Assembly: GCA_018402235.1 (NCBI GenBank)
Contig: JAGYJJ010000004.1
Coordinates: 201,256 to 265,255, forward strand
From: Candidatus Nanopelagicales bacterium
GTDB taxonomy: Bacteria; Actinomycetota; Actinomycetes; S36-B12
Direction: 5' to 3'
DNA length: 64,000 bases
In this document: piece after piece, positions 1 through 64,000 of the stretch
Layout of the letters: each line of letters begins with the position of its first letter
Position numbering within the stretch: the first letter of the stretch is position 1
Made by a program: the position numbers and the translations under genes
Notes under the pieces: model-generated
Seen by the model: only the letters and a program-made list of their open reading frames with translations
Database searches by the model: none
What the model was told of the DNA's origin: nothing

Positions 1-402
1 TTCAGACTCGTACTGCGCGGCAACACCAGAGATCAGCCGTTGCTTCTCCGCCTCAGGAATTCCGAGTCTGTCGTAGGTGTTTTTGATGTCGTCGGGCAAC
101 TCATCCCAACTCGTCGCCTGCTTCTCGGTTGAACGCACGAAGTACTTGATGTTGTCGAAGTCGATACCAGAAAGATCCGAGCCCCAGGTGGGCATCGGCT
201 TTTTCCCGAACAGCCGCAGACCCTTCAGGCGAAGGTCCAGCATCCACTCTGGCTCGCTCTTCAGCGCAGAGATGTTTCGAACCACCTCTTCGTTGAGGCC
301 ACGACGGGCGGTAGCGCCGGCGTCGTGGGCGTCGTGCCAGCCGTACTCGTAATTGCCGAGCTCGGCGATCGTTGCAGCTTGCTCGTCGGCCGTGGTGCTC
401 AT
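1..402 (-). CDS. sufB: Fe-S cluster assembly protein SufB, N-terminal fragment (gene continues beyond left edge)
   Basis: Own reverse-strand translation from ATG (402-400): MSTTADEQAATIAELGNYEYGWHDAHDAG...WGSDLSGIDFDNIKYFVRS...YDRLGIPEAEKQRL, a typical actinobacterial SufB N-terminus. The ATG shares 1 nt with the sufR stop. Absent from the ORF track because there is no stop inside the window. Confidence 0.85.
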   Translation of the reverse strand, partial: MSTTADEQAATIAELGNYEYGWHDAHDAGATARRGLNEEVVRNISALKSEPEWMLDLRLKGLRLFGKKPMPTWGSDLSGIDFDNIKYFVRSTEKQATSWDELPDDIKNTYDRLGIPEAEKQRLISGVAAQYESE

Positions 403-1130
403 TAGCTCACCTTCTCTGGGATGGATGCGTGCTCTTTACTGGATGCGTGCTCTTTACCGGGTACCTGCGTGATGGTGGCGTTTCTAGAGTGTCCGTCCTG
501 GGAACTTGGAATGAGGGTGGTGCAAATGCCATCACCGTGAGCCAAGGTGGCAAGTTGCGTTACGTGGCGACCTAACACGGCGCCCAATGCTGCTGTTTCT
601 GCTTCACACAGTTCCGGGAATTCGCCGGCTGCTTCCACCACCGGGCAGTGGTGCATACACAGTTGGGCACCATCTCGCGACAACGGTTCCACCGAGGCAG
701 CGAAGCCCTCCACTGTGAGGTGCTCGGCGATGCTTGAAACGCTCACCGGTCCCTGGGTGGCCACAACCCCGGCAAGGATCCGGTCGGCTCGTTCGGCTGC
801 AAAAGCCGCCACCGCTTCTCGCCCCTCCCGCTTAGCCATGAATCGCAGGGCTTCCAATGCCAAGGTGTCGTAGGCCTGGTCGCATGCCGCACGACCGGCT
901 GCGGTGAGCGAGAAAACCTGACTGGGACGACCGCGACGAGGGTCCGGATCTGGACCGTAGGGCGCCCGATCGAGTGACTGGACCAAGCCAGCTTCCTGGA
1001 GTGTCCGAAGAGGCCGGCGCACACCTGCGGCGGATATTCCCAGGGTCCCGGCGATGGCCGCTGCTGTGGACGGCCCACGCTCAGCAAGGCAGCGCGCTAC
1101 CCGCTCAGCGGCTTCCGTCGGGAATTTCAT
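402..1130 (-). CDS. sufR: Winged-helix transcriptional regulator, SufR-type repressor of the suf operon
   Basis: ORF 402..1178(-). Likely start is ATG at 1130 (MKFPTEAAERVARCLAERGPSTAAAIAGTLGISAAGVRRPL = wHTH). Cys-containing C-terminal half (CMHHCPVVEAAGEFPELCEAE). Lies directly upstream of and overlaps sufB. Confidence 0.8.
   Translation of the reverse strand: MKFPTEAAERVARCLAERGPSTAAAIAGTLGISAAGVRRPLRTLQEAGLVQSLDRAPYGPDPDPRRGRPSQVFSLTAAGRAACDQAYDTLALEALRFMAKREGREAVAAFAAERADRILAGVVATQGPVSVSSIAEHLTVEGFAASVEPLSRDGAQLCMHHCPVVEAAGEFPELCEAETAALGAVLGRHVTQLATLAHGDGICTTLIPSSQDGHSRNATITQVPGKEHASSKEHASIPEKVS
423..458. repeat. 18-bp perfect/near-perfect tandem duplication (x2) inside the sufR 3' end
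   Basis: ggatgcgtgctctttact / ggatgcgtgctctttacc read directly. In frame, giving KEHASS-KEHASI in the SufR C-terminal tail. Confidence 0.9.
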
Positions 1131-1217
1131 AACACTATTGTGTCCTAATTCGCCGCGAGCGCAACCCCGGGGTCCCACCTACACTCACGCGGTGTGCGCT
1201 CGCCGTAGTCCGCGAGC

Positions 1218-1282
1218 GCGAACCTCCCCGCCCGAACCAGCGAACCTCCCCGCCCGAACCAGCGAACCTCCCCGCCCGGACA
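1218..1282 (+). repeat. Extragenic 22-bp tandem repeat, about 3 units (array a of the GCGAACCTCCCCGC family)
   Basis: gcgaacctccccgcccgaacca x2, then gcgaacctccccgcccggaca. Lies in the divergent intergenic region between sufR and the ABC ATPase gene. Confidence 0.9.
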
Positions 1283-1355
1283 GGGGCACGCGGTGACGCC
1301 TGAGCAGGAGCGGCAAAACCCCGCACAGCACTCGGTTGCCGCGGGCGGTGCGAAC

Positions 1356-2261
1356 ATGGATGCATTGCTGGTGGCCGAGGGGCTCAGCGTGCGTTATCCC
1401 GCAGGTGTCACGGCCCTCGATCAACTCAATCTGGTTATCCCCGACTCAGGTATCACCTGCCTCGTGGGGGCGAACGGGGCTGGGAAGACCACATTGTTGG
1501 AAACGGCCGCCGGCCTTCAGGCACCTTCGGCAGGCGCACTTCGGGTACGCGGACAGGTCCCGGGGTCGAAACAGAACCGGCTTCACATTGGGGTCATGCT
1601 GCAAGACGGCGGCATGCCGGGCAGTGTCCGCGCCCAAGAGTTCGTGTGCTACGTAGGCCGGATGTACCCCCACCCACGTGACCCGGTGGAACTGCTCAAG
1701 CAGGTCGAGATAGATCCGAACTCGCGCACACCGATTCGACGGCTGTCCGGAGGTGAGCAAAGACGAGTGGCGTGGGCCGCAGCAATGGTCGGAGATGCCA
1801 CGTCGCTGTTCCTTGATGAGCCGACGGCCGGACTGGATCCGGTGGGTCGCGAACGTCTGTATGAGGTGCTGCGAACCGAACGGGATCGCGGAGTCTCCAT
1901 GATCGTTTCAACCCACCTAATCGAAGACGTGGAATCCCTCGCAGACTTCATCGTCGTCCTACACGCGGGTCGAGTGGTGCTGACCGGAGAACCAGCGCAA
2001 CTTCGCCCCAGCAATGCACTACTGGTGCGAAGTGCGCGCGCGATGGACGAACAGGCCCTGCTCACGGCCCTGCCCCAGGGATCTGGCTGTTACCGCATCA
2101 CAGACGACGTCTACCGCGTGAATGTGCCAGCCGGTATCGATCCGTCAGTCATGGCAACTGTGTCCTCGTGGTGCAACCAGCATTCGGTGACCCCGGATGT
2201 AACGGTTGCGGACCTGAAGTCGGTTCTCTGGGGTGCGCTACGAGGTGAGCAGCAAACGTGA
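1356..2261 (+). CDS. ABC transporter ATP-binding protein
   Basis: ORF 1293..2261. ATG at 1356 (MDALLVAEGLSVRY). Walker A GANGAGKTT, signature LSGGEQRR, Walker B LFLDEPTAGLD. Conserved position between sufR and ctaA in Actinobacteria. Confidence 0.85.
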   Translation: MDALLVAEGLSVRYPAGVTALDQLNLVIPDSGITCLVGANGAGKTTLLETAAGLQAPSAGALRVRGQVPGSKQNRLHIGVMLQDGGMPGSVRAQEFVCYVGRMYPHPRDPVELLKQVEIDPNSRTPIRRLSGGEQRRVAWAAAMVGDATSLFLDEPTAGLDPVGRERLYEVLRTERDRGVSMIVSTHLIEDVESLADFIVVLHAGRVVLTGEPAQLRPSNALLVRSARAMDEQALLTALPQGSGCYRITDDVYRVNVPAGIDPSVMATVSSWCNQHSVTPDVTVADLKSVLWGALRGEQQT

Positions 2262-2965
2262 GTACCGTGCAAGGCAAATCCTGGACCGCGTTGGCGTTGG
2301 TGCATGCGCGCTGGACATTGCGCACCACATGGCGCAACGGAGAGCAAATTCTTCTGCTGATCGGAATTCCACTGGCGGCCTACTTGGCCATAACACGAAC
2401 GGAGTTGCTCACTACAGCAACACCTCCACTGATCATCACCACCGTGATGATCATCCTTGCCGCGGGGTTCACCTCCCCCGCAATCTCCCTGGGTTTTGAA
2501 CGACGGTACGGCTCCTTTGCCTTCCTCGGGACCACCCCGCTACCGCGGAGCGCCATCGTGGCTGGTTCTTTGATGGCAATCACCATCAGTGCGGTCCTTG
2601 CGCTCACAGTGCTCGTGCTGGTCGCCGTCGCTCTCGGACAGTTGATTTCCGGCGAGATCGTCGGGCTGATGATCGCGACCCTCTTCGGCTTGGGTTCAGT
2701 GGTCCCCTGGGCATTCGTTTTAGGCGGAATAGCACGATCGGAAACGGTTCTCGTCCTCGCCAACGGGGTCTTCGTCGTGGCGACGCTCTTCGGCGGCGTT
2801 CTCGTTCCTGCATCGTCGCTGCCTTACGGAGCACTCCTGTCGTGGCTGCCAACTGGCGCGATGGTGAACGTCGCGACGGACCCGAATCCGGGCAGCGTCT
2901 TCGTCCTAATCGCCTGGGGCGTTGCCGGCGCCCTCATCGCGGTCCGGTCGTTTCGGTGGCGCTAG
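2258..2965 (+). CDS. ABC-2 type transporter permease
   Basis: ORF 2258..2965, 235 aa, highly hydrophobic with multiple predicted TM stretches. GTG start overlaps the upstream stop (GTGA), consistent with coupling to the ATPase gene. Confidence 0.75.
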   Translation: MSTVQGKSWTALALVHARWTLRTTWRNGEQILLLIGIPLAAYLAITRTELLTTATPPLIITTVMIILAAGFTSPAISLGFERRYGSFAFLGTTPLPRSAIVAGSLMAITISAVLALTVLVLVAVALGQLISGEIVGLMIATLFGLGSVVPWAFVLGGIARSETVLVLANGVFVVATLFGGVLVPASSLPYGALLSWLPTGAMVNVATDPNPGSVFVLIAWGVAGALIAVRSFRWR

Positions 2966-2997
2966 CGCCTTCATCTAGACGGGTTACGCTGCATGAC

Positions 2998-3975
2998 GTG
3001 ACAGCGACCACCCAGGCCCCTTCCTCATTTGGCGGACACCTGCCCGCACGTGATCCAGGTGCGTCACCTCGCTGGGTCCGAGGCGTCTATATAGCCAACC
3101 TCGTTGTGCAATCAGGGATCATCCTGACCGGCGCAATCGTGCGGATCACTGGGAGTGGCTTGGGGTGCCCTACCTGGCCCGAATGCGTCGAAGGCTCCCT
3201 CGTGCCCACCTCAGCCCAAATGGAGTCGTGGCACAAGTACGTCGAATTCGGAAATCGGCTTTTGACCTTTGTGCTGGCTATCGCCGCTATTGCCGCCGTC
3301 GTTGCCGCCTTGGTCGACCGTAGGCGGCGTCGCCGCGTTGGGCTACCGCCGCGGCGGATACTCACGGTTCTTGCATTCATTCCCCTCATCGGGACCGCCG
3401 TTCAGGCCGTACTCGGCGGCATCACCGTTCTGACCGGGCTGAACCCCTTCACGGTCTCTGCCCACTTCCTCGTCTCGATCGCTCTCGTCGCGGTCTGCGT
3501 TGCCCTCGTGGTTCGTTCAGGTGAGTCGGGTGATCGTCCACTTACCTACCTGGTTCCCCGGCCACTGCGCTACCTCACCTGGGCGCTAGTTCTGGCAACC
3601 CTCGCGGTGGTGGTCTTGGGTGTGATCACAACCGGAAGTGGTCCACATTCGGGCGACCTCAACGTGAGCGTTCGATTCAACCTTGACTTGCGAACAATCG
3701 CATGGCTGCATGCCGACAGCGTCCTGCTTTTCATGGGTCTAACAATCGGTCTACTCGTTGCCGCACGCGTTGCTCATGCACCATCGGCACTCACGCGTCG
3801 AACGTTGGTGTTGCTCGCTATCGCTTTGGTACAGGGAGTTATCGGCTACACGCAGTACTTCACGGGGTTACCCGAGCTGCTTGTCACGATTCACGTATTT
3901 GGGGCAATCGCCGTGTGGGTCGCCGTGTTGTTCCTCCCGCCCACATTGCGAACACGTGGCCTGGAAACGTTATGA
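2998..3975 (+). CDS. ctaA: Heme A synthase (COX15/CtaA family)
   Basis: ORF 2842..3975. The upstream part overlaps the permease, so the in-frame GTG at 2998 is the likely start. Motif ITGSGLGCPTWPEC plus many TM segments. Synteny with ctaB. Confidence 0.8.
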   Translation: MTATTQAPSSFGGHLPARDPGASPRWVRGVYIANLVVQSGIILTGAIVRITGSGLGCPTWPECVEGSLVPTSAQMESWHKYVEFGNRLLTFVLAIAAIAAVVAALVDRRRRRRVGLPPRRILTVLAFIPLIGTAVQAVLGGITVLTGLNPFTVSAHFLVSIALVAVCVALVVRSGESGDRPLTYLVPRPLRYLTWALVLATLAVVVLGVITTGSGPHSGDLNVSVRFNLDLRTIAWLHADSVLLFMGLTIGLLVAARVAHAPSALTRRTLVLLAIALVQGVIGYTQYFTGLPELLVTIHVFGAIAVWVAVLFLPPTLRTRGLETL

Positions 3976-4008
3976 CCGTGAGATCGAATCCTTATCGCGT
4001 TAAGTGCG

Positions 4009-5037
4009 CTATACAACAAACGGGCTTACGCCTACGAGCAAGAAGATGATGGCTAAATAGCTGATAGAACCGTGGAATAGTTGCATTGATAAGCGCAGCG
4101 ACGGTGCCGAATAGTCGTCGGCTTCGTCCCGTCGAATGCTCCACCAGAGGCGGTAGGCCTGGGACAAAAATGCGACGCCCATGACACTCGCGCCGATTAC
4201 GTAGACCCAACCCACGGGCGCCACCAATACAAGTGACAGCGACGTCAGAACCATCAACCAGGAGTACACGACAATGTGGCGCGCAACACTGCGCGGCGTA
4301 CGGACAACCGGCAACATGGGAATATCAGCCGCCCGGTAATCGTCACGGTACTTAATTGCCAGCGGCCAATAGTGCGGCGGCGTCCACCAGAAGACGATCA
4401 TGAACAACACGACCGGCGCCCAACTGAGAGTGCCGGTCACGGCAGCCCAGGCAATCAAAACCGGCATGCAGCCAGCCGCACCACCCCACACGATGTTCTG
4501 ATCAGTGCGTCGCTTCAGCAGCATGGTGTATCCGACTGCGTACCCGACAATGGCGACAAGAGCCAACAACGCCGACAGCGGATTTGCCAGGACAGCCAGC
4601 ACCGTGATGCTCAGAGCACTCAGCACGAGACCTTGAATGAACCCGGCACGAAGGGACACACTGCCCAGAACCGCCGGGCGGTGTGTGGTGCGTTGCATAA
4701 CTGCGTCGATATCCCGGTCGTACAAACTATTGAAGGTGTTGGCAGCACCAGCAGCAAATGCTCCGCCTGCAAGCACGGCTACCGTCACCTGCCACGTCGG
4801 CAAACCCTCCGCCGCCAGGAACATCGTGGGCACCGCCGTTACGAGCAGCAGCTCGATGATGCGCGGCTTCGTCAAGGCGATATGCGCTCGAAGGGTGCGA
4901 AGGGAGGGACCCGTGGTCTGAGATGAGCCTGCGGTATCGGCGATTGCCACGCGGCTCTCCTTGGGGATGAGGGGTTCTGGGCGCTCGTATTGCCCGACAA
5001 ACCAACGACCTCCTGCAGCGTACAACGCGTTAGACAT
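4009..5037 (-). CDS. ctaB: Protoheme IX farnesyltransferase (heme O synthase)
   Basis: ORF 4009..5334(-). The first 99 codons overlap the divergent tkt, so ATG at 5037 (MSNALYAAGG) is the likely start. UbiA motif NTFNSLYDRDIDAVMQRT. Polytopic membrane protein. Confidence 0.85.
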   Translation of the reverse strand: MSNALYAAGGRWFVGQYERPEPLIPKESRVAIADTAGSSQTTGPSLRTLRAHIALTKPRIIELLLVTAVPTMFLAAEGLPTWQVTVAVLAGGAFAAGAANTFNSLYDRDIDAVMQRTTHRPAVLGSVSLRAGFIQGLVLSALSITVLAVLANPLSALLALVAIVGYAVGYTMLLKRRTDQNIVWGGAAGCMPVLIAWAAVTGTLSWAPVVLFMIVFWWTPPHYWPLAIKYRDDYRAADIPMLPVVRTPRSVARHIVVYSWLMVLTSLSLVLVAPVGWVYVIGASVMGVAFLSQAYRLWWSIRRDEADDYSAPSLRLSMQLFHGSISYLAIIFLLVGVSPFVV

Positions 5038-5073
5038 CCCGTCTGCCCTACCTAGGCCAATAGGCTGCTGGCC

Positions 5074-7162
5074 ATGTCCAAAGCCACGCGATTTCCGTCT
5101 CGAACTGCCGATGTAGGTGCGCCAACCTTTACTTGGACCGACGACGACGCTCGAGCGGTCACCTACCTTCGTGCGCTCGCCATGGATGCGGTCCAGGCGG
5201 TGGGAAACGGTCATCCCGGTACGGCCATGTCCCTCGCCCCGGTCGCCTACCTGCTCTTCCGAGATTTCGTCCGCCACGACCCACGCGACACCCGCTGGCT
5301 GGGCCGGGACCGATTCGTCATGAGTGCGGGGCACTCCAGCATGACTTTGTATAGCCAGCTGCTCCTGTCGGGGAACCTGGAGATGGACGATCTTCGGACT
5401 TTCCGCACGTGGGGCTCACGAACTCCGGGACACCCGGAATACGGACACACCGAGGGGGTGGAGACAACAACCGGACCTCTAGGTCAAGGCTTAGCGGTGG
5501 CGGTGGGAATGGCAATGGCGTCGCGCTACGACCGGGGCATGTTGGATCCCGACCGACCCCTGAGCATCGAAAGCCCGTTCGATCATCGCGTCTGGGTCAT
5601 CGCCTCTGATGGCGATCTCGAGGAGGGCATTTCCGCCGAAGCCTCGTCGTTGGCAGGCCGGCAGCAACTCGGCAACCTGTGTGTGATCTGGGACGACAAT
5701 CGCATTTCGATCGAAGGCGATACCGCCCTGGCCTTCACCGAGGATGTCGCGGCTCGATACCGCGCTTATGGCTGGAATGTGAGCGAAGTAGACATGCTTC
5801 CCTCGGGCAACGTAGACATTGAAGCGCTCGCGAGGGCTCTGCAGTCAGCCCAGGGCACCACCGACGCACCGACCTTCATCCGCTTGCGCACCACCATCGC
5901 CTGGCCAGCACCCACGGCCCAAGGCACCGCTAAATCCCACGGCGCCGCCTTGGGTGTGGACGAAGTCGCGGCAACCAAGCGGGAACTCGGCATCGACCCA
6001 GACGAACACTTCGCCTTCGATCCAGAACTACTGACAACGATCCGCACCGGGCGGCAGCGCACGGGCGCGCAGGCTAGGGCTAACTGGGATGACGCCTTTT
6101 CCTCATGGCAGACGGATAACCCCGAGGGGGCGGATCTCCTTAAGCGCCTAATCACGGGCCAACCTCCAGCAGAACTGACACAGCGTTCTCCCCCGCTACG
6201 AGCCGGGGACATCCGTGGCCACTCGCAAAGCGTCCGGCGAGACCATCAACGCCATCGCGGCAGTCATGCCCGAGTTGTGGGGTGGTTCGGCCGACCTGGC
6301 AGAGTCGAACAACACCAGCATTGCGGGCGCCAAGAGTTTCCTTCCCGAAGACACAGCAACCTCTTCGCCGTTCGGTCGCATTATTCACTTCGGTATTCGC
6401 GAACACGCCATGGGCGCAATTTTGAACGGCATCGCGCTCGATGGCCTGACACGCCCCTTCGGTGGCACGTTCTTAGTATTCAGCGACTACATGCGCGGCG
6501 CCGTTCGCCTTGCGGCACTCATGGACATCCCCAGCACCTTCGTGTGGACCCACGATTCCATCGGCTTAGGTGAAGACGGACCGACGCACCAGCCGATCGA
6601 ACACCTGTGGTCCCTCCGAGCGATTCCCGGTCTGGCCGTGTGCCGTCCCGCCGACGCGCGAGAGACCGTCGCGGCGTGGACAGCCATCGTGCAGCAACGG
6701 GGTCCGGTGGGGCTGATCCTCAGCAGGCAAAACCTGCCGGTCCTGGATGTCGATCACCAACGCGTTATGGACGGCGTGAAACGTGGCGGCTACCTGGTCC
6801 GATCCACGGACCAGCCGCAGGCGGTGATTATCGCCACCGGTTCTGAGGTGTCCTTGGCGCTTTCGGCGGCCGATCACCTCGCAAGCGCTGGCATATCTGT
6901 GAATGTCGTGAGCATGCCCTGCCTGGAATGGTTCACAGCTCAAGATCAGGCCTACCAAGATGCGGTCCTTGATCCAGCTATCTCGGCGCGCGTGGCTGTC
7001 GAGGCTGGATCAACTCTCGGCTGGCACCGATTCGTAGGCGATCGCGGCGAAGTCCTGGGTCTGGATCACTTCGGAGCTAGTGCAGATGGCCCACGCTTGT
7101 TCGCCGAATTCAACTTGACCACCGAAGCCGTCGCCAACGCGGTGCGGCGGGTTATGGCATGA
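5074..7162 (+). pseudogene. tkt: Transketolase, interrupted by a +1 frameshift near 6179-6194 as sequenced
   Basis: ORF 5074..6573 is transketolase-like up to ...LITGQPPAELT (GHPGTAMSLAP, SDGDLEEG), then nonsense. ORF 6215..7162 in the +1 frame resumes with LPRYEPGTSVATRKASGE...THDSIGLGEDGPTHQPIEHL. Together they make one full-length Tkt. Confidence 0.9.
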
Positions 7163-8277
7163 CGCCCCTGGTGCTGAGTGAACTCACAGCAGGAGGGGTG
7201 AGCCTGTGGCTCGATGACCTGGATCGTTCGCGCCTGGTCGCGAGCAGCGGCGAGCGTAGTTTGCTGCACCTCATGCACCAGCGCGCTATCCGCGGCGTCA
7301 CGACTAATCCGACCATCTTTGATCGTGCTGTGGGTTCAGGGTCGCAGAAGTACGTCGATCAACTTCGCGACTTGGGCCGTGCCGGTATGAGTGTCGACGA
7401 CGCCATCCGGGCGGTGACCACCGACGACGTCAGAGACGCGTGCGATGTCCTCATGCCGGTCTGGGAGTCCAGTGGTGGTCTTGATGGGCGGGTATCTATC
7501 GAGGTTGACCCTCGACTTGCGCACGAAACCGATGCCACTGTTGATCAGGCGCGCGCACTGTGGGACACGGTTGGGCGTGCCAACGCAATGATCAAGATCC
7601 CCGCCACCGCTGCTGGCCTACCTGCTATCTCACGGACACTGGCCCAGGGCATCAGCGTGAATGTGACATTGATCTTCTCGGGGGACAGATACCGCGAAGT
7701 CAGGCAAGCACACGTCGAAGGTCTTCGGCTCGCGGCTGCCGCGGGCATCGACCTGTCAGGAATTGAATCGGTTGCCTCCTTCTTCGTCAGTCGCGTGGAT
7801 ACCGCGATCGATGCGATGCTCGACGCACAGGACGATCAAGCGCTCAGACCACTTCGGGGCAGGGCAGCAATCGCAAACGCCCAACTCGCGTGGGCTGCCT
7901 ACGAAGACCACACAGCCTCCGATGAATGGCGCCAACTAGCCGCGATGGGCGCACGTCCCCAGCGCCCGCTGTGGGCAAGCACCGGTGTGAAGGATCCGAG
8001 TTACGACCCCACGAGGTACGTGGTGGGGCTCGCAGCGCCAGGCTGCGTCAATACGGTGCCTGAAGCAACCTTGCAGGCAGTTGCGGAGACTGGGTCGTAT
8101 CTGGGCGACACCATGTCCGGCCGCGCCAGCGAGGCTGCGGATGTGATGCAAAAGTTGGAAAGCGCGGGGATCGACGTTGCGGCCGTCTGCCAAGGACTAG
8201 AGGTGGCCGGTGTGGATTCTTTCGTGGACAGTTGGCAGACGCTGCGGTCCTCAGTGGAGACGAGCCTCAACGCCTAA
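7159..8277 (+). CDS. tal: Transaldolase (long actinobacterial type)
   Basis: ORF 7159..8277, 372 aa. Motifs RGVTTNPTIF and MIKIPAT. ATGA overlap with the tkt stop. Confidence 0.9.
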   Translation: MTPLVLSELTAGGVSLWLDDLDRSRLVASSGERSLLHLMHQRAIRGVTTNPTIFDRAVGSGSQKYVDQLRDLGRAGMSVDDAIRAVTTDDVRDACDVLMPVWESSGGLDGRVSIEVDPRLAHETDATVDQARALWDTVGRANAMIKIPATAAGLPAISRTLAQGISVNVTLIFSGDRYREVRQAHVEGLRLAAAAGIDLSGIESVASFFVSRVDTAIDAMLDAQDDQALRPLRGRAAIANAQLAWAAYEDHTASDEWRQLAAMGARPQRPLWASTGVKDPSYDPTRYVVGLAAPGCVNTVPEATLQAVAETGSYLGDTMSGRASEAADVMQKLESAGIDVAAVCQGLEVAGVDSFVDSWQTLRSSVETSLNA

Positions 8278-8304
8278 ACGCCTAAACGCTATAAGCGGTG
8301 ACGT

Positions 8305-8637
8305 CTACTTTCCGTGAAGACGATCAAGCGCCTCTTGCAAGATGGCAGCACCGTCTTTGTCGGATCGGCGCTCCTTCACATATGCCAGATGAGTTTTATA
8401 CGGCTCGATCTTGGGCGGTGCCGGAGGATTGTCTTGATCTTGTCCCGCCGGGAGTCCGCATCGAGGACAGTCCCATTCTTCGGGAATCTCAGCGTCGGTA
8501 GCAAAGCTGGGCCGGGACTCATGCTTATTCGAGCACCAGAAGGAAACATGAATGCGCGGAGCCGCTTCACCACGTTCCGCCTCGCCCATGGGACCCGATC
8601 CAACGCGGCTTCCCTTGATCGCACTGCCACCTGCCAT
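8305..8637 (-). CDS. rbpA: RNA polymerase-binding protein RbpA
   Basis: ORF 8305..8637(-), 110 aa. RIHVSFWCSNKHESRPSF...WDCPRCG...KTHLAYVKERR is the characteristic RbpA sequence. Confidence 0.85.
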   Translation of the reverse strand: MAGGSAIKGSRVGSGPMGEAERGEAAPRIHVSFWCSNKHESRPSFATDAEIPEEWDCPRCGLPAGQDQDNPPAPPKIEPYKTHLAYVKERRSDKDGAAILQEALDRLHGK

Positions 8638-8708
8638 GTGATGTCCTTCCTAGATGCTGTGATCGCTCGCACAAGCCTTGCGAAATACGTCACGTCCCGC
8701 AGACGTGA

Positions 8709-8951
8709 CTACGTGCTAATGATCAATCCCACGGCAACGATGCTCGCCGCCCACACTAAACCGATACCCACGGTAAGCCGATCCAAGTTCTTTTCCGCAA
8801 CGGATGAGCCACCGATCGATGACGAAACCCCGCCACCGAACAAATCGGACAAGCCGCCCCCTTTGCCGCGGTGCAAAAGGATCAACACCACCAGCAGTGC
8901 GCTGGTGATGACCAGGAGTACGGCCAAGACGATGGTGAGGACTGTGATCAT
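8709..8951 (-). CDS. secG: Preprotein translocase subunit SecG
   Basis: ORF 8709..9050(-). ATG at 8951 (MITVLTIVLAVLLVITSALLVVLILLHRGKGGGLSDLFGGG). Located downstream of tpiA as in other Actinobacteria. Confidence 0.85.
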   Translation of the reverse strand: MITVLTIVLAVLLVITSALLVVLILLHRGKGGGLSDLFGGGVSSSIGGSSVAEKNLDRLTVGIGLVWAASIVAVGLIIST

Positions 8952-8976
8952 GAGGGAACCAACGATACCCCGGGCC

Positions 8977-9768
8977 TCAGGCAGCCACGTCGGGGTGCAG
9001 CCGGTAGCGAACGACGCCGATGAACTCGTCGGCATCCAGGCTGGCGCCACCGACCAAACACCCGTCGACGTCGGGCTGATTCATGATTCCCGCGACGTTC
9101 GTGGCCTTCACAGAACCTCCGTACAAAATTCGAACAGACTGCGCAGTTGATGCTCCATGGCGTTCGGCGATATCCGTACGAATGGCAGTACACACCTCCT
9201 GGGCGTCTTCGCCGGTGGCCACCTCCCCAGTGCCGATCGCCCAGACCGGCTCATAGGCGATGACCAACCCCGCTACCTGCTCATCGGAGATATTTTCGAG
9301 CGAACCGCGCAGTTGCTCGAGGACATGGGCGACGTGCTCGCCTGATTGGCGGACCTCTAAACCCTCGCCAACACAGACAATCGGAACAAGTTCATGGGCG
9401 ATCGCCGCCGCCGCCTTAGCGGCTACAACGGCGTCGGTCTCGGCGTGGTACTGACGCCGCTCGCTGTGTCCGACCGCAACGTAGGTGCAGCCAAGTTTGG
9501 CCAACATAGCTCCAGAGACTTCGCCGGTGTAAGCGCCGGACGCGTGGATGGAAATGTCCTGTGCGCCGTAGGCGATGTCGTAGTGATCGCCCTCGATCAG
9601 AGTCTGCACGCTCCGAATATCGGTGAAGGGCGTCAGTACTGCCACCTCAACCGCTTCGAGGTCCTGCTCGTTCAGCGCGAACGCCAATTTCTGAACAAGA
9701 GCGATTGCCTCAAAGTGGTTCAAGTTCATCTTCCAGTTGCCAGCCATCAGTGGCTTACGATCACTCAC
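8977..9768 (-). CDS. tpiA: Triose-phosphate isomerase
   Basis: ORF 8977..9768(-), 263 aa. Motifs [25 protein letters not shown]. Confidence 0.95.
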
Positions 9769-10967
9769 GCTTCCTCCTCAAGAACTGCCAGACCCGGCAA
9801 CTGCTTACCCTCCAAGAACTCCAAACTCGCGCCCCCACCGGTGCTGATGTGGTCGAAAGCAGATTCGTCGACACCCAGCACTCGGATAGCTGCTGCGGAA
9901 TCCCCACCACCGACGACCGTCATCGCCGCAGAAGACGCCATCGCATTCGCGACCGCGAGCGTGCCAGCCGCAAACGGCTCCATTTCGAACACACCCATCG
10001 GTCCATTCCACACGACCGTTCCAGCATCGACGATCACATCCGCATAGCGTCGAGCGGTCTGCGGACCGATATCCAGACCCAACCAGCCGTCAGGAATCTG
10101 ATCCGCGTGCACGATCTTCACCTGCGCATCTGCAGCGAAACGATCAGCCACCACCACATCAACCGGCAGAGCGATCTCAATTCCCAGCTGCTGGGCCTGC
10201 TCAAGGAATCCCTTGACCGTCGGGATTTGATCAGACTCCAACAGCGAATCCCCAACCGAGTAGCCCTGCGCCGCGAGGAACGTGAACGCCATACCCCCAC
10301 CGACCAGCAGGCGATCGACCCGTGGGATCAGGTTGCCGATCACCGCGAGTTTGTCACTGACCTTAGATCCGCCGAGAACCACCACATACGGACGCATCGG
10401 TTCTCCGAGCAATTGAGAGAAAACTTTCGCTTCCTTATGTACGAGCCGCCCTGCTGCATTCGGCAGTAGCCGCGCGAGGTCGGTCACCGAGGCCTGCTCT
10501 CGGTGCACAACACCAAAGCCTTCGGAGACGAATACATCTCCGAGGTCGGCAAGTTCGGCCGCCAATGCCTCACGTTCGGCCGCATCCTTGCTTGTTTCTC
10601 GCGGATCGAAGCGGATGTTCTCCAAAAGAACCACGCCGCCAGGACCCGTGCGCCCCAACAACTCACGTGCGTCGTCAATGCTTTCGGCCACATCGACCGG
10701 GGTTCCCAAAAACTCCGAAAGCGCCTGCGCCACGGGAGCAAGACTCAACGCCAAGTCCACGCCCCCCTGCGGCCGGCCGAGATGCGCAAGAAGCAACAAC
10801 TGCGCACCTTGATCACGCAGGTAGTCAAGCGTGGGCAGCGCCGCCTCGATACGTCCGCAATCAGTGATAACTCGCTCACCGTGTTCGTCGTCGGCCAGCG
10901 GGACATTGAAGTCCACGCGAACGATCGCGACGGACCCGGCGACGGAGAGGTCGTCCAGGCTCCGCAT
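9765..10967 (-). CDS. pgk: Phosphoglycerate kinase
   Basis: ORF 9765..11099(-). The upstream part overlaps gap, so ATG at 10967 ([24 protein letters not shown]) is the likely start. Motifs LLAHLGRP and GGGDSAAA. Confidence 0.95.
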
Positions 10968-10969
10968 AT

Positions 10970-12028
<1,059 letters not shown>

Positions 12029-12140
12029 TCACGAAGGGTCGTGGCCGGGATGCCGCGCGAGTGTCGAGCGGGTAACGGATTCCTCGCCGACAACGCTTAC
12101 AGCCTAGTGATCAAGGTAACTTTCAGATGAAGCAGGCGTA

Positions 12141-13145
12141 TCAGTCATCTGACAGATCCGCATCGACCAAGGCCGCCTCCGTGTCCGGGATACCCACCTC
12201 GACTGCACGTTTGTCGGCTAAGGCCAATAGGCGGCGGATTCGTCCGGCGATTGCATCTTTGGTCATCGGGGGGTCGGCAAGCGCTCCGAGCTCCTCCAAG
12301 CTCGCCTGCTGGTTATCCATGCGTAGACGTCCAGCCACCACGAGGTGGTCAGGGACGTCCTCCCCCAAAATTTCCAGCGCTCGGGCCACCCTGGCACTAG
12401 CGGCCACCGCAGCGCGAGCCGATCGGCGCAGGTTCGCATCGTCGAAATTGGCGAGTCGATTCGCGGTGGCTCGGACTTCGCGGCGCATCCGACGCTCTTC
12501 CCACGCCATAACGGACTCGTGCGCACCCATGCGCGTGAGTAGTGCCCCGATGGCGTCGCCGTCTCGAATGACCACGCGATCGACGCCCCGCACCTCCCGG
12601 GATTTCGCGGAAATACCCAGACGTCGGGCAGCCCCGACGAGCGCCAAGGCCGCCTCAGGACCCGGGGCGGTTACTTCCAAGGACGACGAGCGACCGGGTT
12701 CGGTCAGCGAGCCGTGGGCCAAGAAGGCTCCTCGCCAGGCTGCTTCGCAATCACAGAGCCCACCGGACACGATCGCCGGCGGTAACCCTCGGACCGGACG
12801 ACCACTGGCATCCACGATGCCCGTCTGCTTGGCTAGAGACTCACCACCGGTAGTTACGCGGACGATGTATCGGGTGCCTTTACGGATTCCCGAACCTTGC
12901 ACCATAGCTACTTCACTGTCGTGGCCGTAGATGTCGAAGATGTCCTTGCGCAGGCGCCGGGCGATGGCCCCAGCGTCGACTTCAGCCTCAATGACGATTG
13001 ATCCACTCACGATGTGCAAAGCCCCGCCGAAGCGAAGGAGGGTCGACACCTCCGCCTTACGGCAGCAGGTCTTGGTCACCTCGACCCGGCTGAGCTCATC
13101 TTTGACTGCGGCGGTCATCGCCATAGTGGCCGTTCCTCCCGTCAT
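12141..13145 (-). CDS. whiA: DNA-binding sporulation/cell-division regulator WhiA
   Basis: ORF 12141..13145(-), 334 aa. N-terminus contains [16 protein letters not shown]. The ATG at 13145 overlaps the yvcK stop (ATGA). Part of the conserved rapZ-yvcK-whiA cluster. Confidence 0.9.
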
Positions 13146-14122
13146 CCGGCGAGAACCGTACCGAAGGCTCGCGAGAGGCTCGCGGGGTCGTGCCGGTCAC
13201 CCTGCCCATCTGCTTGCCCCGCCACGTCCAGCTCATGGATCTGCGCACCCCACGAGTGACACGCAGCAAGCAAGTTCTCCCGCGCGCGATCACTGCCCAT
13301 GTGTCGACTATCGGCAATCACATCGTCGAATCGCATGTCGGGAGCGTGCCGCGCGATCGCCTCAATGTGTTCCGCCGGAGAGAAATCCCCCGTCTCACCC
13401 TCTTGGGGATCCAAGTTCAATACCAAAATGCGCCGGCCCGGGGCGCTCGCAACGCGTTTGGCCTGGTCCGGCATCAGTAGATGTGGCATCAACGAGGTGA
13501 ACCACGATCCAGGGCCCAAAACGATCGCATCGGCGGAGTCGATGGCCTGCAAAGCCGGTTCGCACGCCCGAGCGTCCGCGGGTTCGAGGCGAACACGCTC
13601 GACACGACCCGGAGTGGTCGCGACCTCCACTTGCCCGCGCACCTCCATCACCGCATCCGGTGATGCCGGATCGTGTCCACGGATGTCGGCCACGATTTCC
13701 AAGGGATCGACGCTGCACGGCAGAACACGCCCCACGGCCCCTACCAAAGATCCGAGTTCGTCGAGACCCGCAACTGGATCGGCGCTGCTCTCCCACAAAG
13801 CAGCCATAAGTAGGTTCCCCACTGCATGACCTCCCAACTCCCCGTTTCCGGTGAATCGGTACTGGAGTACATCCGCCCAGGCACGCGACGCCGCGTCTTG
13901 TCCACACAGGGACGCAACAGCCATCCGCAGATCGCCCGGGGGCAAGATTCCAAAGTCCCGGCGCAAGCGTCCACTGGAGCCACCGTCGTCTGCAACGCCC
14001 ACGATCGCGGTGATTCGATCGGTGAGTGCTCGCAGCGCCTGCAGTGTGACGGCAAGACCATGCCCGCCGCCAAGAGCAACTACTGCCGGGGCGGGCGAGA
14101 AAGTGTGTTCCGCCGCCACCAT
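13142..14122 (-). CDS. yvcK: YvcK/CofD-family gluconeogenesis factor (UPF0052)
   Basis: ORF 13142..14122(-), 326 aa. Motifs [10 protein letters not shown] and [23 protein letters not shown]. Confidence 0.85.
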
Positions 14123-15000
14123 TACTCCTTACCGATATCCCGATGCTCGATGCCCACTTTCACATTCGGCGCTTCCAGCGTCATGGACAGGGCTTCCGTG
14201 AGAGCAACACTGCGATGCTTGCCGCCCGTACATCCGACGGCCACGGTGACGAATCGTTTGCCCTCGCGCAGATAACCATCGCGCGTGGTTCGCACCAATG
14301 CCGCGAGGTGGTCGAGGAATTCTTGAGCGCCATCCCCAGACAAGACGGCGCCTGCCACTTCCGCATCGAGTCCTGTCCGATCGCGGAGTCGCTCATCCCA
14401 ATACGGATTGGGCAGAAATCGGGCATCAGCCACCATGTCGGCGTCGACAGGTATTCCATGTTTAAAGCCGAAGGACATGACCGTGATGTGCAAACGTTCG
14501 TCCGGATCAGCAAAGGCTGCGTCAATGGCTCGCCTCAGTTCATGCACATTTAAGGAAGTGGTGTCGATCACGAGGTCCGCCTGGGACCGCAGATCCCCCA
14601 ACACGAGGCGTTCCTTGCGCAGCCCATCCAGAATGCGGGCGCCCTCTTGCAGCGGATGCGGGCGACGGGACGATTCGAAGCGGCGCACGAGCGATTCCTC
14701 GGAAGCCTCCAAGAAGAGCACCCGCAGATGTACGCCCGAGTCACGTAATCCCTGCATGGCCTCTGCAAGCTGGGGGAAAAACGATCCTCCGCGAGCGTCG
14801 ACCACGACAGCCACGCGTTGCACGTCCGGGTTATCTTCGGCAACCTCAATGGCAGCACCCAACAGCATCGGCGGAATATTGTCGATCACGAACCAGCCAG
14901 CATCCTCGAGGGCACGGGCTGCGGTGGAACGCCCGGCACCAGACATACCCGTCACTAGCAGAACATCAAACGAAGAGTCGGTGTCACTCACGTGCATCAC
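14122..15000 (-). CDS. rapZ: RNase adapter protein RapZ (P-loop NTPase YvcJ family)
   Basis: ORF 14122..15000(-), 292 aa. Motifs VTGMSGAGRST and VAVGCTGGKHRSV. Confidence 0.9.
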   Translation of the reverse strand: MMHVSDTDSSFDVLLVTGMSGAGRSTAARALEDAGWFVIDNIPPMLLGAAIEVAEDNPDVQRVAVVVDARGGSFFPQLAEAMQGLRDSGVHLRVLFLEASEESLVRRFESSRRPHPLQEGARILDGLRKERLVLGDLRSQADLVIDTTSLNVHELRRAIDAAFADPDERLHITVMSFGFKHGIPVDADMVADARFLPNPYWDERLRDRTGLDAEVAGAVLSGDGAQEFLDHLAALVRTTRDGYLREGKRFVTVAVGCTGGKHRSVALTEALSMTLEAPNVKVGIEHRDIGKE

Positions 15001-16897
15001 TTTCCTTCACCGTCTCGCTGGCCTTCTCCGACGCTAGTGCCTCGCAGACCGTCATGGCCAGGGTGGGCCCAATGCCGGTTACGGTTTGCAATTCATCGGT
15101 CGTGGCGTTTCGAATCGCCTTCACCGAACCGAAGTGTTTCAACAGAGCCTTCGCCTTGACCTCACCTAAACCCGGAATGTCGTCCAACGCGCTGCGGCGT
15201 TGACGCGCAGTTCGCCGCTTGCGATGGAAGGCGATAGCTGTGCGGTGAGCCTCATCTCGAAGGCGTTGAAGAAGGTAGAGAGCTTCGCTGGTACGCGGCA
15301 AGATCAGGGGGTCTGGGGAATCCGGGGGCCACACTTCCTCCAGGCGTTTCGCAAGTCCCACTACCGGGATGTCCCCTGCACCCACATCGGTGAGCGCCTG
15401 CTGGGCCGCGGCAACCTGAGGCGCGCCGCCGTCAATCACCAAAAGGCCTGGAGGGTAGGAGAACGTGCGGCGCTCCACTTCATCAGAGGCGACATGGGCA
15501 AAGCGTCGTTCCACCACCTCGCGAACCGCGGCCAGGTCATCTGCGCCAGGGGTCTTGATGATGAAACTGCGGTAGTCCGCCTTCCGCGGTAACCCGTCCT
15601 CGAAGACCACAAGGGACGCGACCGTATCTGTGCCTTGGAGTGTCGAGATGTCGATGCATTCGATGCGCAGCGGAGCTTCACTCAATTCGAGGTAGTTCTG
15701 CAGTTCCGATATAGCTTCGCTGCGTGCGGTCAGATCACTTGACCTCTTCAATCGATGGCGGGCAAGTGCTTGCATGGCGTTTGCTGAAGCGGTCTCCATA
15801 AGAGCGCGCTTATCACCTCGTTGTGGCACACGTATATCTACCGGTCCCCCGCGACGCTCACCCAGCCAGGCTCGCAATGCGGATTCCTCTTCGGCGGCTA
15901 CGGAAACAAGCACCTCTCTGGGCGGTCGGGCACTATCGATCTCCACCCCTTCGCGTTCCGCATAAAGACGTTGCAGAACGCGCTCCATATAGCCACCGAG
16001 GGACATGTCCTCCGCCTTCTCAACGATGAAGCTGCGCTCACCACCAAGGCGTCCGGACCGAACGTGAAATACCTGAACCCCGATCTCAAGCGCGTCGTCG
16101 TGAAGCGCGATGACGTCCGCGTCCGTTGCGTCGTCGAACACCATGGCATTACGTTCCAGTGCCCGCCGTAACGCCCCCAGTCGATCGCGAAGACGTGCAG
16201 CTTCTTCATATTCTTGACGTACCGACGCTTCCTGCATGTCGGTTTCCAACTGCCGAATGAAGGGTCGGGTGTTTCCCGAAAGGAACTTGCACATGTCATC
16301 AACACGCGCGCGATAGGCATCAGCATCAATACGGCCAACACACGGGGCGCTGCACTTGTCTATGTAACCCAATAGGCAAGGGCGCCCGAGCCCCTCTGCC
16401 CGCTTGAAGACTCCGTCACGACAGGTGCGAACGCCGAAAACTTTCGACAACTCATCCAACGTTTCCCGGATAGCCCAGGCGTGAGCGTAGGGTCCGAAAT
16501 ACCGCGTACCCTTCCGCTTCGGTTCACGAACCACTGCTGCGCGTGGGAACTCCTCGCCCACGGTCACAGCTAGGTATGGATAGGACTTATCGTCTCTGTA
16601 CTTGACGTTGAAACGTGGGTCGTATTCCTTAATCCACGTGAATTCCAGGGCAAGAGCCTCAACTTCGTTGGCAACCACCACCCAGTCCACGCTTGATGCT
16701 GACGTCACCATGGATTGAGTCCGCGGGTGCAATGATGCGAAGTCGGCAAAATACGAATTCAGGCGAGATCGCAAAGATCGGGCCTTGCCCACATAGATAA
16801 CCCTTCCGAGGTGATCCCGGAATCGATATACGCCAGGGTTCGTGGGTATGGCCCCCGGCTCGGGCCGGTAGTCACTCGGATCGGTCATCGCGGGCAA
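14984..16897 (-). CDS. uvrC: Excinuclease ABC subunit C
   Basis: ORF 14984..16897(-), 637 aa. GIY-YIG N-terminus (GVYRFRDHLGRVIYVGKA) and C-terminal HhH (IPGLGEVKAKALLKHFGS). Confidence 0.95.
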   Translation of the reverse strand: MPAMTDPSDYRPEPGAIPTNPGVYRFRDHLGRVIYVGKARSLRSRLNSYFADFASLHPRTQSMVTSASSVDWVVVANEVEALALEFTWIKEYDPRFNVKYRDDKSYPYLAVTVGEEFPRAAVVREPKRKGTRYFGPYAHAWAIRETLDELSKVFGVRTCRDGVFKRAEGLGRPCLLGYIDKCSAPCVGRIDADAYRARVDDMCKFLSGNTRPFIRQLETDMQEASVRQEYEEAARLRDRLGALRRALERNAMVFDDATDADVIALHDDALEIGVQVFHVRSGRLGGERSFIVEKAEDMSLGGYMERVLQRLYAEREGVEIDSARPPREVLVSVAAEEESALRAWLGERRGGPVDIRVPQRGDKRALMETASANAMQALARHRLKRSSDLTARSEAISELQNYLELSEAPLRIECIDISTLQGTDTVASLVVFEDGLPRKADYRSFIIKTPGADDLAAVREVVERRFAHVASDEVERRTFSYPPGLLVIDGGAPQVAAAQQALTDVGAGDIPVVGLAKRLEEVWPPDSPDPLILPRTSEALYLLQRLRDEAHRTAIAFHRKRRTARQRRSALDDIPGLGEVKAKALLKHFGSVKAIRNATTDELQTVTGIGPTLAMTVCEALASEKASETVKESDARE

Positions 16898-16912
16898 CCT
16901 AGCCCAGGCGCA

Positions 16913-17398
16913 CTAGCCCAAGAGGACGGAGTCACCTTGCACGCGGATCGCCACGGCCGGGAGCCCGGAGTTTGCCGGCCCTTGCACAACCGCTCCATCT
17001 TCGGCCGAGAAGAGGGACCCGTGACATGGACACAGAATTTCATTCGCCTCAACGGAGGACATGAGACATCCTTGATGCGGACAAACCGCACTGAACGCCT
17101 TGACGTCTCCTTCTGAGGGCTGCACCACAACCACCGGAGGTTCGGCGATAACCACACCGCCGGCCACCGGAACCTCGCTTACCGCCACAAGTTCCTGTCC
17201 TTGGTCTGCGGAAACCTCGGCGTCGCCGATCTCCTCGGCCACCTCGGCCTGTGCACTGGTTTCCTCGGCCTCGGTGGGGGTCGCGGTGTCGCCGCCACCG
17301 CAGGCAACCAGCACACCGCCAACTGCCACCACGCCACCGGCGGCCAGCACCTTCCGGCGCGGGAGCGTTACGACGCGGGCGATGTCGGAATTCGTCAT
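16913..17398 (-). CDS. Rieske (2Fe-2S) domain protein, probable Tat-exported lipoprotein
   Basis: ORF 16913..17398(-), 161 aa. Twin-Arg LPRRKVLAAGG, lipobox LVAC, Rieske ligands CPHQGC...CPCHGS. Confidence 0.8.
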   Translation of the reverse strand: MTNSDIARVVTLPRRKVLAAGGVVAVGGVLVACGGGDTATPTEAEETSAQAEVAEEIGDAEVSADQGQELVAVSEVPVAGGVVIAEPPVVVVQPSEGDVKAFSAVCPHQGCLMSSVEANEILCPCHGSLFSAEDGAVVQGPANSGLPAVAIRVQGDSVLLG

Positions 17399-17413
17399 GT
17401 CCGGAACATTACG

Positions 17414-20317
17414 TCAGCCAGGCTTGCGACGCGACTTGGCGGCAGTCTTGGCTGCCCCCTTGGGGGTTGCCCCACTTGGACCCTCCAAGAGAGGGCGAAG
17501 GAAGGCTCCGGTATGGCTCGCAGCAACGTCGGCCACCTCCTCGGGCGTGCCCGTGGCCACGATCGATCCGCCGCCGGATCCCCCCTCAGGGCCCAGGTCG
17601 ATGAGGTAGTCAGCGGACTTCACGACATCCAGGTTGTGTTCGATAACGATGACCGTATTGCCCTTATCGACCAGCGACTGAAGAACTCCCAGGAGTTTGC
17701 GGATGTCTTCGAAATGCAAACCGGTGGTGGGCTCGTCAAGGACATACACCGTGCGCCCCGTTGAGCGCTTTTGCAGTTCACTGGCCAACTTCACGCGTTG
17801 CGCCTCGCCGCCAGACAACGTGGGTGCAGATTGACCCATTCGCACGTACCCCAGACCCACGTCTACCAACGTTGCGAGGTGACGGGCGATCGCTGGCACA
17901 GCGGCAAAGAACTCGAGAGCTTCCTCGATCGGCATGTCCAATACTTCGGCAATCGTCTTGCCCTTGAAGTGGACTTCCAGCGTTTCTCTGTTGTAACGCG
18001 CCCCATGACACACCTCGCAGGGGACATACACATCGGGTAGGAAGTTCATCTCGATCTTGATCGTGCCGTCGCCGCTGCAGGCTTCGCATCGTCCACCCTT
18101 GACGTTGAATGAGAAACGGCCCGGCTGATAGCCGCGCACCTTTGACTCAGGTGTGGCAGCAAACAACTTACGGATGTGGTCAAACACCCCGGTGTACGTC
18201 GCCGGGTTACTCCTTGGAGTACGGCCAATCGGACTCTGATCGACATGCACCACCTTGTCGATGCCCTCGATGCCCTTCACAGAAGTGTGTTTGCCCGGAA
18301 CGATCCGAGCTCCGTTCAGGTCACGTGCTAGTACCGCGTACAGGATGTCGTTCACCAATGTCGATTTGCCTGATCCACTCACCCCGGTAACGCAGACGAA
18401 ATTGCCGAGGGGAAACTTTGCTGTGACGTTCTTCAGATTATGTTCTCGCGCACCTGTGACCGTGACCCAACCTCGGTCACTGGGACGGCGGATAGCGGGC
18501 ACTTCGATCGATCGGCGACCGGAGAGGTACTGCCCCGTCAACGAATCGGGTGAGGCAAGCAGTTCCTTCACCGGACCGTTGACCACGATCTGGCCACCAT
18601 GCTCCCCCGCTCCGGGGCCAATGTCCACAACCCAATCGGCGATGCGAATCGTGTCTTCGTCGTGCTCCACCACGATGAGCGTGTTACCCAAATCCCGCAA
18701 GCGAATCAGAGTTTCGATGAGTCGATGGTTGTCACGCTGATGCAGGCCGATGCTTGGCTCATCGAGGACATAAAGAACGCCCACAAGTCCGGATCCGATC
18801 TGCGTAGCCAACCGGATCCGCTGGGCCTCGCCCCCTGCCAATGTGCCCGCAGCGCGGTCCAAGGACAGATAGTGCAGTCCGACATCCACGAGGAATTGCA
18901 GCCGCTCATTCACTTCCTTGAGGACCCTCGAGGCGATCGCGGCATCTCGATCAGAGAGGAGCAATCCTCGTAGTACTTCAGCAGCCTCACCTATCGGTAG
19001 CGCGGCAATTTCCGCTATCGAACGCCCGGCGATTGTCACCGCCAAGGACAACGGCTTTAGCCGTGTGCCAGCACACGCAAGACACGGCACTTCTCGCATG
19101 AACCCTTCGAAACGCTCGCGAGAAACGTCCGTCTCCGCTTCGGAATGGCGTCGCTTGACGTATGGCACGACCCCCTCGTACTCGGTGTAGTAGGACCGGC
19201 GACGTCCGTAACGATTGCGGTATTGCACGTGGATCTGGTCGGGGTACCCGTTCAAGATGACCTTGCGAGCCTTCGCTGGAATTTTGCGCCACGGAGTGTC
19301 AACGTCCACCTCGAGTTCCTCTGCGATGGCCTCCAGCAATCGAAAGAAATAGCCCGACACGGTTCCGCGCGACCACGGAGCGATGGCTCCCTCGGCAAGG
19401 CTCACGTCCGGATCAGGAACAATCAACTCCTCATCGACCTCACGAGTGGTGCCCAGACCTGCACATTCTGGGCACGCGCCGAAGGGTGAGTTGAACGAAA
19501 AGGATCGTGGTTCCAGTTCCTCGAAGGACAGGCCGTCGCGAGGACACGCCAGGTGTTCGGAGTAGATGCGCTCGCGATCAGGATCCGTGTCGCTCAGGTC
19601 AACGAAATCCAACACTACGTATCCGTGACCCAGGCCGAGGGCCGTCTCCACGCTGTCGGTCAATCGTCGACGCGAATCAGGGTTGACCGTGAGTCGATCC
19701 ACCACTACCTCGACTGTGTGCTTTTCCTGCTTCTTCAGGCGCGGTACTTCTTCAAGTCCGTACACAACTCCGTCAACACGCACCCGAGAGAAGCCCTGCG
19801 TTTGCAATTGACGGAAGAGTTCGGCGTACTCACCCTTGCGTTCTCGCACCAACGGTGCCAATACTTGAAACTTCGTCTTGGCTGGTAGTTCTAATACCTG
19901 ATCGACTATCTGTTGCGGGGTCTGACGGCTGATGGGATCGCCGCACACAGGGCAGTGAGGTTTGCCGATACGCGCATACAGGAGGCGCAGATAGTCGTAC
20001 ACCTCCGTGATGGTTCCCACCGTTGAGCGCGGATTGCGTGATGTGGACTTCTGATCGATTGAAACGGCCGGTGAGAGCCCCTCGATAAAATCAACATCAG
20101 GTTTGTCCATCTGCCCAAGGAACTGCCGGGCATATGCCGACAGGCTTTCCACATACCTGCGCTGCCCCTCGGCAAAGATGGTGTCGAATGCCAACGAGGA
20201 CTTCCCGGAACCCGACAACCCGGTGAAGACAATGAGTGCGTCCCGGGGCATCTCGAGCGAGACATCCTTGAGGTTGTGCTCGCGTGCACCGCGGACGACC
20301 AATGGGTCCCCGACCAC
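17414..20317 (-). CDS. uvrA: Excinuclease ABC subunit A
   Basis: ORF 17414..20317(-), 967 aa. Two ABC modules ([25 protein letters not shown]), zinc-finger Cys pairs, LSGGEAQR x2. Confidence 0.95.
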
Positions 20318-20350
20318 ATTCGCCCCTTCCTTTAGCTGACCTCGCTATCG

Positions 20351-21010
20351 GTGCCGGTTATGTACTCCGGACATGTCAGCGTAGGCGGTCCAGCCGACGT
20401 TCGCGAACTCCAGCGACTCACGATCAGCAAACTTGCCGTGGGTCCGATGGACAACAACACCTACCTGCTGCGATGTTCAGCCACTGGAGCCCAGATCCTC
20501 ATCGATGCTGCCGCAGAACCAGACCGAATCATGGACCTGGTGGGCGCCGGTGGCCTGGTGGGGATCATCACTACTCACCGGCATCACGATCACTGGAGTG
20601 CCCTGGCGGAGGTCCACGATCGAACCGGAGCGCCAATCTACGCCCACGTCGAGGACGCTCCGGGGATCGACGTTCCCATTGAATTCCCCATACACGAGGG
20701 CCACGTCATTACGTTCGGGAACTGCGCCCTCGCGACCATCCACCTTGTAGGCCACACACCCGGATCCCTCGTACTCGGCTACGACGATCCAACTGGACAC
20801 ACCCACCTATTCACGGGCGATTGCCTATTCCCCGGTGGCGTGGGTCGAACGTGGGCCGCGCAGGATTTCGACTCGCTGTACGACGGGGTCCTCTCCAAGG
20901 TGTTCCAGCGCTACGACGACGAAACGTGGGTCTACCCCGGGCATGGCAGCGACACCATTCTCGGTAACGAGCGCCCTCATCTAGTGCAATGGCGTGAACG
21001 TGGCTGGTAA
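20351..21010 (+). CDS. MBL-fold metallo-hydrolase (glyoxalase II-like)
   Basis: ORF 20351..21010, 219 aa. Contains the motif ITTHRHHDHW. Start is uncertain (GTG 20351 or ATG 20360). Confidence 0.75.
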   Translation: MPVMYSGHVSVGGPADVRELQRLTISKLAVGPMDNNTYLLRCSATGAQILIDAAAEPDRIMDLVGAGGLVGIITTHRHHDHWSALAEVHDRTGAPIYAHVEDAPGIDVPIEFPIHEGHVITFGNCALATIHLVGHTPGSLVLGYDDPTGHTHLFTGDCLFPGGVGRTWAAQDFDSLYDGVLSKVFQRYDDETWVYPGHGSDTILGNERPHLVQWRERGW

Positions 21011-21956
21011 CGCTCCTTCGGGAAACGACCCGGATAGTGAGGCGAGCAAGACTCGGTTTGATCGCTTCTGGCACGCCCTCACGAACCAACACCCCGACCC
21101 CAACAATCCCAAGCAGGTGCAAGCCGCCAAGCGGCTCTCCTCATACGAGAACAAGACAGCCTGGCTGATGGTCGTCCTGGCCCTCACGTACCTCGTCTTG
21201 TACTCCTTCTACGTGCTCGAACCTGACTTCACTGACAGCCAACGTTCATTACTCAATCTAGGGATGAACGCCATCTGGATTGTCTTCATCGTCGACCTTC
21301 TACTCCGCGCCTTCCTTGCCCCGCACTTCTTCGCCTATCTCATCCACCACCCCATCGACGTCATTGCAGTGGCGATTCCCGCCCTACGCGTGCTCCGAGT
21401 ACTCAGGGTGCTGACCGCCGGGCAGTGGCTGATCAGTCGGGGCAGCCGGTTGCGTTTCGGGCGGACCGCCACTGCCGTGGTGTTCGCCTTCATATTTGTT
21501 ACCTATTTGGCCTCACTCGCGGTCCTAAACGCCGAGCGTGGAGCGCCGGGAGGCAAGATCGAAACCTTCCCCGACGCTCTGTGGTGGTCCATCGTGACCA
21601 TGTCTACCGTCGGCTATGGCGAGTACTACCCCGTGACACCAAACGGGCGGCTTATCGCCGCCGGTGTGATGGTGGTCGGCATCTCCCTTCTAGGCCTCGT
21701 AGGTGCTTCCGTTGCTTCCTCTGTCATCAACCGGTTGAGCGGAAAGCAGCAAAAGGGCCAAGACGAGGTCAAGGCGCAACTACAAGCACTTGCTAACGAG
21801 GTCGCCGCGTTACGCGAACTCCTCACTGAAGCCAAAGCCATCGGCAGCCACGCGTCCCCGTCTGGTAGGTCGATGGCCGAAACTCCTTCGTCACCAGCGC
21901 AGGACGCTGCTTCAGCCGCCCAACAGGAATCCGAACCCGGGTCGCCAAAACCCTGA
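20994..21956 (+). CDS. Potassium channel family protein with S4-like segment
   Basis: ORF 20994..21956, 320 aa. Selectivity filter TVGYGEYYP and arginine-repeat helix ALRVLRVLRVL. Start codon is uncertain (GTG overlapping the upstream gene). Confidence 0.8.
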   Translation: MNVAGNAPSGNDPDSEASKTRFDRFWHALTNQHPDPNNPKQVQAAKRLSSYENKTAWLMVVLALTYLVLYSFYVLEPDFTDSQRSLLNLGMNAIWIVFIVDLLLRAFLAPHFFAYLIHHPIDVIAVAIPALRVLRVLRVLTAGQWLISRGSRLRFGRTATAVVFAFIFVTYLASLAVLNAERGAPGGKIETFPDALWWSIVTMSTVGYGEYYPVTPNGRLIAAGVMVVGISLLGLVGASVASSVINRLSGKQQKGQDEVKAQLQALANEVAALRELLTEAKAIGSHASPSGRSMAETPSSPAQDAASAAQQESEPGSPKP

Positions 21957-21972
21957 TACCTGGCACACCGTC

Positions 21973-24036
21973 TCACCCGGTTGCTTCTCGCATCGATCGC
22001 AGTTCCGACTTAAGTTCGCTCAGTTCGTCACGTATACGTGCAGCCAGCTCAAACTGCAAATCTGCGGCAGCCTGATGCATCTGATTCGTTAACTGCTCGA
22101 TCAAACTCACCAGGTCCCCCTCAGCCATCGAAGCAGTGCGCCGCACGGGGGTGGCGTTGGTGGTGGACATGGAGCCGATCAGAGACATCGTGTCGGCTTC
22201 TTCCCGCACCAACAGATCGGTGATGTCTGCGATCTTCTTACGTAGGGGCTGCGGATCAATGCCTCGCTCCACGTTGTAGGCAACCTGTCTGGCTCGGCGT
22301 CGGTTCGTCTCGTCGATAGCGTTTCGCATAGATGGCGTGATCGAATCGGCGTACATATGCACTTGACCAGAAACATTTCGGGCGGCTCGCCCGATCGTTT
22401 GGATAAGTGAGGTCTCCGAACGCAAAAATCCCTCTTTGTCGGCGTCAAGAATCGCCACGAGCGACACCTCAGGAAGATCCAGCCCCTCGCGTAAAAGATT
22501 GATGCCGACCAATACGTCGAAAACTCCGGCGCGCAGCTCCCGAAGCAGTTCAACCCGCCGCAAGGTGTCCACCTCCGAGTGGAGGTACTGCACGCGAATC
22601 CCGTGCTCTGACAGGTAATCGGTGAGGTCCTCAGCCATGCGCTTGGTCAAGGTCGTGACCAAGGAACGTTCACCCCGCTCCGCCCGTGTTCGAACCTCAT
22701 ACATGAGGTCGTCGATCTGGCCATCCGTAGGTTTGACCACTATCTCCGGATCGACCAAGCCTGTGGGCCGGATTACCTGCTCCACAACATCGCCCTCAAC
22801 CTTGCCCAATTCGTAGGCACCTGGCGTTGCCGACAGGTAAACGGTTTGTCCAACTCGCTGCGTGAACTCATCCCATTTCAATGGTCTGTTGTCCAAAGCA
22901 GATGGAAGCCGAAAACCGTGCTCCACCAGCGTCCGCTTCCGGGACATGTCCCCCTCATACATGGCGCCAATCTGCGGCACGGTCACGTGGGATTCGTCTA
23001 TCACCATCAGGAAGTCGTCTGGGAAGTAGTCCAGAAGACAATTCGGGGCAGATCCTTCTGGGCGACCGTCAATGTGACGCGAATAGTTCTCGATTCCGGA
23101 GCAAGCGCCAACCTGTCGCATCATCTCGATGTCGTAGTTGGTGCGCATCCGCAATCGCTGAGCCTCGAGTAGCTTTCCTTGTGCGTCTAGTTCCGTTAAG
23201 CGCGCCTGCAGTTCAGACTCAATTCCGGTAATCGCGCGTTCCATTCGCTCAGGACCGGCCACGTAATGCGACGCAGGGAATATGTAGATTTCCTGGTCTT
23301 CGGTCATGATCTCGCCGGTCACCGGATGCAGGGTCATCAGCCGCTCGATTTCATCTCCGAACATCTCAATTCGAACAGGGTGTTCCTCATACATCGGAAA
23401 AACTTCAACCGTGTCGCCGCGAACCCTGAAGGTCCCACGCTCGAAAGAGATGTCGTTCCGCGCATACTGAATGTCAACGAATCGACGTAATAGGGCGTCT
23501 CGCTCCATTTCCTCCCCAACACGCAAACGGACCATTCGGTCCACGTATTCCTGGGGGGTCCCGAGCCCGTAGATCGCTGAAACGGACGCGACCACGAGGA
23601 CATCTCTTCGAGTGAGCAGCGAATTGGTTGCCGAATGCCGGAGTCGCTCAACCTCATCGTTGATTGATGAGTCTTTCTCGATGTAGGTATCAGTCTGCGG
23701 AACATACGCTTCAGGCTGGTAGTAGTCGTAGTAAGAAACGAAATATTCGATGGCGTTGTTGGGCAGTAGTTCACGGAATTCCGTGGCCAATTGCGCAGCA
23801 AGAGTCTTGTTCGGGGCCATCACTAAAGTTGGTCGTTGTAGTCGCTCCACCAACCAAGCCGTCGTGGCCGACTTACCGGTGCCGGTAGCGCCTAAGAGCA
23901 CAGCGTGCTCATCACCTGCTTCGATCCTTCGCGCCAACTCCTCAATGGCCTGCGGTTGATCGCCCGATGGCCGAAAGTCCGAGACGACCTCAAAGGGCGC
24001 CACCGTTCGCTGAAGATCGGTGATCGGTCGTGTCAT
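21973..24036 (-). CDS. uvrB: Excinuclease ABC subunit B
   Basis: ORF 21973..24057(-). ATG at 24036 ([10 protein letters not shown]) overlaps the coaE stop (ATGA). Motifs [10 protein letters not shown] and VIDESHVT, with a C-terminal UVR domain. Confidence 0.95.
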
Positions 24037-24620
24037 TGCCGTGCCCACTCCTGCCAAAGTCGATCGACGTGCGATTGCGTCTGGTCGGTCGTCCCGGCAT
24101 TGTCGATAACGTGATCGGCCGCAGCTAGCCGGTCCTGCCTGGACGCTTGACGAGCCATCCGCGCCCGCACGTCGTCGGAATCTAGGCCGCGCGCCATAGC
24201 ACGGTGCACTTGGATTTCCTCGGGCACATCCACCACCACCACGAGATCCACAAGCGAAACCTGCCCCGTTTCCACCAGCAGTGGCATCTCATAGATCACC
24301 ACCGCACCGCTACCTTCGCCCTGCTCGAGCTCGACCTCTGCTAATTCGCGAATTGCAGGATGCGTGATCTCGTTGAGGTGGCGCGTGCCTCGCTCACTTG
24401 CGAATGCGCGCTCGGCAAGCAAGGCACGATCCAAGGTGCCGTCCGATGAGACGATATCGGCACCAAATTCCTCAACTAACCGGGCGAGAACCGGTGAACC
24501 GGGCTCCACGATGCGCCTGGCAATTTGGTCGGCGTCGACGACGATTGCGCCCTTGCCAGCCAGCATCGCGGCCACGGTTGACTTACCCGAGCCGATCCCC
24601 CCGGTCAGCCCGATGCGCAC
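24033..24620 (-). CDS. coaE: Dephospho-CoA kinase
   Basis: ORF 24033..24620(-), 195 aa. N-terminus [17 protein letters not shown]. Confidence 0.9.
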
Positions 24621-24635
24621 CCTGGAGACTTCTCG

Positions 24636-26102
24636 CTACTCGCTGGTGAGTTTGTCGCGCAGTGCCTGGAGCGCCTCATCCGAAGCTAAAGAGCCCTCGG
24701 CATCCCCGCTGTCCGATGAGTAAGTCGTCGCATCGCCGGTTTCAACTGCAGCCGCCTGGTCGGCTTCTTGCGCCTCGACCATTTGCTTGCGGTGAGCCTC
24801 CCAGCGAGCGTGGGCGTCGGCGTATTCCTGCTCCCACGCTGCACGTTGGCCCTCGAAGCCGGCCTTCCATTCGCCAGTCTCAGGATCGAAGCCGTCGGGA
24901 CCGATGTAGCTGCCGGCCTCATCGAATGCCGGCGCCATGCCGTACAAGTACGGGTCGAACTCCTCAGAGCCCTGCGTATCTCCGGAATCGTTCGCCTGCT
25001 TGAGCGACAGCGAGATCCGGCGGCGCTCCAAGTCGATATCGATTACCTTGACAAATAGTTCATCGCCCACCTGAACGATCTGCTCGGGCAACTCAATGTG
25101 ACGCTCGGCCAACTCGGAGATGTGAACAAGGCCCTCGATGCCCTCGTCTACGCGCACGAAAGCGCCGAAGGGAACGAGCTTGGTCACCTTGCCGGACACC
25201 ACCTGGTTGAGTTGGTGGGTTCGCGCGAAGTGCTGCCACGGATCTTCCTGGGTGGCCTTCAAAGACAGCGAAACTCGCTCCCTATCCATATCCACATCGA
25301 GAACCTCGACGGTCACTTCCTGGCCTACTTCGACAACCTCGGACGGGTGGTCGATGTGCTTCCAGGACAACTCCGAAACGTGAACCAAGCCGTCCACGCC
25401 ACCGAGATCCACGAACGCACCGAAATTGACGATGCTGGAAACAACCCCAGAGCGAATCTGACCCTTTTGCAACTGGGTCAAGAAAGTTTGACGAACCTCA
25501 GACTGGGTCTGCTCGAGCCAAGCACGGCGCGAGAGGACGACGTTATTACGGTTTTTGTCGAGTTCGATGATCTTTGCTTCAAGTGTCTTGCCTACATACG
25601 GCTGAAGATCACGTACGCGGCGCATTTCCACCAACGATGCGGGCAAGAAGCCACGCAGTCCAATGTCCAAGATCAGGCCGCCCTTGACGACCTCGATGAC
25701 CTGGCCTTCGACCACACCGTCTTCTTCCTTGACCTTCTCGATCGTGCCCCAGGCGCGCTCGTACTGCGCGCGCTTCTTGGACAGGATCAGCCGGCCTTCC
25801 TTGTCCTCCTTCTGCAGGACAAGTGCTTCGACTGAGTCACCAACGCCCACAACCTCGGACGGATCGACATCGTGCTTTATCGACAGTTCACGGGAGGGGA
25901 TAACGCCCTCTGTCTTATAACCGATGTCGAGAAGGACTTCATCACGGTCCACCTTGACGATGGTGCCTTCGACGATGTCGCCGTCGTTGAAGTATTTGAT
26001 CGTTGCATCGATGGCTGCCATGAAATCATCGGCCGAGCCGATGTCGTTGATGGCCACCTGGGCCGGAGCAGCAGAAGGGGCGGAGGTCGTAGGAACAGTC
26101 AT
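24636..26102 (-). CDS. rpsA: 30S ribosomal protein S1
   Basis: ORF 24636..26102(-), 488 aa. Four S1 repeats (GTIVKVDRDEVLLDIGYKTEGVI...) and an acidic C-terminal tail. Confidence 0.95.
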   Translation of the reverse strand: MTVPTTSAPSAAPAQVAINDIGSADDFMAAIDATIKYFNDGDIVEGTIVKVDRDEVLLDIGYKTEGVIPSRELSIKHDVDPSEVVGVGDSVEALVLQKEDKEGRLILSKKRAQYERAWGTIEKVKEEDGVVEGQVIEVVKGGLILDIGLRGFLPASLVEMRRVRDLQPYVGKTLEAKIIELDKNRNNVVLSRRAWLEQTQSEVRQTFLTQLQKGQIRSGVVSSIVNFGAFVDLGGVDGLVHVSELSWKHIDHPSEVVEVGQEVTVEVLDVDMDRERVSLSLKATQEDPWQHFARTHQLNQVVSGKVTKLVPFGAFVRVDEGIEGLVHISELAERHIELPEQIVQVGDELFVKVIDIDLERRRISLSLKQANDSGDTQGSEEFDPYLYGMAPAFDEAGSYIGPDGFDPETGEWKAGFEGQRAAWEQEYADAHARWEAHRKQMVEAQEADQAAAVETGDATTYSSDSGDAEGSLASDEALQALRDKLTSE

Positions 26103-26207
26103 GTAGTGGGGAATCCGATGCGTCGTTGGTGTATCCAGCGGTCGCTGGGCCCCCCAAGGGTACGGGAGAGCCCGAGGGGTGAGTGCGTCGGGTGGTCGCC
26201 CTGGTGT

Positions 26208-28884
26208 TTAGTGGCCGGCGCTTTGCCAGTCCGCTCCCACACCCACCGAAACGTCCAGCGGAACGCGCAACTTCGCTGCTCCTGCCATCTGCTCTCGCAA
26301 GGTCGCCTCAACGATCGGCGCCTCGCCCGGAGCCACCTCCACAACCAATTCGTCGTGCACTTGAAGAAGCAGCCGGCTGGCCAGCCCCTGGTGTGAGATC
26401 GCCTCCGCTACCCGGAGCATCGCCACTTTCACGATATCGGCCGCCGTGCCCTGGATCGGAGCGTTGAGGGCCATCCGCTCGGCCATCTCCCGGCGTTGAC
26501 GGTTGTCATGAGACAGGTCAGGGAGGTAGCGACGACGACCGAGCATGGTCTCGGTGTAGCCAACCTTCCTCGCCTGCTCAACGATCCCCGCCAGATAGTC
26601 GCGCACCCCACCGAACCGGGTGAAGTACTCGTCCATCAGGTCCTGGGCCTCAGCTGGACTGATACGCAACTGCTGAGACAGGCCATACGCCGACAAGCCA
26701 TAGGCCAGGCCATAACTCATTGCCTTAATGCGACGTCGCATTTCCGGATCCACATCAGATTCCTGGACGCCGAACACCTTGGCCGCCACCGAGCTATGCA
26801 CATCCTCGCCCTCGGAGAAGGCTTCGATCAAGCCATCGTCTGCGGACACATGCGCCATGATGCGCATCTCGATCTGGCTGTAGTCGGCCGTCATCAAACT
26901 CTCGTAGCCCTCCCCCACGACGAAACACGCTCGGATCCGTCGGCCTGCCTCCGTGCGAATGGGGATGTTCTGCAAATTCGGGTCCGACGATGAGAGTCGA
27001 CCGGTTGCCGCCGCCGTCTGCTTGAAGGTTGTGTGGATCCGTCCTTGCTCATCTGCAAGAGGCAACAGCCCATCGACCGTCTGTCGCAACTTTGACACGT
27101 CGCGCCACGCGAGGAGTTGCTCGAGAACTGGATCGTGCGTGGAAACAAAAAGGTTCTGAAGTGCTTCTGCATCGGTCGTATAACCCGTCTTGATTTTCTT
27201 CGTCTTCGGCAACCCTCGCTCGACGAAGAGAACCTCCTGAAGTTGCTTGGGTGATCCAAGGTTGAAGGTGTGCCCAACAATCCGATGGGCTTCCTCCTCG
27301 GCTCGACGCATGGCGTCTGCGAACTCGGCCGAAAGAGCCTTGAGTTTGTCGCGATCCACGGCGATGCCTGCGTACTCCATTCTTGAAAGAAGACCGGCAA
27401 GAGGAATCTCGATGTCGCGCAATAGCGGCGCGAGTCCTTCGGTTTCAAGCCGTGTCTCCAGCTGCGCAGCCACCTCACCAATTGCATGAGCTGCTCGCGC
27501 TAAGTCCTGAAGTTGCGTCGAATCATCGGCATCCAGCGTGAGTTGACCGTTGGCGTCGTCGGCTTGCTGGACCGTGGATCCCATAATTCTTTGACATACG
27601 TCGTCAAGGGAGTAGGAACGAGCTCCCGGAGCATCCAGGTATGCAGCTAGCGCGGTGTCCATCGCAACACCATCGATAATCCGCTCCCCTTCGGACTGAG
27701 TGAGCGCTGCCAGATCAGGACCCTTCACATCATGCAGACGTTTCACGACATCGGCATTGCCAAGCCAATCGAATACCGCCGTGCGGTTCTTGTCGTCGCT
27801 CGTCGGTATCGCCAGTAGCCGCCCCTCGGCGCTGATGGCAACACCGGCAATCTCGCCACGCCCAGCGGACCATGAACCGCCAACGGCCACCGCCGCGTTG
27901 GTGACCTTGGACAAAGCCGTGGCCGCCTTGCCGTCCTTGATGATTTCGATATCTGGCATGGGAGAGGCCGGTGCGGGAGAAACGCCGGCCGGAGCTGCGC
28001 CGCTGCCGTGAGGCAGTGCGTCAACGCGCGAACGCAAAGCGGAGAATTGCAGGGATTCGAAGAGTTGCTCGACTTCAGCGCGCGACCACTCACGCCATTC
28101 CAGTGACTCCACCGGAGACATCAAGGGGCACATCGCGCACGAGCTCGGTCAGTTCGCGATTCATCAACACCTGGGGCACGGCTTCCCGAAGCGCCTCGCC
28201 CACTTTTCCGCCGACGCTGTCCACGTTATCTACTAAATTGGCCAAACTTCCGTAGGTACCCAGCCACTTGACCGCTGTCTTCTCCCCCACTCCCGGGATT
28301 CCGGGCAGGTTGTCGCTCGGATCCCCACGAAGCGCTGCAAAATCTGGATACTGAATGGGCGTGAGCCCGTACTTTTCCTCGATGGCCTCCGGTGTCATGC
28401 GCGCGAGGTCTGACACGCCCTTCTTTGGATACAGGACCGTCGTTCGCGAATCGACCAATTGGAAGGTATCTCTATCCCCGCTCACGATCTGCACGTCCAA
28501 GTCATGTTCTTGGCCCTGGGTTGTGAGGGTCGCGATGACGTCGTCGGCCTCGAAACCTTCCACCTGGAAGGTCGTGATCCCCAGCGCACGCACTACTTCC
28601 TTGATCAACTCGACCTGGCCTTTGAACTCCGCTGGCGAGGAGGCTCGGGTTGCCTTGTAATCGGCAAAGCGTTCCGTGCGAAAGCTCTTTCGCGAGACGT
28701 CGAACGCAACCGCCACGTGGCTTGGTTTCTCGTCACGAAGCAGATTCACCAACATTGAGGTGAACCCGTAGACCGCATTCGTTGGTTGACCGGTGGAGGT
28801 ACTGAAGTTTTCAACCGGAAGGGCGTAGAAAGCCCGGTACGCCAATGAGTGCCCATCCAGCAACAGCAATCTGGCCGCGCCCAT
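26208..28884 (-). pseudogene. polA: DNA polymerase I, interrupted by a +1 frameshift near 28093-28133 as sequenced
   Basis: ORF 28090..29379(-) from ATG 28884 (MGAARLLLLDGHSLAYRAF) is the 5'-nuclease domain and ends ...VRDVPLDVSGGVTGMA*. ORF 26208..28133(-) continues with SPVESLEWREW... and the polymerase domain (YSQIEMRIMAH, QVHDELVVE). Confidence 0.9.
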
Positions 28885-28944
28885 TGCGTGATCATAGGCG
28901 CGCCGGCGGTCTACGCTTCTCGCGTGAGCGATACATCGGACGGC

Positions 28945-29358
28945 ATGCCAGTGGAATTCGAAAGCCTTGGAGCCGGCGCACTTGCCGAGAAGATGGGCAT
29001 CGAAATCCTTTCCGCCTCCCCCGATCGTGTGGTGGGCACCATGCCGGTGATAGGCAATACCCAGCCCTATGGCCTCCTCCATGGGGGAGCCAGCGCGGTG
29101 CTCGCCGAATCTCTCGGATCCATCCACGCTGCCTTCAACGCCGGTCCTGAAAACATCGTGGTGGGAGTGGATTTGAACTGCACGCACCATCGGTCTGCAA
29201 CCCAGGGCGTGGTGACTGGCGAAGCGACCACCTTGTCCGCTGGACGCACCCTGGTCAGTTCCCAGATCCGGATCTCTAACGAGGCAGGCGATCCGATCTG
29301 CACTGCTCGACTCACCTGCCTCATCCGGCCGGCGAAGCGGCCGGGCACGAACGCGTAA
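28945..29358 (+). CDS. PaaI-family hotdog-fold thioesterase
   Basis: ORF 28849..29358. ATG at 28945 (MPVEFESLGAGALAEKMGIEIL). Contains GLLHGGASAVLAESLGS. Divergent from polA. Confidence 0.7.
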   Translation: MPVEFESLGAGALAEKMGIEILSASPDRVVGTMPVIGNTQPYGLLHGGASAVLAESLGSIHAAFNAGPENIVVGVDLNCTHHRSATQGVVTGEATTLSAGRTLVSSQIRISNEAGDPICTARLTCLIRPAKRPGTNA

Positions 29359-29417
29359 CAAAGCCGACCAAAGTGCCAAAGCCCTCGCTATTTCAGGGGG
29401 AACCGGGCTAGGGTTTC

Positions 29418-30767
29418 GTGACCGTTTCGGATGGCACTTGCCTCCGAATCCGTTTCCGCCCTGGAGGTGCCTTGACCAGTCGAGCCCGCGGTACCGCTGG
29501 CGCGCTCGTCCTCGCGGTGCTGGCTGCTCTGGGTTTCGCGCTGCTCTCGAGCGCCCCGGCCCATGCGGCGGATACCGTCCTTGTGGGGTCCTTCACCGCC
29601 CCCGACGGCACACCCGTTGAGGGCGTATCGGTGACCGTGAGCAACGCCGACGGATTCAGCGAAACCGTGACCAGCGACGCCAACGGCGATTTCTCAGCCG
29701 CACTCCCCAGCGGTGGCACCTACCAAATTGATCTTGATGTCAGCACGCTCCCGGACGGAATCGCCCTCACCAAACCCGAGGACGAGAGCCGATCGTTGCT
29801 GGTCCTCGGTGGCGAGAAGCGCATCCTCACCAAGCTGGTCGAGGGCGAAGGTGGCGGCGGCGGTGGTGGCGGTTTCATTAACGTCACCGGGGATCAGTTC
29901 CTGCAGTTGCTCTTTGACGGTCTCCTCTTTGGCGTCATGATCGCGCTCGCTGCTCTCGGCTTGAACTTGGTTTTTGGCACCACCGGCCTGACGAACTTCT
30001 CCCATGGCGACCTCGTCACGCTGGGCGCCTTCACCGCACTTCTGCTCAACCTCTCGGGCGTGAACATCATCATTGCCGCTCCGATAGCGGTTGTTTTCTG
30101 TGCCATCGTCTTCGGCTGGGGACAGAACAAAGTGCTGTGGCGGCCGCTGCGCCGCCGCAAGACCGGCCTCATCGCGATGATGATCATCTCTATTGGTCTG
30201 GCCATCGTGTTGCGCTATTCGGTAGCCCTTTTCTTCGGCGCCGCACCCCAGACCTACAAGCAGTACGCAGGGCAGGCCGGCATCAACCTCGGCCCCGTCA
30301 CCGCTACCCCGAAGGCCTTGATCCTTGCCGCTCTCGCGGTCATCACGCTCACCGCTGTGGTCATTTGGGTTCAGCGCTCTCGTATCGGAAAAGCGACACG
30401 GGCGGTCTCGGACAACCCGGCACTGGCTTCTGCGACGGGTATCGACGTCGAGAAGGTCATCGCGGTGGTGTGGATCGTCGCCGCAGGCCTTGCCGCCTTC
30501 GCTGGCGTCTACCTGGGCATGACACAAAACAGCGTCTGGAACATGGGCCAACGCATACTGCTGATCATCTTTGCCTCGGTTATTCTTGGGGGGCTCGGAA
30601 CCGTCTACGGCGCCATCGTCGGTGCCCTGGTGGTGGGCGTGTTCATCAACTTGACGAGCTTGGTCATTCCCACAGAGATGAAGACCGTCGGTGCACTTTT
30701 CGTGATGATCTTGATCTTGATGATTCGCCCGCAAGGCCTACTCGGTAGACGAGAGCGGGTGGGCTGA
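29418..30767 (+). CDS. livH: Branched-chain amino acid ABC transporter permease (LivH family) with an about 150-aa N-terminal secreted extension
   Basis: ORF 29418..30767, 449 aa. Signal-like GALVLAVLAALGFALLSSAPAHA, beta-rich segment (VSVTVSNADGFSETVTSDANGDF), G10 linker, then a LivH-type TM core (LLFGVMIALAALGLNLVFGTTGL). Exact start is uncertain. Confidence 0.8.
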   Translation: MTVSDGTCLRIRFRPGGALTSRARGTAGALVLAVLAALGFALLSSAPAHAADTVLVGSFTAPDGTPVEGVSVTVSNADGFSETVTSDANGDFSAALPSGGTYQIDLDVSTLPDGIALTKPEDESRSLLVLGGEKRILTKLVEGEGGGGGGGGFINVTGDQFLQLLFDGLLFGVMIALAALGLNLVFGTTGLTNFSHGDLVTLGAFTALLLNLSGVNIIIAAPIAVVFCAIVFGWGQNKVLWRPLRRRKTGLIAMMIISIGLAIVLRYSVALFFGAAPQTYKQYAGQAGINLGPVTATPKALILAALAVITLTAVVIWVQRSRIGKATRAVSDNPALASATGIDVEKVIAVVWIVAAGLAAFAGVYLGMTQNSVWNMGQRILLIIFASVILGGLGTVYGAIVGALVVGVFINLTSLVIPTEMKTVGALFVMILILMIRPQGLLGRRERVG

Positions 30768-30768
30768 T

Positions 30769-31758
30769 ATGGATTGGGGATTCGTTCTCACCCAGACCAT
30801 GACACAAGCGGTCGGGGTAACCGCCATCATCTACATCCTGGCGGCCATCGGCCTCAACGTTCAGTTCGGATACGCCGGCTTGCTCAACTTCGGTCAGGTC
30901 GCATTCGTGGCCGCGGGTTCATACGCCGTAGGCGTGATCGTCTTGACCTTCGACCTAAGTTTGTGGCTCGCCATTGTGGTTGCGGTGGTCGTTGCGACGA
31001 TTTTGGCACTACTGCTGGGGATTCCCACCCTGCGCCTGCGTGCAGACTATTTGGCCATCGTGACTATCGCAGCCAGTGAGTTGTTCCGGCTCACGGTTCG
31101 GTCCATCGCCTTCAAGGACGTACTCGGCGGCGCTCAGGGCCTCAACGGCAAACTCGGCCAGCAGTTCCACGACACCAACCCGCTGCCAGCAGACTTCCAG
31201 AGCCTGCCGGTCCTCAGTTGGACGCGCCAAGACTTGTGGGTCGTCATCGTTGGCTGGATCCTGATCGCCGCTTTCACGCTGTTGGTCTGGCTGCTCGTTC
31301 GCAGTCCATGGGGACGCGTGGTCAAGGGCATCCGCGAGGACGAAGACGCCGTGGTGTCCCTGGGCAAGAATGCATTCGTCTACAAGCTTCAGGCACTGAT
31401 TCTCGGTGGCATCATCGCGGCCTTCGGCGGCATCGTCTGGGCGGTCGCCAAGCAATCAGTCCAACCAGACACGTTCCAGCCCGACTTCACATTCTTCGCC
31501 TACACAATATTGCTCCTTGGTGGTGCCGCTCGGGTCTTCGGACCGATCGTCGGCGGCATCATCTTCTGGTTCCTGCTTGCAGGAACAGGCGAGTTCCTGG
31601 GTCAAGCCATCCAGGCCGGTTGGATCGACTTCCTGCAACCGACGGACGTTGGAAACATCCGCTTCGTCTTGATGGGATCCGGCTTGATCGCCTTGATGGT
31701 CTTCCGACCGCAGGGAATCTTCGGAGACAGGAAGGAGTTGGCCCTCGATGCCCGATAG
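30769..31758 (+). CDS. livM: Branched-chain amino acid ABC transporter permease (LivM family)
   Basis: ORF 30769..31758, 329 aa. Contains GLNVQFGYAGLLNFGQVAF. Polytopic. Confidence 0.85.
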   Translation: MDWGFVLTQTMTQAVGVTAIIYILAAIGLNVQFGYAGLLNFGQVAFVAAGSYAVGVIVLTFDLSLWLAIVVAVVVATILALLLGIPTLRLRADYLAIVTIAASELFRLTVRSIAFKDVLGGAQGLNGKLGQQFHDTNPLPADFQSLPVLSWTRQDLWVVIVGWILIAAFTLLVWLLVRSPWGRVVKGIREDEDAVVSLGKNAFVYKLQALILGGIIAAFGGIVWAVAKQSVQPDTFQPDFTFFAYTILLLGGAARVFGPIVGGIIFWFLLAGTGEFLGQAIQAGWIDFLQPTDVGNIRFVLMGSGLIALMVFRPQGIFGDRKELALDAR

Positions 31759-32647
31759 CACCGCCACCGGCGTGTCACGCGCCGAGCAGGCCAAGGCAAC
31801 CCTGGCATCGGTGCCAGCAACGCCCGGGGTTCCCAAACCCGACCCGATCCTTGTTGCTGATCACGTGTTGCGCACTTTTGGCGGCCTGACGGCCGTGAAT
31901 GTGGAACACGTCGAGATCCAGCGCGGGGCCATCACGGCTCTCATCGGGCCAAACGGAGCGGGCAAAACCACCTTCTTCAATTTGATCACCGGATTTGACG
32001 ACGTCAATGAAGGCGCCTGGACTTTCAATGGGCGCCCAGTTGCCGGCAAGGCACCGTTTCGCTTGGCGCGGCTGGGCATGGTTCGCACCTTCCAGTTGAC
32101 CAAGGCGCTAAGCCGCATGACCGTAATCGACAACATGCGTCTGGGCGCCAAGGACCAAACCGGCGAACATATATTCGCAGCCATCTTTCCTTTCTTGTGG
32201 AAGTCACAGGAGAAACAGATCGATCAACGCGCGATGCGTCTGCTTGAGCGTTTCAATCTTCACGAGAAGGTCGGCGACTTTGCCGGCTCGCTCTCCGGGG
32301 GGCAGCGCAAACTTCTGGAAATGGCCCGGGCGCTGATGTCCGATCCGGAGCTGGTGATGTTGGATGAGCCCATGGCCGGCGTGAATCCGGCGTTGAAGCA
32401 GAGTTTGCTGGGCCACATCAAGTCCATACGCGAGGAGGGCACCACGGTGCTTTTCGTTGAGCACGACATGGACATGGTTCACGACATCTCCGACTGGGTG
32501 ATCGTCATGGCACAGGGGCAGATCATCGCCGAAGGACCCCCGGATACTGTCATGAAGAATGCCGCCGTGATCGACGCCTACCTCGGCGCCCGTCACGATT
32601 CGAACCTCACCGAGTCCGGTGAGGCACTCACCGAGGACGGTGCCTGA
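31748..32647 (+). CDS. livG: Branched-chain amino acid ABC transporter ATP-binding protein (LivG family)
   Basis: ORF 31748..32647, 299 aa. Motifs GPNGAGKTTFFNLITG, LSGGQRKLLEMARAL, LDEPMAGVNP. Confidence 0.9.
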   Translation: MPDSTATGVSRAEQAKATLASVPATPGVPKPDPILVADHVLRTFGGLTAVNVEHVEIQRGAITALIGPNGAGKTTFFNLITGFDDVNEGAWTFNGRPVAGKAPFRLARLGMVRTFQLTKALSRMTVIDNMRLGAKDQTGEHIFAAIFPFLWKSQEKQIDQRAMRLLERFNLHEKVGDFAGSLSGGQRKLLEMARALMSDPELVMLDEPMAGVNPALKQSLLGHIKSIREEGTTVLFVEHDMDMVHDISDWVIVMAQGQIIAEGPPDTVMKNAAVIDAYLGARHDSNLTESGEALTEDGA

Positions 32648-33513
32648 TGAACTACACCGAACCGGCAGACCTCCCCAACCCGGGAGATCCCAATGACCCG
32701 CACGAGTTCGAAACTGAACTTGACGTCAACGCCGATCAACTGGCAACTGGACACCCGGCGTCACCTGAACAAGTCCACTTGTCTCAGGCTCTGGGCGCGT
32801 TGGTTCGCGCCGATCAACTCTTCGCCGGATACTTTCCCGGCGTAAACATCCTCAATGGCACAGATTTGTACGCCAAGGACGGAGAGCTCGTTGGCATCAT
32901 CGGCCCAAATGGAGCTGGTAAGTCGACGCTACTGAAGGCGATCTTCGGACTCGTTCACATCAATGAGGGGGCCGTCTTACTACGCGATGAGGACATCACC
33001 AACCTTCGAGCCGACCAGCTGGTCAAGCGTGGGGTGGGATTCGTCCCCCAGACGAACAACGTATTTCCCTCTCTCACGATCGAAGAGAACATGGAAATGG
33101 GTGCCTTCCAAGACCCCAAAAGTTTCAGCGGGCGCTTCGACAAGGTCGTGGATTTATTCCCCACCCTGGGAGAACGCCGCAAGCAGCGGGCTGGATCACT
33201 GTCCGGTGGTGAACGCCAGATGGTGGCCATGGGTCGTGCATTGATGATGGAACCCAGCGTGTTGCTGTTGGACGAGCCGAGTGCGGGCCTATCCCCCGCG
33301 CTTCAGGACGAGGTATTCGTCCGAGTGCGTGAGATCAACCAGACCGGCGTAACGGTGATCATCGTCGAGCAGAACGCCCGTCGGTGCCTGCAAATTGTCG
33401 ATCGCGGATACGTTCTGGACCAGGGCAAGAACGCTTACACAGGATCGGGCAAGGAACTGGCCAACGATCCCAAGGTCGTCGAGCTCTACCTGGGAACCCT
33501 CGCCAAGGCCTAG
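32647..33513 (+). CDS. livF: Branched-chain amino acid ABC transporter ATP-binding protein (LivF family), with N-terminal extension
   Basis: ORF 32647..33513, 288 aa. The ATG overlaps the livG stop by 1 nt (TGATG). Motifs GPNGAGKSTLLKAIFG and LSGGERQMVAMGRAL. Confidence 0.9.
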   Translation: MNYTEPADLPNPGDPNDPHEFETELDVNADQLATGHPASPEQVHLSQALGALVRADQLFAGYFPGVNILNGTDLYAKDGELVGIIGPNGAGKSTLLKAIFGLVHINEGAVLLRDEDITNLRADQLVKRGVGFVPQTNNVFPSLTIEENMEMGAFQDPKSFSGRFDKVVDLFPTLGERRKQRAGSLSGGERQMVAMGRALMMEPSVLLLDEPSAGLSPALQDEVFVRVREINQTGVTVIIVEQNARRCLQIVDRGYVLDQGKNAYTGSGKELANDPKVVELYLGTLAKA

Positions 33514-33699
33514 CCGGCGAACCTCCCCGCGTGGACCGGCGAACCTCCCGCGTGGACCGGCGACCTCCCGCGTGGACCGGCGAGCCTCCCCGCGTGGACC
33601 GGCGAACCTCCCGCGTGACCGGCGAGCCTCCCGCGTGGACCGGCGAGCCTCCCGCGTGGACCGGCGAGCTCCCCGCGTGGACCGGCGAACCTCCCGGCG
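33514..33699 (+). repeat. Extragenic tandem repeat, about 8.8 units of 20-22 bp (array b; unit CCGGCGAACCTCCCCGCGTGGA)
   Basis: Units read at 33514, 33536, 33557, 33577, 33599, 33619, 33640 and 33661, with a partial unit at 33682. The array fills the whole gap between the livF stop (33513) and the DUF559 stop (33703). Confidence 0.95.
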
Positions 33700-33702
33700 T
33701 AA

Positions 33703-34503
33703 TCACCACCTTGCCGAGTTTCTGAGCATTCGCTCATTTCTAACCTGGCGCAACCTACTGACGATGGCGTGCGGATGGCGGAGATCCTCTTTTCGCACTA
33801 CGAGGACTTCCCATCCCTCATTGCGCAGGAGCTTGCGCCGCTCTTCGTCATGCTCAACCGTCTCGGCGTGCCAGTCGCCGTCGTACTCGGCACCGATCTT
33901 CAGCAGCGGGTAGGCCAGATCCAGGCGACAAACGATTTCGCCTCCGATAACGACACTCCAGTTGATCCGCGGCTCAGGAAGACCGCACGAGACCATAAAC
34001 CATCTCAAACGTGATTCTTGAGGGGACTCTGATCCGCAACGTAGCCAGGGCGCAACTGACCGTGCCCGACGTACTCCGCGTCGACCCCTAGACCACGCCA
34101 GGACCGACTCCACTTCTTCAATCGTGATTGCGCCTTCCTGCAGGCAGTAGTCGCCCATTGCCAACAAATGATCCTCGCTCACCAACGATGCGCAATCGAC
34201 CCAAGTTCTCGCCGCTGACGTTACACAAACACCACGTAGATTCAGACGGTGTTCCGGTGGCACATAGATCTCATGACCGTCTGTTCCATGTTGACGTGAG
34301 GCGTTTCCGCCACCGAACCTCGTAAGACTCACTACGCCTGATAGGACCGCCGCGGCTCGTGTGGCCGGTACCGGCATTCCCCACAGCGCAGCTGCGCTGA
34401 AGCCGACCACGATGCCTGGTGTTCGAGCCTTAGCTAACGCCAATCTGCAGTCTGCCTCAACGCTTGCCAGTTCATCAGGCGACCAGCCTGAACATCGCTC
34501 CAT
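33703..34503 (-). CDS. DUF559 (Vsr/PD-(D/E)XK-like endonuclease fold) domain protein
   Basis: ORF 33703..34521(-), which has a TTG start. The first ATG is at 34503 (MERCSGWSPDEL). C-terminal DUF559 signature: CRLDLAYPLLKIGAEYDGDWHAETVEHDEERRKLLRNEGWEVLVVRKEDL. Confidence 0.75.
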   Translation of the reverse strand: MERCSGWSPDELASVEADCRLALAKARTPGIVVGFSAAALWGMPVPATRAAAVLSGVVSLTRFGGGNASRQHGTDGHEIYVPPEHRLNLRGVCVTSAARTWVDCASLVSEDHLLAMGDYCLQEGAITIEEVESVLAWSRGRRGVRRARSVAPWLRCGSESPQESRLRWFMVSCGLPEPRINWSVVIGGEIVCRLDLAYPLLKIGAEYDGDWHAETVEHDEERRKLLRNEGWEVLVVRKEDLRHPHAIVSRLRQVRNERMLRNSARW

Positions 34504-34626
34504 GAACCCACTGTCAGACAATCACAGTGAGCCGGACTAGCCCCAACCGCGATCCTGTGGAAGTCGAAACCGCAGGCTGTTGACAAAGTGGCGGTTACTG
34601 AGGTTAACCCGACGCCCAAGGGGTCA

Positions 34627-34706
34627 GTTCGCCGGTTCCGGCGGGGAGGTTCGCCGGTTCCGGCGGGGAGGTTCGCCGGTTCCGGCGGGGAGGTTCGCGG
34701 GGAGGG
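34627..34706 (-). repeat. Extragenic tandem repeat, about 3.6 units of 22 bp (array c; same family, opposite orientation to array b)
   Basis: gttcgccggttccggcggggag x3 plus gttcgcggggaggg. The reverse complement rotates to CCGGCGAACCTCCCCGCCGGAA, 19/22 identical to the array b unit and 20/22 to array a. Confidence 0.95.
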
Positions 34707-34710
34707 AATG

Positions 34711-34750
34711 AGTCGGGGCCCTGCTCCGCTAAGGAAGCAGGGCCCCGACT
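34711..34750 (-). terminator. Perfect 15-bp GC-rich hairpin downstream of the binding-protein gene (probable intrinsic terminator, no clear U-tract)
   Basis: agtcggggccctgct (34711-34725) / agcagggccccgact (34736-34750) with a 10-nt loop, starting 21 nt after the stop at 34771. Confidence 0.55.
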
Positions 34751-34770
34751 GTCATGCGGGGTGCGGCGCC

Positions 34771-36105
34771 TTACGGCAGCGGCACGTCCGCAGTGACCTT
34801 GCCGATCTCTTCGAACTCGGTGTTCGAGGTGTACTCGTTCACTGCGATGGTGCCCTGAGCCAGATCGCCGTACTCATTGAAATCGACTGGGCCAGTGACG
34901 CCCTCGAAGTCGATCGCGGTACCGGCATCCAGCAGAGCCTTGCAGTCGGCCCAGGTGGAGCACTTCTCGCCACCGTTACCTGCAACCTCAGGCAGGAACG
35001 TGGCGATCGCAGTGCCGTCACCGCAACCGGCAGCCTCAGCGGCCAGCGCAATGAGCATCATCGAGTCGTAGGACTGTGCGCCGTAGGCGAAGTCCGTGAG
35101 GTCAGGATCGACCTCAAGCAGGCTGTTGTTGAACTCGGTGAGGTCAGCCTCACCCGAGGGCACGGTCGCCTTAACGCCGGTCATGGTGCCAGCCGGGAAA
35201 TCCGCGTACGCGGTGGTCGAGATGTTGCCGTCCACCAGGAAGATCTGGATGTCCTGCGGCCCAGCGCCCTGCTTGATCATCTCCTGCAGGAGCTTGACGG
35301 TCTCCTCGAAGCCGATCACAGTTACAGCCTGCGGACCGCTGGCGACGATCTCGCTCACCTCAGCAGCAAAGTCAGCCGCTGCGGGGTCGTAGAGCAGATC
35401 AGCGGTGATGGTGCCACCGGCAGCGCTGAAGTCCTTGACCACAGCATCCTTCAGGCCTTCGCCGTAAGGATCTTGACGAGCGATGACGGCCATCGACTCA
35501 ACGCCGCTATCGACTGCGTCGGCCGCGATGACTGCGCCCTGGAGCACGTCAGACGGCGAAACACGGAAGTAGAGGCCGTTGTCCGGGTAGGTGGTCAGCG
35601 CCGGCGCCGTGTTGGCCGGTGAGAACTGAACCACGCCGTTGGACGTGATCTTGTCGATAACGGTTAGCGACACGCCAGAGGACGCAGCGCCAATGATCGC
35701 CTGCACGCCCTGAGACAGGTGCGAGTCGACGGTCTGGCTTGCGATGTCCGTTGTGGTGTCGCCTGAATCACCCTCGATGTAGGTGACAGGGCTGCCGAGC
35801 ACGCCGCCTCCGGCGTCGATCTCGAGCAGTGCCTTGTCGACGCCGGCAAATTCCGGCGGCCCGAGGAAGGCGAGGTCACCCGTGGCCGGGAGCAGTGAGC
35901 CCACGATCAGGGTGTCGTTTTGGCAGGTTGCGTCGTCAGCGGCGGTGTCCTCTGCGGTATCTTCCGCAGCGGTCTCCTCAGCCACTGTCTCCTCAGCGGT
36001 CGTCTCGGCCGACGTTGCATCATCGTCTCCGCCGCCACAGGCAGCGAGAGCGAGGGAAGCAGCGCCGAGCACAGCGACGGCCTTGAGAGCCATAGTGCGC
36101 TTCAT
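34771..36105 (-). CDS. ABC transporter substrate-binding lipoprotein, branched-chain amino acid (LivJ/K-like, type 1 PBP) family
   Basis: ORF 34771..36150(-). ATG at 36105 preceded by AAGGAG. Signal plus lipobox MKRTMALKAVAVLGAASLALAAC, then a Thr/Glu/Asp-rich linker and a PBP-like body (IVGSLLPATGDLAFLGPPEFAG). Confidence 0.8.
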   Translation of the reverse strand: MKRTMALKAVAVLGAASLALAACGGGDDDATSAETTAEETVAEETAAEDTAEDTAADDATCQNDTLIVGSLLPATGDLAFLGPPEFAGVDKALLEIDAGGGVLGSPVTYIEGDSGDTTTDIASQTVDSHLSQGVQAIIGAASSGVSLTVIDKITSNGVVQFSPANTAPALTTYPDNGLYFRVSPSDVLQGAVIAADAVDSGVESMAVIARQDPYGEGLKDAVVKDFSAAGGTITADLLYDPAAADFAAEVSEIVASGPQAVTVIGFEETVKLLQEMIKQGAGPQDIQIFLVDGNISTTAYADFPAGTMTGVKATVPSGEADLTEFNNSLLEVDPDLTDFAYGAQSYDSMMLIALAAEAAGCGDGTAIATFLPEVAGNGGEKCSTWADCKALLDAGTAIDFEGVTGPVDFNEYGDLAQGTIAVNEYTSNTEFEEIGKVTADVPLP

Positions 36106-36246
36106 GCAGTTCTCCTTGGACATACGAAACGACGGCGAATGCCGTCGCATTGACCGTTACTCTAAGCGCACACCGGTTACCGGCAGGTAACCAGAAGGGG
36201 TCCCTAGACCGTTTCGTGATCGGAATGTGACCTGCTCGAACCTTAA
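36106..36246 (-). promoter_or_regulatory. Structured 141-nt leader/spacer between the ANTAR regulator gene and the binding-protein gene
   Basis: On the minus-strand RNA there are two hairpins. One has an 8-bp stem with hexaloop CUGCCG (36173-36194). The other is CGACGGC-AUUC-GCCGUCG followed by UUUCGU (36130-36147), about 12 nt before the AAGGAG RBS. Confidence 0.3.
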
Positions 36247-36843
36247 CTAGGGGGTGACCTGCCCAGCCAGGAGCGCGGTGGCCGCCTCGGCGAGGGTGAC
36301 ACGCCTGTCCATTGCCGCCCGGCGCAGCCAAGCAAACGCCTCCGGCTCGCTCATCCCATGGCCGCCTTGGAGCAGATTCTTGGCCTGCTCCACAGCCTCG
36401 CGGGAGGCAGCTCGCTCGCCCAACGAGGAAACCTGCGCCTTCAGATCTTGGATCTGCTGCCACCGGGCCATCGCCAACGAGATGGCGGGGTCAAGGTCGG
36501 CCATCGTGAACGGCTTAACTACGTACCCCACGGCTCCGGCTTCCGCGGCCTTGGTCGAGATATCGCGCTGGCTGAAGGCCGTGACCATGACAACGGCGCA
36601 AAGGTCCTCCGCTGCAATCTCCGCAGCCGCGGATAGACCATCTCGTTCCGGCATCGCGATGTCGAGGAAGACCATGTCCGGGCTTTCCGATCGAACGAGG
36701 TCCACTGCCTGCTGACCGTTGAATGCCTCACCCACAACCTGATGCCCGAGTTCACGGACCATCTCGACCAGGTCCATTCGGATCACCGCTTCGTCTTCGG
36801 CAACGACGATGCGCAAAGACGCGCCCTCAAGAACTCCAGACAT
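36247..36843 (-). CDS. pdtaR: Response regulator with ANTAR RNA-binding output domain (PdtaR-like)
   Basis: ORF 36247..36843(-), 198 aa. REC domain (RIVVAEDEAVIRMDL...DMVFLDIAMPERDG...VVKPF) plus an ANTAR C-terminus (REAVEQAKNLLQGGHGMSEPEAFAWLRRAAMDRRVTLAEAA). Confidence 0.85.
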   Translation of the reverse strand: MSGVLEGASLRIVVAEDEAVIRMDLVEMVRELGHQVVGEAFNGQQAVDLVRSESPDMVFLDIAMPERDGLSAAAEIAAEDLCAVVMVTAFSQRDISTKAAEAGAVGYVVKPFTMADLDPAISLAMARWQQIQDLKAQVSSLGERAASREAVEQAKNLLQGGHGMSEPEAFAWLRRAAMDRRVTLAEAATALLAGQVTP

Positions 36844-36936
36844 ACCCCAAGACTACGGCGGACCGGTCAATGTCGTCTGCCACCACCTTGCACTGACTCA
36901 TCTCCCTTACTTTCGAAGACCGGGAAGGGAAAGTTG

Positions 36937-37437
36937 ATGCAAAAGATCACGAAATCAGTAACCACTATCGCCAGTATCGCCTTGACTGCGGTCATCTTGC
37001 TGACAGCCTGCGGTGGCGAACAACTTGCCGAGCAGATCGGTGAGCAGGCCATCAACGGCGAAGTTCAGATCGACGACGATTCGATCTCCATCACCGACGA
37101 AGAAGGCAACGAGTTCAGTGCAGGCGGGGGGACTGAGCTCCCCGCATCGTGGCCAGCGAACGTGCCGGCATTTCCGGACGGTGATCTAGTGGTCGCGACG
37201 TCTATGTCCGAAGGATCCGCAACGGCTCTGTGGGAGACAACCCAGCCAGTTGACGCCGCAGCCGCTACCTACGAAGCCCTTCTGGTCTCAAGCGGGTTCA
37301 CCTTGGAACAAGATGCTGTTATCGATGGCACCATCGTCCGCAGCTACCGGGGTGACACACACATTGCCAATATGACCGTGGCAAAAGCTAATGGGTCAAC
37401 CAACATCAGCGTCTCCGTAGTCACGGATTTACGATGA
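36937..37437 (+). CDS. Hypothetical lipoprotein
   Basis: ORF 36742..37437. ATG at 36937 after GGGAAGGGA. MQKITKSVTTIASIALTAVILLTACGG (lipobox LLTAC). No recognisable family. Confidence 0.6.
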   Translation: MQKITKSVTTIASIALTAVILLTACGGEQLAEQIGEQAINGEVQIDDDSISITDEEGNEFSAGGGTELPASWPANVPAFPDGDLVVATSMSEGSATALWETTQPVDAAAATYEALLVSSGFTLEQDAVIDGTIVRSYRGDTHIANMTVAKANGSTNISVSVVTDLR

Positions 37438-37516
37438 TCGCACCTGCGTGCGACTCAACCAAACGGGTTCAGGCCGTATCCAGCGGGTAGAGGTTCGCCG
37501 CTAACCTTGTCTCCGC

Positions 37517-37590
37517 GCCCCGGTATCCCAACCGGTAGAGGAAGCGGTCTCAAACACCGTCCAGTGTGGGTTCGAATCCCACCCGGGGCA
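37517..37590 (+). tRNA. 74-nt tRNA with anticodon CAA (nominally Leu) on a class-I short-variable-loop body; CCA not encoded
   Basis: Cloverleaf read directly. Acceptor GCCCCGG/CCGGGGC (7 bp). D arm TCC-CAACCGGTAGA-GGA (has GG). Anticodon arm GCGGT-CTCAAAC-ACCGT (U33, CAA, A37). Variable loop CCAGT. T arm GTGGG-TTCGAAT-CCCAC. Discriminator A. Confidence 0.75.
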
Positions 37591-37684
37591 CGAGCGAGTG
37601 GAGCCGAGCTTGCTCGAGTTCCCGAGCGAGTGGCACGGGTTGAGCGAAGCGATCACCCGGGGCACGAGCGAGTGGAGCCGAGCT
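37580..37684 (+). repeat. 31-bp direct repeat (period 74 bp) duplicating the last 11 nt of the tRNA plus 20 nt of downstream sequence
   Basis: cacccggggcacgagcgagtggagccgagct occurs identically at 37580-37610 and 37654-37684. The core cgagcgagtgg appears a third time at 37623-37633. Confidence 0.9.
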
Positions 37685-37687
37685 GGC

Positions 37688-38104
37688 TCAACCTTGGACT
37701 CGCGCCCGCTCCACTCCGCTGAGAACCCCGTTCACGAATGCGGGAGATTCATCGGTCGATAACGAGGTCGCGAGCTCTACAGCTTCGGAAATTGCTACGC
37801 CGTTGGGGACGTCGTCGGCAAACAGGACCTCGAAAACCCCAATTCGAAGGATCGCACGATCGACGGCAGGCATCCGATCGACGGACCAACCCTCCGCAGC
37901 CGCCGCAATGGCCGCATCCACAGCCGCCTGATGTTCCACGATCCCTTCCACCAGAGCGACCGTATGCCCATTCAACGCTGGCTCACTGGCAGCCTCCCGC
38001 CGACGAATGTGATCGGCAAGCACCGATGGCACCGGGACGGATTTCGAGTCAGCCTCGAACAAGATGTCGAGGGCTCGCTTGCGCGCCTTGCTGCGGGCAG
38101 ACAT
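37688..38104 (-). CDS. nusB: Transcription antitermination factor NusB
   Basis: ORF 37688..38104(-), 138 aa. MSARSKARKRALDILFEADS...ISEAVELA. Adjacent to efp. Confidence 0.9.
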   Translation of the reverse strand: MSARSKARKRALDILFEADSKSVPVPSVLADHIRRREAASEPALNGHTVALVEGIVEHQAAVDAAIAAAAEGWSVDRMPAVDRAILRIGVFEVLFADDVPNGVAISEAVELATSLSTDESPAFVNGVLSGVERARVQG

Positions 38105-38668
38105 CTAGTCGTTCACGCGGCCAAGATATGAACCATCGCGCGTATCGACCTTGACCTTCGTATCCGACTCAACGAAGAGTGGTACTTGGATCTCAGCCCC
38201 TGTTTCGAGGGTTGCCGGCTTGGTGCCACCTGTGGACCGATCACCTTGGACGCCTGGTTCTGTGTAGGTGATCATCAGTTCGACCGACGCGGGCAGTTCG
38301 ACGATGATCGGCGTTCCCTCATGAACCGAAACATTGGCATTGTTGTTCTCAAGCAGGTACCTCTCCGCATCGCCTACCACTGCGCTAGGCACCGGCATCT
38401 GGTCGTAAGAGGAGGTGTCCATGAAGATGAAGTCGTCCCCGTCGCGATACAGGTATTGCATCTCTCGTCGATCCACTGTGGCTGTTTCAACCTTCACGCC
38501 CGCATTGAAGGTCTTGTCGACCACTTTGCCGGAGAGGACGTTCTTCAGTTTGGTGCGCACGAAGGCACCGCCCTTGCCAGGCTTCACGTGCTGAAACTCC
38601 ACGACGGCCCACAGCTGGCCGTCCAAGTTCAAAACTATGCCGTTTTTTAAGTCATTCGTGGTTGCCAC
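38105..38668 (-). CDS. efp: Elongation factor P
   Basis: ORF 38105..38680(-). GTG at 38668, preceded by GGGGAG, gives (M)[19 protein letters not shown]...[16 protein letters not shown]. Confidence 0.95.
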
Positions 38669-38706
38669 TGCACTCCCCAACTAGTCGAATCTTCGAGCTC
38701 TCGTTG

Positions 38707-39750
38707 CTAGCCGACGACGATCAGGTCTCGGGATGCACTCGTCAGCACTCGCGCCGCTCCACCCACGACGACCGTGTCTTCGATACGCACCCCACCGCGA
38801 CCAGGGAGGTAGATCCCGGGTTCAACGGTGATCGGCGAGCCGGCGCTGATGCTATCGGCGCTGGTTGCTAGAACCATCGGTGGCTCGTGGATCTGCAATC
38901 CCACCCCATGCCCCGTTCCGTGAGTGAACTCATCGCCGTAGCCAGCTTCCGAAATCACCGAGCGCGCCGCATCATCGACAACGCAAGCACCTACCCCGGG
39001 TACTGCGGCGTCGATTGCCGCCTGCTGCGCCAAACGGACAACGTCGTGAATCTCGCGTTGCCATGCATGTGGAGGTGTCCCAACTACGAACGTGCGAGTC
39101 ATATCCGCGTGATAGCCGGCAACCTTGGCGCCGCAATCAATCACGAGGAGATCGCCTTGCTGCAGGCAGCGCGCCGTGGGTTCATGATGCGGAATCGCGG
39201 AGTTGGGTCCGGAAGCGACGATGGTCGGAAATGCTCGATCGTCGGCTCCCAACTCTGCGAATATCCACTCTAGGCGTCGCGCAAGTTGTACTTCGCTATC
39301 GCCAGCAGATGCGCTCTGAACCACCACCTCGAGTCCGCGCGCCGTGATGTCACAGGCACGAGCAAGCACTTCGATTTCCCACTCGTCCTTCACCGCCCTC
39401 AGATCTCGCAGTGCATGGTCGGCCATGTGAACAACCACGTTTGCCTGCCGCAACCGATCAACCTGGTCGACGGTGAGTTGCGGATCGACGCTTATCGATT
39501 GCAGATTCAGCGCAAGGATGGCTGCCACGGCGTCGCGCTCGATAACGACCGCAACGTCGGTGGTTTCGGACTCGGCCTGGTCTCGGTAACGACCATCCGT
39601 TATAAGCGTTGCGCTCTCATCTGACAACAGCAAGGCCCCATTGCTACCCGAAAAGCCAGTGAGATATCGAATCGTCGGCAAGTCCCGAGTCAGGAAGGGT
39701 CCACCACCGACTGCCATCCGGGCGCGCTCGCAGCGCATCGCAAACGGCAT
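38707..39750 (-). CDS. M24-family Xaa-Pro aminopeptidase/dipeptidase
   Basis: ORF 38707..39927(-). The upstream part overlaps aroQ, and the ATG at 39750 shares 1 nt with the aroQ stop. Motifs DCGAKVAGYHADMTRT and HGTGHGVGLQIHEPP. Confidence 0.85.
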   Translation of the reverse strand: MPFAMRCERARMAVGGGPFLTRDLPTIRYLTGFSGSNGALLLSDESATLITDGRYRDQAESETTDVAVVIERDAVAAILALNLQSISVDPQLTVDQVDRLRQANVVVHMADHALRDLRAVKDEWEIEVLARACDITARGLEVVVQSASAGDSEVQLARRLEWIFAELGADDRAFPTIVASGPNSAIPHHEPTARCLQQGDLLVIDCGAKVAGYHADMTRTFVVGTPPHAWQREIHDVVRLAQQAAIDAAVPGVGACVVDDAARSVISEAGYGDEFTHGTGHGVGLQIHEPPMVLATSADSISAGSPITVEPGIYLPGRGGVRIEDTVVVGGAARVLTSASRDLIVVG

Positions 39751-40196
39751 CACGATTGCGCCAGCAGCCCCGCAAGTGCACGCAGCGCTAATCGATAGGA
39801 GTCTGCACCGAAACCGGAGATGGTGCCGGTCGCTACTCCTGCCACAACCGAGGTATGACGGAACTCCTCGCGCGCTAGAGGATTGCTGAGATGGACTTCG
39901 ATCAGCGGCGCGGTCAACATTGCGCATGCATCCCGTATCGCGTACGAGTAGTGCGTAAAGGCAGCTGGATTAAGCAGCACAGGAATCGATTCATCGGCTG
40001 CTTGATGCAGCCACTCGATCAACTCGGCTTCGTCGTTGGTCTGTCGCACCTCTGCTTGCAGACCCAGGCCGGATGCCTCTTCGACAACATTCGCAGCCAA
40101 CTGTTCGTAACTCAGGGATCCGTAAACGTCCGGTTCACGCGATCCAAGCCGATTCAGGTTGGGCCCATTTAGCACCCAAACACGTGTCACTGCCAT
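39750..40196 (-). CDS. aroQ: Type II 3-dehydroquinate dehydratase
   Basis: ORF 39750..40367(-). ATG at 40196 (MAVTRVWVLNGPNLNRLGSREPDVYG). Contains the motif IEVHLSN. Confidence 0.9.
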   Translation of the reverse strand: MAVTRVWVLNGPNLNRLGSREPDVYGSLSYEQLAANVVEEASGLGLQAEVRQTNDEAELIEWLHQAADESIPVLLNPAAFTHYSYAIRDACAMLTAPLIEVHLSNPLAREEFRHTSVVAGVATGTISGFGADSYRLALRALAGLLAQS

Positions 40197-40206
40197 GTCG
40201 GAGAGC

Positions 40207-41305
<1,099 letters not shown>

Positions 41306-41309
<4 letters not shown>

Positions 41310-41830
41310 AAGTTCGCACCCATATCGTCCGAAGAAAGCTTGGAGACCACCTCAGCGACAACATCCTTGATCGCTCGCCCACTCGTGTCGATGACCTCAC
41401 TTGCCACCTCCGCGTACAGCGGAGTGCGTTTCTCGAGCATTGTCAGCATGGTTCCGCGAACGTTACCGAGCAGCAAAGGTCGAGCCGAGTTCATCCCCAC
41501 CCGCTGGGTGGCGTGAGTTAGGTCTACTTTCAGCCACACCACGCGCTGGCCGATCAAAGCGCGTCGGGTGTCCTCGTCCTGGATCGCTCCCCCACCCAGG
41601 GACACGATCCCAGAGAAGTCTTCAAGCGCGTGCGCGATCTCTTCGCGTTCCATCTGACGAAACGTCGCTTCGCCGTCGGAAATGAAGATGTCGGACACCG
41701 GCTTTCCCGCACGCTGCTCGATGAGCGCATCGCTATCGAGAAATGGCACACCTAAACGCTCGGCCACCCGACGACCAACCGTTGACTTACCGGCCCCCGG
41801 AGCGCCGACGAATATCGCCCGGGGTGCCAT
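41306..41830 (-). CDS. aroK: Shikimate kinase
   Basis: ORF 41306..41830(-), 174 aa. Contains FVGAPGAGKSTVGRRVAERLG. Confidence 0.9.
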
Positions 41831-43020
41831 TAGCGAATGACCAAGGTGTCGAGGTAGCCGCGAATGTTCCGCTGCACCTCAGCAAGGCTGTCGCCGCCAA
41901 ATTTCTCCGTGAAGGCGTCGGCGAGCGTCAACAAGACCATGGCCTCCGCCACGACCCCCACAGCCGGAACCGCACACACATCCGATCGCTGATTGATCGC
42001 CTGCGCGGCTTCACCTGTGCTGACATCAACCGTTGCCAACGCGCGTGGGATCGTCGAGATCGGCTTCATTGCGGCGCGCACCCGCATCGTCTCGCCGGTT
42101 GTCATGCCCCCCTCAGTTCCGCCGGAGCGACCCGAAGTGCGCGTGAGCGTGCCGTCGGCATTCACTATTTCGTCTTGCGCTGTCGACCCGCGCATCTGCG
42201 CAAGTTCGAAACCATCGCCAACTTCCACACCCTTGATTGCCTGAATGCCCATGAGTGCTGCTGCAAGACGGGCATCGATGCGGCGGTCCCAGTGCACGTG
42301 CGAGCCCAATCCCGGTGGCAGGCCATGCACCACCACCTCGATCACGCCACCCAGAGTGTCGCCATCCTTGTGCGCGAGAGCAATCTCAGCTTCCATCGCG
42401 CGCGAGGCCTCTCCATCCAAACAACGGACCGGGCTCTCGTCAATGCGTTCAACATCAGCGGACGTAGGAACCGAATCCGTAGGTGCGCTCACCGTCCCGA
42501 TCCGCACCACGTGGCTAATGACGCTCACATCTGCGGCTTGCGCAAGGAACGCCCGCGCTACTGCACCCAGTGCCACCCGCGCTGCTGTTTCGCGGGCACT
42601 CGCTCGCTCGAGGATGGGTCGAGCATCATCGAAGCCGTACTTCTGCATGCCTACGAGATCGGCATGACCTGGGCGTGGCCGTGTCAACGGCGCGTTCCGG
42701 GCAAGCCCCTCCAAATCCTGCGCCGAAACCGGATCAGCTGACATCACCGTTTCCCATTTCGGCCACTCGGAGTTTCCAACTTCGATGGCGATCGGACCGC
42801 CGAGCGTTTGGCCATGGCGGACGCCGCCAAGAATGCGCACTGCATCTGCTTCGAATTTCATCCGGGCACCCCGCCCGGCACCGAGGCGGCGGCGAGCAAG
42901 ATCACGACCGATGTCCTCGCTCGTGATGCCAACGTGCGCAGGAAGGCCTTCGACAATGGCAGTCAGAGCTTGCCCGTGAGACTCTCCTGCGGTCAACCAG
43001 CGCACCATGGCGCCGATCAT
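41830..43020 (-). CDS. aroC: Chorismate synthase
   Basis: ORF 41830..43020(-), 396 aa. Contains [14 protein letters not shown]. An alternative ATG lies at 43008. Confidence 0.95.
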
Positions 43021-43062
43021 CGCAGGTGCGCCGTCTCTGCTCGGACCTCACCCACCAATTGG

Positions 43063-43548
43063 CTAGCCAGCTACTGACGTGACCGCCGCGACCCCTATAA
43101 GGAGGGATCCCAATCCCATGAAAGGTCCGAACGGCACGGCGGTGCGCCGGTGCATCCGCCCGAGCACCGACCCAGCAACAACAACAATGCCCGCCGCCAC
43201 AAAACCCAACACATGCCCCCACCACACTGCGGACCAACTGATAGTGCCCAGCGCCCAACCCGTAACCGCCGCGTACTTGACGTCGCCCATCCCCATACCA
43301 CCCACTACATGGGCCACCCCGAAAGCGACAACCGCCACAACGGACGCTGCTAGTGCCCGCAGCAGCAACCCGCCATCTGAGGCGGCAGCAGACAGCAGGA
43401 CGGTCAGCGCAACGCAGCCGGCGAAGGCGATCGCGACCATTCGATTGGGCAAGCGATGCTCGCGCAGGTCCACCACGGTGAGGGCGAGCGCCCACCCCCC
43501 AAACCATGCCCATAACGCCGCGTTCAAGGCCTGGTGTGTAGTGATCAC
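43063..43548 (-). CDS. A24-family prepilin peptidase-like membrane protein
   Basis: ORF 43063..43548(-), 161 aa, polytopic. Motifs GGMGMGDVKY and VPFGPFMGLG. Confidence 0.75.
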   Translation of the reverse strand: MITTHQALNAALWAWFGGWALALTVVDLREHRLPNRMVAIAFAGCVALTVLLSAAASDGGLLLRALAASVVAVVAFGVAHVVGGMGMGDVKYAAVTGWALGTISWSAVWWGHVLGFVAAGIVVVAGSVLGRMHRRTAVPFGPFMGLGSLLIGVAAVTSVAG

Positions 43549-43611
43549 CTTGTGAGGCTAAGGATCCCAAGCCCCATGAGGGAATACCCAAAAGCGGGCT
43601 GTGGACAAGCC

Positions 43612-44439
43612 CTACAGCGCACTCCTCATCGCCGCCACGACACTCGAGTCGTCGAAGTCCAGTCCGGTCATCAACCGCACTTGGGCGACGGCCTGCCAGA
43701 CGAGCATGTCCCGACCGCTCGCGACCACCGAGTTCGGAATTCGTTTCCAGGCGCTTGCCAAGGGGGTGGGCCAGGGGTGATAACTCGCGTCCAGGAGTGC
43801 GGTGGTTCCAGCGGCATCGGCCATGACCGACCAGGGCGCCGCTGCATCCGCCGGCAGGGTGCTCACCAGGAGGTTGCAGTCGGCCATTACTGGGGTCAGG
43901 TCTGCGACAGTGGCCTGCAAGCCAAGGCGCCGGGCAACGTCAGCAACTGCCTGCGCGGCTTGCGGACGCCGAGCATGGATCACCACGTGTGAACCATCCA
44001 GTGCGGCGACCGCAGCAACCGCACTACGCGCGGTGGCACCTGCACCGAGTATCCGCGCTGAGTCGATACGCACAACTCCCCCCTCATGCAATGCGTTCTG
44101 CATACCCCCCACATCGGTATTGGTTGCCTGCCAGACGCGCGAACCAGCCCGGCGGAAAACCGTGTTAGCAGAGCGGACCGCACGCGCCACATCGGAAACG
44201 TCGTCGACGACTTCGAGGACGACTTCCTTCAGAGGCATCGTCAAACTCAAGCCCCGCCACTCGTCATCGAGCGAGGCAAATAAAGCTGGAAAGTCACCTT
44301 CGGCACACTCAATTGCTGCGTAATCCCAATCTAGGCCTAGGAGACGATAGGCCGCCTGATGCAACGCTGGCGAAAGGCTATGTGCGATCGGCGAGCCCAG
44401 CACGGCCGCCCGCGGCATCAGCTGTTCTCCGCCAGCCAC
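43612..44439 (-). CDS. aroE: Shikimate dehydrogenase
   Basis: ORF 43612..44439(-), 275 aa. Motifs VLGSPIAHSLSPALHQAAY, NTDVGG and GAGATARS. Confidence 0.9.
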   Translation of the reverse strand: MAGGEQLMPRAAVLGSPIAHSLSPALHQAAYRLLGLDWDYAAIECAEGDFPALFASLDDEWRGLSLTMPLKEVVLEVVDDVSDVARAVRSANTVFRRAGSRVWQATNTDVGGMQNALHEGGVVRIDSARILGAGATARSAVAAVAALDGSHVVIHARRPQAAQAVADVARRLGLQATVADLTPVMADCNLLVSTLPADAAAPWSVMADAAGTTALLDASYHPWPTPLASAWKRIPNSVVASGRDMLVWQAVAQVRLMTGLDFDDSSVVAAMRSAL

Positions 44440-45524
44440 TCGCGCAATTGGCTCTTGAGCTTCAAAAAGCGGTCGTAGTCACGTGCGAACTTCGTCTCCT
44501 TGGTATCGGGGTTTACCGTGACGAAGTAGAGCCACTTGGCGGGCGCTGGATCCAAGGCAGCTTCAATCGCCGCATCCCCTGGCGAGTTGATGGGCGTTGG
44601 GGGTAGACCCGTGACCTGATAGGTGTTGTAGGGAGAATCGGTCGCTAATTGCTCCGCCGACAACTGCAATTCAACGATGTCCAGCGCGTACGCAACCGTG
44701 GAGTCGAACTGCAAGGGCATGCCGTCGTCGAGCCGGTTATAGATCACGGAAGCAGCCTTGCGCATATCCTCCGGAAGAACCTCCGCTTGGACCAACGACG
44801 CAACGATAAGGACTTCATAGGGCGTCCGTCCGATTGCTTCGGCGCGAGCAACCAGATCCAAGGACAGCGCCGACTGATCGAATCGTCCTACGAGTGTCGA
44901 CAAAATCTGCTCGGCCGTCTCATCCCCGACAAGGTCGTACGTTGCTGGGAACATGAACCCTTCGGGCCGCTGCTCGGCCCACGCGGGCAGCGGCAATACC
45001 CCTGGGTTGTCTAGTACCTGCTCAAATTCCGATAACGGCAACCCCGACGCTCGAGACGCTGCTTCGATCGTCTGTGACAAACGCAAACCCTCGGGGAGCA
45101 CCAACCGACTACCGGCACGCGAAACGGGATCGAGCATTAATGTGACCGCACGGTCGCCACTCATTTGCTGGCGAAGCGTGTACGTCCCAGGGCCGATGGA
45201 AGCGGCGGACTCATTTGCCTGCGCGGCGTCAACGAACGCCTTCACGCTGCTCACCACACCAGCGTCGGTCAAAGTTTGGCCGATCGCGGTCAGGGTGTCG
45301 CCTCGTGCGACGACTATCTGCACCTCGCCAAACCCCTCACCAGCGAATTCGGATGCAGACGAACTCCCGCCACCGAACCCCGACACGAATGACCATGTTC
45401 CCCAGGCCAACGCGGCAACCGCAAGCAGCACCGCGACTCCGGTTATGCGCCGAGCCAGGCTGGTTGCATTCCGTGAGGGCGGCAATGCGTCCTCTTCGTC
45501 GAAGAATTCATCCATGTGAGTCAT
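44418..45524 (-). CDS. mltG: Endolytic murein transglycosylase MltG (YceG-like)
   Basis: ORF 44418..45524(-), 368 aa. N-terminal TM segment. Contains ASLVQAEV...ASVIYNRL...LQFDSTVAY...YNTY. Confidence 0.85.
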   Translation of the reverse strand: MTHMDEFFDEEDALPPSRNATSLARRITGVAVLLAVAALAWGTWSFVSGFGGGSSSASEFAGEGFGEVQIVVARGDTLTAIGQTLTDAGVVSSVKAFVDAAQANESAASIGPGTYTLRQQMSGDRAVTLMLDPVSRAGSRLVLPEGLRLSQTIEAASRASGLPLSEFEQVLDNPGVLPLPAWAEQRPEGFMFPATYDLVGDETAEQILSTLVGRFDQSALSLDLVARAEAIGRTPYEVLIVASLVQAEVLPEDMRKAASVIYNRLDDGMPLQFDSTVAYALDIVELQLSAEQLATDSPYNTYQVTGLPPTPINSPGDAAIEAALDPAPAKWLYFVTVNPDTKETKFARDYDRFLKLKSQLREWLAENS

Positions 45525-45967
45525 TGGTCTTCTAGCACCTCACCGGGGGGGTCGCCTGTGCTGCGCTCGACATCGAGGGCGTACTGCAACACCACTGCAG
45601 CCGAGGCACTGTCGATCATCGCACGACTCTGGCGCACCGACCGCCCTTGATCGTGGAGGCCACGCTGGGCTTGCACGGTTGATAGACGTTCATCGACCAG
45701 TCGGACGGGCACCGAGGTGGCCCGTCGCACTTGCGTTGCGAAATCTCGAGCCCGCAGCGCCGCGTGCCCCTCTACGCCATCGAGGCCCACCGGTAGACCC
45801 ACGATGATCTCTAGGGACTCGATCTCCTCGACGACGACGCCCACCGCCTCTAGGTCCCCTGCCGAGAGGGCCGGGCGAGGGGAAGCCAGGATCCCATCGA
45901 TGTCACACACCGCAACGCCTATGCGCACCGATCCGGGGTCCAGCGACACACGTCGGCCCTTGCGCAC
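45521..45967 (-). CDS. ruvX: Putative pre-16S rRNA nuclease / Holliday junction resolvase-like protein RuvX (YqgF)
   Basis: ORF 45521..45967(-), 148 aa. Contains VSLDPGSVRIGVAVCD...VDERLST. Located downstream of alaS. Confidence 0.85.
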   Translation of the reverse strand: MRKGRRVSLDPGSVRIGVAVCDIDGILASPRPALSAGDLEAVGVVVEEIESLEIIVGLPVGLDGVEGHAALRARDFATQVRRATSVPVRLVDERLSTVQAQRGLHDQGRSVRQSRAMIDSASAAVVLQYALDVERSTGDPPGEVLEDQ

Positions 45968-45979
45968 CTGACCTAACTC

Positions 45980-48646
45980 CTAGCGCCCGCGCAGCGTCGC
46001 CAGCGCATGGTCGATCGCCGCGTCGATCTGTGTCGGGTCTCCGCCGCCGCCTTGGGCCATGTCGTCCTTACCGCCACCACGACCACCCAGTCGGGTGTTC
46101 ATCACGCCGATGATTTCACCTGCCCGCGCTCCTGCAGCGACAGCCGCAGGGGTGCAGGCGACGATCAGCGCCACTGAGTCGTCCGCGACCGTCGATCCGA
46201 TGAACACCGCGGGAGCGTCCTTTCCTGCGCGCGCCTTCGCGTGCTGAGCGATATCGCGCAACTCCTTGCCGCCAACACCTGCGGGCGCCGTAAAGGCGTG
46301 CACCCGTAACCCGCCAGCATCAACACCTTCTCCGATGAGAGTGTCAGCTTCCGCCAGCAGATCCGCCGTCTTGAACCGAGCCAGTTCCCGTTCCGCATCT
46401 TTGAGCGATGAGATGGTTCGCTCGATGCGCTCTAAAACTTCATCGCGGGGGGCCTTGACTAGATCCGAAAGCCGCTGCACAAGAACGTGCTCTGCGGCCA
46501 GATGCCGGTAGGCATCGACCCCCACTAAGGCTTCGACCCGACGAATCCCGGCACCGATCGATCCCTCAGACAGGAAGGACACCACACCAAGTTGACCGGA
46601 CCGCTGGGCATGCGTTCCACCGCACAGCTCGTGGGCCCAGTCACCAACCGATACCACGCGGACCTCTGAACCGTATTTTTCCCCGAATAACGCCATGGCA
46701 CCCATGGCCCGAGCCTCGTCCTGGGTCATTACCTGCGCATGCACATCCAGATCCTCGATCAATATTTCGTTCACTCTGGCTTCTACGTCGCGCAAGACGG
46801 CGCCCGATACGGGCTCGGGGCTTGGGAAGTCGAACCGTAAGCGCCCGGGTGCGTTCTCCGATCCCATCTGCGTGGCGGTGTCCCCCAACTGCTCGCGGAA
46901 AGCTCGATGGATCATGTGGGTAGCCGTGTGAGCGCGAGAGATTGCCTTCCGGCGGTAAGTATCGACCCGTGCAACAACCGAATCTCCTTGAGTGATCTCG
47001 CCCTCGCGCACCTGCCCGCGATGAATGAATAGCCCCGGCACCGGTGATTGAACGTCGTACACCTCAAAGATTGTGCCGTCGGCGGACGCGATACTTCCGT
47101 GATCACCCAACTGCCCACCGGATTCGGCGTAAAAGGGTGTTCGATCCAAGATCACCTCGGCATGCTGGCCAGACTTCACGACCGGTTGGGCTTGACCTTC
47201 CGCCACTACTCCGATGACCGTCGCTTCATTTTCCACATGGTCGTACCCGATGAATGCGGTCGATCCACCCGTATCCAAAATGTCGCGGTAGGCGGTAGTG
47301 GCAGCGAATCCACTCTTGCGGGCCACCGAATCTGCTTTTGCCCGTTCGCGCTGCTGCCCCATCAGCGTGCGGAATCCAGCTTCATCGACGCTGAGTCCCT
47401 GCTCGGCCGCCATCTCCAGCGTGAGGTCGATCGGAAAACCGTAGGTGTCGTGCAGGGAGAAGGCCTGGTCGCCAGGCAACGTGACCGAACCGGAATCCTT
47501 CGCCTGGGCTACAGCCGTTTCGAACAGTGTGGTGCCAGTTCGCAGCGTGGAATCGAACGATGCTTCCTCAGATACCGAGATACTCCGAATGCGCTCGACT
47601 TCATCGTTCAACTCCGGGTACTGCGGCGCCATGGCTAGCACCGTGGCGTCCACGAGCTCGCTCATGACCGGTTGCTCGGCGCCGAGAATGCGCATATTGC
47701 GGATAACTCGTCGCATCAATCGACGCAACACATAGCCACGACCTTCATTCCCTGGAATCACTCCGTCACTAATCAAGAAGGAGCATGTCCGCGCGTGGTC
47801 GGCAACAACGCGCAGGGAGATGTCGTTCTTCTCCGATTTCCCGTATTGGGCTCCGGTTAGTTCGCTAGCCCTGTCGAGGATCGTGCGCGTGGTGTCGATT
47901 TCGTAGATGTTGTCCACGCCTTGCAACAGCGCAGCCATCCGCTCCAGCCCCATGCCGGTGTCGATGTTCTTCGCTGGCAATTCACCCAAAATCGGATAGT
48001 CCTCCTTGGCCGGGCCCGCACCCCGCTCAAACTGCATGAACACGAGGTTCCAAACTTCGAGGTAACGGTTCTCGTCGGCTATCGGCCCACCCTCGACGCC
48101 GTGCTGCGGGCCGCGATCGAAGTAGATCTCCGAACAGGGGCCACACGGTCCGGGAACACCCATCGACCAGTAGTTGTCTGCTTGACCGCGACGTTGAATG
48201 CGATCGAGGGGTATTCCCACATCCTTGTGCCAGATGTCAATGGATTCGTCGTCGTCCAAGTAGACCGTTACCCACAGTTTCGACTCCTCGAATCCGTAAC
48301 CTCCATCGACCACCGGCCGGGTCAACAACTCCCAGGCGTAGGGAATGGCCTTTTCCTTGAAGTAGTCGCCGAAGGAGAAGTTCCCGGCCATTTGGAAGAA
48401 GGATGCATGGCGAGTGGTTCTGCCGACCTCCTCGATGTCGAGGGTTCTGACCACCTTTTGCACACTGGTTGCCCGCGGGTACGGCGGTGGGGCTTCGCCG
48501 AGAAAGTACGGCTTGAAGGGCACCATGCCGGCGTTGACGAATAGCAACGTCGGATCATCGAGTAGCAGCGAAGCCGACGGCACGATCTCGTGTCCGTTCT
48601 CAGCGAAGTAGCGAAGGAATCGCGTCCTGATCTCTGCCGAATCCAT
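45980..48646 (-). CDS. alaS: Alanine--tRNA ligase
   Basis: ORF 45980..48646(-), 888 aa. Motifs FFQMAGNFSFGDYFK, RVVADHART and HELCGGTH. Confidence 0.95.
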   Translation of the reverse strand: MDSAEIRTRFLRYFAENGHEIVPSASLLLDDPTLLFVNAGMVPFKPYFLGEAPPPYPRATSVQKVVRTLDIEEVGRTTRHASFFQMAGNFSFGDYFKEKAIPYAWELLTRPVVDGGYGFEESKLWVTVYLDDDESIDIWHKDVGIPLDRIQRRGQADNYWSMGVPGPCGPCSEIYFDRGPQHGVEGGPIADENRYLEVWNLVFMQFERGAGPAKEDYPILGELPAKNIDTGMGLERMAALLQGVDNIYEIDTTRTILDRASELTGAQYGKSEKNDISLRVVADHARTCSFLISDGVIPGNEGRGYVLRRLMRRVIRNMRILGAEQPVMSELVDATVLAMAPQYPELNDEVERIRSISVSEEASFDSTLRTGTTLFETAVAQAKDSGSVTLPGDQAFSLHDTYGFPIDLTLEMAAEQGLSVDEAGFRTLMGQQRERAKADSVARKSGFAATTAYRDILDTGGSTAFIGYDHVENEATVIGVVAEGQAQPVVKSGQHAEVILDRTPFYAESGGQLGDHGSIASADGTIFEVYDVQSPVPGLFIHRGQVREGEITQGDSVVARVDTYRRKAISRAHTATHMIHRAFREQLGDTATQMGSENAPGRLRFDFPSPEPVSGAVLRDVEARVNEILIEDLDVHAQVMTQDEARAMGAMALFGEKYGSEVRVVSVGDWAHELCGGTHAQRSGQLGVVSFLSEGSIGAGIRRVEALVGVDAYRHLAAEHVLVQRLSDLVKAPRDEVLERIERTISSLKDAERELARFKTADLLAEADTLIGEGVDAGGLRVHAFTAPAGVGGKELRDIAQHAKARAGKDAPAVFIGSTVADDSVALIVACTPAAVAAGARAGEIIGVMNTRLGGRGGGKDDMAQGGGGDPTQIDAAIDHALATLRGR

Positions 48647-48894
48647 CAGTTTTTGCCCGCCGAGGGACCTGGGTCGGTGATTGGCTTGCTGCCGGGATTC
48701 CGCCTGACTTCGGTAGAAGCTCGCTGACCCATGGCGCTCGAGATTTGATTAATGGTCTGCGTAGTGGTCAATGCCACCTGTTGGATCGTCAGCGCGACCC
48801 CCTGCTCACGCGCCTGTTCGAGTAGTTCAGCGCCCTTGCGGTACGCCAGGATACCTCCCGCAGCACCGATGGCCGTCCACACGAGTCGTCGCAC
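48646..48894 (-). CDS. Small conserved hypothetical protein (one N-terminal hydrophobic helix)
   Basis: ORF 48646..48894(-), 82 aa. MRRLVWTAIGAAGGILAYRKG. Its stop shares 1 nt with the alaS ATG. Confidence 0.55.
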   Translation of the reverse strand: MRRLVWTAIGAAGGILAYRKGAELLEQAREQGVALTIQQVALTTTQTINQISSAMGQRASTEVRRNPGSKPITDPGPSAGKN

Positions 48895-48910
48895 GGGGCA
48901 AGCCTATGCA

Positions 48911-50293
48911 TCAGGCTTCGGGGTTCTCGCCCACCTGGGAATCGGGGTTCTCGTTGCGCCCTAATCGACGCTCTGCCAAGCGTCGGGCGATATCTCCCCA
49001 GCGTGCCTCAGTCCCATGCTCTGTCGGGAAGTAATACCGAGCATCACGCAAGGGATCAGGCAGGTAATCAGCCTGCGCCACACCACCAGGGACGTCGTGC
49101 GGATAGACGTAGCTGTGACCATGACCGAGGCTGGCAGCCCCGGGGTAATGCGCATCGCGCAGATGCATGGGGACCGTCCCGATACGGCCGGCTCGAACAT
49201 CGGCGATTGCCGCATCGATACCTCGGTAGACCGCATTGGACTTAGGCGCCAGCGCCGCATGCACGGTCGCGTGCGCCAGGATGATGCGCGCCTCCGGCAT
49301 GCCGACCATCGCAATCGCCTGGGCAGCAGCGGTTGCGGTTTGCAGCACACTCGAGTCCGCCATCCCAATGTCCTCGCTCGCCAGGATCATCAATCTGCGT
49401 GCGACAAACCGCGGATCCTCTCCCGCTTCGAGCATGCGTGCTAGGTAGTGCAAAGCGGCATCAGGGTCACTTCCCCGCACGCTCTTGATAAAGGCGCTGA
49501 CGACGTCGTAGTGCTGGTCCCCGTCCTTGTCGTAGCGCACCGCAGCGTGCTGAACGGCTGACTCCACCGTAGGGAGGCCTACCACTCCACCCGTGCCGAC
49601 TCCCGCGCTTGCCGCATCGAGTGCTGTGAGTCCTCGGCGCGCATCCCCGGCGCTGATCCGCACGAGGAAGTCCAGCGCCTCGTCGGTAACTGTCACCGAT
49701 CCGCTAAGGCCGCGATCATTCTCGATAGCCCGTCGCAACACCGACTCGATATCCGCATCCGTGAGCGGCTGCAACGTAACGACGATGCTCCGTGACAGCA
49801 ACGGTGCAATCACCGAGAAGCTCGGGTTTTCGGTGGTCGCAGCGATGAGTGTTACCCACCCGTTCTCCACCGCCGGCAGCAAGGCATCCTGCTGACTCTT
49901 ACTGAACCGATGAACTTCGTCGACGAACAGGACCGTTCCTTGTTGCTGCAGGCGTAGCCGATCGCGCGCCTCCTCGATCACCACACGAACATCCTTCACG
50001 CCGGCCGTCACGGCCGAGAGTTCGGTGAAAACTCGCCCCGACTCGCGTGAAACCAAGGTGGCCAATGTGGTTTTGCCTGTGCCTGGTGGGCCCCAAAGAA
50101 CTACGGAGACGGCTCCTCGATCACCCCCAGTGAGTAAGGAACGCAGTGGTGAACCCTCCGCAAGCGCTGCGTGCTGCCCTACGACCTCCCCCACGCTTCG
50201 TGGTCGCATCCGAACTGCCAGCGGCGCATCGTGACGATCGCTCTGTTCTCGATCATCGAATAGTGTCACTGAAAGCCCCGTTTCAGCTGTCAT
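48911..50293 (-). CDS. rarA: Replication-associated recombination protein A (AAA+ ATPase, MgsA/RarA)
   Basis: ORF 48911..50293(-), 460 aa. Contains [13 protein letters not shown]...FVDEVHRF...ATTENPSF. Confidence 0.9.
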
Positions 50294-52046
50294 CCTCGGG
50301 AGCGGTTGGGTCGACGTCGATTCCCGCCTCAGCCCGCTGCTGGGCAGTGATGGGCGTAGGCGCCCCCGTCAATGGATCGTGGCCCCCGCCAGTCTTGGGG
50401 AAGGCAATCACATCGCGCAGGGAATCGGCGTCCGCGAGGAGCATGCAGATGCGATCCCAGCCGAAGGCGATACCGCCATGCGGAGGCGGGCCGTACTGGA
50501 ACGCTTCGAGCAAGAATCCGAACTTCTCCTGCGCCTCTTCCTCGTCCAAGCCCAGAACCCCGAATACTCGTCGCTGAACGGCGGCATCATGAATACGGAT
50601 ACTGCCGCCGCCGATCTCGTTGCCGTTGCACACGAGGTCGTAGGCCCAGGCAAGTGCCTCGCCCGGGGCTGTGTCCGTTCCGTCGAAGCGGTCGATCCAC
50701 TCAGCGTTAGGTGAGGTGAACGGGTGATGAACCGCAGTCCAGACCCATGCGCCGACATCGTCTTGTACCTGCTCGAACATCGGTGCATCAACGATCCACA
50801 CGAACGACCATTGCGATTCGTCGATCAACGCCAGCCGTTCGGCAATTTCAACCCGAGCCGCTCCCAAGAGTGCCCGGGCCTCACCGGCCCGACCTGCGGC
50901 GAAAAACACTGCGTCGCCCGGTGCTGCGCCCACGGCAGCAACGAGGCCGGCGCGCTCGTCATCACTCAGATTCTTAGCCACCGGCCCGCCCAAAGTTGCG
51001 TCTGTATCGACGGTCACGTACGCCAATCCCTTGGCCCCACGCTGCTTGGCCCACTCCTGCCAGGCGTCGAACTGCCGACGCGGCTGATCTGCGCCACCAG
51101 GCATCACCACAGCACCCACGTAGTCGGCTTGAAATACCCGGAACGGCGTGTTCACGAAGAAGTCGGTCAGATCAACGAGTTCCAAGCCAAACCGTAAGTC
51201 TGGCTTATCGGTCCCGTATCGCTGCATGGCTTCTGCGTAGGTCATATGCGCGATCTCGCCGATCTCATGGCCGGCAACGTGCGACCACAGCGCGCGAACC
51301 ACTGCCTCGCCCACCTCGACGACGTCGGCCTGTTCCACGAAACTCATCTCGATGTCGAGTTGAGTGAACTCCGGTTGCCGATCTGCGCGGAAGTCCTCAT
51401 CTCGATAGCAGCGTGCTATCTGGAAGTACCGTTCGATGCCACCGACCATGAGTAGTTGCTTGAACAACTGTGGTGATTGCGGCAGCGCGTACCAGTGACC
51501 GGGCTGGAGTCGAACCGGAACCAGGAAGTCCCGGGCACCTTCTGGTGTTGAGCGCGTGAGAGTGGGTGTTTCCACTTCGACGAAGTCGCGCGACAAGAGC
51601 ACATCCCGCGCAACCTGGTTCACCTTGGAACGCATCCGAAGCGCGTCGCCAGGTCGCGTGCGCCGCAGATCGAGATAGCGATGACGCAGGCGTACCTCAT
51701 CACTCACGTTCACGCGATCATCGATTGGGAAAGGCAACGGTGCACTCGTGGACAGCACCATGACTTGATCCGCCATGACTTCGATCGCCCCAGTGGGAAG
51801 ATCCGGATTCTCATTACCCTCCGGACGCATCGAAACCTCGCCGGTCACCTGGATGCAGAACTCATCGCGCAGCGGGTGGGCGACCTCCGGTTCACGAATA
51901 ACTACCTGCACCCGGCCCGATGCATCGCGCAAATCGATAAACGCAACACCACCGTGATCGCGCCTCGAGGCGATCCAACCGGCGAGCGTTACAGACGTTC
52001 CGGCGTGGTCCGCGCGCAAGTCTCCGGCACGGTGGGTTCTGATCAC
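50283..52046 (-). CDS. aspS: Aspartate--tRNA ligase
   Basis: ORF 50283..52046(-), 587 aa. Contains [19 protein letters not shown]...[11 protein letters not shown]...GGGSIRIH. Confidence 0.95.
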
Positions 52047-53317
52047 TGAGTTTCCTCCACGATGGATCGACGGATCTCGTCCACCACCATTTGTCGGGAT
52101 ATTGACTGCTGAGTTCCCTGCTGCATGTCTTTCACCTGCACTACCTGTGCAGCGACCTCATCGTCGCCGATGATCACTACCAGAGGAGCTCCGCTCTTGT
52201 CTGCGGCCTTCATCGAACCTTTGAGCCCACGTTCGCCATAGGCCATATCCACTCGCACACCGGCAGCACGCAACTCAGCGAGCAGCCCTACTGACACATG
52301 TCGGGCGAGATTGCCGATCGGAACGACGAACACATCCAATCGCGGCCTGGATGCCACATCCAAGCCTTCGGCCTCACAGGCCAAGAGTGTTCGGTCTGTG
52401 CCTAGGCCGAATCCGATACCAGACAAAGAGCCGCCGCCCACGGACTCCATCAGGCCGTCGTAACGACCGCCGCCACCGATTCCCGATTGGGCGCCGAGCA
52501 GTTCGTGGGTGAACTCAAAAGTAGTGCGGGTGTAGTAGTCAAGGCCGCGAACCAACCGCGGAGCCTCGGTCCAGCGAACTCCGGCATCGGCTAGGAAGCT
52601 CCGCACGGAGTTGTAATGCTCCCCGCACGCCTCACACAGGTGGTCGACCATGAGCGGCGCACCGACCAGCTGGTCGATCACTTCGGTGCGTTTATCGTCC
52701 AGCACCCGAAGCGGATTCACGTGAGCGCGCGCTCTGGTGGGTTCATCAAGCTCGAGGCCAACCAAGAACGAGGTCAATAAGGCGCGGTAGGCAGGGCGAC
52801 ACTGAGCGCACCCCAGACTCGTGAGATCAAGCCGGTACTTTTGCAACCCAAGCCTGCGGTAACCCTCATCGGCCAGGGCAATCACTTCGGCATCCAAAGC
52901 CGGATCATCACCGCCGACCGCCTCGATGCCCACCTGCTGCAATTGCCGGTACCGCCCATGTTGGGGACGCTCGGCGCGAAAGAACGGCCCGGCGTACCAG
53001 AGTTTGACCGGAAGCGGTCCTTTGTCCAGTCGGTTCTCCACGATCGAGCGCATGACACCCGCCGTGCCTTCAGGTCGCAACGACAGGGACCGATCGCCAC
53101 GGTCAGTGAAGGTGTACATCTCCTTACTCACGACGTCGGTACTCTCCCCCACGCCACGAACGAACAAGGCGGTGTCTTCGAACACCGGAAGTTCGATGTA
53201 TTCGTAGCCGGCATGGCGAGCCGGATAAGCCAGCGCATCCCGGACCGACAAGAACGCACTGGAGCGCGGCGGGTAGTACTCCGGGACTCCCTTCGGAGCT
53301 TGGAATTCCACCATCAC
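52043..53317 (-). CDS. hisS: Histidine--tRNA ligase
   Basis: ORF 52043..53317(-), 424 aa. Contains [12 protein letters not shown]...[11 protein letters not shown]. Confidence 0.95.
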
Positions 53318-54066
53318 TACATCCCCCGAGAAGGAGGGTTGCTCGATCCTCCGGCAGCAGCAGCCTGGAGGAACGGATTGGCTACCCGCTCGGCGCCAAT
53401 GCTGGTCTGGGGTCCATGTCCAGGTAGGACGAGGACGTCGTCGTCCAGGGGCCAGATAACCGAGCGCAAACTTTCATCCATCGCACTTGAGCTGCCACCC
53501 GGGAGGTCGGTGCGCCCAATCGAGCCTTGAAAGAGCACGTCCCCCGACAGTAAAACATCACTATCGCCGCCCCGCGGCAGCGTGAAAACTACCGACCCTT
53601 CGGTGTGTCCCGGCGCATGTCGCACGCCGAACTCGATGCCGGCAATCTCGACCGTTGCCCCCTCCTGTGGAAGCAGGCGAACATCGGATGGCTCCGTTAA
53701 TTCCAGCGAGTCCTTTGTCATAGCCAACAACTGTTCGCGGGCTGCAACCATCGTGCTGCCAGCCGGATCGACGAGTCGGTACCGATCGGATTCGTGGATG
53801 AAGGCCGGAATCTCGAAATCCCGACTCAGCGGCGCCACGCTCCAGACGTGGTCGACGTGCCCATGGGTGAGGAGCACGGCCGCTGGAAGCAGCCGGTTCT
53901 CGCGCACGATCTCGTGAACGGCGTCGATGCTCTCCTGGCCAGGATCAACGATGATGCACGGCTCACCCGGGCCGGTGGCGACGACGTAGCAGTTGGTCGC
54001 CCAAGAACCAGCGGGAAAGCCCGTGATGAACACCGTTCCTCCTGCAAGGATCCTTGACTGCCCCAT
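53317..54066 (-). CDS. MBL-fold metallo-hydrolase
   Basis: ORF 53317..54213(-). Likely ATG at 54066 ([10 protein letters not shown]). Contains [11 protein letters not shown] and HAPGHTEGS. Confidence 0.8.
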
Positions 54067-54176
54067 TCGAATCAGCCTGCTCAGCCTAGCCACGCATCGG
54101 GCTGGCCTTACACTCGTGCGCCGAACCGTGAACTGTCCGATGCAGCACACCGCGCACCACGACCCACAGGAGATCC

Positions 54177-55008
54177 ATGACCTCGTCGAATCGACGTGAG
54201 AGGGAAGTCGCACGAGCCAAGTTCGAGCGGCAACAGGCCCGCCGCGCGGAGCGGGAGGTCACGGCAAGATCCCGCCAGCGCATCGTCGCCATTGTGGTCA
54301 TTGCCGCTTTGGTGATCGCTGGTGGCGGCTGGGCAGTCTTTTCCTTGATAGGTGGCAACGACGATTCATCAACGGCCAGCGCCAATCTCGATCAGGCTGT
54401 GGATGAGCTAGTCGATGAGATTCAAGCCGGCGCTGCTCTCATCGAACAGTGTTCCGAGCCGGTTACCGTACGTCCAGACGATGTTTCGTTTGAAGCCGCA
54501 CCTGATCCGGGATCAGCCAGCGGGGGGACGTTAATCCTCGCTACCAACTGCGGCAACATCGCGATCGAACTCCTCGCCGACGACGCTCCTGCCACTGTCG
54601 CCTCGATCGAATTCCTCGCAGACAGCGGCTTTTACAACGCCACGGCCTGTCATCGCCTCACAAGCTGCTGGAATCTTTGTGGTGCAGTGCGGGGACCCGG
54701 CCGGGAACGGCACGGGGGGTCCCGGCTACCAACTCCCCGACGAGAACCTGCCGGATGAGGGCACAGATAACTATCCCGCAGGCACCGTGGCCATGGCCAA
54801 CGCCGGTCCAGGCACCGCTGGATCACAGTTCTTTCTCGTCTACGAGGACACCACTTTGCCTTCCGGGTACACGGTCTGGGGGCAGATCACCCAGGGTCTG
54901 GATGTGCTCCAGGCGATCGCTGCAGCTGGCACTGCAGATGGCGGAGGGGATGGACTACCGGCTCAACCGTTGGTTATCGAATCTGCAACAGTTGGCGCCA
55001 CCGGCTAA
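54177..55008 (+). pseudogene. ppiB: Membrane-anchored cyclophilin-type peptidyl-prolyl isomerase, interrupted by a +1 frameshift at about 54660-54669 as sequenced
   Basis: ORF 54177..54758 is correct up to ...FYNATACHRLT. ORF 54679..55008 (+1 frame, extendable upstream to AAGIFVVQCGDP) carries GGPGYQLPDEN...GTVAMANAGPGTAGSQFFLVY. Confidence 0.85.
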
Positions 55009-55102
55009 CACAAGACACCAGCACTGACAGACTGTTGGTTCGTTACACGTGAGATTCGTCGCCCGACCAGGGACGACTTGGACCGAACATGGAGGTGAGG
55101 GC

Positions 55103-56443
55103 ATGTCAGACGAAGTAGCCACGCCCTCCTCCGGTCCGGCTATTCCCACCCCGGCCGCACTTCGCCGGCCCGCACCGCAGGCCAGCGGCGCTACCGCAAT
55201 TGCCCCTGCGGTGGCCAGCCCCAGCATGGCGTTCGGTCGCGTCGAGGCCGATGGCACCGTGTATCTACAGACACCCGACGGCGAGGTGAAGGTTGGGCAA
55301 TATGCCGCGGGCACTCCTGAGGAAGGGCTCGCCTTTTTCGCACGCAAGTACGACGACCTCGCTGTGGAGATCGATCTGATCACCCAGCGCCTCGCCGACG
55401 GACGCGCCAAACCCGACCAGGCTGGGGTGGTTATCGAGCGCGTTCGCGCGGGCCTCGCCGAGCGATCCTTCGTTGGCGATGTCCAAGCCCTGCAGCGGAA
55501 AATCGAAGCCGCTCAAACCCAGCAGGAAGCCGCTGCGACACGTCAGGCAGAGCACCGCGAGAAACTCCGTGAACAGGCCAAGGCCGCTAGGGAGGCGCTC
55601 ACCCAGGAGGCTGAATCCCTCGCCGAGTCAACAGCATGGAAAGCGACCAGTGAGCGATTCGCCGCGATGGTCGAGGAATGGAAGGGCCTGTCACGCTCGG
55701 ATCGTTCACTTGAGCAAGAGTTGTGGAAGCGGCTGAGTGCAGCACGGGCCACATTCGATAAGCGCCGCCGGGCGCACTTCGCCGAACTGGACAGCCAGCG
55801 CAAGGAAGCAGTAGGTAAGAAGCGCGAGATCATCTCCCAGGCCGAGCAATTGGCGCAATCCACCGACTGGGGACCCACCACCCGCGCTCTGAAGAAACTT
55901 ATGGACGATTGGAAACGCGCTCCCCGATCCTCGCGTTCGGATGAAGACAAGCTGTGGCGGAAGTTCAAGGCGGCTCAAGACTCCTTCTACGCGGCGATGA
56001 AGGCCGCCGACGCCGCTAAGGACGCAGGACTGGCACCGAACGTCGAGGTGAAAGAAGCCCTCGTTGTGAAGGCGGAAGCGTTGTTGCCGCTGTCCCGCGA
56101 TGTTGAGCTCACGACCATCAAGCGTCAGTTACGTGCCGTCCAAGAGCAGTGGGACAAAGCAGGTGACCTCCCGCGCTCCGATCGAACACGTCTCGAGGCC
56201 CGCTTGAAGAAGGTCGAAGAGGCAGTTCGTAAGGCGGAATCAACCGCGTGGGATCGAAACAATCCAGACAAGCGTGCGCGAGCGGAATCAACTGCCAACG
56301 CCTTCACAGACGCCCTAGCGCGCCAAGAAGCCGACCTTGCCGCGGCCCAGGCCCGCGGCGACGATCGAACGGTTCGCACATTGACGGAATCCATCGAGAG
56401 CACTCGCGCCCTGCTTGAAGCCGCACAGCGCATCGCTCGCTAG
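55103..56443 (+). CDS. DUF349 domain-containing protein
   Basis: ORF 55049..56443. ATG at 55103 after GGAGGTGAGGG. Repeated helical W-x-K/R...RF modules (WKATSERFAAMVEEWK, WKRLSAARATFDKRR, WRKFKAAQDSFY). Confidence 0.75.
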   Translation: MSDEVATPSSGPAIPTPAALRRPAPQASGATAIAPAVASPSMAFGRVEADGTVYLQTPDGEVKVGQYAAGTPEEGLAFFARKYDDLAVEIDLITQRLADGRAKPDQAGVVIERVRAGLAERSFVGDVQALQRKIEAAQTQQEAAATRQAEHREKLREQAKAAREALTQEAESLAESTAWKATSERFAAMVEEWKGLSRSDRSLEQELWKRLSAARATFDKRRRAHFAELDSQRKEAVGKKREIISQAEQLAQSTDWGPTTRALKKLMDDWKRAPRSSRSDEDKLWRKFKAAQDSFYAAMKAADAAKDAGLAPNVEVKEALVVKAEALLPLSRDVELTTIKRQLRAVQEQWDKAGDLPRSDRTRLEARLKKVEEAVRKAESTAWDRNNPDKRARAESTANAFTDALARQEADLAAAQARGDDRTVRTLTESIESTRALLEAAQRIAR

Positions 56444-56448
56444 TAGTT

Positions 56449-58722
56449 CTAGACGCGATACGCGTCGTACACCCCTTCAACTGTCCGTACTGCCTTGAGG
56501 ACAGAACCCAAGTGCTTCGGGTCCGCCATCTCGAAGGTGAATCGCGACGTTGCCACCCGATCTCGGGTGGTGGCAACGGATGCACTCAAGATGTTGACGT
56601 GGGTGTCCGAAAGCACCCGGGTCACATCCGCGAGGAGTCGGGATCGGTCCAGCGCCTCGACTTGGATATTTACCAAGAACACACTCGATGGCGTAGGAGC
56701 CCATTCCACGGGTACTTCACGCTCGGGCTGTTCGCGAAGGTTGGGAGCGTTAACACAGTCTTCGCGATGAACAGACACACCTGAACCCCTGGTCACAAAT
56801 CCCATGATCGGATCACCAGGAACGGGTGTGCAGCAACGAGCCAATTTCACCCAGAGATCGTCTGCGCCCTTAACGACCACACCTACGTCGTGCGAGGTGG
56901 AGGCGCGACGGCCAGGAGTGGGTGTGATGGTTTCAGCTGCATCGTCAGCCGCGCCGTCTACGCCTCCAGCAGCATCGACCAAACGCTGGACGATGGTTGC
57001 AGCGGAGATGCGCCCCTCCCCCACGGATGCGTACAGGGCGGTGACGTCGATCTGATTCATGTCAGCAGCAATTGTTGACAGCGCCTGGTTGGTCATCATC
57101 CGTTGCAGAGGAAGACCCTTCTTGCGCATGGCCCGTGCAATTTGATCCTTACCACTATCGATAGCTTCATCGCGGCGCTCCTTGGAGAACCAGGCCTTGA
57201 TCTTGGTCTTAGCCCGCGCCGAAGCTGCGAAACTCAACCAATCCCGACTCGGTCCGGCCCCATCCGCTTTGGACGTGAAAATCTCAACAACGTCCCCGCT
57301 GGCGAGTTGCGACTCCAGCGGAACGAGCTTTCCGTTCACCCGCGCACCCACGCACCGATGACCCACTTCGGTGTGGACGGAGTAGGCAAAATCGACCGGC
57401 GTAGCCCCTGATGGCAAGGCCATCACATCACCCTTCGGGGTGAAGACGTAGACCTCAGCTGATCCGAGGTCGTAGCGCAGAGAATCCAGAAATTCGCTGG
57501 GGTCCGCTGTTTCGCGTTGCCACTCAAGGAGTTGTCGCAACCACGCGAAGTCGTCTGCGCCGGACTTTCCAGAGTCCGATTGCTTGTACTTCCAGTGTGC
57601 GGCAACCCCGAGCTCAGCAGACTGATGCATCTCGTTGGTGCGGATCTGCACCTCTACGACTTTGCCGTCGGGTCCGATCACGGTTGTGTGAAGGGACTGG
57701 TACATATTGAACTTCGGCATTGCTATGAAATCCTTGAAGCGCCCGGGCACCGGGCTCCATTCGGCATGAATGGTGCCAAGCACGGCGTAGCAGTCGCGAA
57801 CACTTTCCACCAGTATGCGAACGCCCACAAGGTCGTAAATGTCGTTGAAGTCCCGGCCGCGCACGATCATCTTCTGGTAGACGGAGTAGTAATGCTTCGG
57901 CCGGCCGGTCACGCTCGCCTTGATGCGACTTGCCTTGAGCTGACCATCGATATCGGAAATTACCTGGGTGAGGTACTTCTCTCGTGACGGCGCACGTTCC
58001 CCTACGAGTCGGACGATCTCCTCATACATCTTCGGATACATCGTGGCAAAGGACAGATCCTCAAGTTCCCACTTGATAGTGTTCATACCCAATCGGTGCG
58101 CAAGGGGTGCGTAGATCTCCAAGGTTTCCTTGGCCTTCTTCTGCTGCTTCTCCTCCGGCAGCCACTGCAAAGTACGCATGTTGTGTAGCCGGTCCACTAG
58201 TTTGATGACTAGGACTCGGATGTCCCGGGCCATCGCGACAACCATTTTGCGAACTGTCTCGGCGGCGGATGCTTCTCCGTATGTGACTTTGTCGAGTTTG
58301 GTAACACCGTCGACCAGTAGCGCTACCTCATCGCCAAAGTCCTCGCGGAGTGCATCGAGGGAGTATCCGCAGTCCTCGACGGTGTCGTGCAACAAAGCGG
58401 CAGCCAAGGTGGGGGCGGGCATACCCAGATCGGCCAAAATCGCGGTGATAGCCAAGGGGTGGGTTATGTACGGCTCACCCGAGTGCCGATTTTGATCACG
58501 GTGCAGGTACGCCGCCATCTCGTAGGCGCGCGCCACTAAGCGGGCATCACCCTTGGGGTGATACCGCCGAAGATCGCGTAGTACCGGCTCCAGTTCGGGA
58601 TGGTTCGAGCGGGGGCCGGAAAGACGAGCAAAGCGCTGGCGGAACCCACCAACCTCATTCGAGCGATCCGTCCCCGGTCGACCAGGCTCGGTGGCAACAG
58701 GCATGTTCTTAGCCATTTCCAC
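56449..58722 (-). CDS. relA: Bifunctional (p)ppGpp synthetase/hydrolase Rel
   Basis: ORF 56449..58722(-), 757 aa. HD domain ([12 protein letters not shown]...LLHDTVED), synthetase (YQSLHTTV), TGS and ACT-like C-terminus. Confidence 0.95.
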
Positions 58723-58751
58723 CTCCTCGTCAAGGACCAGTGTACGTCCGA

Positions 58752-59919
58752 CTACCGACGCTTACGCCGTGGTTGGCGCTTGGGTTGAACGCGATCGGAG
58801 CTCTGCGTGCGCGCAAATTCCCGTAGCTGCTCCGGGGATGCCGCACCCGATACAGCCGTGCTCGATACAGCCGCACCTGATACAGCAGGCCCGTCGTCCG
58901 GCGCGTTCCCTTCAGGACCATCACCAACAGCGGATCCCTTGCGCGCGGGGGATGCCTTTGCCGCTTGCTTGCGCCGGGCTTGCACTCGAGCCGCCAAGGC
59001 TTTCATTTCTGGCTGACGATCCTTCAGGAGTACGAGAACAGGAGTCGCGATGAACAAGGACGAGAAAGTGCCCACCGCCATACCAATGGCCAAGGCCACC
59101 GCTAGATCGAGCAGGGTCCCCGCGCCCAAGAGTCCGGCGCCCACGATGATGATCGCCAAAACCGGCAACAACGATGTGATCGAGGTATTTAATCGAGCGG
59201 ACTACCGTCTGGTTCACCGCAAGGTTCGCAGCTTCGCTGTAAGTCATGATCGACTGCCCAGCGATGCCTCGGGTGTTCTCCTTGACCTTGTCGTAGACCA
59301 CCACAGTGTCGTAGAGCGAGTAGGCGAGGATCGTGAGCACACCGATGGCAGTGGCGGGGGTGACCTGCAACCCGAACGCTGCATAGATCCCGATAGTGAT
59401 AACCAAGTCGTGGATCAACGCCACTAATGCGCCCACTGCCATGCGCCACTCGAAGTAGATCGACAAGAAGATCGTCACGAGAACCAAGAAAATCGCCAGG
59501 CCCTGTAGAGCGGCCGTGGAGATCTGGGCCCCCCACGTAGGTCCCACCACCTGCACGGTGATGTCAGTCCCCAAGACCCCGCAGGTGTCGCCCAGAACAT
59601 TCGACAGCGCTATCGACTCCGGACTCGTCAACGGCTCCGTTTGCACCCGCATAGTTCCCGAGCCAGCCACCGTCACGATTGTTTGACCGCCAGTTTCGAT
59701 CTCCGCCACCTCTCGCGCTTCTGCCACTGAGCAGGTTGCATTCGGGATCGCGAAATCGGCACCGCCTTTGAACTCGATTCCTAAGTTGAGGCCACGGATC
59801 AGTAGGGCAGCGATTGCGACCACCAGCAAGACCGCCGAAAACGCGAACCACCTCTTCCACCGGCTCACAAAATCGTAGGAAACTTCACCGCGATAGAGGC
59901 GTTGACCGAAGTTACTCAT
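58752..59919 (-). pseudogene. secF: Protein translocase subunit SecF, interrupted by a +1 frameshift at about 59186-59195 as sequenced
   Basis: ORF 58921..59919(-) is correct up to ...AVNQTVVRSI. ORF 58752..59171(-) continues with NTSITSLLPVLAIIIVGAGLLG...FSSLFIATP. The sequence reads ATT AAA TAC where ATT AAT ACC is expected. Confidence 0.9.
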
Positions 59920-61646
59920 GAGCGAACCTCCGCATTCTCAGCGTCGGTGTTGATGTCTTCGAGGGACGCGTCTTTGTCCTCTTTTCGCTCACGGTAGTCA
60001 TCACGGCGCTTCCGAGCTGAGCGACCAGCAAGCGAGTCAATTGCGCTGTGGCCACCAATACGGTCCGGATCCAAACCGGTAAGTTTGGAACCACTTTGCA
60101 TGAGTTTGGTTCGACCGAGCAAAACCACAATCGGATGCGTGAACCAGAACGCCATAACAAGGTCAATAGCCGTGGTCAAGCCCAAGATGAATGCGAAGCC
60201 ACGAACGCTACCCACCGATAGGAAGTACAACACCACAGCCGCGAGCAGCGTTACGAAGTCAGCCGCAAGTAATGTTCGCCGTGCCCGAATCCAACCGCTG
60301 TCGCAGGCCTGGCGAAGTGTTCGTCCATCGCGGAGCTCATCGCGCATGCGTTCGAAGTAGACAATGAAAGAGTCGGCCGTGATGCCCACGGCCACGATCG
60401 CACCCGCCACTCCAGCCAGAGTCAAAGTCAAACCGATCGTCTTAGAGAAGATCACCACGGCTAGGTACAAGATCAGACCCGCCACGGCCAGCGACAACAC
60501 AGCCACCAGGCCGAGGAGTCGGTAGTAGAGAACCAAGTACACGCTGACAAGACTCAACCCGATGAGCGCCGCGATGATGCCGGCCCTTAGTTGGTCTCCC
60601 CCAACGGTTGCCGATACGGAGGTGACGTCCACTACCTCCAAGGTGACCGGCAGTGCGCCGTACTTCAAGACATTCGCCAGATCGCGAGCCTCTTGAGCGT
60701 TGAAGTCACCCTCGATCTGAGCCTGACCTCCGAGGATCGGTTCGTTGAATCGAGGAGCGGACACAACCACGCCATCCAAGACGATTGCAAAAGCATTACA
60801 CGGAGTTGCACCTGAGCCACACTCTGGCAGCGCACTCAACTCGGTGGAGGCATCGGCCAGTGCGCCTGCACCCTCGGAGTCGAACTCCAAACTAACGACC
60901 CACCCGATGCCCTGCTGGGTCAACTGAGCGTTGGCATCGGTCACATTCACACCTTGGATGAAGGCCGGTTCCATCACATACTTCTGGGCCCCACTTTGGT
61001 CGCAGGCGCCGAGCCACTGCTCGGGATTATCGGGCGTGCCGCCGGCCAAGTTCACCGGATCCAGGCAATTCAGCGCATCGACCTCGGCCTGGAACTCGGG
61101 CGTGTAGTCCGGCGCTTGCACGATCTCTGCGCTCCGGGCACCTCCTTCATCGGACGCGTCTTGGTCAGCTGCGTCTTGGCCAGCTGCGTCTTGGTCAGCC
61201 GACTCACCCGCTGCATCGGTGCCGGCTTCGTCCGCGGCAGCATCGGCCGGGAACGGACTCAGCACGTTCCACACTGGACGGAAGTTGAGTAGTGCGGTCC
61301 GTTGAACGAGCTCCACGACCCGCTCTTGCCCAACTCCCGGTACCGACACGACGATTGCCGTTGAGTCGCCAGAACCCTGCGTTGTCACTTCAGCTTCGGC
61401 AACACCTAGCCCGTCCACTCGAGCGCGGATGATCTCTACGGACTGCGCGAGTTGTTCCTCGGTGATCTCGGTGCCCTCCACCACAGGCTGGGGAACCATG
61501 ATCACCTGTGTGCCACCCTGCAGATCCAAGCCCAAACGCACAGACGAGTCTGTTCCCGGCCAAAAAGCCCACACTGCGCTGCCTATCAGCAGCACTGCCA
61601 GAGCGATCAAAGATCGCGCTGGTTTGGAAGTTGCGGGTGTTGCCAC
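59916..61646 (-). CDS. secD: Protein translocase subunit SecD
   Basis: ORF 59916..61646(-), 576 aa. Contains LGLDLQGG and a C-terminal TM bundle. ATGA-type overlap with secF. Confidence 0.9.
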   Translation of the reverse strand: MATPATSKPARSLIALAVLLIGSAVWAFWPGTDSSVRLGLDLQGGTQVIMVPQPVVEGTEITEEQLAQSVEIIRARVDGLGVAEAEVTTQGSGDSTAIVVSVPGVGQERVVELVQRTALLNFRPVWNVLSPFPADAAADEAGTDAAGESADQDAAGQDAADQDASDEGGARSAEIVQAPDYTPEFQAEVDALNCLDPVNLAGGTPDNPEQWLGACDQSGAQKYVMEPAFIQGVNVTDANAQLTQQGIGWVVSLEFDSEGAGALADASTELSALPECGSGATPCNAFAIVLDGVVVSAPRFNEPILGGQAQIEGDFNAQEARDLANVLKYGALPVTLEVVDVTSVSATVGGDQLRAGIIAALIGLSLVSVYLVLYYRLLGLVAVLSLAVAGLILYLAVVIFSKTIGLTLTLAGVAGAIVAVGITADSFIVYFERMRDELRDGRTLRQACDSGWIRARRTLLAADFVTLLAAVVLYFLSVGSVRGFAFILGLTTAIDLVMAFWFTHPIVVLLGRTKLMQSGSKLTGLDPDRIGGHSAIDSLAGRSARKRRDDYRERKEDKDASLEDINTDAENAEVRS

Positions 61647-61688
61647 GGTTCTCCTTCTAGACGAGCAGGCGGTGCCGGAACGGCTGGA

Positions 61689-61997
61689 TCAAGCTGTTTC
61701 AGAACCCGGCTCAGGCGGAGCATCCATGTTCGATCCCGGCGCGGGCTCGATAACCCGCGCTACCGCTGCGGGGACCATCCGGACAAAGACACCCGGGGAG
61801 ATTTCCACGCTGATCTCATCGTCGGCCACCACGGCAATGGTGCCCATCATCCCGGCTGTGGTCATGATCTGTGCTCCCGGAGCAAGGGCCGCAACCATCT
61901 GGGTCTGCTGACGTTGGCGCATCTTTTGGGGGCGAATGAGCAGGAAATAGAAAGCCACTACCAGTAGCAAGATGGGTGCGAAGGCCACCAGGTCCAC
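61689..61997 (-). CDS. yajC: Preprotein translocase subunit YajC
   Basis: ORF 61689..61997(-), 102 aa. Contains ILLLVVAFYFLLIRPQKMRQRQ. Confidence 0.85.
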   Translation of the reverse strand: MDLVAFAPILLLVVAFYFLLIRPQKMRQRQQTQMVAALAPGAQIMTTAGMMGTIAVVADDEISVEISPGVFVRMVPAAVARVIEPAPGSNMDAPPEPGSETA

Positions 61998-62118
61998 GAA
62001 TCACTCCTGAATCTCGTTCGTCTACTCGTGCCGGGCTGCACACGCGCGCCGGATATTCCGGTGGAGATGAGGGTACCTAGGGCCCGGGCAGCCCACGACG
62101 GACCCCTCACAGGGGTAC

Positions 62119-63159
62119 CTAGTCGGGCGTGTCCGACGCCCACGGCAAAACGCCCTGACCCGGGGCATCCGCCGGAGCCGTGCGCCCAATGTGCTGCCAG
62201 CCTGCTGCTGTTGCGATGCGGCCCCGCGGCGTGCGCATAAGAAGCCCCAGACGAACCAAGAACGGTTCGGCAACGGTTTCAATTGTTTCGGGCTCCTCGC
62301 CCACAGCTACGGCCAGGGTGCTCAAGCCCACCGGGCCACCTCCGAATCGATCCACGATCGCCTCCAGGACCGCCCGGTCAATCCGGTCAAGTCCCACCGC
62401 GTCTACCTCATACAACTCAAGCGCTGCGGTAGCCGCGTTGAGGTCGACAACACCTGAACCGTGCACCTGCGCCCAGTCACGTACCCGCCGAAGCAATCGA
62501 TTCGCGATGCGCGGAGTGCCACGGCATCGCCCGGCGATTTCCACACCTCCGTCGTCGGTGATCGTCACACCAAGCAGACCCGCACTCCGGCGGATGATGC
62601 GCTCAAGATCCGCGGACTCATAGAAGTCCAGGTGAGCTGTGAATCCGAATCTGTCGCGCAGGGGACCAGGTAACAATCCAGCGCGCGTGGTGGCGCCCAC
62701 CAAAGTAAACGGCGAGATGTCCAGGGGAATCGCCGTAGCCCCGGGACCCTTGCCCACCACCACATCGACCCGGAAGTCCTCCATGGCGACGTAGAGCATT
62801 TCTTGCGCTGCCCGAGCTGTTCGGTGCACCTCATCGATGAAAAGCACTTCACCTGGCTGCAGACTCGACAACACCGCGGCCACATCCCCGGCATGCTGCA
62901 GGGCAGGACCAGAGGTCATTCGGATGGGAGCCGCGAGTTCGCTTGCGATGATGGCGGCCAGGGTGGTTTTGCCTAATCCCGGTGGACCGCTCATCAATAC
63001 GTGATCGGACACCCCTTCGCGCCGACGCGCTGCCTCGAGCACCAACCCCAGCTGGCTCTTGACGCGATCTTGACCAACGAACTCGGCAAGTGTTGTGGGC
63101 CGCAAGGCTCCATCGACGACAAGGTCGTCGTCGTCTGCGCCTGGATCCAGGACACTCAC
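62119..63159 (-). CDS. ruvB: Holliday junction branch migration DNA helicase RuvB
   Basis: ORF 62119..63159(-), 346 aa. Contains [14 protein letters not shown]...FIDEVHR...GATTRAG. Confidence 0.95.
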
Positions 63160-63768
63160 GATCGGTCCAAACTTCTCAGCGCTTCCTTAAGCAACACGCC
63201 AACATCGGGGGCGTCCGGGTCGGTCACCTCACCGAGCCGACTGGCGAGCTGATCCACCGCCGCTTCAGCTTCTCGGGGATTCCAGCCCAACGATGTGAGC
63301 GCCGCCGCAACGCCAGCACGCCAAGACTCTGAGCCTCGCCCACCGACCGAGGTGGCGGGCACCATCGAGGGCCCGAGCCGGTCTTTCAACTCCAATACGA
63401 TTCGCTGCGCGCCCTTTTTTCCGATTCCCGGCACTTTAGGTAAGCGAGGCAAGGTCCTCAGTTTCGACAGCCCGTCGAAGGTCATCTGGACCCAGGACAC
63501 TGACCAGGGCTAGCGCGATGCGCGGACCGATACCGCTCACTGTCTGAACTTGCTCGAAAACCTGGCAATGCTCGGCTTCTATGAAGCCGTAGAGGGTCCA
63601 GCCGTCTTCGCGCACCACCATCGCGGTATGCAACTCAACGTCGCTGCCCAGGCGAACTTCAGTGGTGACCTGTGCAGGCACCACAACTCTCAAAGCAATA
63701 GGTCCAAGATCGACGCTTAGGTCATCCCCGCCGATCCTCAAGACGGCACCGCGAATTCGGTCGATCAT
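63156..63768 (-). pseudogene. ruvA: Holliday junction DNA helicase subunit RuvA, interrupted by a +1 frameshift at about 63433-63442 as sequenced
   Basis: ORF 63436..63768(-) is correct up to ...VETEDLASLT*. ORF 63156..63500(-) carries KVPGIGKKGAQRIVLELKDRL. The sequence reads CTT ACC TAA AGT GCC where CTT ACC AAA GTG CCG is expected. Confidence 0.9.
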
Positions 63769-64000
63769 CGACGGGCCGCCTGCCAGACCTGCTGGGCGCG
63801 CGCCTGCTCGAGGCGTGAAGCAGCCGCGCCACGCCAGGCCTGGCAGATGGCGATCGCTGCCGCGTCGGCTGCGTCGGCCGGTTTAGGCGCTTCGGACAAA
63901 GCCAAAACCCGGGTGACCATCGACGTGACTTGCGCTTTATCCGCGCGACCGTTTCCCGTCACGGCGGCCTTAACCTCGGTGGGCGTGTGCACAGCCACTT
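63765..64000 (-). CDS. ruvC: Crossover junction endodeoxyribonuclease RuvC, C-terminal fragment (gene continues beyond right edge)
   Basis: ORF 63765..63998(-). Contains [21 protein letters not shown]...[16 protein letters not shown]. Overlaps the ruvA start. Confidence 0.85.

What the first reader, a model, noticed from the sequence alone, without database searches (positions are those of the whole stretch)
33514..34706. DUF559 nuclease-fold gene bracketed by inverted arrays of an extragenic 22-bp repeat (REP/RAYT-like layout)
Seen in sequence: an array of about 8.8 units (33514-33699, unit CCGGCGAACCTCCCCGCGTGGA on the + strand) fills the whole livF/DUF559 gap and ends 3 nt from the DUF559 stop. 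A second array of about 3.6 units (34627-34706) lies about 105-125 nt upstream of the same gene and carries the unit on the opposite strand (19/22 identical after rotation). The family recurs at 1218-1282. The enclosed gene keeps an intact DUF559/Vsr-like C-terminal signature (AEYDGDWH...D..RRKLLRNEGWEVLVVR). It is the only non-housekeeping gene here and sits at the junction where livHMGF (+) and the liv-type binding-protein gene (-) converge. Established knowledge: in Proteobacteria, REP elements are associated with RAYT transposase genes that are typically flanked by REPs in inverted orientation. Inference: the DUF559 protein could be a nuclease that acts on, spreads or is maintained with this repeat family, or the unit could be a small mobile cassette. 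I know of no described DUF559-repeat association, and DUF559 function in Actinobacteria is uncharacterised.
Basis: partly seen in the sequence, partly recalled or inferred. Interest (0 to 1): 0.7.

Follow-up and report, generated by a model that had tools for sequence, protein, structure and literature searches.

The report
Nuclease gene bracketed by matching repeats
A small DNA-cutting-enzyme gene sits between two mirror-image arrays of a 22-base repeat, and this "gene plus its own matching repeats" unit recurs across related bacteria and across a large, uncharacterised actinobacterial gene family, so it looks like an undescribed self-contained genetic cassette.

Summary
The gene–repeat association holds in every comparison I could run.

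- **At this junction:** tandem arrays occur in 16 of 17 livF/binding-protein junctions that carry a DUF559-family gene, against 2 of 54 that lack one (p = 8e-13).
- **Between species:** flanking proteins stay 84-97% identical while the arrays change sequence. Both arms always keep the same ~10-nt core (GCGAAC plus lineage-specific bases), the 21-22-bp period and inverted orientation.
- **In distant paralogues:** these genes, at other loci in many Actinomycetes, are bracketed by two copies of a cassette-specific, near-perfect ~65-nt palindrome (31 of 41 loci against 5 of 308 controls).
- **Also conserved:** an upstream TCCACAGG box and C-rich/G-rich outer ends.
- **The protein:** an AbiEi-like region fused to an intact Vsr/DUF559 nuclease. 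Its closest solved fold is the homing endonuclease I-Bth0305I.
- **Solo arrays:** rare arrays away from the cassette carry the species' own core.
- **Mobility:** no recent movement. Orthologous cassettes are syntenic. Three different family members have nevertheless colonised this same junction in different lineages.

My best reading is a repeat-bracketed endonuclease cassette whose protein acts on its own flanking sites. Binding and cleavage are inferred, not shown. I found no paper describing this.

The parts
33514..33699 (+). Distal array, downstream of DUF559 and abutting the livF stop codon. About 8.7 units of 21/22 bp, CCGGCGAACCTCCC(C)GCGTGGA. Several units have lost one C, which gives the 21-bp variants.
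   Evidence: The same array has 3.9 perfect copies in strain L001 and at least 2.9 in L002, so copy number varies between strains.
33703..34521 (-). DUF559/Vsr-like PD-(D/E)xK endonuclease gene with an AbiEi-like N-terminal region. It is 272 aa from the TTG start at 34521. The likely start is the ATG at 34503, giving 266 aa.
   Evidence: Pfam DUF559. PADLOC AbiEi models match residues 69-142. The motif D195...E206-x-D208-G...H212...D219 is invariant or nearly so in 27 homologues. AlphaFold2 model pLDDT 88.9. Best Foldseek matches are 3r3p (I-Bth0305I) and Vsr. dN/dS is 0.09-0.26.
34554..34561 (-). TCCACAGG box, read on the gene's strand, between the proximal array and the start codon. It looks like an operator.
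   Evidence: It is present upstream of the gene in all orthologous junction loci. It is present in 23 of 45 distant paralogue loci against 6.4% of background windows, at a constant position and orientation. In L023 it is palindromic: CCTGTGGAC-N11-GTCCACAGG.
34627..34698 (+). Proximal array, upstream of DUF559. 3.3 perfect 22-bp units with the core on the opposite strand to array 1. Read on the gene's strand the unit is GCGAACCTCCCCGCCGGAACCG.
   Evidence: L002 has 5.4 copies. L001 has 2.0 copies with a different 8-nt spacer (CCCACACC) but the same core.
34693..34706 (+). Outer end of the bracket, GTTCGC-GGGGAGGG. This core plus G-run forms a terminal-inverted-repeat-like end in most species, but in this window the livF-side end lacks the mirror C-run, so it is one-sided here.
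   Evidence: In most orthologous loci CCC(Y)CTCCCC-GCGAAC ... GTTCGC-GGGGAGGG bounds the cassette. Hairpin-type paralogues have analogous C-run and G-run flanks.
34710..34751 (.). GC-rich hairpin just after the stop codon of the binding-protein gene. It marks the outer boundary of the cassette on that side.
   Evidence: Sequence. It is conserved in junctions with and without DUF559.
1218..1282 (+). Solo array of the same family: 2.8 perfect 22-bp units, GCGAACCTCCCCGCCCGAACCA. It lies in the divergent SufR-like/ABC-ATPase intergenic region and is not next to any DUF559 gene.
   Evidence: Two other assemblies of the same species have 1.9 copies. A related species has only a 62-bp gap and no array here.
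37489..37498 (-). Single core-like copy, GCGAACCTCT, beside tRNA-Leu(CAA). It could be a chance match.
   Evidence: 12 of 100 shuffles also give one match. At the same position, species L144 has a 6.3-unit array carrying its own cassette core.

Best explanation
This is a repeat-bracketed endonuclease cassette. One gene encodes an AbiEi-like region fused to a Vsr/DUF559 PD-(D/E)xK nuclease, and it sits between two sets of its own cognate DNA sites.

**Anatomy (shown).** In this lineage each set is a tandem array of 21-22-bp units. Each unit carries a ~10-11-nt core: GCGAAC plus 4-6 lineage-specific bases. Successive cores are therefore about two helical turns apart. The two arrays are inverted relative to each other. 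They are capped in most species by C-rich and G-rich ends, and a TCCACAGG box lies in front of the gene.

**Most likely mechanism (inferred).** The encoded protein binds the repeated cores at both ends of its gene. It probably binds cooperatively, and the TCCACAGG box probably serves as an autoregulatory operator, as in AbiEi. The protein then acts at those sites by nicking, cutting or looping the DNA. That action would keep gene and repeats together as one unit. It would occasionally seed cognate solo arrays elsewhere, and over long times it would move the unit into permissive intergenic sites. Array length changes quickly by slippage.

**History at this locus.** The cassette was acquired once in an ancestor. 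Since then it has been inherited vertically, has diverged quickly, and has been lost in at least one clade.

**Shown versus inferred.** The gene–repeat association, its conservation, the cassette-specific matching of the two flanks, the intact nuclease motif and purifying selection are shown. Binding, cleavage, regulation and any mobility mechanism are inferred.
For: **Co-occurrence at the junction.**
- Arrays occur in 16 of 17 DUF559-bearing livF/BP junctions against 2 of 54 DUF559-less ones, p = 8e-13.

**Conserved architecture with co-varying sequence.**
- All orthologues have inverted 21-22-bp arrays (window, L001, L006-L015, L057, L062, L063, L065, L072, L144).
- The core is identical in both arms of a cassette but differs between species. 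Examples are GCGAACCTCCCC, CGAACTGCCAAC, GCGAACYTGC, CGAA(A/C)GGGCAC and CGAACTGGCGC.
- Core type tracks the DUF559 protein tree.
- Often only the ~10-nt core is shared between the arms and the rest of the unit differs. That points to a short site rather than long base-pairing.

**Selection on the non-coding features.**
- livF synonymous divergence between species is 0.7-1.5, so neutral non-coding DNA should be scrambled. Arrays, core, end motifs and the TCCACAGG box all persist.

**Family-wide pattern.**
- Distant paralogues at other loci are flanked by two copies of a near-perfect palindrome. In L027 the stems are 25-26 bp and the fold z-scores are -11 to -12.
- 31 of 41 paralogue loci share at least 14 nt between flanks, against 5 of 308 controls.
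- The two flanks of one cassette match each other, not the flanks of other cassettes in the same genome: 17.5 against 9 nt.
- L023 has 19-bp arrays whose units bridge the array core and the hairpin core.

**Solo arrays carry the species' own core.**
- The window's solo array is at 1218-1278. L144's is at about 1527-1650.

**The protein.**
- The catalytic motif is invariant, and dN/dS is 0.09-0.26.
- The fold is closest to I-Bth0305I and Vsr.
- There is AbiEi homology.

**Signs of past insertion.**
- Three different family members occupy this same junction in three lineages, one of them in the opposite orientation (L074, L114).
- A LysE gene lies inside the bracket in three species.
- One clade has lost the gene but keeps a vestigial array.
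- There are pseudogenised copies.
Against: - **No biochemistry.** Nothing shows that the protein binds or cuts these repeats.
- **No obvious sequence reader.** The window-lineage protein lacks the N-terminal AbiEi_4 winged-helix segment that longer paralogues have, so it is unclear which part would read the DNA.
- **Linkage could explain co-variation.** Protein and core may co-vary simply because they are linked. The matching of the two arms could come from gene conversion between inverted repeats.
- **No recent mobility.** Wherever cassettes are at least 80% identical, their flanks are orthologous too. No near-identical copies sit at different sites, and no target-site duplication was seen. 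The family is rare on plasmids and absent from phages.
- **The junction is a general hot spot.** Unrelated accessory genes also insert here. That weakens the argument from three independent insertions.
- **No genome-wide count.** The source genome could not be scanned, so the number of solo arrays is unknown.
Confidence: 0.5

Rival explanations
1. The repeats work at the RNA level. They could be transcription insulators or terminators around a potentially toxic nuclease gene, or mRNA stabilisers. They could also be a repeat-RNA or antisense regulator. In that case the upstream array would be transcribed and either pair with the complementary downstream array in the 3' UTR, or act like the tandem-repeat RNA antitoxin of a type III toxin-antitoxin system.
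For: - Hairpin-type paralogues have very stable hairpins directly after the upstream gene's stop codon and after the DUF559 stop codon, as terminators would.
- The window's arrays are complementary to each other on one strand at 19 of 22 positions.
- Type III toxin-antitoxin systems place a tandem-repeat array directly upstream of a nuclease gene (general knowledge).
Against: - The window's arrays have no significant structure of their own: z = +1.3 and +0.9. Array 2 reaches z = -4, but only from a 5-bp mini-palindrome.
- No terminator-like sites were found.
- The binding-protein gene already has its own hairpin outside the array.
- In about half the species only ~10 nt of each 21-22-nt unit is shared between the arms, which would make a poor duplex.
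- Terminators have no need to match each other, or to be cassette-specific within a genome.
- Solo arrays in promoter regions do not fit.
- The protein is not ToxN-like.
Confidence: 0.15
2. The cassette is, or recently was, a true mobile element or free-standing homing-endonuclease gene. On this reading the arrays and hairpins are its ends, with several binding sites per end as in Tn7 or Mu, or are remnants of its recognition site. The nuclease would cut cassette-less alleles or the element's own ends, and host recombination would copy the cassette in.
For: - The ends resemble terminal inverted repeats, with subterminal repeats of about 22 bp in inverted sets.
- The nuclease fold is closest to the homing endonuclease I-Bth0305I.
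- The gene is present in some close relatives and absent in others.
- Three different family members sit at the same junction.
- A cargo gene lies inside the bracket.
- There are several paralogous cassettes per genome, plus pseudogenes.
- The DUF559 and livF trees are partly incongruent.
Against: - Orthologous cassettes stay at the same positions across species whose synonymous divergence exceeds 1.
- No near-identical copies occur at different sites, and there is no target-site duplication.
- No transposase or recombinase is present.
- The divergence can be explained by weaker constraint alone.
- The livF tree is poorly resolved.
- The junction also accepts unrelated genes.
Confidence: 0.25
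3. The arrays are ordinary slippage-generated variable-number tandem repeats, or by-products of gene conversion. They have no function and merely happen to lie beside the gene. Alternatively, they are binding sites for a host factor unrelated to the DUF559 protein.
For: - Copy number varies between strains: 8.7, 3.9 and at least 2.9 in one array, 3.3, 5.4 and 2.0 in another, and 2.8 against 1.9 in the third.
- Units within an array are usually identical, as expected from rapid turnover.
- The TCCACA boxes persist in the clade that lost the gene, so another factor may read at least that motif.
Against: - Co-occurrence with the gene at p = 8e-13.
- Position, orientation, period and core are conserved across species with saturated synonymous divergence.
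- Flank matching is family-wide and cassette-specific.
- Arrays of 21-22 bp are otherwise almost absent from about 1 Mb of related loci.
Confidence: 0.05

Closest known systems
REP elements with their RAYT (TnpA-REP) genes in Proteobacteria
   Same: A single nuclease-type gene is flanked by inverted copies of a short repeat family. Repeat sequence co-varies with the gene between genomes. Copies of the cognate repeat also occur away from the gene. The unit is chromosomal and largely vertically inherited.
   Different: RAYTs are HUH/Y1 enzymes related to IS200/IS605. This protein is a PD-(D/E)xK Vsr/DUF559 nuclease with an AbiEi-like region. REPs are imperfect palindromes of about 20-40 nt, present in tens to hundreds of copies. 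Here the units are unstructured 21-22-bp tandem repeats, or ~65-nt near-perfect palindromes in paralogues, and solo copies are few.
I-Bth0305I and other Vsr-like (EDxHD) homing endonucleases; free-standing homing endonuclease genes
   Same: This is the closest solved fold for the catalytic domain, with the same D...ExDG..H-type motif. It is also a single nuclease gene lodged between conserved genes and absent from some relatives.
   Different: There is no intron or intein. The gene is flanked by cognate repeats. It has stayed syntenic over long divergence. Neither homing nor a recognition site in the empty allele has been shown.
AbiEi antitoxin/autorepressor of type IV AbiE systems
   Same: The region before the nuclease domain is homologous. 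Longer paralogues carry the AbiEi_4 winged helix. A palindromic operator-like box (TCCACAGG) lies in front of the gene, as AbiEi has inverted repeats in its promoter.
   Different: There is no AbiEii nucleotidyltransferase partner. The protein is fused to a nuclease. The window-lineage protein lacks the N-terminal winged-helix segment. Repeats lie on both sides of the gene.
Transposon ends with several transposase-binding sites (Tn7 TnsB 22-bp sites, phage Mu ends); Tn7 TnsA nuclease
   Same: Inverted sets of direct repeats of about 22 bp lie at the two ends of a unit. Tn7's TnsA is also a PD-(D/E)xK nuclease. Insertion is just downstream of a conserved gene.
   Different: There is no DDE transposase, no target-site duplication and no recent transposition. 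The unit holds one small gene.
Type III toxin-antitoxin loci (ToxIN, AbiQ/antiQ)
   Same: A tandem-repeat array lies immediately upstream of a nuclease gene, and there is a link to abortive-infection families.
   Different: The repeats here are 21-22 nt, not about 36 nt. A second, inverted array lies downstream. The protein is not ToxN/AbiQ-like. No transcription data are available.
Iteron or centromere-like arrays (plasmid Rep iterons, ParR-parC)
   Same: Helically phased direct repeats of about 20 bp bind a protein encoded next to them, and protein and site are specific to each other.
   Different: The locus is chromosomal. No replication or partition genes are present. The arrays are in an inverted pair around a nuclease gene.

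Membership tests
DUF559 / Vsr-like PD-(D/E)xK nucleases | Match to Pfam PF04480 above the gathering score | tested here: met
   22.7 bits against a cut-off of 20.6, residues 201-252. 25 of 27 aligned homologues match DUF559 and 22 of 27 match MTES_1575.
DUF559 / Vsr-like PD-(D/E)xK nucleases | Conserved catalytic motif D...E-x-D-G-x-x-H and a Vsr-like fold | tested here: met
   D195, E206, D208, G209 and D219 are invariant and H212 nearly so. The profile matches 3hrl and 3r3p. Foldseek's top match is 3r3p with target TM-score 0.74, followed by Vsr 1cw0/1vsr.
AbiEi-like proteins (type IV toxin-antitoxin antitoxin) | N-terminal AbiEi_4 winged helix | tested here: not met
   There is no AbiEi_4 match in the window protein or in any member of A1. 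It begins about 35-45 residues later than the longer paralogues. Paralogues L074 and L114 do have the domain.
AbiEi-like proteins (type IV toxin-antitoxin antitoxin) | Homology of the central region to AbiEi | tested here: inconclusive
   PADLOC AbiEi models match at E = 1.5e-4 and 6.9e-4 over residues 69-142. The match is strong only for a longer homologue, P0070, at 1.2e-22.
AbiEi-like proteins (type IV toxin-antitoxin antitoxin) | Adjacent AbiEii nucleotidyltransferase toxin gene | tested here: not met
   The neighbours are livF and a binding-protein gene. There is no second gene in the bracket, apart from LysE in three species.
REP/RAYT system | Gene encodes an HUH/Y1 (IS200/IS605-type) enzyme | tested here: not met
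   The only Pfam match is DUF559, and the fold is PD-(D/E)xK.
REP/RAYT system | Gene flanked by the repeats in inverted orientation | tested here: met
   in all orthologous loci.
REP/RAYT system | Repeat unit is an imperfect palindrome (hairpin) | tested here: not met
   The window's arrays fold no better than shuffles: z = +1.3 and +0.9. Paralogues elsewhere do have hairpins.
REP/RAYT system | Repeats dispersed in many extragenic copies across the genome | tested here: inconclusive
   There is one solo array in about 74 kb of this species and one in 17 kb of the L144 species. The whole genome could not be searched.
Insertion sequence / transposon | Transposase or recombinase gene; target-site duplication; near-identical copies at different sites | tested here: not met
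   No such gene is present. No duplication is visible at the ends. Cassettes at least 80% identical always have orthologous flanks.
Insertion sequence / transposon | Terminal inverted repeats | tested here: met
   CCCYCTCCCC-GCGAAC ... GTTCGC-GGGGAGGG in most species. Hairpin-type paralogues have analogous C-run and G-run flanks.
Free-standing homing endonuclease gene | Present or absent at one site among close relatives | tested here: met
   A clade with LivF 88-90% identical lacks the gene. The outgroups lack it too.
Free-standing homing endonuclease gene | Cleaves the cassette-less allele; spreads horizontally | not testable with these tools
   Tree incongruence is only weak. An enzyme assay is needed.
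Type III toxin-antitoxin system | ToxN/AbiQ-type endoribonuclease with an upstream repeat-RNA antitoxin of about 35-40 nt | tested here: not met
   There is no match to such families in PADLOC or Pfam. Units are 21-22 nt, and a second, inverted array lies downstream.
Variable-number tandem repeat | Copy number differs between strains | tested here: met
   Distal array: 8.7, 3.9 and at least 2.9 copies. Proximal array: 3.3, 5.4 and 2.0. Solo array: 2.8 against 1.9.

The most novel reading that the evidence does not exclude
The AbiEi-like–DUF559 genes of Actinomycetota, together with their cognate flanking repeats, form a previously unrecognised class of selfish or mobile element. The family has about 13,000 clusters at 50% identity. 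The repeats are tandem arrays in this lineage and long palindromes elsewhere. The element would be driven by a PD-(D/E)xK Vsr-type nuclease rather than by a DDE, HUH, serine or tyrosine enzyme. The nuclease would recognise its own repeat ends, seed solo repeat arrays, and colonise the gaps between convergent genes.
Probability: 0.25. Interest if true: 0.85.

Novelty: new variant of a known kind. Interest (0 to 1): 0.72.

Why it matters
DUF559 and "endonuclease domain-containing" proteins are among the most common uncharacterised genes in Actinomycetota. A profile of this family finds 13,206 clusters at E ≤ 1e-10, and genomes often hold several paralogues.

Showing that each gene comes with its own matched repeats and a conserved operator-like box gives the family a concrete, testable handle for the first time. 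There is now a defined DNA ligand to try in binding and cleavage assays. There are also natural specificity pairs, because paralogues in one genome carry different repeats.

If the protein acts on its repeats, this would be a second, mechanistically independent solution to the "nuclease plus cognate repeat" lifestyle known from REP/RAYT. It could also supply programmable site-specific DNA binders or nickases.

There is a practical side too. The arrays break short-read assemblies and vary between strains, so they are useful strain markers. NCBI's gene call for this locus is truncated to the last 97 residues.

Tried and rejected
- **Scans for the core.** I searched all GTDB representative genomes and the JGI metagenome collection for two adjacent window-type cores. 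Both gave 0 hits, although the pattern works on local loci.
- **Exact-protein look-ups.** The 272-aa and 266-aa products and the 97-aa NCBI call were not found. One relative's contig had no DNA available.
- **Rfam.** No family matched the hairpins or arrays in seven loci.
- **Promoter and terminator scans.** Nothing was found around the gene.
- **Literature.** No paper links DUF559 to flanking repeats. The nearest is a table in PMC9881135 listing "DUF559 domain-containing protein" as enriched among predicted programmed-inversion targets, without discussion.
- **Hypervariable or exchanged locus.** Flanking proteins are about 90% identical while DUF559 is about 50%, which first suggested this. 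I mostly rejected it. livF synonymous divergence is already 0.7-1.5, and DUF559 dN/dS of 0.1-0.26 is enough to explain the gap.
- **Recent transposition.** Rejected, because similar cassettes always have orthologous flanks.
- **attC-like sites.** The hairpin ends read GTTGAGT...ACTCAAC, but this is the inverse order to integron attC cores.
- **LexA boxes.** CGAAC is a half-site, but the arrays contain no CGAAC-N4-GTTCG palindromes.
- **DnaA boxes.** The invariant part of the upstream box is TCCACAGG, not TTGTCCACA.
- **Remnant of the gene in the gene-less clade.** A profile search of the ~400-bp gap found no protein trace. Only the terminator hairpin and, in L071, about two array units remain.
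- **Plasmids and phages.** Five weak plasmid hits, all on large replicons, and none in phages.
Full report
**1. The observation**

Tandem Repeats Finder reports:

| Array | Coordinates | Period | Copies | Matches |
|---|---|---|---|---|
| 1 | 33514-33696 | 21 | 8.7 | 90% |
| 2 | 34627-34698 | 22 | 3.3 | 100% |
| 3 | 1218-1278 | 22 | 2.8 | 100% |

- Array 1 begins on the base after the livF stop codon and ends 3 nt before the DUF559 stop codon.
- Array 2 lies 106-124 nt upstream of the gene and carries the unit on the other strand.
- The 14-nt core occurs 10 times against 1.5 expected, with 0 of 100 shuffles reaching that number.
- Two adjacent cores occur 4 times against 0 expected.
- The enclosed ORF matches Pfam DUF559 above the curated threshold.

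**2. The source organism**

- The C-terminal 97 residues of the gene are identical to a protein called on a 1,422,538-bp NCBI contig.
- The window's SufR-like protein occurs on that contig and in two other NCBI assemblies.
- Relatives are metagenome-assembled genomes labelled Candidatus Nanopelagicales, or "uncultured actinobacterium".
- Neither the genome collection nor the metagenome collection returned the window's own repeat. A genome-wide census was therefore impossible.

**3. Gene and arrays travel together at this junction**

Every close orthologue sits between the binding-protein gene and livF. These are L001, L006-L015, L057, L062, L063, L065, L072 and L144. Each has tandem arrays of period 21-22 on both sides, in inverted orientation.

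- In a census of junctions, 16 of 17 with a DUF559-family gene have arrays, against 2 of 54 without one. Those two have only 1.9 copies each. Fisher's exact test gives p = 8e-13.
- More distant relatives (LivF 83% identical or less) have gaps of 70-280 bp with no gene and no arrays.
- One clade nested among the carriers has lost the gene (LivF 88-90% identical). It keeps a ~400-bp non-coding stretch. In L071 that stretch still holds about two array units next to the binding-protein terminator.

**4. What is conserved and what varies**

- Flanking proteins are 84-97% identical to the window's. The DUF559 proteins are 42-52% identical.
- livF synonymous divergence between these species is already 0.7-1.5. 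DUF559 has dN/dS of 0.09-0.26.
- The gene is therefore under purifying selection but less constrained than livF. Unselected non-coding DNA should be scrambled at this divergence.

Despite that, every species keeps the following:

- arrays on both sides;
- the 21-22-bp period;
- a core that begins (G)CGAA(C) and continues with 4-6 lineage-specific bases, identical in both arms;
- in most species, outer ends of the form CCCYCTCCCC-GCGAAC ... GTTCGC-GGGGAGGG;
- a TCCACAGG box between the upstream array and the start codon.

Further points:

- Core type follows the DUF559 protein tree.
- In about half the species only the ~10-11-nt core is shared between the two arms, and the rest of the unit differs.
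- Even between two strains whose proteins are 97% identical, the upstream array differs. It has 3.3 copies with spacer CGGAACCG in one and 2.0 copies with spacer CCCACACC in the other. The core is unchanged.
- Copy number varies at all three arrays.
- The arrays have no significant single-strand structure.

This pattern fits a short site repeated about every two helical turns (inference). It does not fit an RNA or DNA duplex.

**5. The whole family shows the same layout**

A profile of the family finds 13,206 clusters at 50% identity with E ≤ 1e-10. In 45 more distant paralogue loci from many Actinomycetes, the gene is usually flanked by two copies of a near-perfect palindrome.

- One copy lies upstream of the promoter region and one just after the stop codon. 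The arms begin CG(TT)GAGTGG and are followed by cassette-specific bases.
- In L027 the palindromes have stems of 25-26 bp and fold z-scores of -11 and -12.
- 31 of 41 loci share an exact match of at least 14 nt between their flanks, against 5 of 308 shifted controls.
- In genomes with two or three cassettes, the flanks of one cassette match each other (median 17.5 nt). They do not match the flanks of the other cassettes (9 nt, which is background).
- L023 has 19-bp arrays on both sides. Its units link the array core to the hairpin core.
- The TCCACAGG box is present in 23 of 45 of these loci against 6.4% of background windows, at a constant position and orientation.

**6. Solo arrays**

- The window's third array lies in a divergent promoter region far from any DUF559 gene.
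- A related species has no array at that site.
- That species instead has a 6.3-unit array next to tRNA-Leu, and the array carries that species' own cassette core.

Solo arrays are therefore rare. They sit at different sites in different species, and they always match the resident cassette.

**7. The protein**

- The AlphaFold2 model is confident, with pLDDT 88.9.
- The C-terminal domain is closest to the catalytic domain of the homing endonuclease I-Bth0305I and to Vsr.
- The D...ExDG..H motif is invariant.
- The region before it is weakly AbiEi-like.
- Longer paralogues carry the AbiEi_4 winged helix, which the window lineage lacks.
- There are no matches to NCBIfam families.
- The family is rare on plasmids and absent from phages.

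**8. Mobility**

Evidence against recent movement:

- Paralogue loci fall into synteny groups. Wherever cassettes are at least 80% identical, the flanks are orthologous.

Evidence for insertion over long times:

- A different subfamily member lies at the same junction in the opposite orientation in L074. It has matched hairpins, a C-rich outer flank and a TCCACAGA box. Its nearest relatives are distant paralogues at about 34% identity.
- A third AbiEi_4-DUF559 gene, with upstream 15-bp and 30-bp arrays, occupies the junction in L114.
- Three species carry a LysE gene inside the bracket.
- Several copies are pseudogenes.

One caution: the junction also holds unrelated accessory genes in other lineages. 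It is a general hot spot for insertion.

**9. Interpretation**

I read this as a repeat-bracketed endonuclease cassette whose protein acts on its own flanking sites. The action is probably binding of the phased cores, with the TCCACAGG box as an autoregulatory operator (by analogy with AbiEi), plus nuclease action at the ends. That would account for four observations:

- the matched arms;
- the cassette specificity;
- the cognate solo arrays;
- the slow colonisation of intergenic gaps.

All of this mechanism is inference. What is shown is the association, its conservation and its specificity.

The rival explanations rank as follows:

| Explanation | Confidence | Main point |
|---|---|---|
| Truly mobile or homing element | 0.25 | No recent movement was seen |
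| RNA-level role (insulators, antisense, type III-like) | 0.15 | Only the core is shared between arms and the arrays are unstructured |
| Functionless repeats, or sites for an unrelated host factor | 0.05 | Strongly disfavoured by the co-occurrence statistics |

**10. Comparison with known systems**

- It works most like REP/RAYT: a gene plus cognate repeats, inverted flanks and co-variation. It fails that family's defining features, which are an HUH enzyme, palindromic REP units and high dispersal.
- It shares its catalytic fold with Vsr-type homing endonucleases, and part of its sequence with AbiEi.
- Its ends resemble the multi-site ends of Tn7 and Mu.
- I found no description of a DUF559-repeat association. 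The only trace is an undiscussed enrichment of "DUF559 domain-containing protein" among predicted inversion targets in PMC9881135.

**11. Verdict**

The feature is real and is not explained by anything described so far. It is a new variant of the "nuclease gene with cognate repeats" theme, with a defined set of experiments that would settle the mechanism.

Noticed in passing
window 33703-33996 (C-terminal part of the gene): In the public collection, the NCBI genome that matches this window calls only the last 97 residues of the gene (P0123). The 266-272-aa ORF is intact and conserved along its full length in relatives, so the public annotation is probably truncated.
   Followed up: partly
window 34554-34561 (minus strand), and upstream of family members in many loci: A conserved TCCACAGG box, sometimes palindromic, lies upstream of AbiEi-like-DUF559 genes across Actinomycetes. 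It resembles a DnaA box (TTGTCCACA in L006 and L009, TTATCCACA in L015). The invariant part, however, is TCCACAGG. Copies persist in the clade that lost the gene.
   Followed up: partly
window 37489-37591; L144 1434-1650: tRNA-Leu(CAA) lies between nusB and the ANTAR regulator gene. In L144 a 6.3-unit array with that species' cassette core abuts it. In the window there is only a single core-like copy at that position.
   Followed up: partly
livF/binding-protein junction in L087, L101, L114, L123, L135 and L138: The junction is an insertion hot spot. Different lineages carry a PhzF-like gene, a second binding-protein gene, a BCCT transporter, an alpha/beta hydrolase or a methyltransferase. Two further, unrelated AbiEi-DUF559 cassettes occupy it in L074 and L114.
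   Followed up: partly
L006 6913-7521; L009 and L014, equivalent positions: A LysE-family exporter gene lies inside the repeat bracket, between DUF559 and the distal array. The three species belong to different cassette clades. It is either ancestral cargo lost repeatedly, or cargo gained repeatedly.
   Followed up: no
L064, L066-L071, L082, L088 (gap between livF and the binding-protein gene): The clade that lacks the gene keeps a conserved non-coding stretch of 360-430 bp. It holds several TCCACA/TGTGGA boxes, a short 14-bp tandem repeat (GGCCGATCGCTTAT) and no detectable trace of the protein. This could be a small RNA or a regulatory remnant.
   Followed up: partly
L002-L005, L007, L009-L012, L145: Short-read contigs of about 1 kb begin and end inside the arrays, and many genome-bin contigs end next to the gene. 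The inverted arrays break assemblies, so this cassette is probably under-represented or fragmented in metagenome bins.
   Followed up: no
window 422-457; L146 10674-10709; L147 4298-4333: A perfect 18-bp tandem duplication (TGGATGCGTGCTCTTTAC, two copies) lies at the 3' end of the SufR-like regulator gene. It is conserved in three assemblies of the species.
   Followed up: no
L006 3015-3118: A 45-bp tandem repeat (2.3 copies) lies just beside the tRNA-Leu gene of a related species. L001 has similar sequence at the equivalent position (6900-6950).
   Followed up: no
window 36247-36843 and 34771-36150: An ANTAR response-regulator gene lies next to the Peripla_BP_6 binding-protein gene and livHMGF. 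The arrangement recalls AmiC/AmiR-type amide or urea uptake control. It is conserved in all relatives examined.
   Followed up: no
window 58840-58886 and 61156-61199: Two further 15-bp tandem repeats (3.1 and 2.9 copies) were listed by Tandem Repeats Finder. They were not examined.
   Followed up: no

What the first reader, a model, noticed from the sequence alone, without database searches (positions are those of the whole stretch)
37517..37590. tRNA with Leu anticodon CAA on a class-I (short variable loop) body
Seen in sequence: an essentially perfect cloverleaf with a 7-bp acceptor stem, GG in the D loop, U33, A37, a TTCGAAT T loop and discriminator A. The variable loop is only 5 nt and the D stem is 3 bp, giving a D arm that resembles Gln/Glu-type tRNAs. 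Established knowledge: bacterial tRNA-Leu are class II with a long variable arm, and bacterial LeuRS does not read the anticodon. Anticodon and body therefore disagree. Inference, three options: (a) an anticodon-switched class-I tRNA able to insert a non-Leu residue at UUG (identity/anticodon-mismatched tRNAs have been reported in some Streptomyces); (b) an inactive pseudo-tRNA or att remnant, noting the adjacent duplication of its 3' end; (c) an atypical but genuine Leu acceptor (A73 is a LeuRS identity element in E. coli).
Basis: partly seen in the sequence, partly recalled or inferred. Interest (0 to 1): 0.6.

Follow-up and report, generated by a model that had tools for sequence, protein, structure and literature searches.

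The report
Short-armed actinobacterial leucine tRNA
This is a genuine, heavily used leucine tRNA that lacks the long extra arm of textbook bacterial leucine tRNAs; the same type was shown in 2019 to be charged with leucine in Streptomyces, so it is an ordinary member of a known but unusual actinobacterial tRNA family.

Summary
The tRNA at 37517-37590 (+) is real: ARAGORN calls Leu(CAA) and Rfam tRNA scores 55.5 bits.

It is not an anticodon/body mismatch. The D arm has the leucine layout, matching the long-armed Leu tRNAs of the same genome. It does not match that genome's Gln or Glu tRNAs.

The genome has long-armed Leu tRNAs only for GAG, CAG and UAG. The only CAA and UAA tRNAs are both short-armed, and there is one leuS.

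TTG (814 positions) and TTA (112) align to leucine in a relative's orthologues 67% and 66% of the time. The CTN codons give 63-68%. UUR therefore still means leucine.

The same tRNA sits beside efp-nusB in 14 related actinomycete genomes. Thirty-six distinct family members show strong compensatory changes (17 of 20 pairs).

The kind is published. Fan et al. 2019 (PMC6614811) showed that the S. coelicolor type I tRNA-Leu(CAA), with a 5-nt variable loop, is leucylated by its single LeuRS.

Two things differ here. The UAA isoacceptor is also type I, and the LeuRS lacks the leucine-specific domain that the paper held responsible.

This scan has already reported the same thing on many other genomes. 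Low interest.

The parts
37517..37590 (+). Type I (5-nt variable loop) tRNA-Leu, anticodon CAA, 74 nt to the discriminator A73; CCA not encoded
   Evidence: ARAGORN. Rfam RF00005 at 55.5 bits. The sequence is identical in independent MAG loci L006 and L010, and differs by 1 nt in L001, L004, L008 and L009. Covariation in the family.
37580..37615 (+). Direct repeat, copy 1: the last 11 nt of the tRNA plus 25 nt downstream
   Evidence: the repeat finder family D1. The 20-mer recurs exactly twice in the window, against 0.03 expected. It is found only at this locus in the whole genome.
37654..37689 (+). Direct repeat, copy 2 (97% identical), ending at the nusB stop codon; origin unresolved (att scar or local duplication)
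   Evidence: TRF reports no tandem array. Comparable extra copies of the tRNA 3' end occur in L012 and L019.
36937..37437 (+). Upstream neighbour: predicted lipoprotein (start at Met66 of the long ORF; lipobox LLTAC); no Pfam family
   Evidence: Translation. No Pfam match. A homologue exists in L003.
37688..38104 (-). Downstream neighbour nusB, convergent with the tRNA
   Evidence: Pfam PF01029 NusB, E 5e-31.
38105..38680 (-). efp (elongation factor P), used as the anchor to fetch syntenic loci
   Evidence: Pfam EFP_N, EFP and Elong-fact-P_C. 80 related loci fetched.

Best explanation
The gene encodes a functional type I (short variable loop) tRNA-Leu(CAA). It is the cell's only decoder of the UUG leucine codon.

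Inferred route: it is transcribed, processed, given CCA post-transcriptionally and charged with leucine by the genome's single LeuRS. That enzyme, like bacterial LeuRS in general, does not read the anticodon. It would rely on the tRNA core, which this tRNA shares with the long-armed Leu tRNAs: U8:A14, A15:U48, the Leu-type D arm with G18 G19 in the Leu register, and A73.

A sister type I tRNA-Leu(UAA) elsewhere in the genome reads UUA. The CUN box is served by three ordinary type II tRNA-Leu.

Shown here: the gene, its structure, its conservation and covariation, the absence of any long-armed CAA or UAA tRNA, the single leuS, and that TTG and TTA mean Leu.

Inferred: expression, CCA addition and leucylation. 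These rest on the S. coelicolor biochemistry of Fan et al. 2019.
For: 1. ARAGORN and Rfam both call a complete tRNA.

2. Whole-genome ARAGORN finds 48 calls. Type II Leu tRNAs exist only for GAG, CAG and UAG. The only CAA and UAA tRNAs are the two 75-nt ones, at C3:238772-238846 (this finding) and C4:234296-234370.

3. Codon test against 400 kb of another actinomycete genome: 108 orthologue pairs, with the partner's own TTR codons excluded. TTG (n=814) aligns to Leu 67% of the time and TTA (n=112) 66%. CTG, CTC, CTT and CTA give 68, 67, 63 and 65%. A smaller test on the efp region against 80 loci gives TTG 61% and TTA 54% Leu.

4. The same tRNA lies next to efp-nusB in 14 related loci.

5. A strict type I Leu(YAA) pattern hits 56 of 401 Actinomycetota genomes and never hits the reversed control.

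6. On 36 distinct sequences, 99% of cells are paired and 17 of 20 pairs show double changes. None of 500 shuffles reaches this, and slid controls collapse.

7. The D-arm layout is the same as in the genome's own type II Leu(GAG) and Leu(CAG).

8. There is one leuS locus.

9. Published precedent: the S. coelicolor type I tRNA-Leu(CAA), with a 5-nt variable loop, is leucylated by its single LeuRS at kcat/Km 6.25 s^-1 uM^-1. Attempts to delete its gene failed (PMC6614811).

10. The window tRNA is 62-63/74 identical to type I CAA tRNAs in three 7.9-9.2 Mb genomes of genus g3, probably Streptomyces.
Against: No direct evidence of expression, CCA addition or charging was obtained for this organism.

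No sigma-70-like promoter or intrinsic terminator was found by the simple scans. These scans are weak for high-GC actinobacteria.

The LeuRS here lacks the leucine-specific domain. Fan et al. identified that domain as what lets ScoLeuRS charge the type I tRNA, so their mechanism cannot be transferred as it stands.

The assembly is indel-prone: leuS itself carries two frameshifts. Single-base errors are therefore conceivable in general. The tRNA sequence, however, is reproduced exactly in independent assemblies.

The sequences used for covariation were partly selected with a pattern that fixes the D loop, anticodon loop and T loop. Invariance of those loops is therefore not evidence; the stems were not constrained.
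Confidence: 0.93

Rival explanations
1. Anticodon-switched class I tRNA that inserts a non-leucine residue at UUG, either as deliberate mistranslation or as a codon reassignment.
For: The body is class I in length, and bacterial LeuRS does not read the anticodon, so a foreign synthetase could in principle own it. Streptomyces is known to carry tRNAs whose anticodon does not match their identity (my own knowledge, not checked here).
Against: TTG and TTA positions align to Leu exactly as often as CTN codons do. No second residue is enriched; Val, Ile and Met appear at the same background levels. TTG is about a fifth of the Leu codons counted, and no other tRNA can read it. The D arm, A15:U48 and A73 are Leu-like. 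The homologous S. coelicolor tRNA accepts leucine in vitro (PMC6614811).
Confidence: 0.03
2. Inactive pseudo-tRNA or leftover attachment site of an integrative element, as suggested by the duplicated 3' end.
For: A 36-nt duplicate of the tRNA 3' end plus downstream sequence lies 74 nt away. Extra copies of the 3' end also occur in L012 and L019. The content between the tRNA and nusB varies among relatives.
Against: The full-length gene is intact and scores 55.5 bits. It is conserved with compensatory changes and is the sole CAA tRNA. No integrase was found in the inserts of L002 and L003; the only Pfam match there was an MFS sugar transporter in L002. Use as an att site would not make the tRNA itself inactive.
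Confidence: 0.02
3. Assembly or sequencing error in the anticodon loop or variable region of an ordinary tRNA.
For: The assembly has frameshifts in leuS and aroB.
Against: Identical or 1-nt-different sequences with the same CAA anticodon and 5-nt variable loop occur in more than ten independent assemblies. A missing arm of about 12 nt is not a homopolymer indel.
Confidence: 0.01

Closest known systems
Type I tRNA-Leu(CAA) of Streptomyces coelicolor (Fan, Huang, Ji and Wang, Nucleic Acids Res 2019, 47:6369; PMC6614811)
   Same: Anticodon CAA. Variable loop of 5 nt: CCAGU here, ACAGC there. U8:A14, G18 G19 and A73 are present. It coexists with type II tRNA-Leu isoacceptors and a single leuS. It is the sole reader of a commonly used UUG codon. 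It is 62-63/74 identical to type I CAA tRNAs of large-genome actinomycetes that are probably Streptomyces.
   Different: Here position 48 is U, pairing with A15 as in E. coli tRNA-Leu, where S. coelicolor has C48. Here the UAA isoacceptor is also type I, whereas S. coelicolor bldA is type II. The LeuRS here is the short (839 aa) form without a leucine-specific domain, whereas ScoLeuRS is a long form whose LSD (I696-G733) was reported to confer type I charging. No biochemistry exists for this organism.
Mitochondrial type I tRNA-Leu(UUR), e.g. human mt-tRNA-Leu(UUR)
   Same: [quoted passage not shown] It is charged by a bacterial-type LeuRS. Human mitochondrial LeuRS charges the S. coelicolor type I tRNA (PMC6614811).
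   Different: It is organellar, with a relaxed and less stable structure. ScoLeuRS does not charge it. No homology is claimed.
Identity/anticodon-mismatched tRNAs of Streptomyces (tRNA-ProX family with a dedicated ProRSx), cited from my own knowledge and from the wording of an earlier scan note
   Different: Those tRNAs come with a dedicated extra synthetase and cause mistranslation. Here there is no extra synthetase and the codon test shows plain Leu.
Type I leucine tRNAs in phage tRNA arrays
   Same: Leu anticodons (UAA, CAA, UAG) on bodies of class I length.
   Different: Those are phage-borne and act in hosts such as E. coli, whose LeuRS is reported not to charge the Streptomyces type I tRNA. 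This one is a chromosomal housekeeping gene.

Membership tests
Type I tRNA-Leu of Actinomycetes (Fan et al. 2019) | Leucine anticodon (CAA) on a complete cloverleaf | tested here: met
   ARAGORN Leu(caa). Rfam tRNA 55.5 bits, model positions 1-71.
Type I tRNA-Leu of Actinomycetes (Fan et al. 2019) | Short variable loop of exactly 5 nt including nucleotide 48 (the paper: 5 nt is the minimum for good charging) | tested here: met
   C44 C45 A46 G47 U48, read from the sequence. All 36 aligned family members have 5 nt. Requirement as stated in the paper.
Type I tRNA-Leu of Actinomycetes (Fan et al. 2019) | U8:A14 tertiary pair (identity element for ScoLeuRS) | tested here: met
   T8 and A14 are invariant in alignment A1. 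A14 was fixed by the search pattern; T8 was not. Paper.
Type I tRNA-Leu of Actinomycetes (Fan et al. 2019) | Coexistence with type II tRNA-Leu isoacceptors and a single LeuRS gene | tested here: met
   Type II Leu(GAG), Leu(CAG) and Leu(UAG) are present. One leuS locus is found; the other hits are weak paralogous class I synthetases.
Type I tRNA-Leu of Actinomycetes (Fan et al. 2019) | Sequence relatedness to the Streptomyces type I tRNA-Leu(CAA) | tested here: inconclusive
   62-63/74 identity, with the same acceptor stem, anticodon loop and T arm, to type I CAA tRNAs in three 7.9-9.2 Mb genomes of genus g3. The tool does not name that genus, and the S. coelicolor sequence itself was not available in text.
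Type I tRNA-Leu of Actinomycetes (Fan et al. 2019) | Accepts leucine from the cognate LeuRS | not testable with these tools
   Indirect only: TTG and TTA align to Leu 67% and 66% of the time, like CTN codons, and no other tRNA can read them.
Type I tRNA-Leu of Actinomycetes (Fan et al. 2019) | LeuRS with a Streptomyces-type leucine-specific domain (LSD, with L732/G733) that enables type I charging | tested here: not met
   The LeuRS here reads ...NQGMVIMEGSAMSKS..., with no LSD. Against T. thermophilus LeuRS, about 37 residues (597-633) have no counterpart. This is a feature of the enzyme model rather than of the tRNA family. It lowers 'works exactly as in S. coelicolor', not 'is a type I tRNA-Leu'.
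Mistranslating / reassigned-codon tRNA | The codon read by the tRNA aligns to a residue other than the standard one in conserved proteins | tested here: not met
   TTG 67% Leu (n=814) and TTA 66% Leu (n=112), with the same profile as CTN codons.
tRNA pseudogene / att remnant | Degenerate structure, lack of conservation, or redundancy with an intact copy | tested here: not met
   Perfect stems, 99% of cells paired across the family, and no other CAA tRNA.

The most novel reading that the evidence does not exclude
In this freshwater actinomycete lineage the whole UUR codon pair is served only by short-armed leucine tRNAs, and they are charged by a LeuRS that has no leucine-specific domain. Recognition of type I tRNA-Leu here must therefore work by a route different from the LSD-dependent one proposed for Streptomyces. 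The short-armed form may be the ancestral or default UUR tRNA of much of the phylum rather than a Streptomyces curiosity.
Probability: 0.5. Interest if true: 0.3.

Novelty: new member of a known kind. Interest (0 to 1): 0.15.

Why it matters
It matters little for discovery. The phenomenon is published for Streptomyces, and this scan has already reported it on many actinobacterial and phage genomes.

It has three modest uses.
- It is a worked example showing that a class I-shaped Leu tRNA in Actinomycetota should be annotated as a normal tRNA-Leu, not as a pseudogene or a recoding signal.
- It shows a genome where both UUR isoacceptors are type I with no long-armed backup.
- It shows that a LeuRS without the leucine-specific domain must handle such tRNAs. 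This qualifies the published LSD-centred model and gives a clean enzyme-tRNA pair for anyone studying LeuRS recognition.

Tried and rejected
1. I looked for a link between an LSD-less LeuRS and type I tRNA-Leu. A 145-aa LeuRS segment spanning the LSD site aligns end to end, over 405-447 nt, in all 150 listed matches from 401 Actinomycetota genomes. These include families with no type I pattern hit. Families with type I hits (f4, f41) have the divergent long enzyme. There is no association, so I dropped the idea.

2. I tested the att-site reading of the 3'-end duplication. No integrase was found in the inserts between nusB and the tRNA in L002 and L003; the only Pfam match was an MFS sugar transporter in L002. 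TRF finds no tandem array. The repeat is unique to this locus. The question is left unresolved.

3. My strict D-loop pattern missed the large-genome genus g3 even with 2 mismatches. A looser pattern found type I CAA tRNAs in 3 of 5 of those genomes. The figure of 56/401 is therefore a lower bound.

4. The promoter and terminator scan found nothing.

It was redone with blastp on ORF sets.

7. A simple regex for a 'Leu-type D arm' also hit Asn, Trp and Lys(CUU), which have a normal 4-bp stem. The distinguishing feature is the 17-nt arm with a 3-bp stem and the G18 G19 register, not the loop letters alone.

8. The literature search for other descriptions of bacterial type I tRNA-Leu found only Fan et al. 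2019. A mycobacterial genomics paper mentions a short-loop tRNA-Leu(UAG) in a tRNA gene cluster (PMC6582537).

Full report
**Observation**

The window holds exactly one tRNA by ARAGORN, at 37517-37591 (+), called Leu with anticodon CAA. Rfam's tRNA model matches 37517-37590 at 55.5 bits, against a gathering score of 29, over the full model.

Reading the sequence gives:
- a 7-bp acceptor stem GCCCCGG/CCGGGGC
- U8
- a 3-bp D stem UCC/GGA with C13 and A22 unpaired
- D loop AACCGGUAG
- anticodon stem GCGGU/ACCGU
- anticodon loop C-U-CAA-A-C
- a 5-nt variable loop CCAGU
- T arm GUGGG-UUCGAAU-CCCAC
- discriminator A

CCA is not encoded.

The 36-nt duplicate of the tRNA 3' end plus downstream sequence (37580-37615 and 37654-37689, 97% identical) is real. 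The neighbours are a lipoprotein gene (lipobox LLTAC), nusB and efp.

**The tRNA in its genome**

The window is part of a 2.2-Mb, 61% GC, five-contig assembly. The closest efp loci are MAGs labelled Actinomycetes or Candidatus Nanopelagicales.

ARAGORN on the whole genome gives 48 tRNA calls. Long-armed (type II) tRNA-Leu exist only for GAG, CAG and UAG. The only tRNAs with CAA and UAA anticodons are two 75-nt genes:
- the finding itself, at C3:238772-238846
- a sister gene at C4:234296-234370 (-), 56/74 identical to it

Both UUR codons therefore depend entirely on short-armed tRNAs.

**The D arm**

Compared with the genome's own tRNAs, the layout is a 3-bp stem, unpaired positions 13 and 22, and loop A14 A15 Y Y G18 G19 Y A G. 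This is the layout of its type II Leu(GAG) (GCG-G-AAUUGGCAG-A-CGC) and Leu(CAG).

The Glu tRNA has the same arm length, but its GG sits one position earlier and it lacks A15. Gln(CUG) has a 4-bp stem.

A15 with U48, and A73, also match the tRNA-Leu core elements listed for E. coli in the introduction of Fan et al..

**What UUG and UUA mean here**

I aligned stop-to-stop ORFs of this genome to those of 400 kb from another actinomycete genome, G350. I kept 108 best reciprocal pairs with at least 45% identity. I ignored positions where the partner itself uses TTA or TTG, so that nothing is assumed about that codon.

| Codon | Positions | Aligned to Leu |
|---|---|---|
| TTG | 814 | 67% |
| TTA | 112 | 66% |
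| CTG | 1139 | 68% |
| CTC | 1010 | 67% |
| CTT | 500 | 63% |
| CTA | 188 | 65% |

The minor residues (Val, Ile, Met) are the same for all of these codons.

A smaller test on the efp neighbourhood against 80 loci gave 61% Leu for TTG and 54% for TTA. That test carried some noise from wrong-frame ORFs.

UUR is leucine. TTG makes up about a fifth of the Leu codons counted, so this is a major tRNA.

**Conservation**

ARAGORN finds the same tRNA next to efp-nusB in 14 of the 80 efp loci. It is identical in L006 and L010. It differs by one base in several others. In L016, L023 and L072 it carries compensatory stem changes.

A strict pattern (Leu-type D loop, YAA anticodon loop, 5-nt variable loop, T loop) hits 56 of 401 Actinomycetota genomes and never hits the reversed control. 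Both CAA and UAA versions are found, and several genomes have both. This is a lower bound. The large-genome genus g3 (probably Streptomyces) was missed by that pattern but has type I CAA tRNAs in 3 of 5 genomes under a looser pattern. These are 62-63/74 identical to the window tRNA.

On 36 distinct sequences, the cloverleaf is paired in 99% of cells, and 17 of 20 pairs show changes on both sides. No shuffle out of 500 reaches the observed values, and sliding the partners collapses the signal. The loops were fixed by the search pattern, so only the stems count as evidence.

**Literature**

Fan, Huang, Ji and Wang (Nucleic Acids Res 2019; PMC6614811) describe exactly this kind of tRNA.
- S. coelicolor has one type I tRNA-Leu(CAA) with a 5-nt variable loop (ACAGC) beside four type II isoacceptors and a single LeuRS.
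- The enzyme leucylates it with kcat/Km 6.25 s^-1 uM^-1, against 14.2 for type II UAA.
- U8:A14 and a 5-nt loop matter; A73 does not.
- E. coli LeuRS cannot charge it.
- Attempts to delete the gene failed.
- The leucine-specific domain (LSD, I696-G733) of ScoLeuRS confers the ability on another Streptomyces enzyme.

Two further searches found no other description of bacterial type I tRNA-Leu. A mycobacterial paper mentions a short-loop tRNA-Leu(UAG) in a tRNA cluster.

This scan's own index holds 85 notes in at least 82 genomes on the same theme. All eight shown confirmed the observation and named the same paper as closest known; five concerned Actinobacteria and three phages. I reached the same reading independently before looking.

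**The enzyme here**

The genome has one leuS, at C1:287542-290058 (-).

In the assembly it needs two frame corrections, about 1 kb apart:
- a missing base at about C1:289666 (...CAGCAAAAG|GCATCG...)
- an extra base at about C1:288628

aroB in the window is also shifted, near 40989. I therefore read these as indel errors of the assembly rather than biology, but I could not check reads.

The conceptual 839-aa protein aligns to T. thermophilus LeuRS at E 1e-253. It reads ...NQGMVIMEGSAMSKS..., and about 37 residues of the Thermus enzyme between QGMV and KMSKS (the LSD) have no counterpart.

A 145-aa segment across this site aligns end to end without insertion in all 150 listed matches from 401 Actinomycetota genomes. 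The LSD-less form is therefore the common actinobacterial one and shows no association with type I tRNAs. Families f3 (genus g3, which has type I CAA tRNAs in 3 of 5 genomes by the looser pattern) and f4 (strict-pattern hits in 9 of 9 genomes) have a divergent long enzyme.

The consequence is an inference. In this organism type I tRNA-Leu must be charged without an LSD, so the published LSD-centred explanation is specific to the Streptomyces-type enzyme.

**The 3'-end duplication**

The 36-nt repeat is unique to this locus and is not reported as a tandem array by TRF. L012 has two further copies of its own tRNA 3' end plus downstream sequence. L019 has ccggggca three times.

The distance between the tRNA and nusB varies from 0 to about 2.4 kb among relatives. 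The inserts in L002 and L003 hold no integrase; the only Pfam match there was an MFS sugar transporter in L002.

An att scar and a local duplication both remain possible. Neither affects the intact tRNA.

**Verdict**

Options (a) and (b) are rejected on codon alignment, on the tRNA's sole-decoder status, and on conservation and covariation.

The object is a new member of a known kind. The differences from the published case are that the UAA isoacceptor is also type I, that position 48 is U, and that the LeuRS lacks an LSD. These are real but modest.

Noticed in passing
G000:C4:234296-234370 (-), outside the window: A second type I tRNA-Leu, anticodon UAA, 56/74 identical to the window tRNA and with the same D-arm layout and a 5-nt variable loop (ACAGU). 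It is the genome's only UAA tRNA. In S. coelicolor the UAA isoacceptor (bldA) is type II.
   Followed up: partly
G000:C1:287542-290058 (-) (locus L114), outside the window: The single leuS gene needs two compensating frame corrections about 1 kb apart: a missing base near C1:289666 and an extra base near C1:288628. The CP1 editing domain lies between them. This is probably assembly indels, but it was not checked against reads.
   Followed up: partly
G000:C1:288076-288510 (-), the LeuRS region around KMSKS: The LeuRS has no leucine-specific domain (QGMVIMEGSAMSKS). The same contiguous form is seen in all 150 listed matches from 401 Actinomycetota genomes. The large-genome families f3 and f4 have a divergent long form.
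   Followed up: partly
window about 40213-41279 (-): The gene here matches single ORFs of relatives (L001, L003, L006) in two frames that switch at about 40989. It lies in the shikimate-gene neighbourhood and is probably aroB; I did not confirm its identity. The frame switch points to a frameshift in this assembly.
   Followed up: no
L012 (downstream of its tRNA, within about 240 nt) and L019: Relatives also carry extra copies of the tRNA-Leu(CAA) 3' end. L012 has two more copies of 'cccactcggggca' plus following sequence. L019 has 'ccggggca' three times in tandem. The content between the tRNA and nusB varies from 0 to about 2.4 kb among relatives; in L002 it includes an MFS sugar transporter.
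   Followed up: partly
window 36247-36843 (-): A response regulator with an ANTAR RNA-binding output domain (PdtaR-like) lies just upstream of the lipoprotein gene. The long ORF call 36742-37437 overlaps it only because of an upstream in-frame extension.
   Followed up: no
G000:C1:343075-343148 and G000:C4:5016-5089: Two identical tRNA-Arg(UCU) genes sit near a contig end (C1) and a contig start (C4). A third, slightly different Arg(UCU) lies 1 kb further on, at C4:6092-6165. This suggests that the two contigs overlap or that there is a repeat at the junction.
   Followed up: no
G000:C4:296801-296872 (-): tRNA-Gln(UUG) has a Glu-like body (UCCCCGG-UC-GUC-UAGUGGCAG-GAC), unlike the genome's tRNA-Gln(CUG). 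This may relate to charging by a non-discriminating GluRS in the transamidation route.
   Followed up: no
G000:C4:411858-411950 (-): ARAGORN calls a 93-nt 'tRNA-Val(aac)' with no convincing cloverleaf; it is likely a false positive.
   Followed up: no
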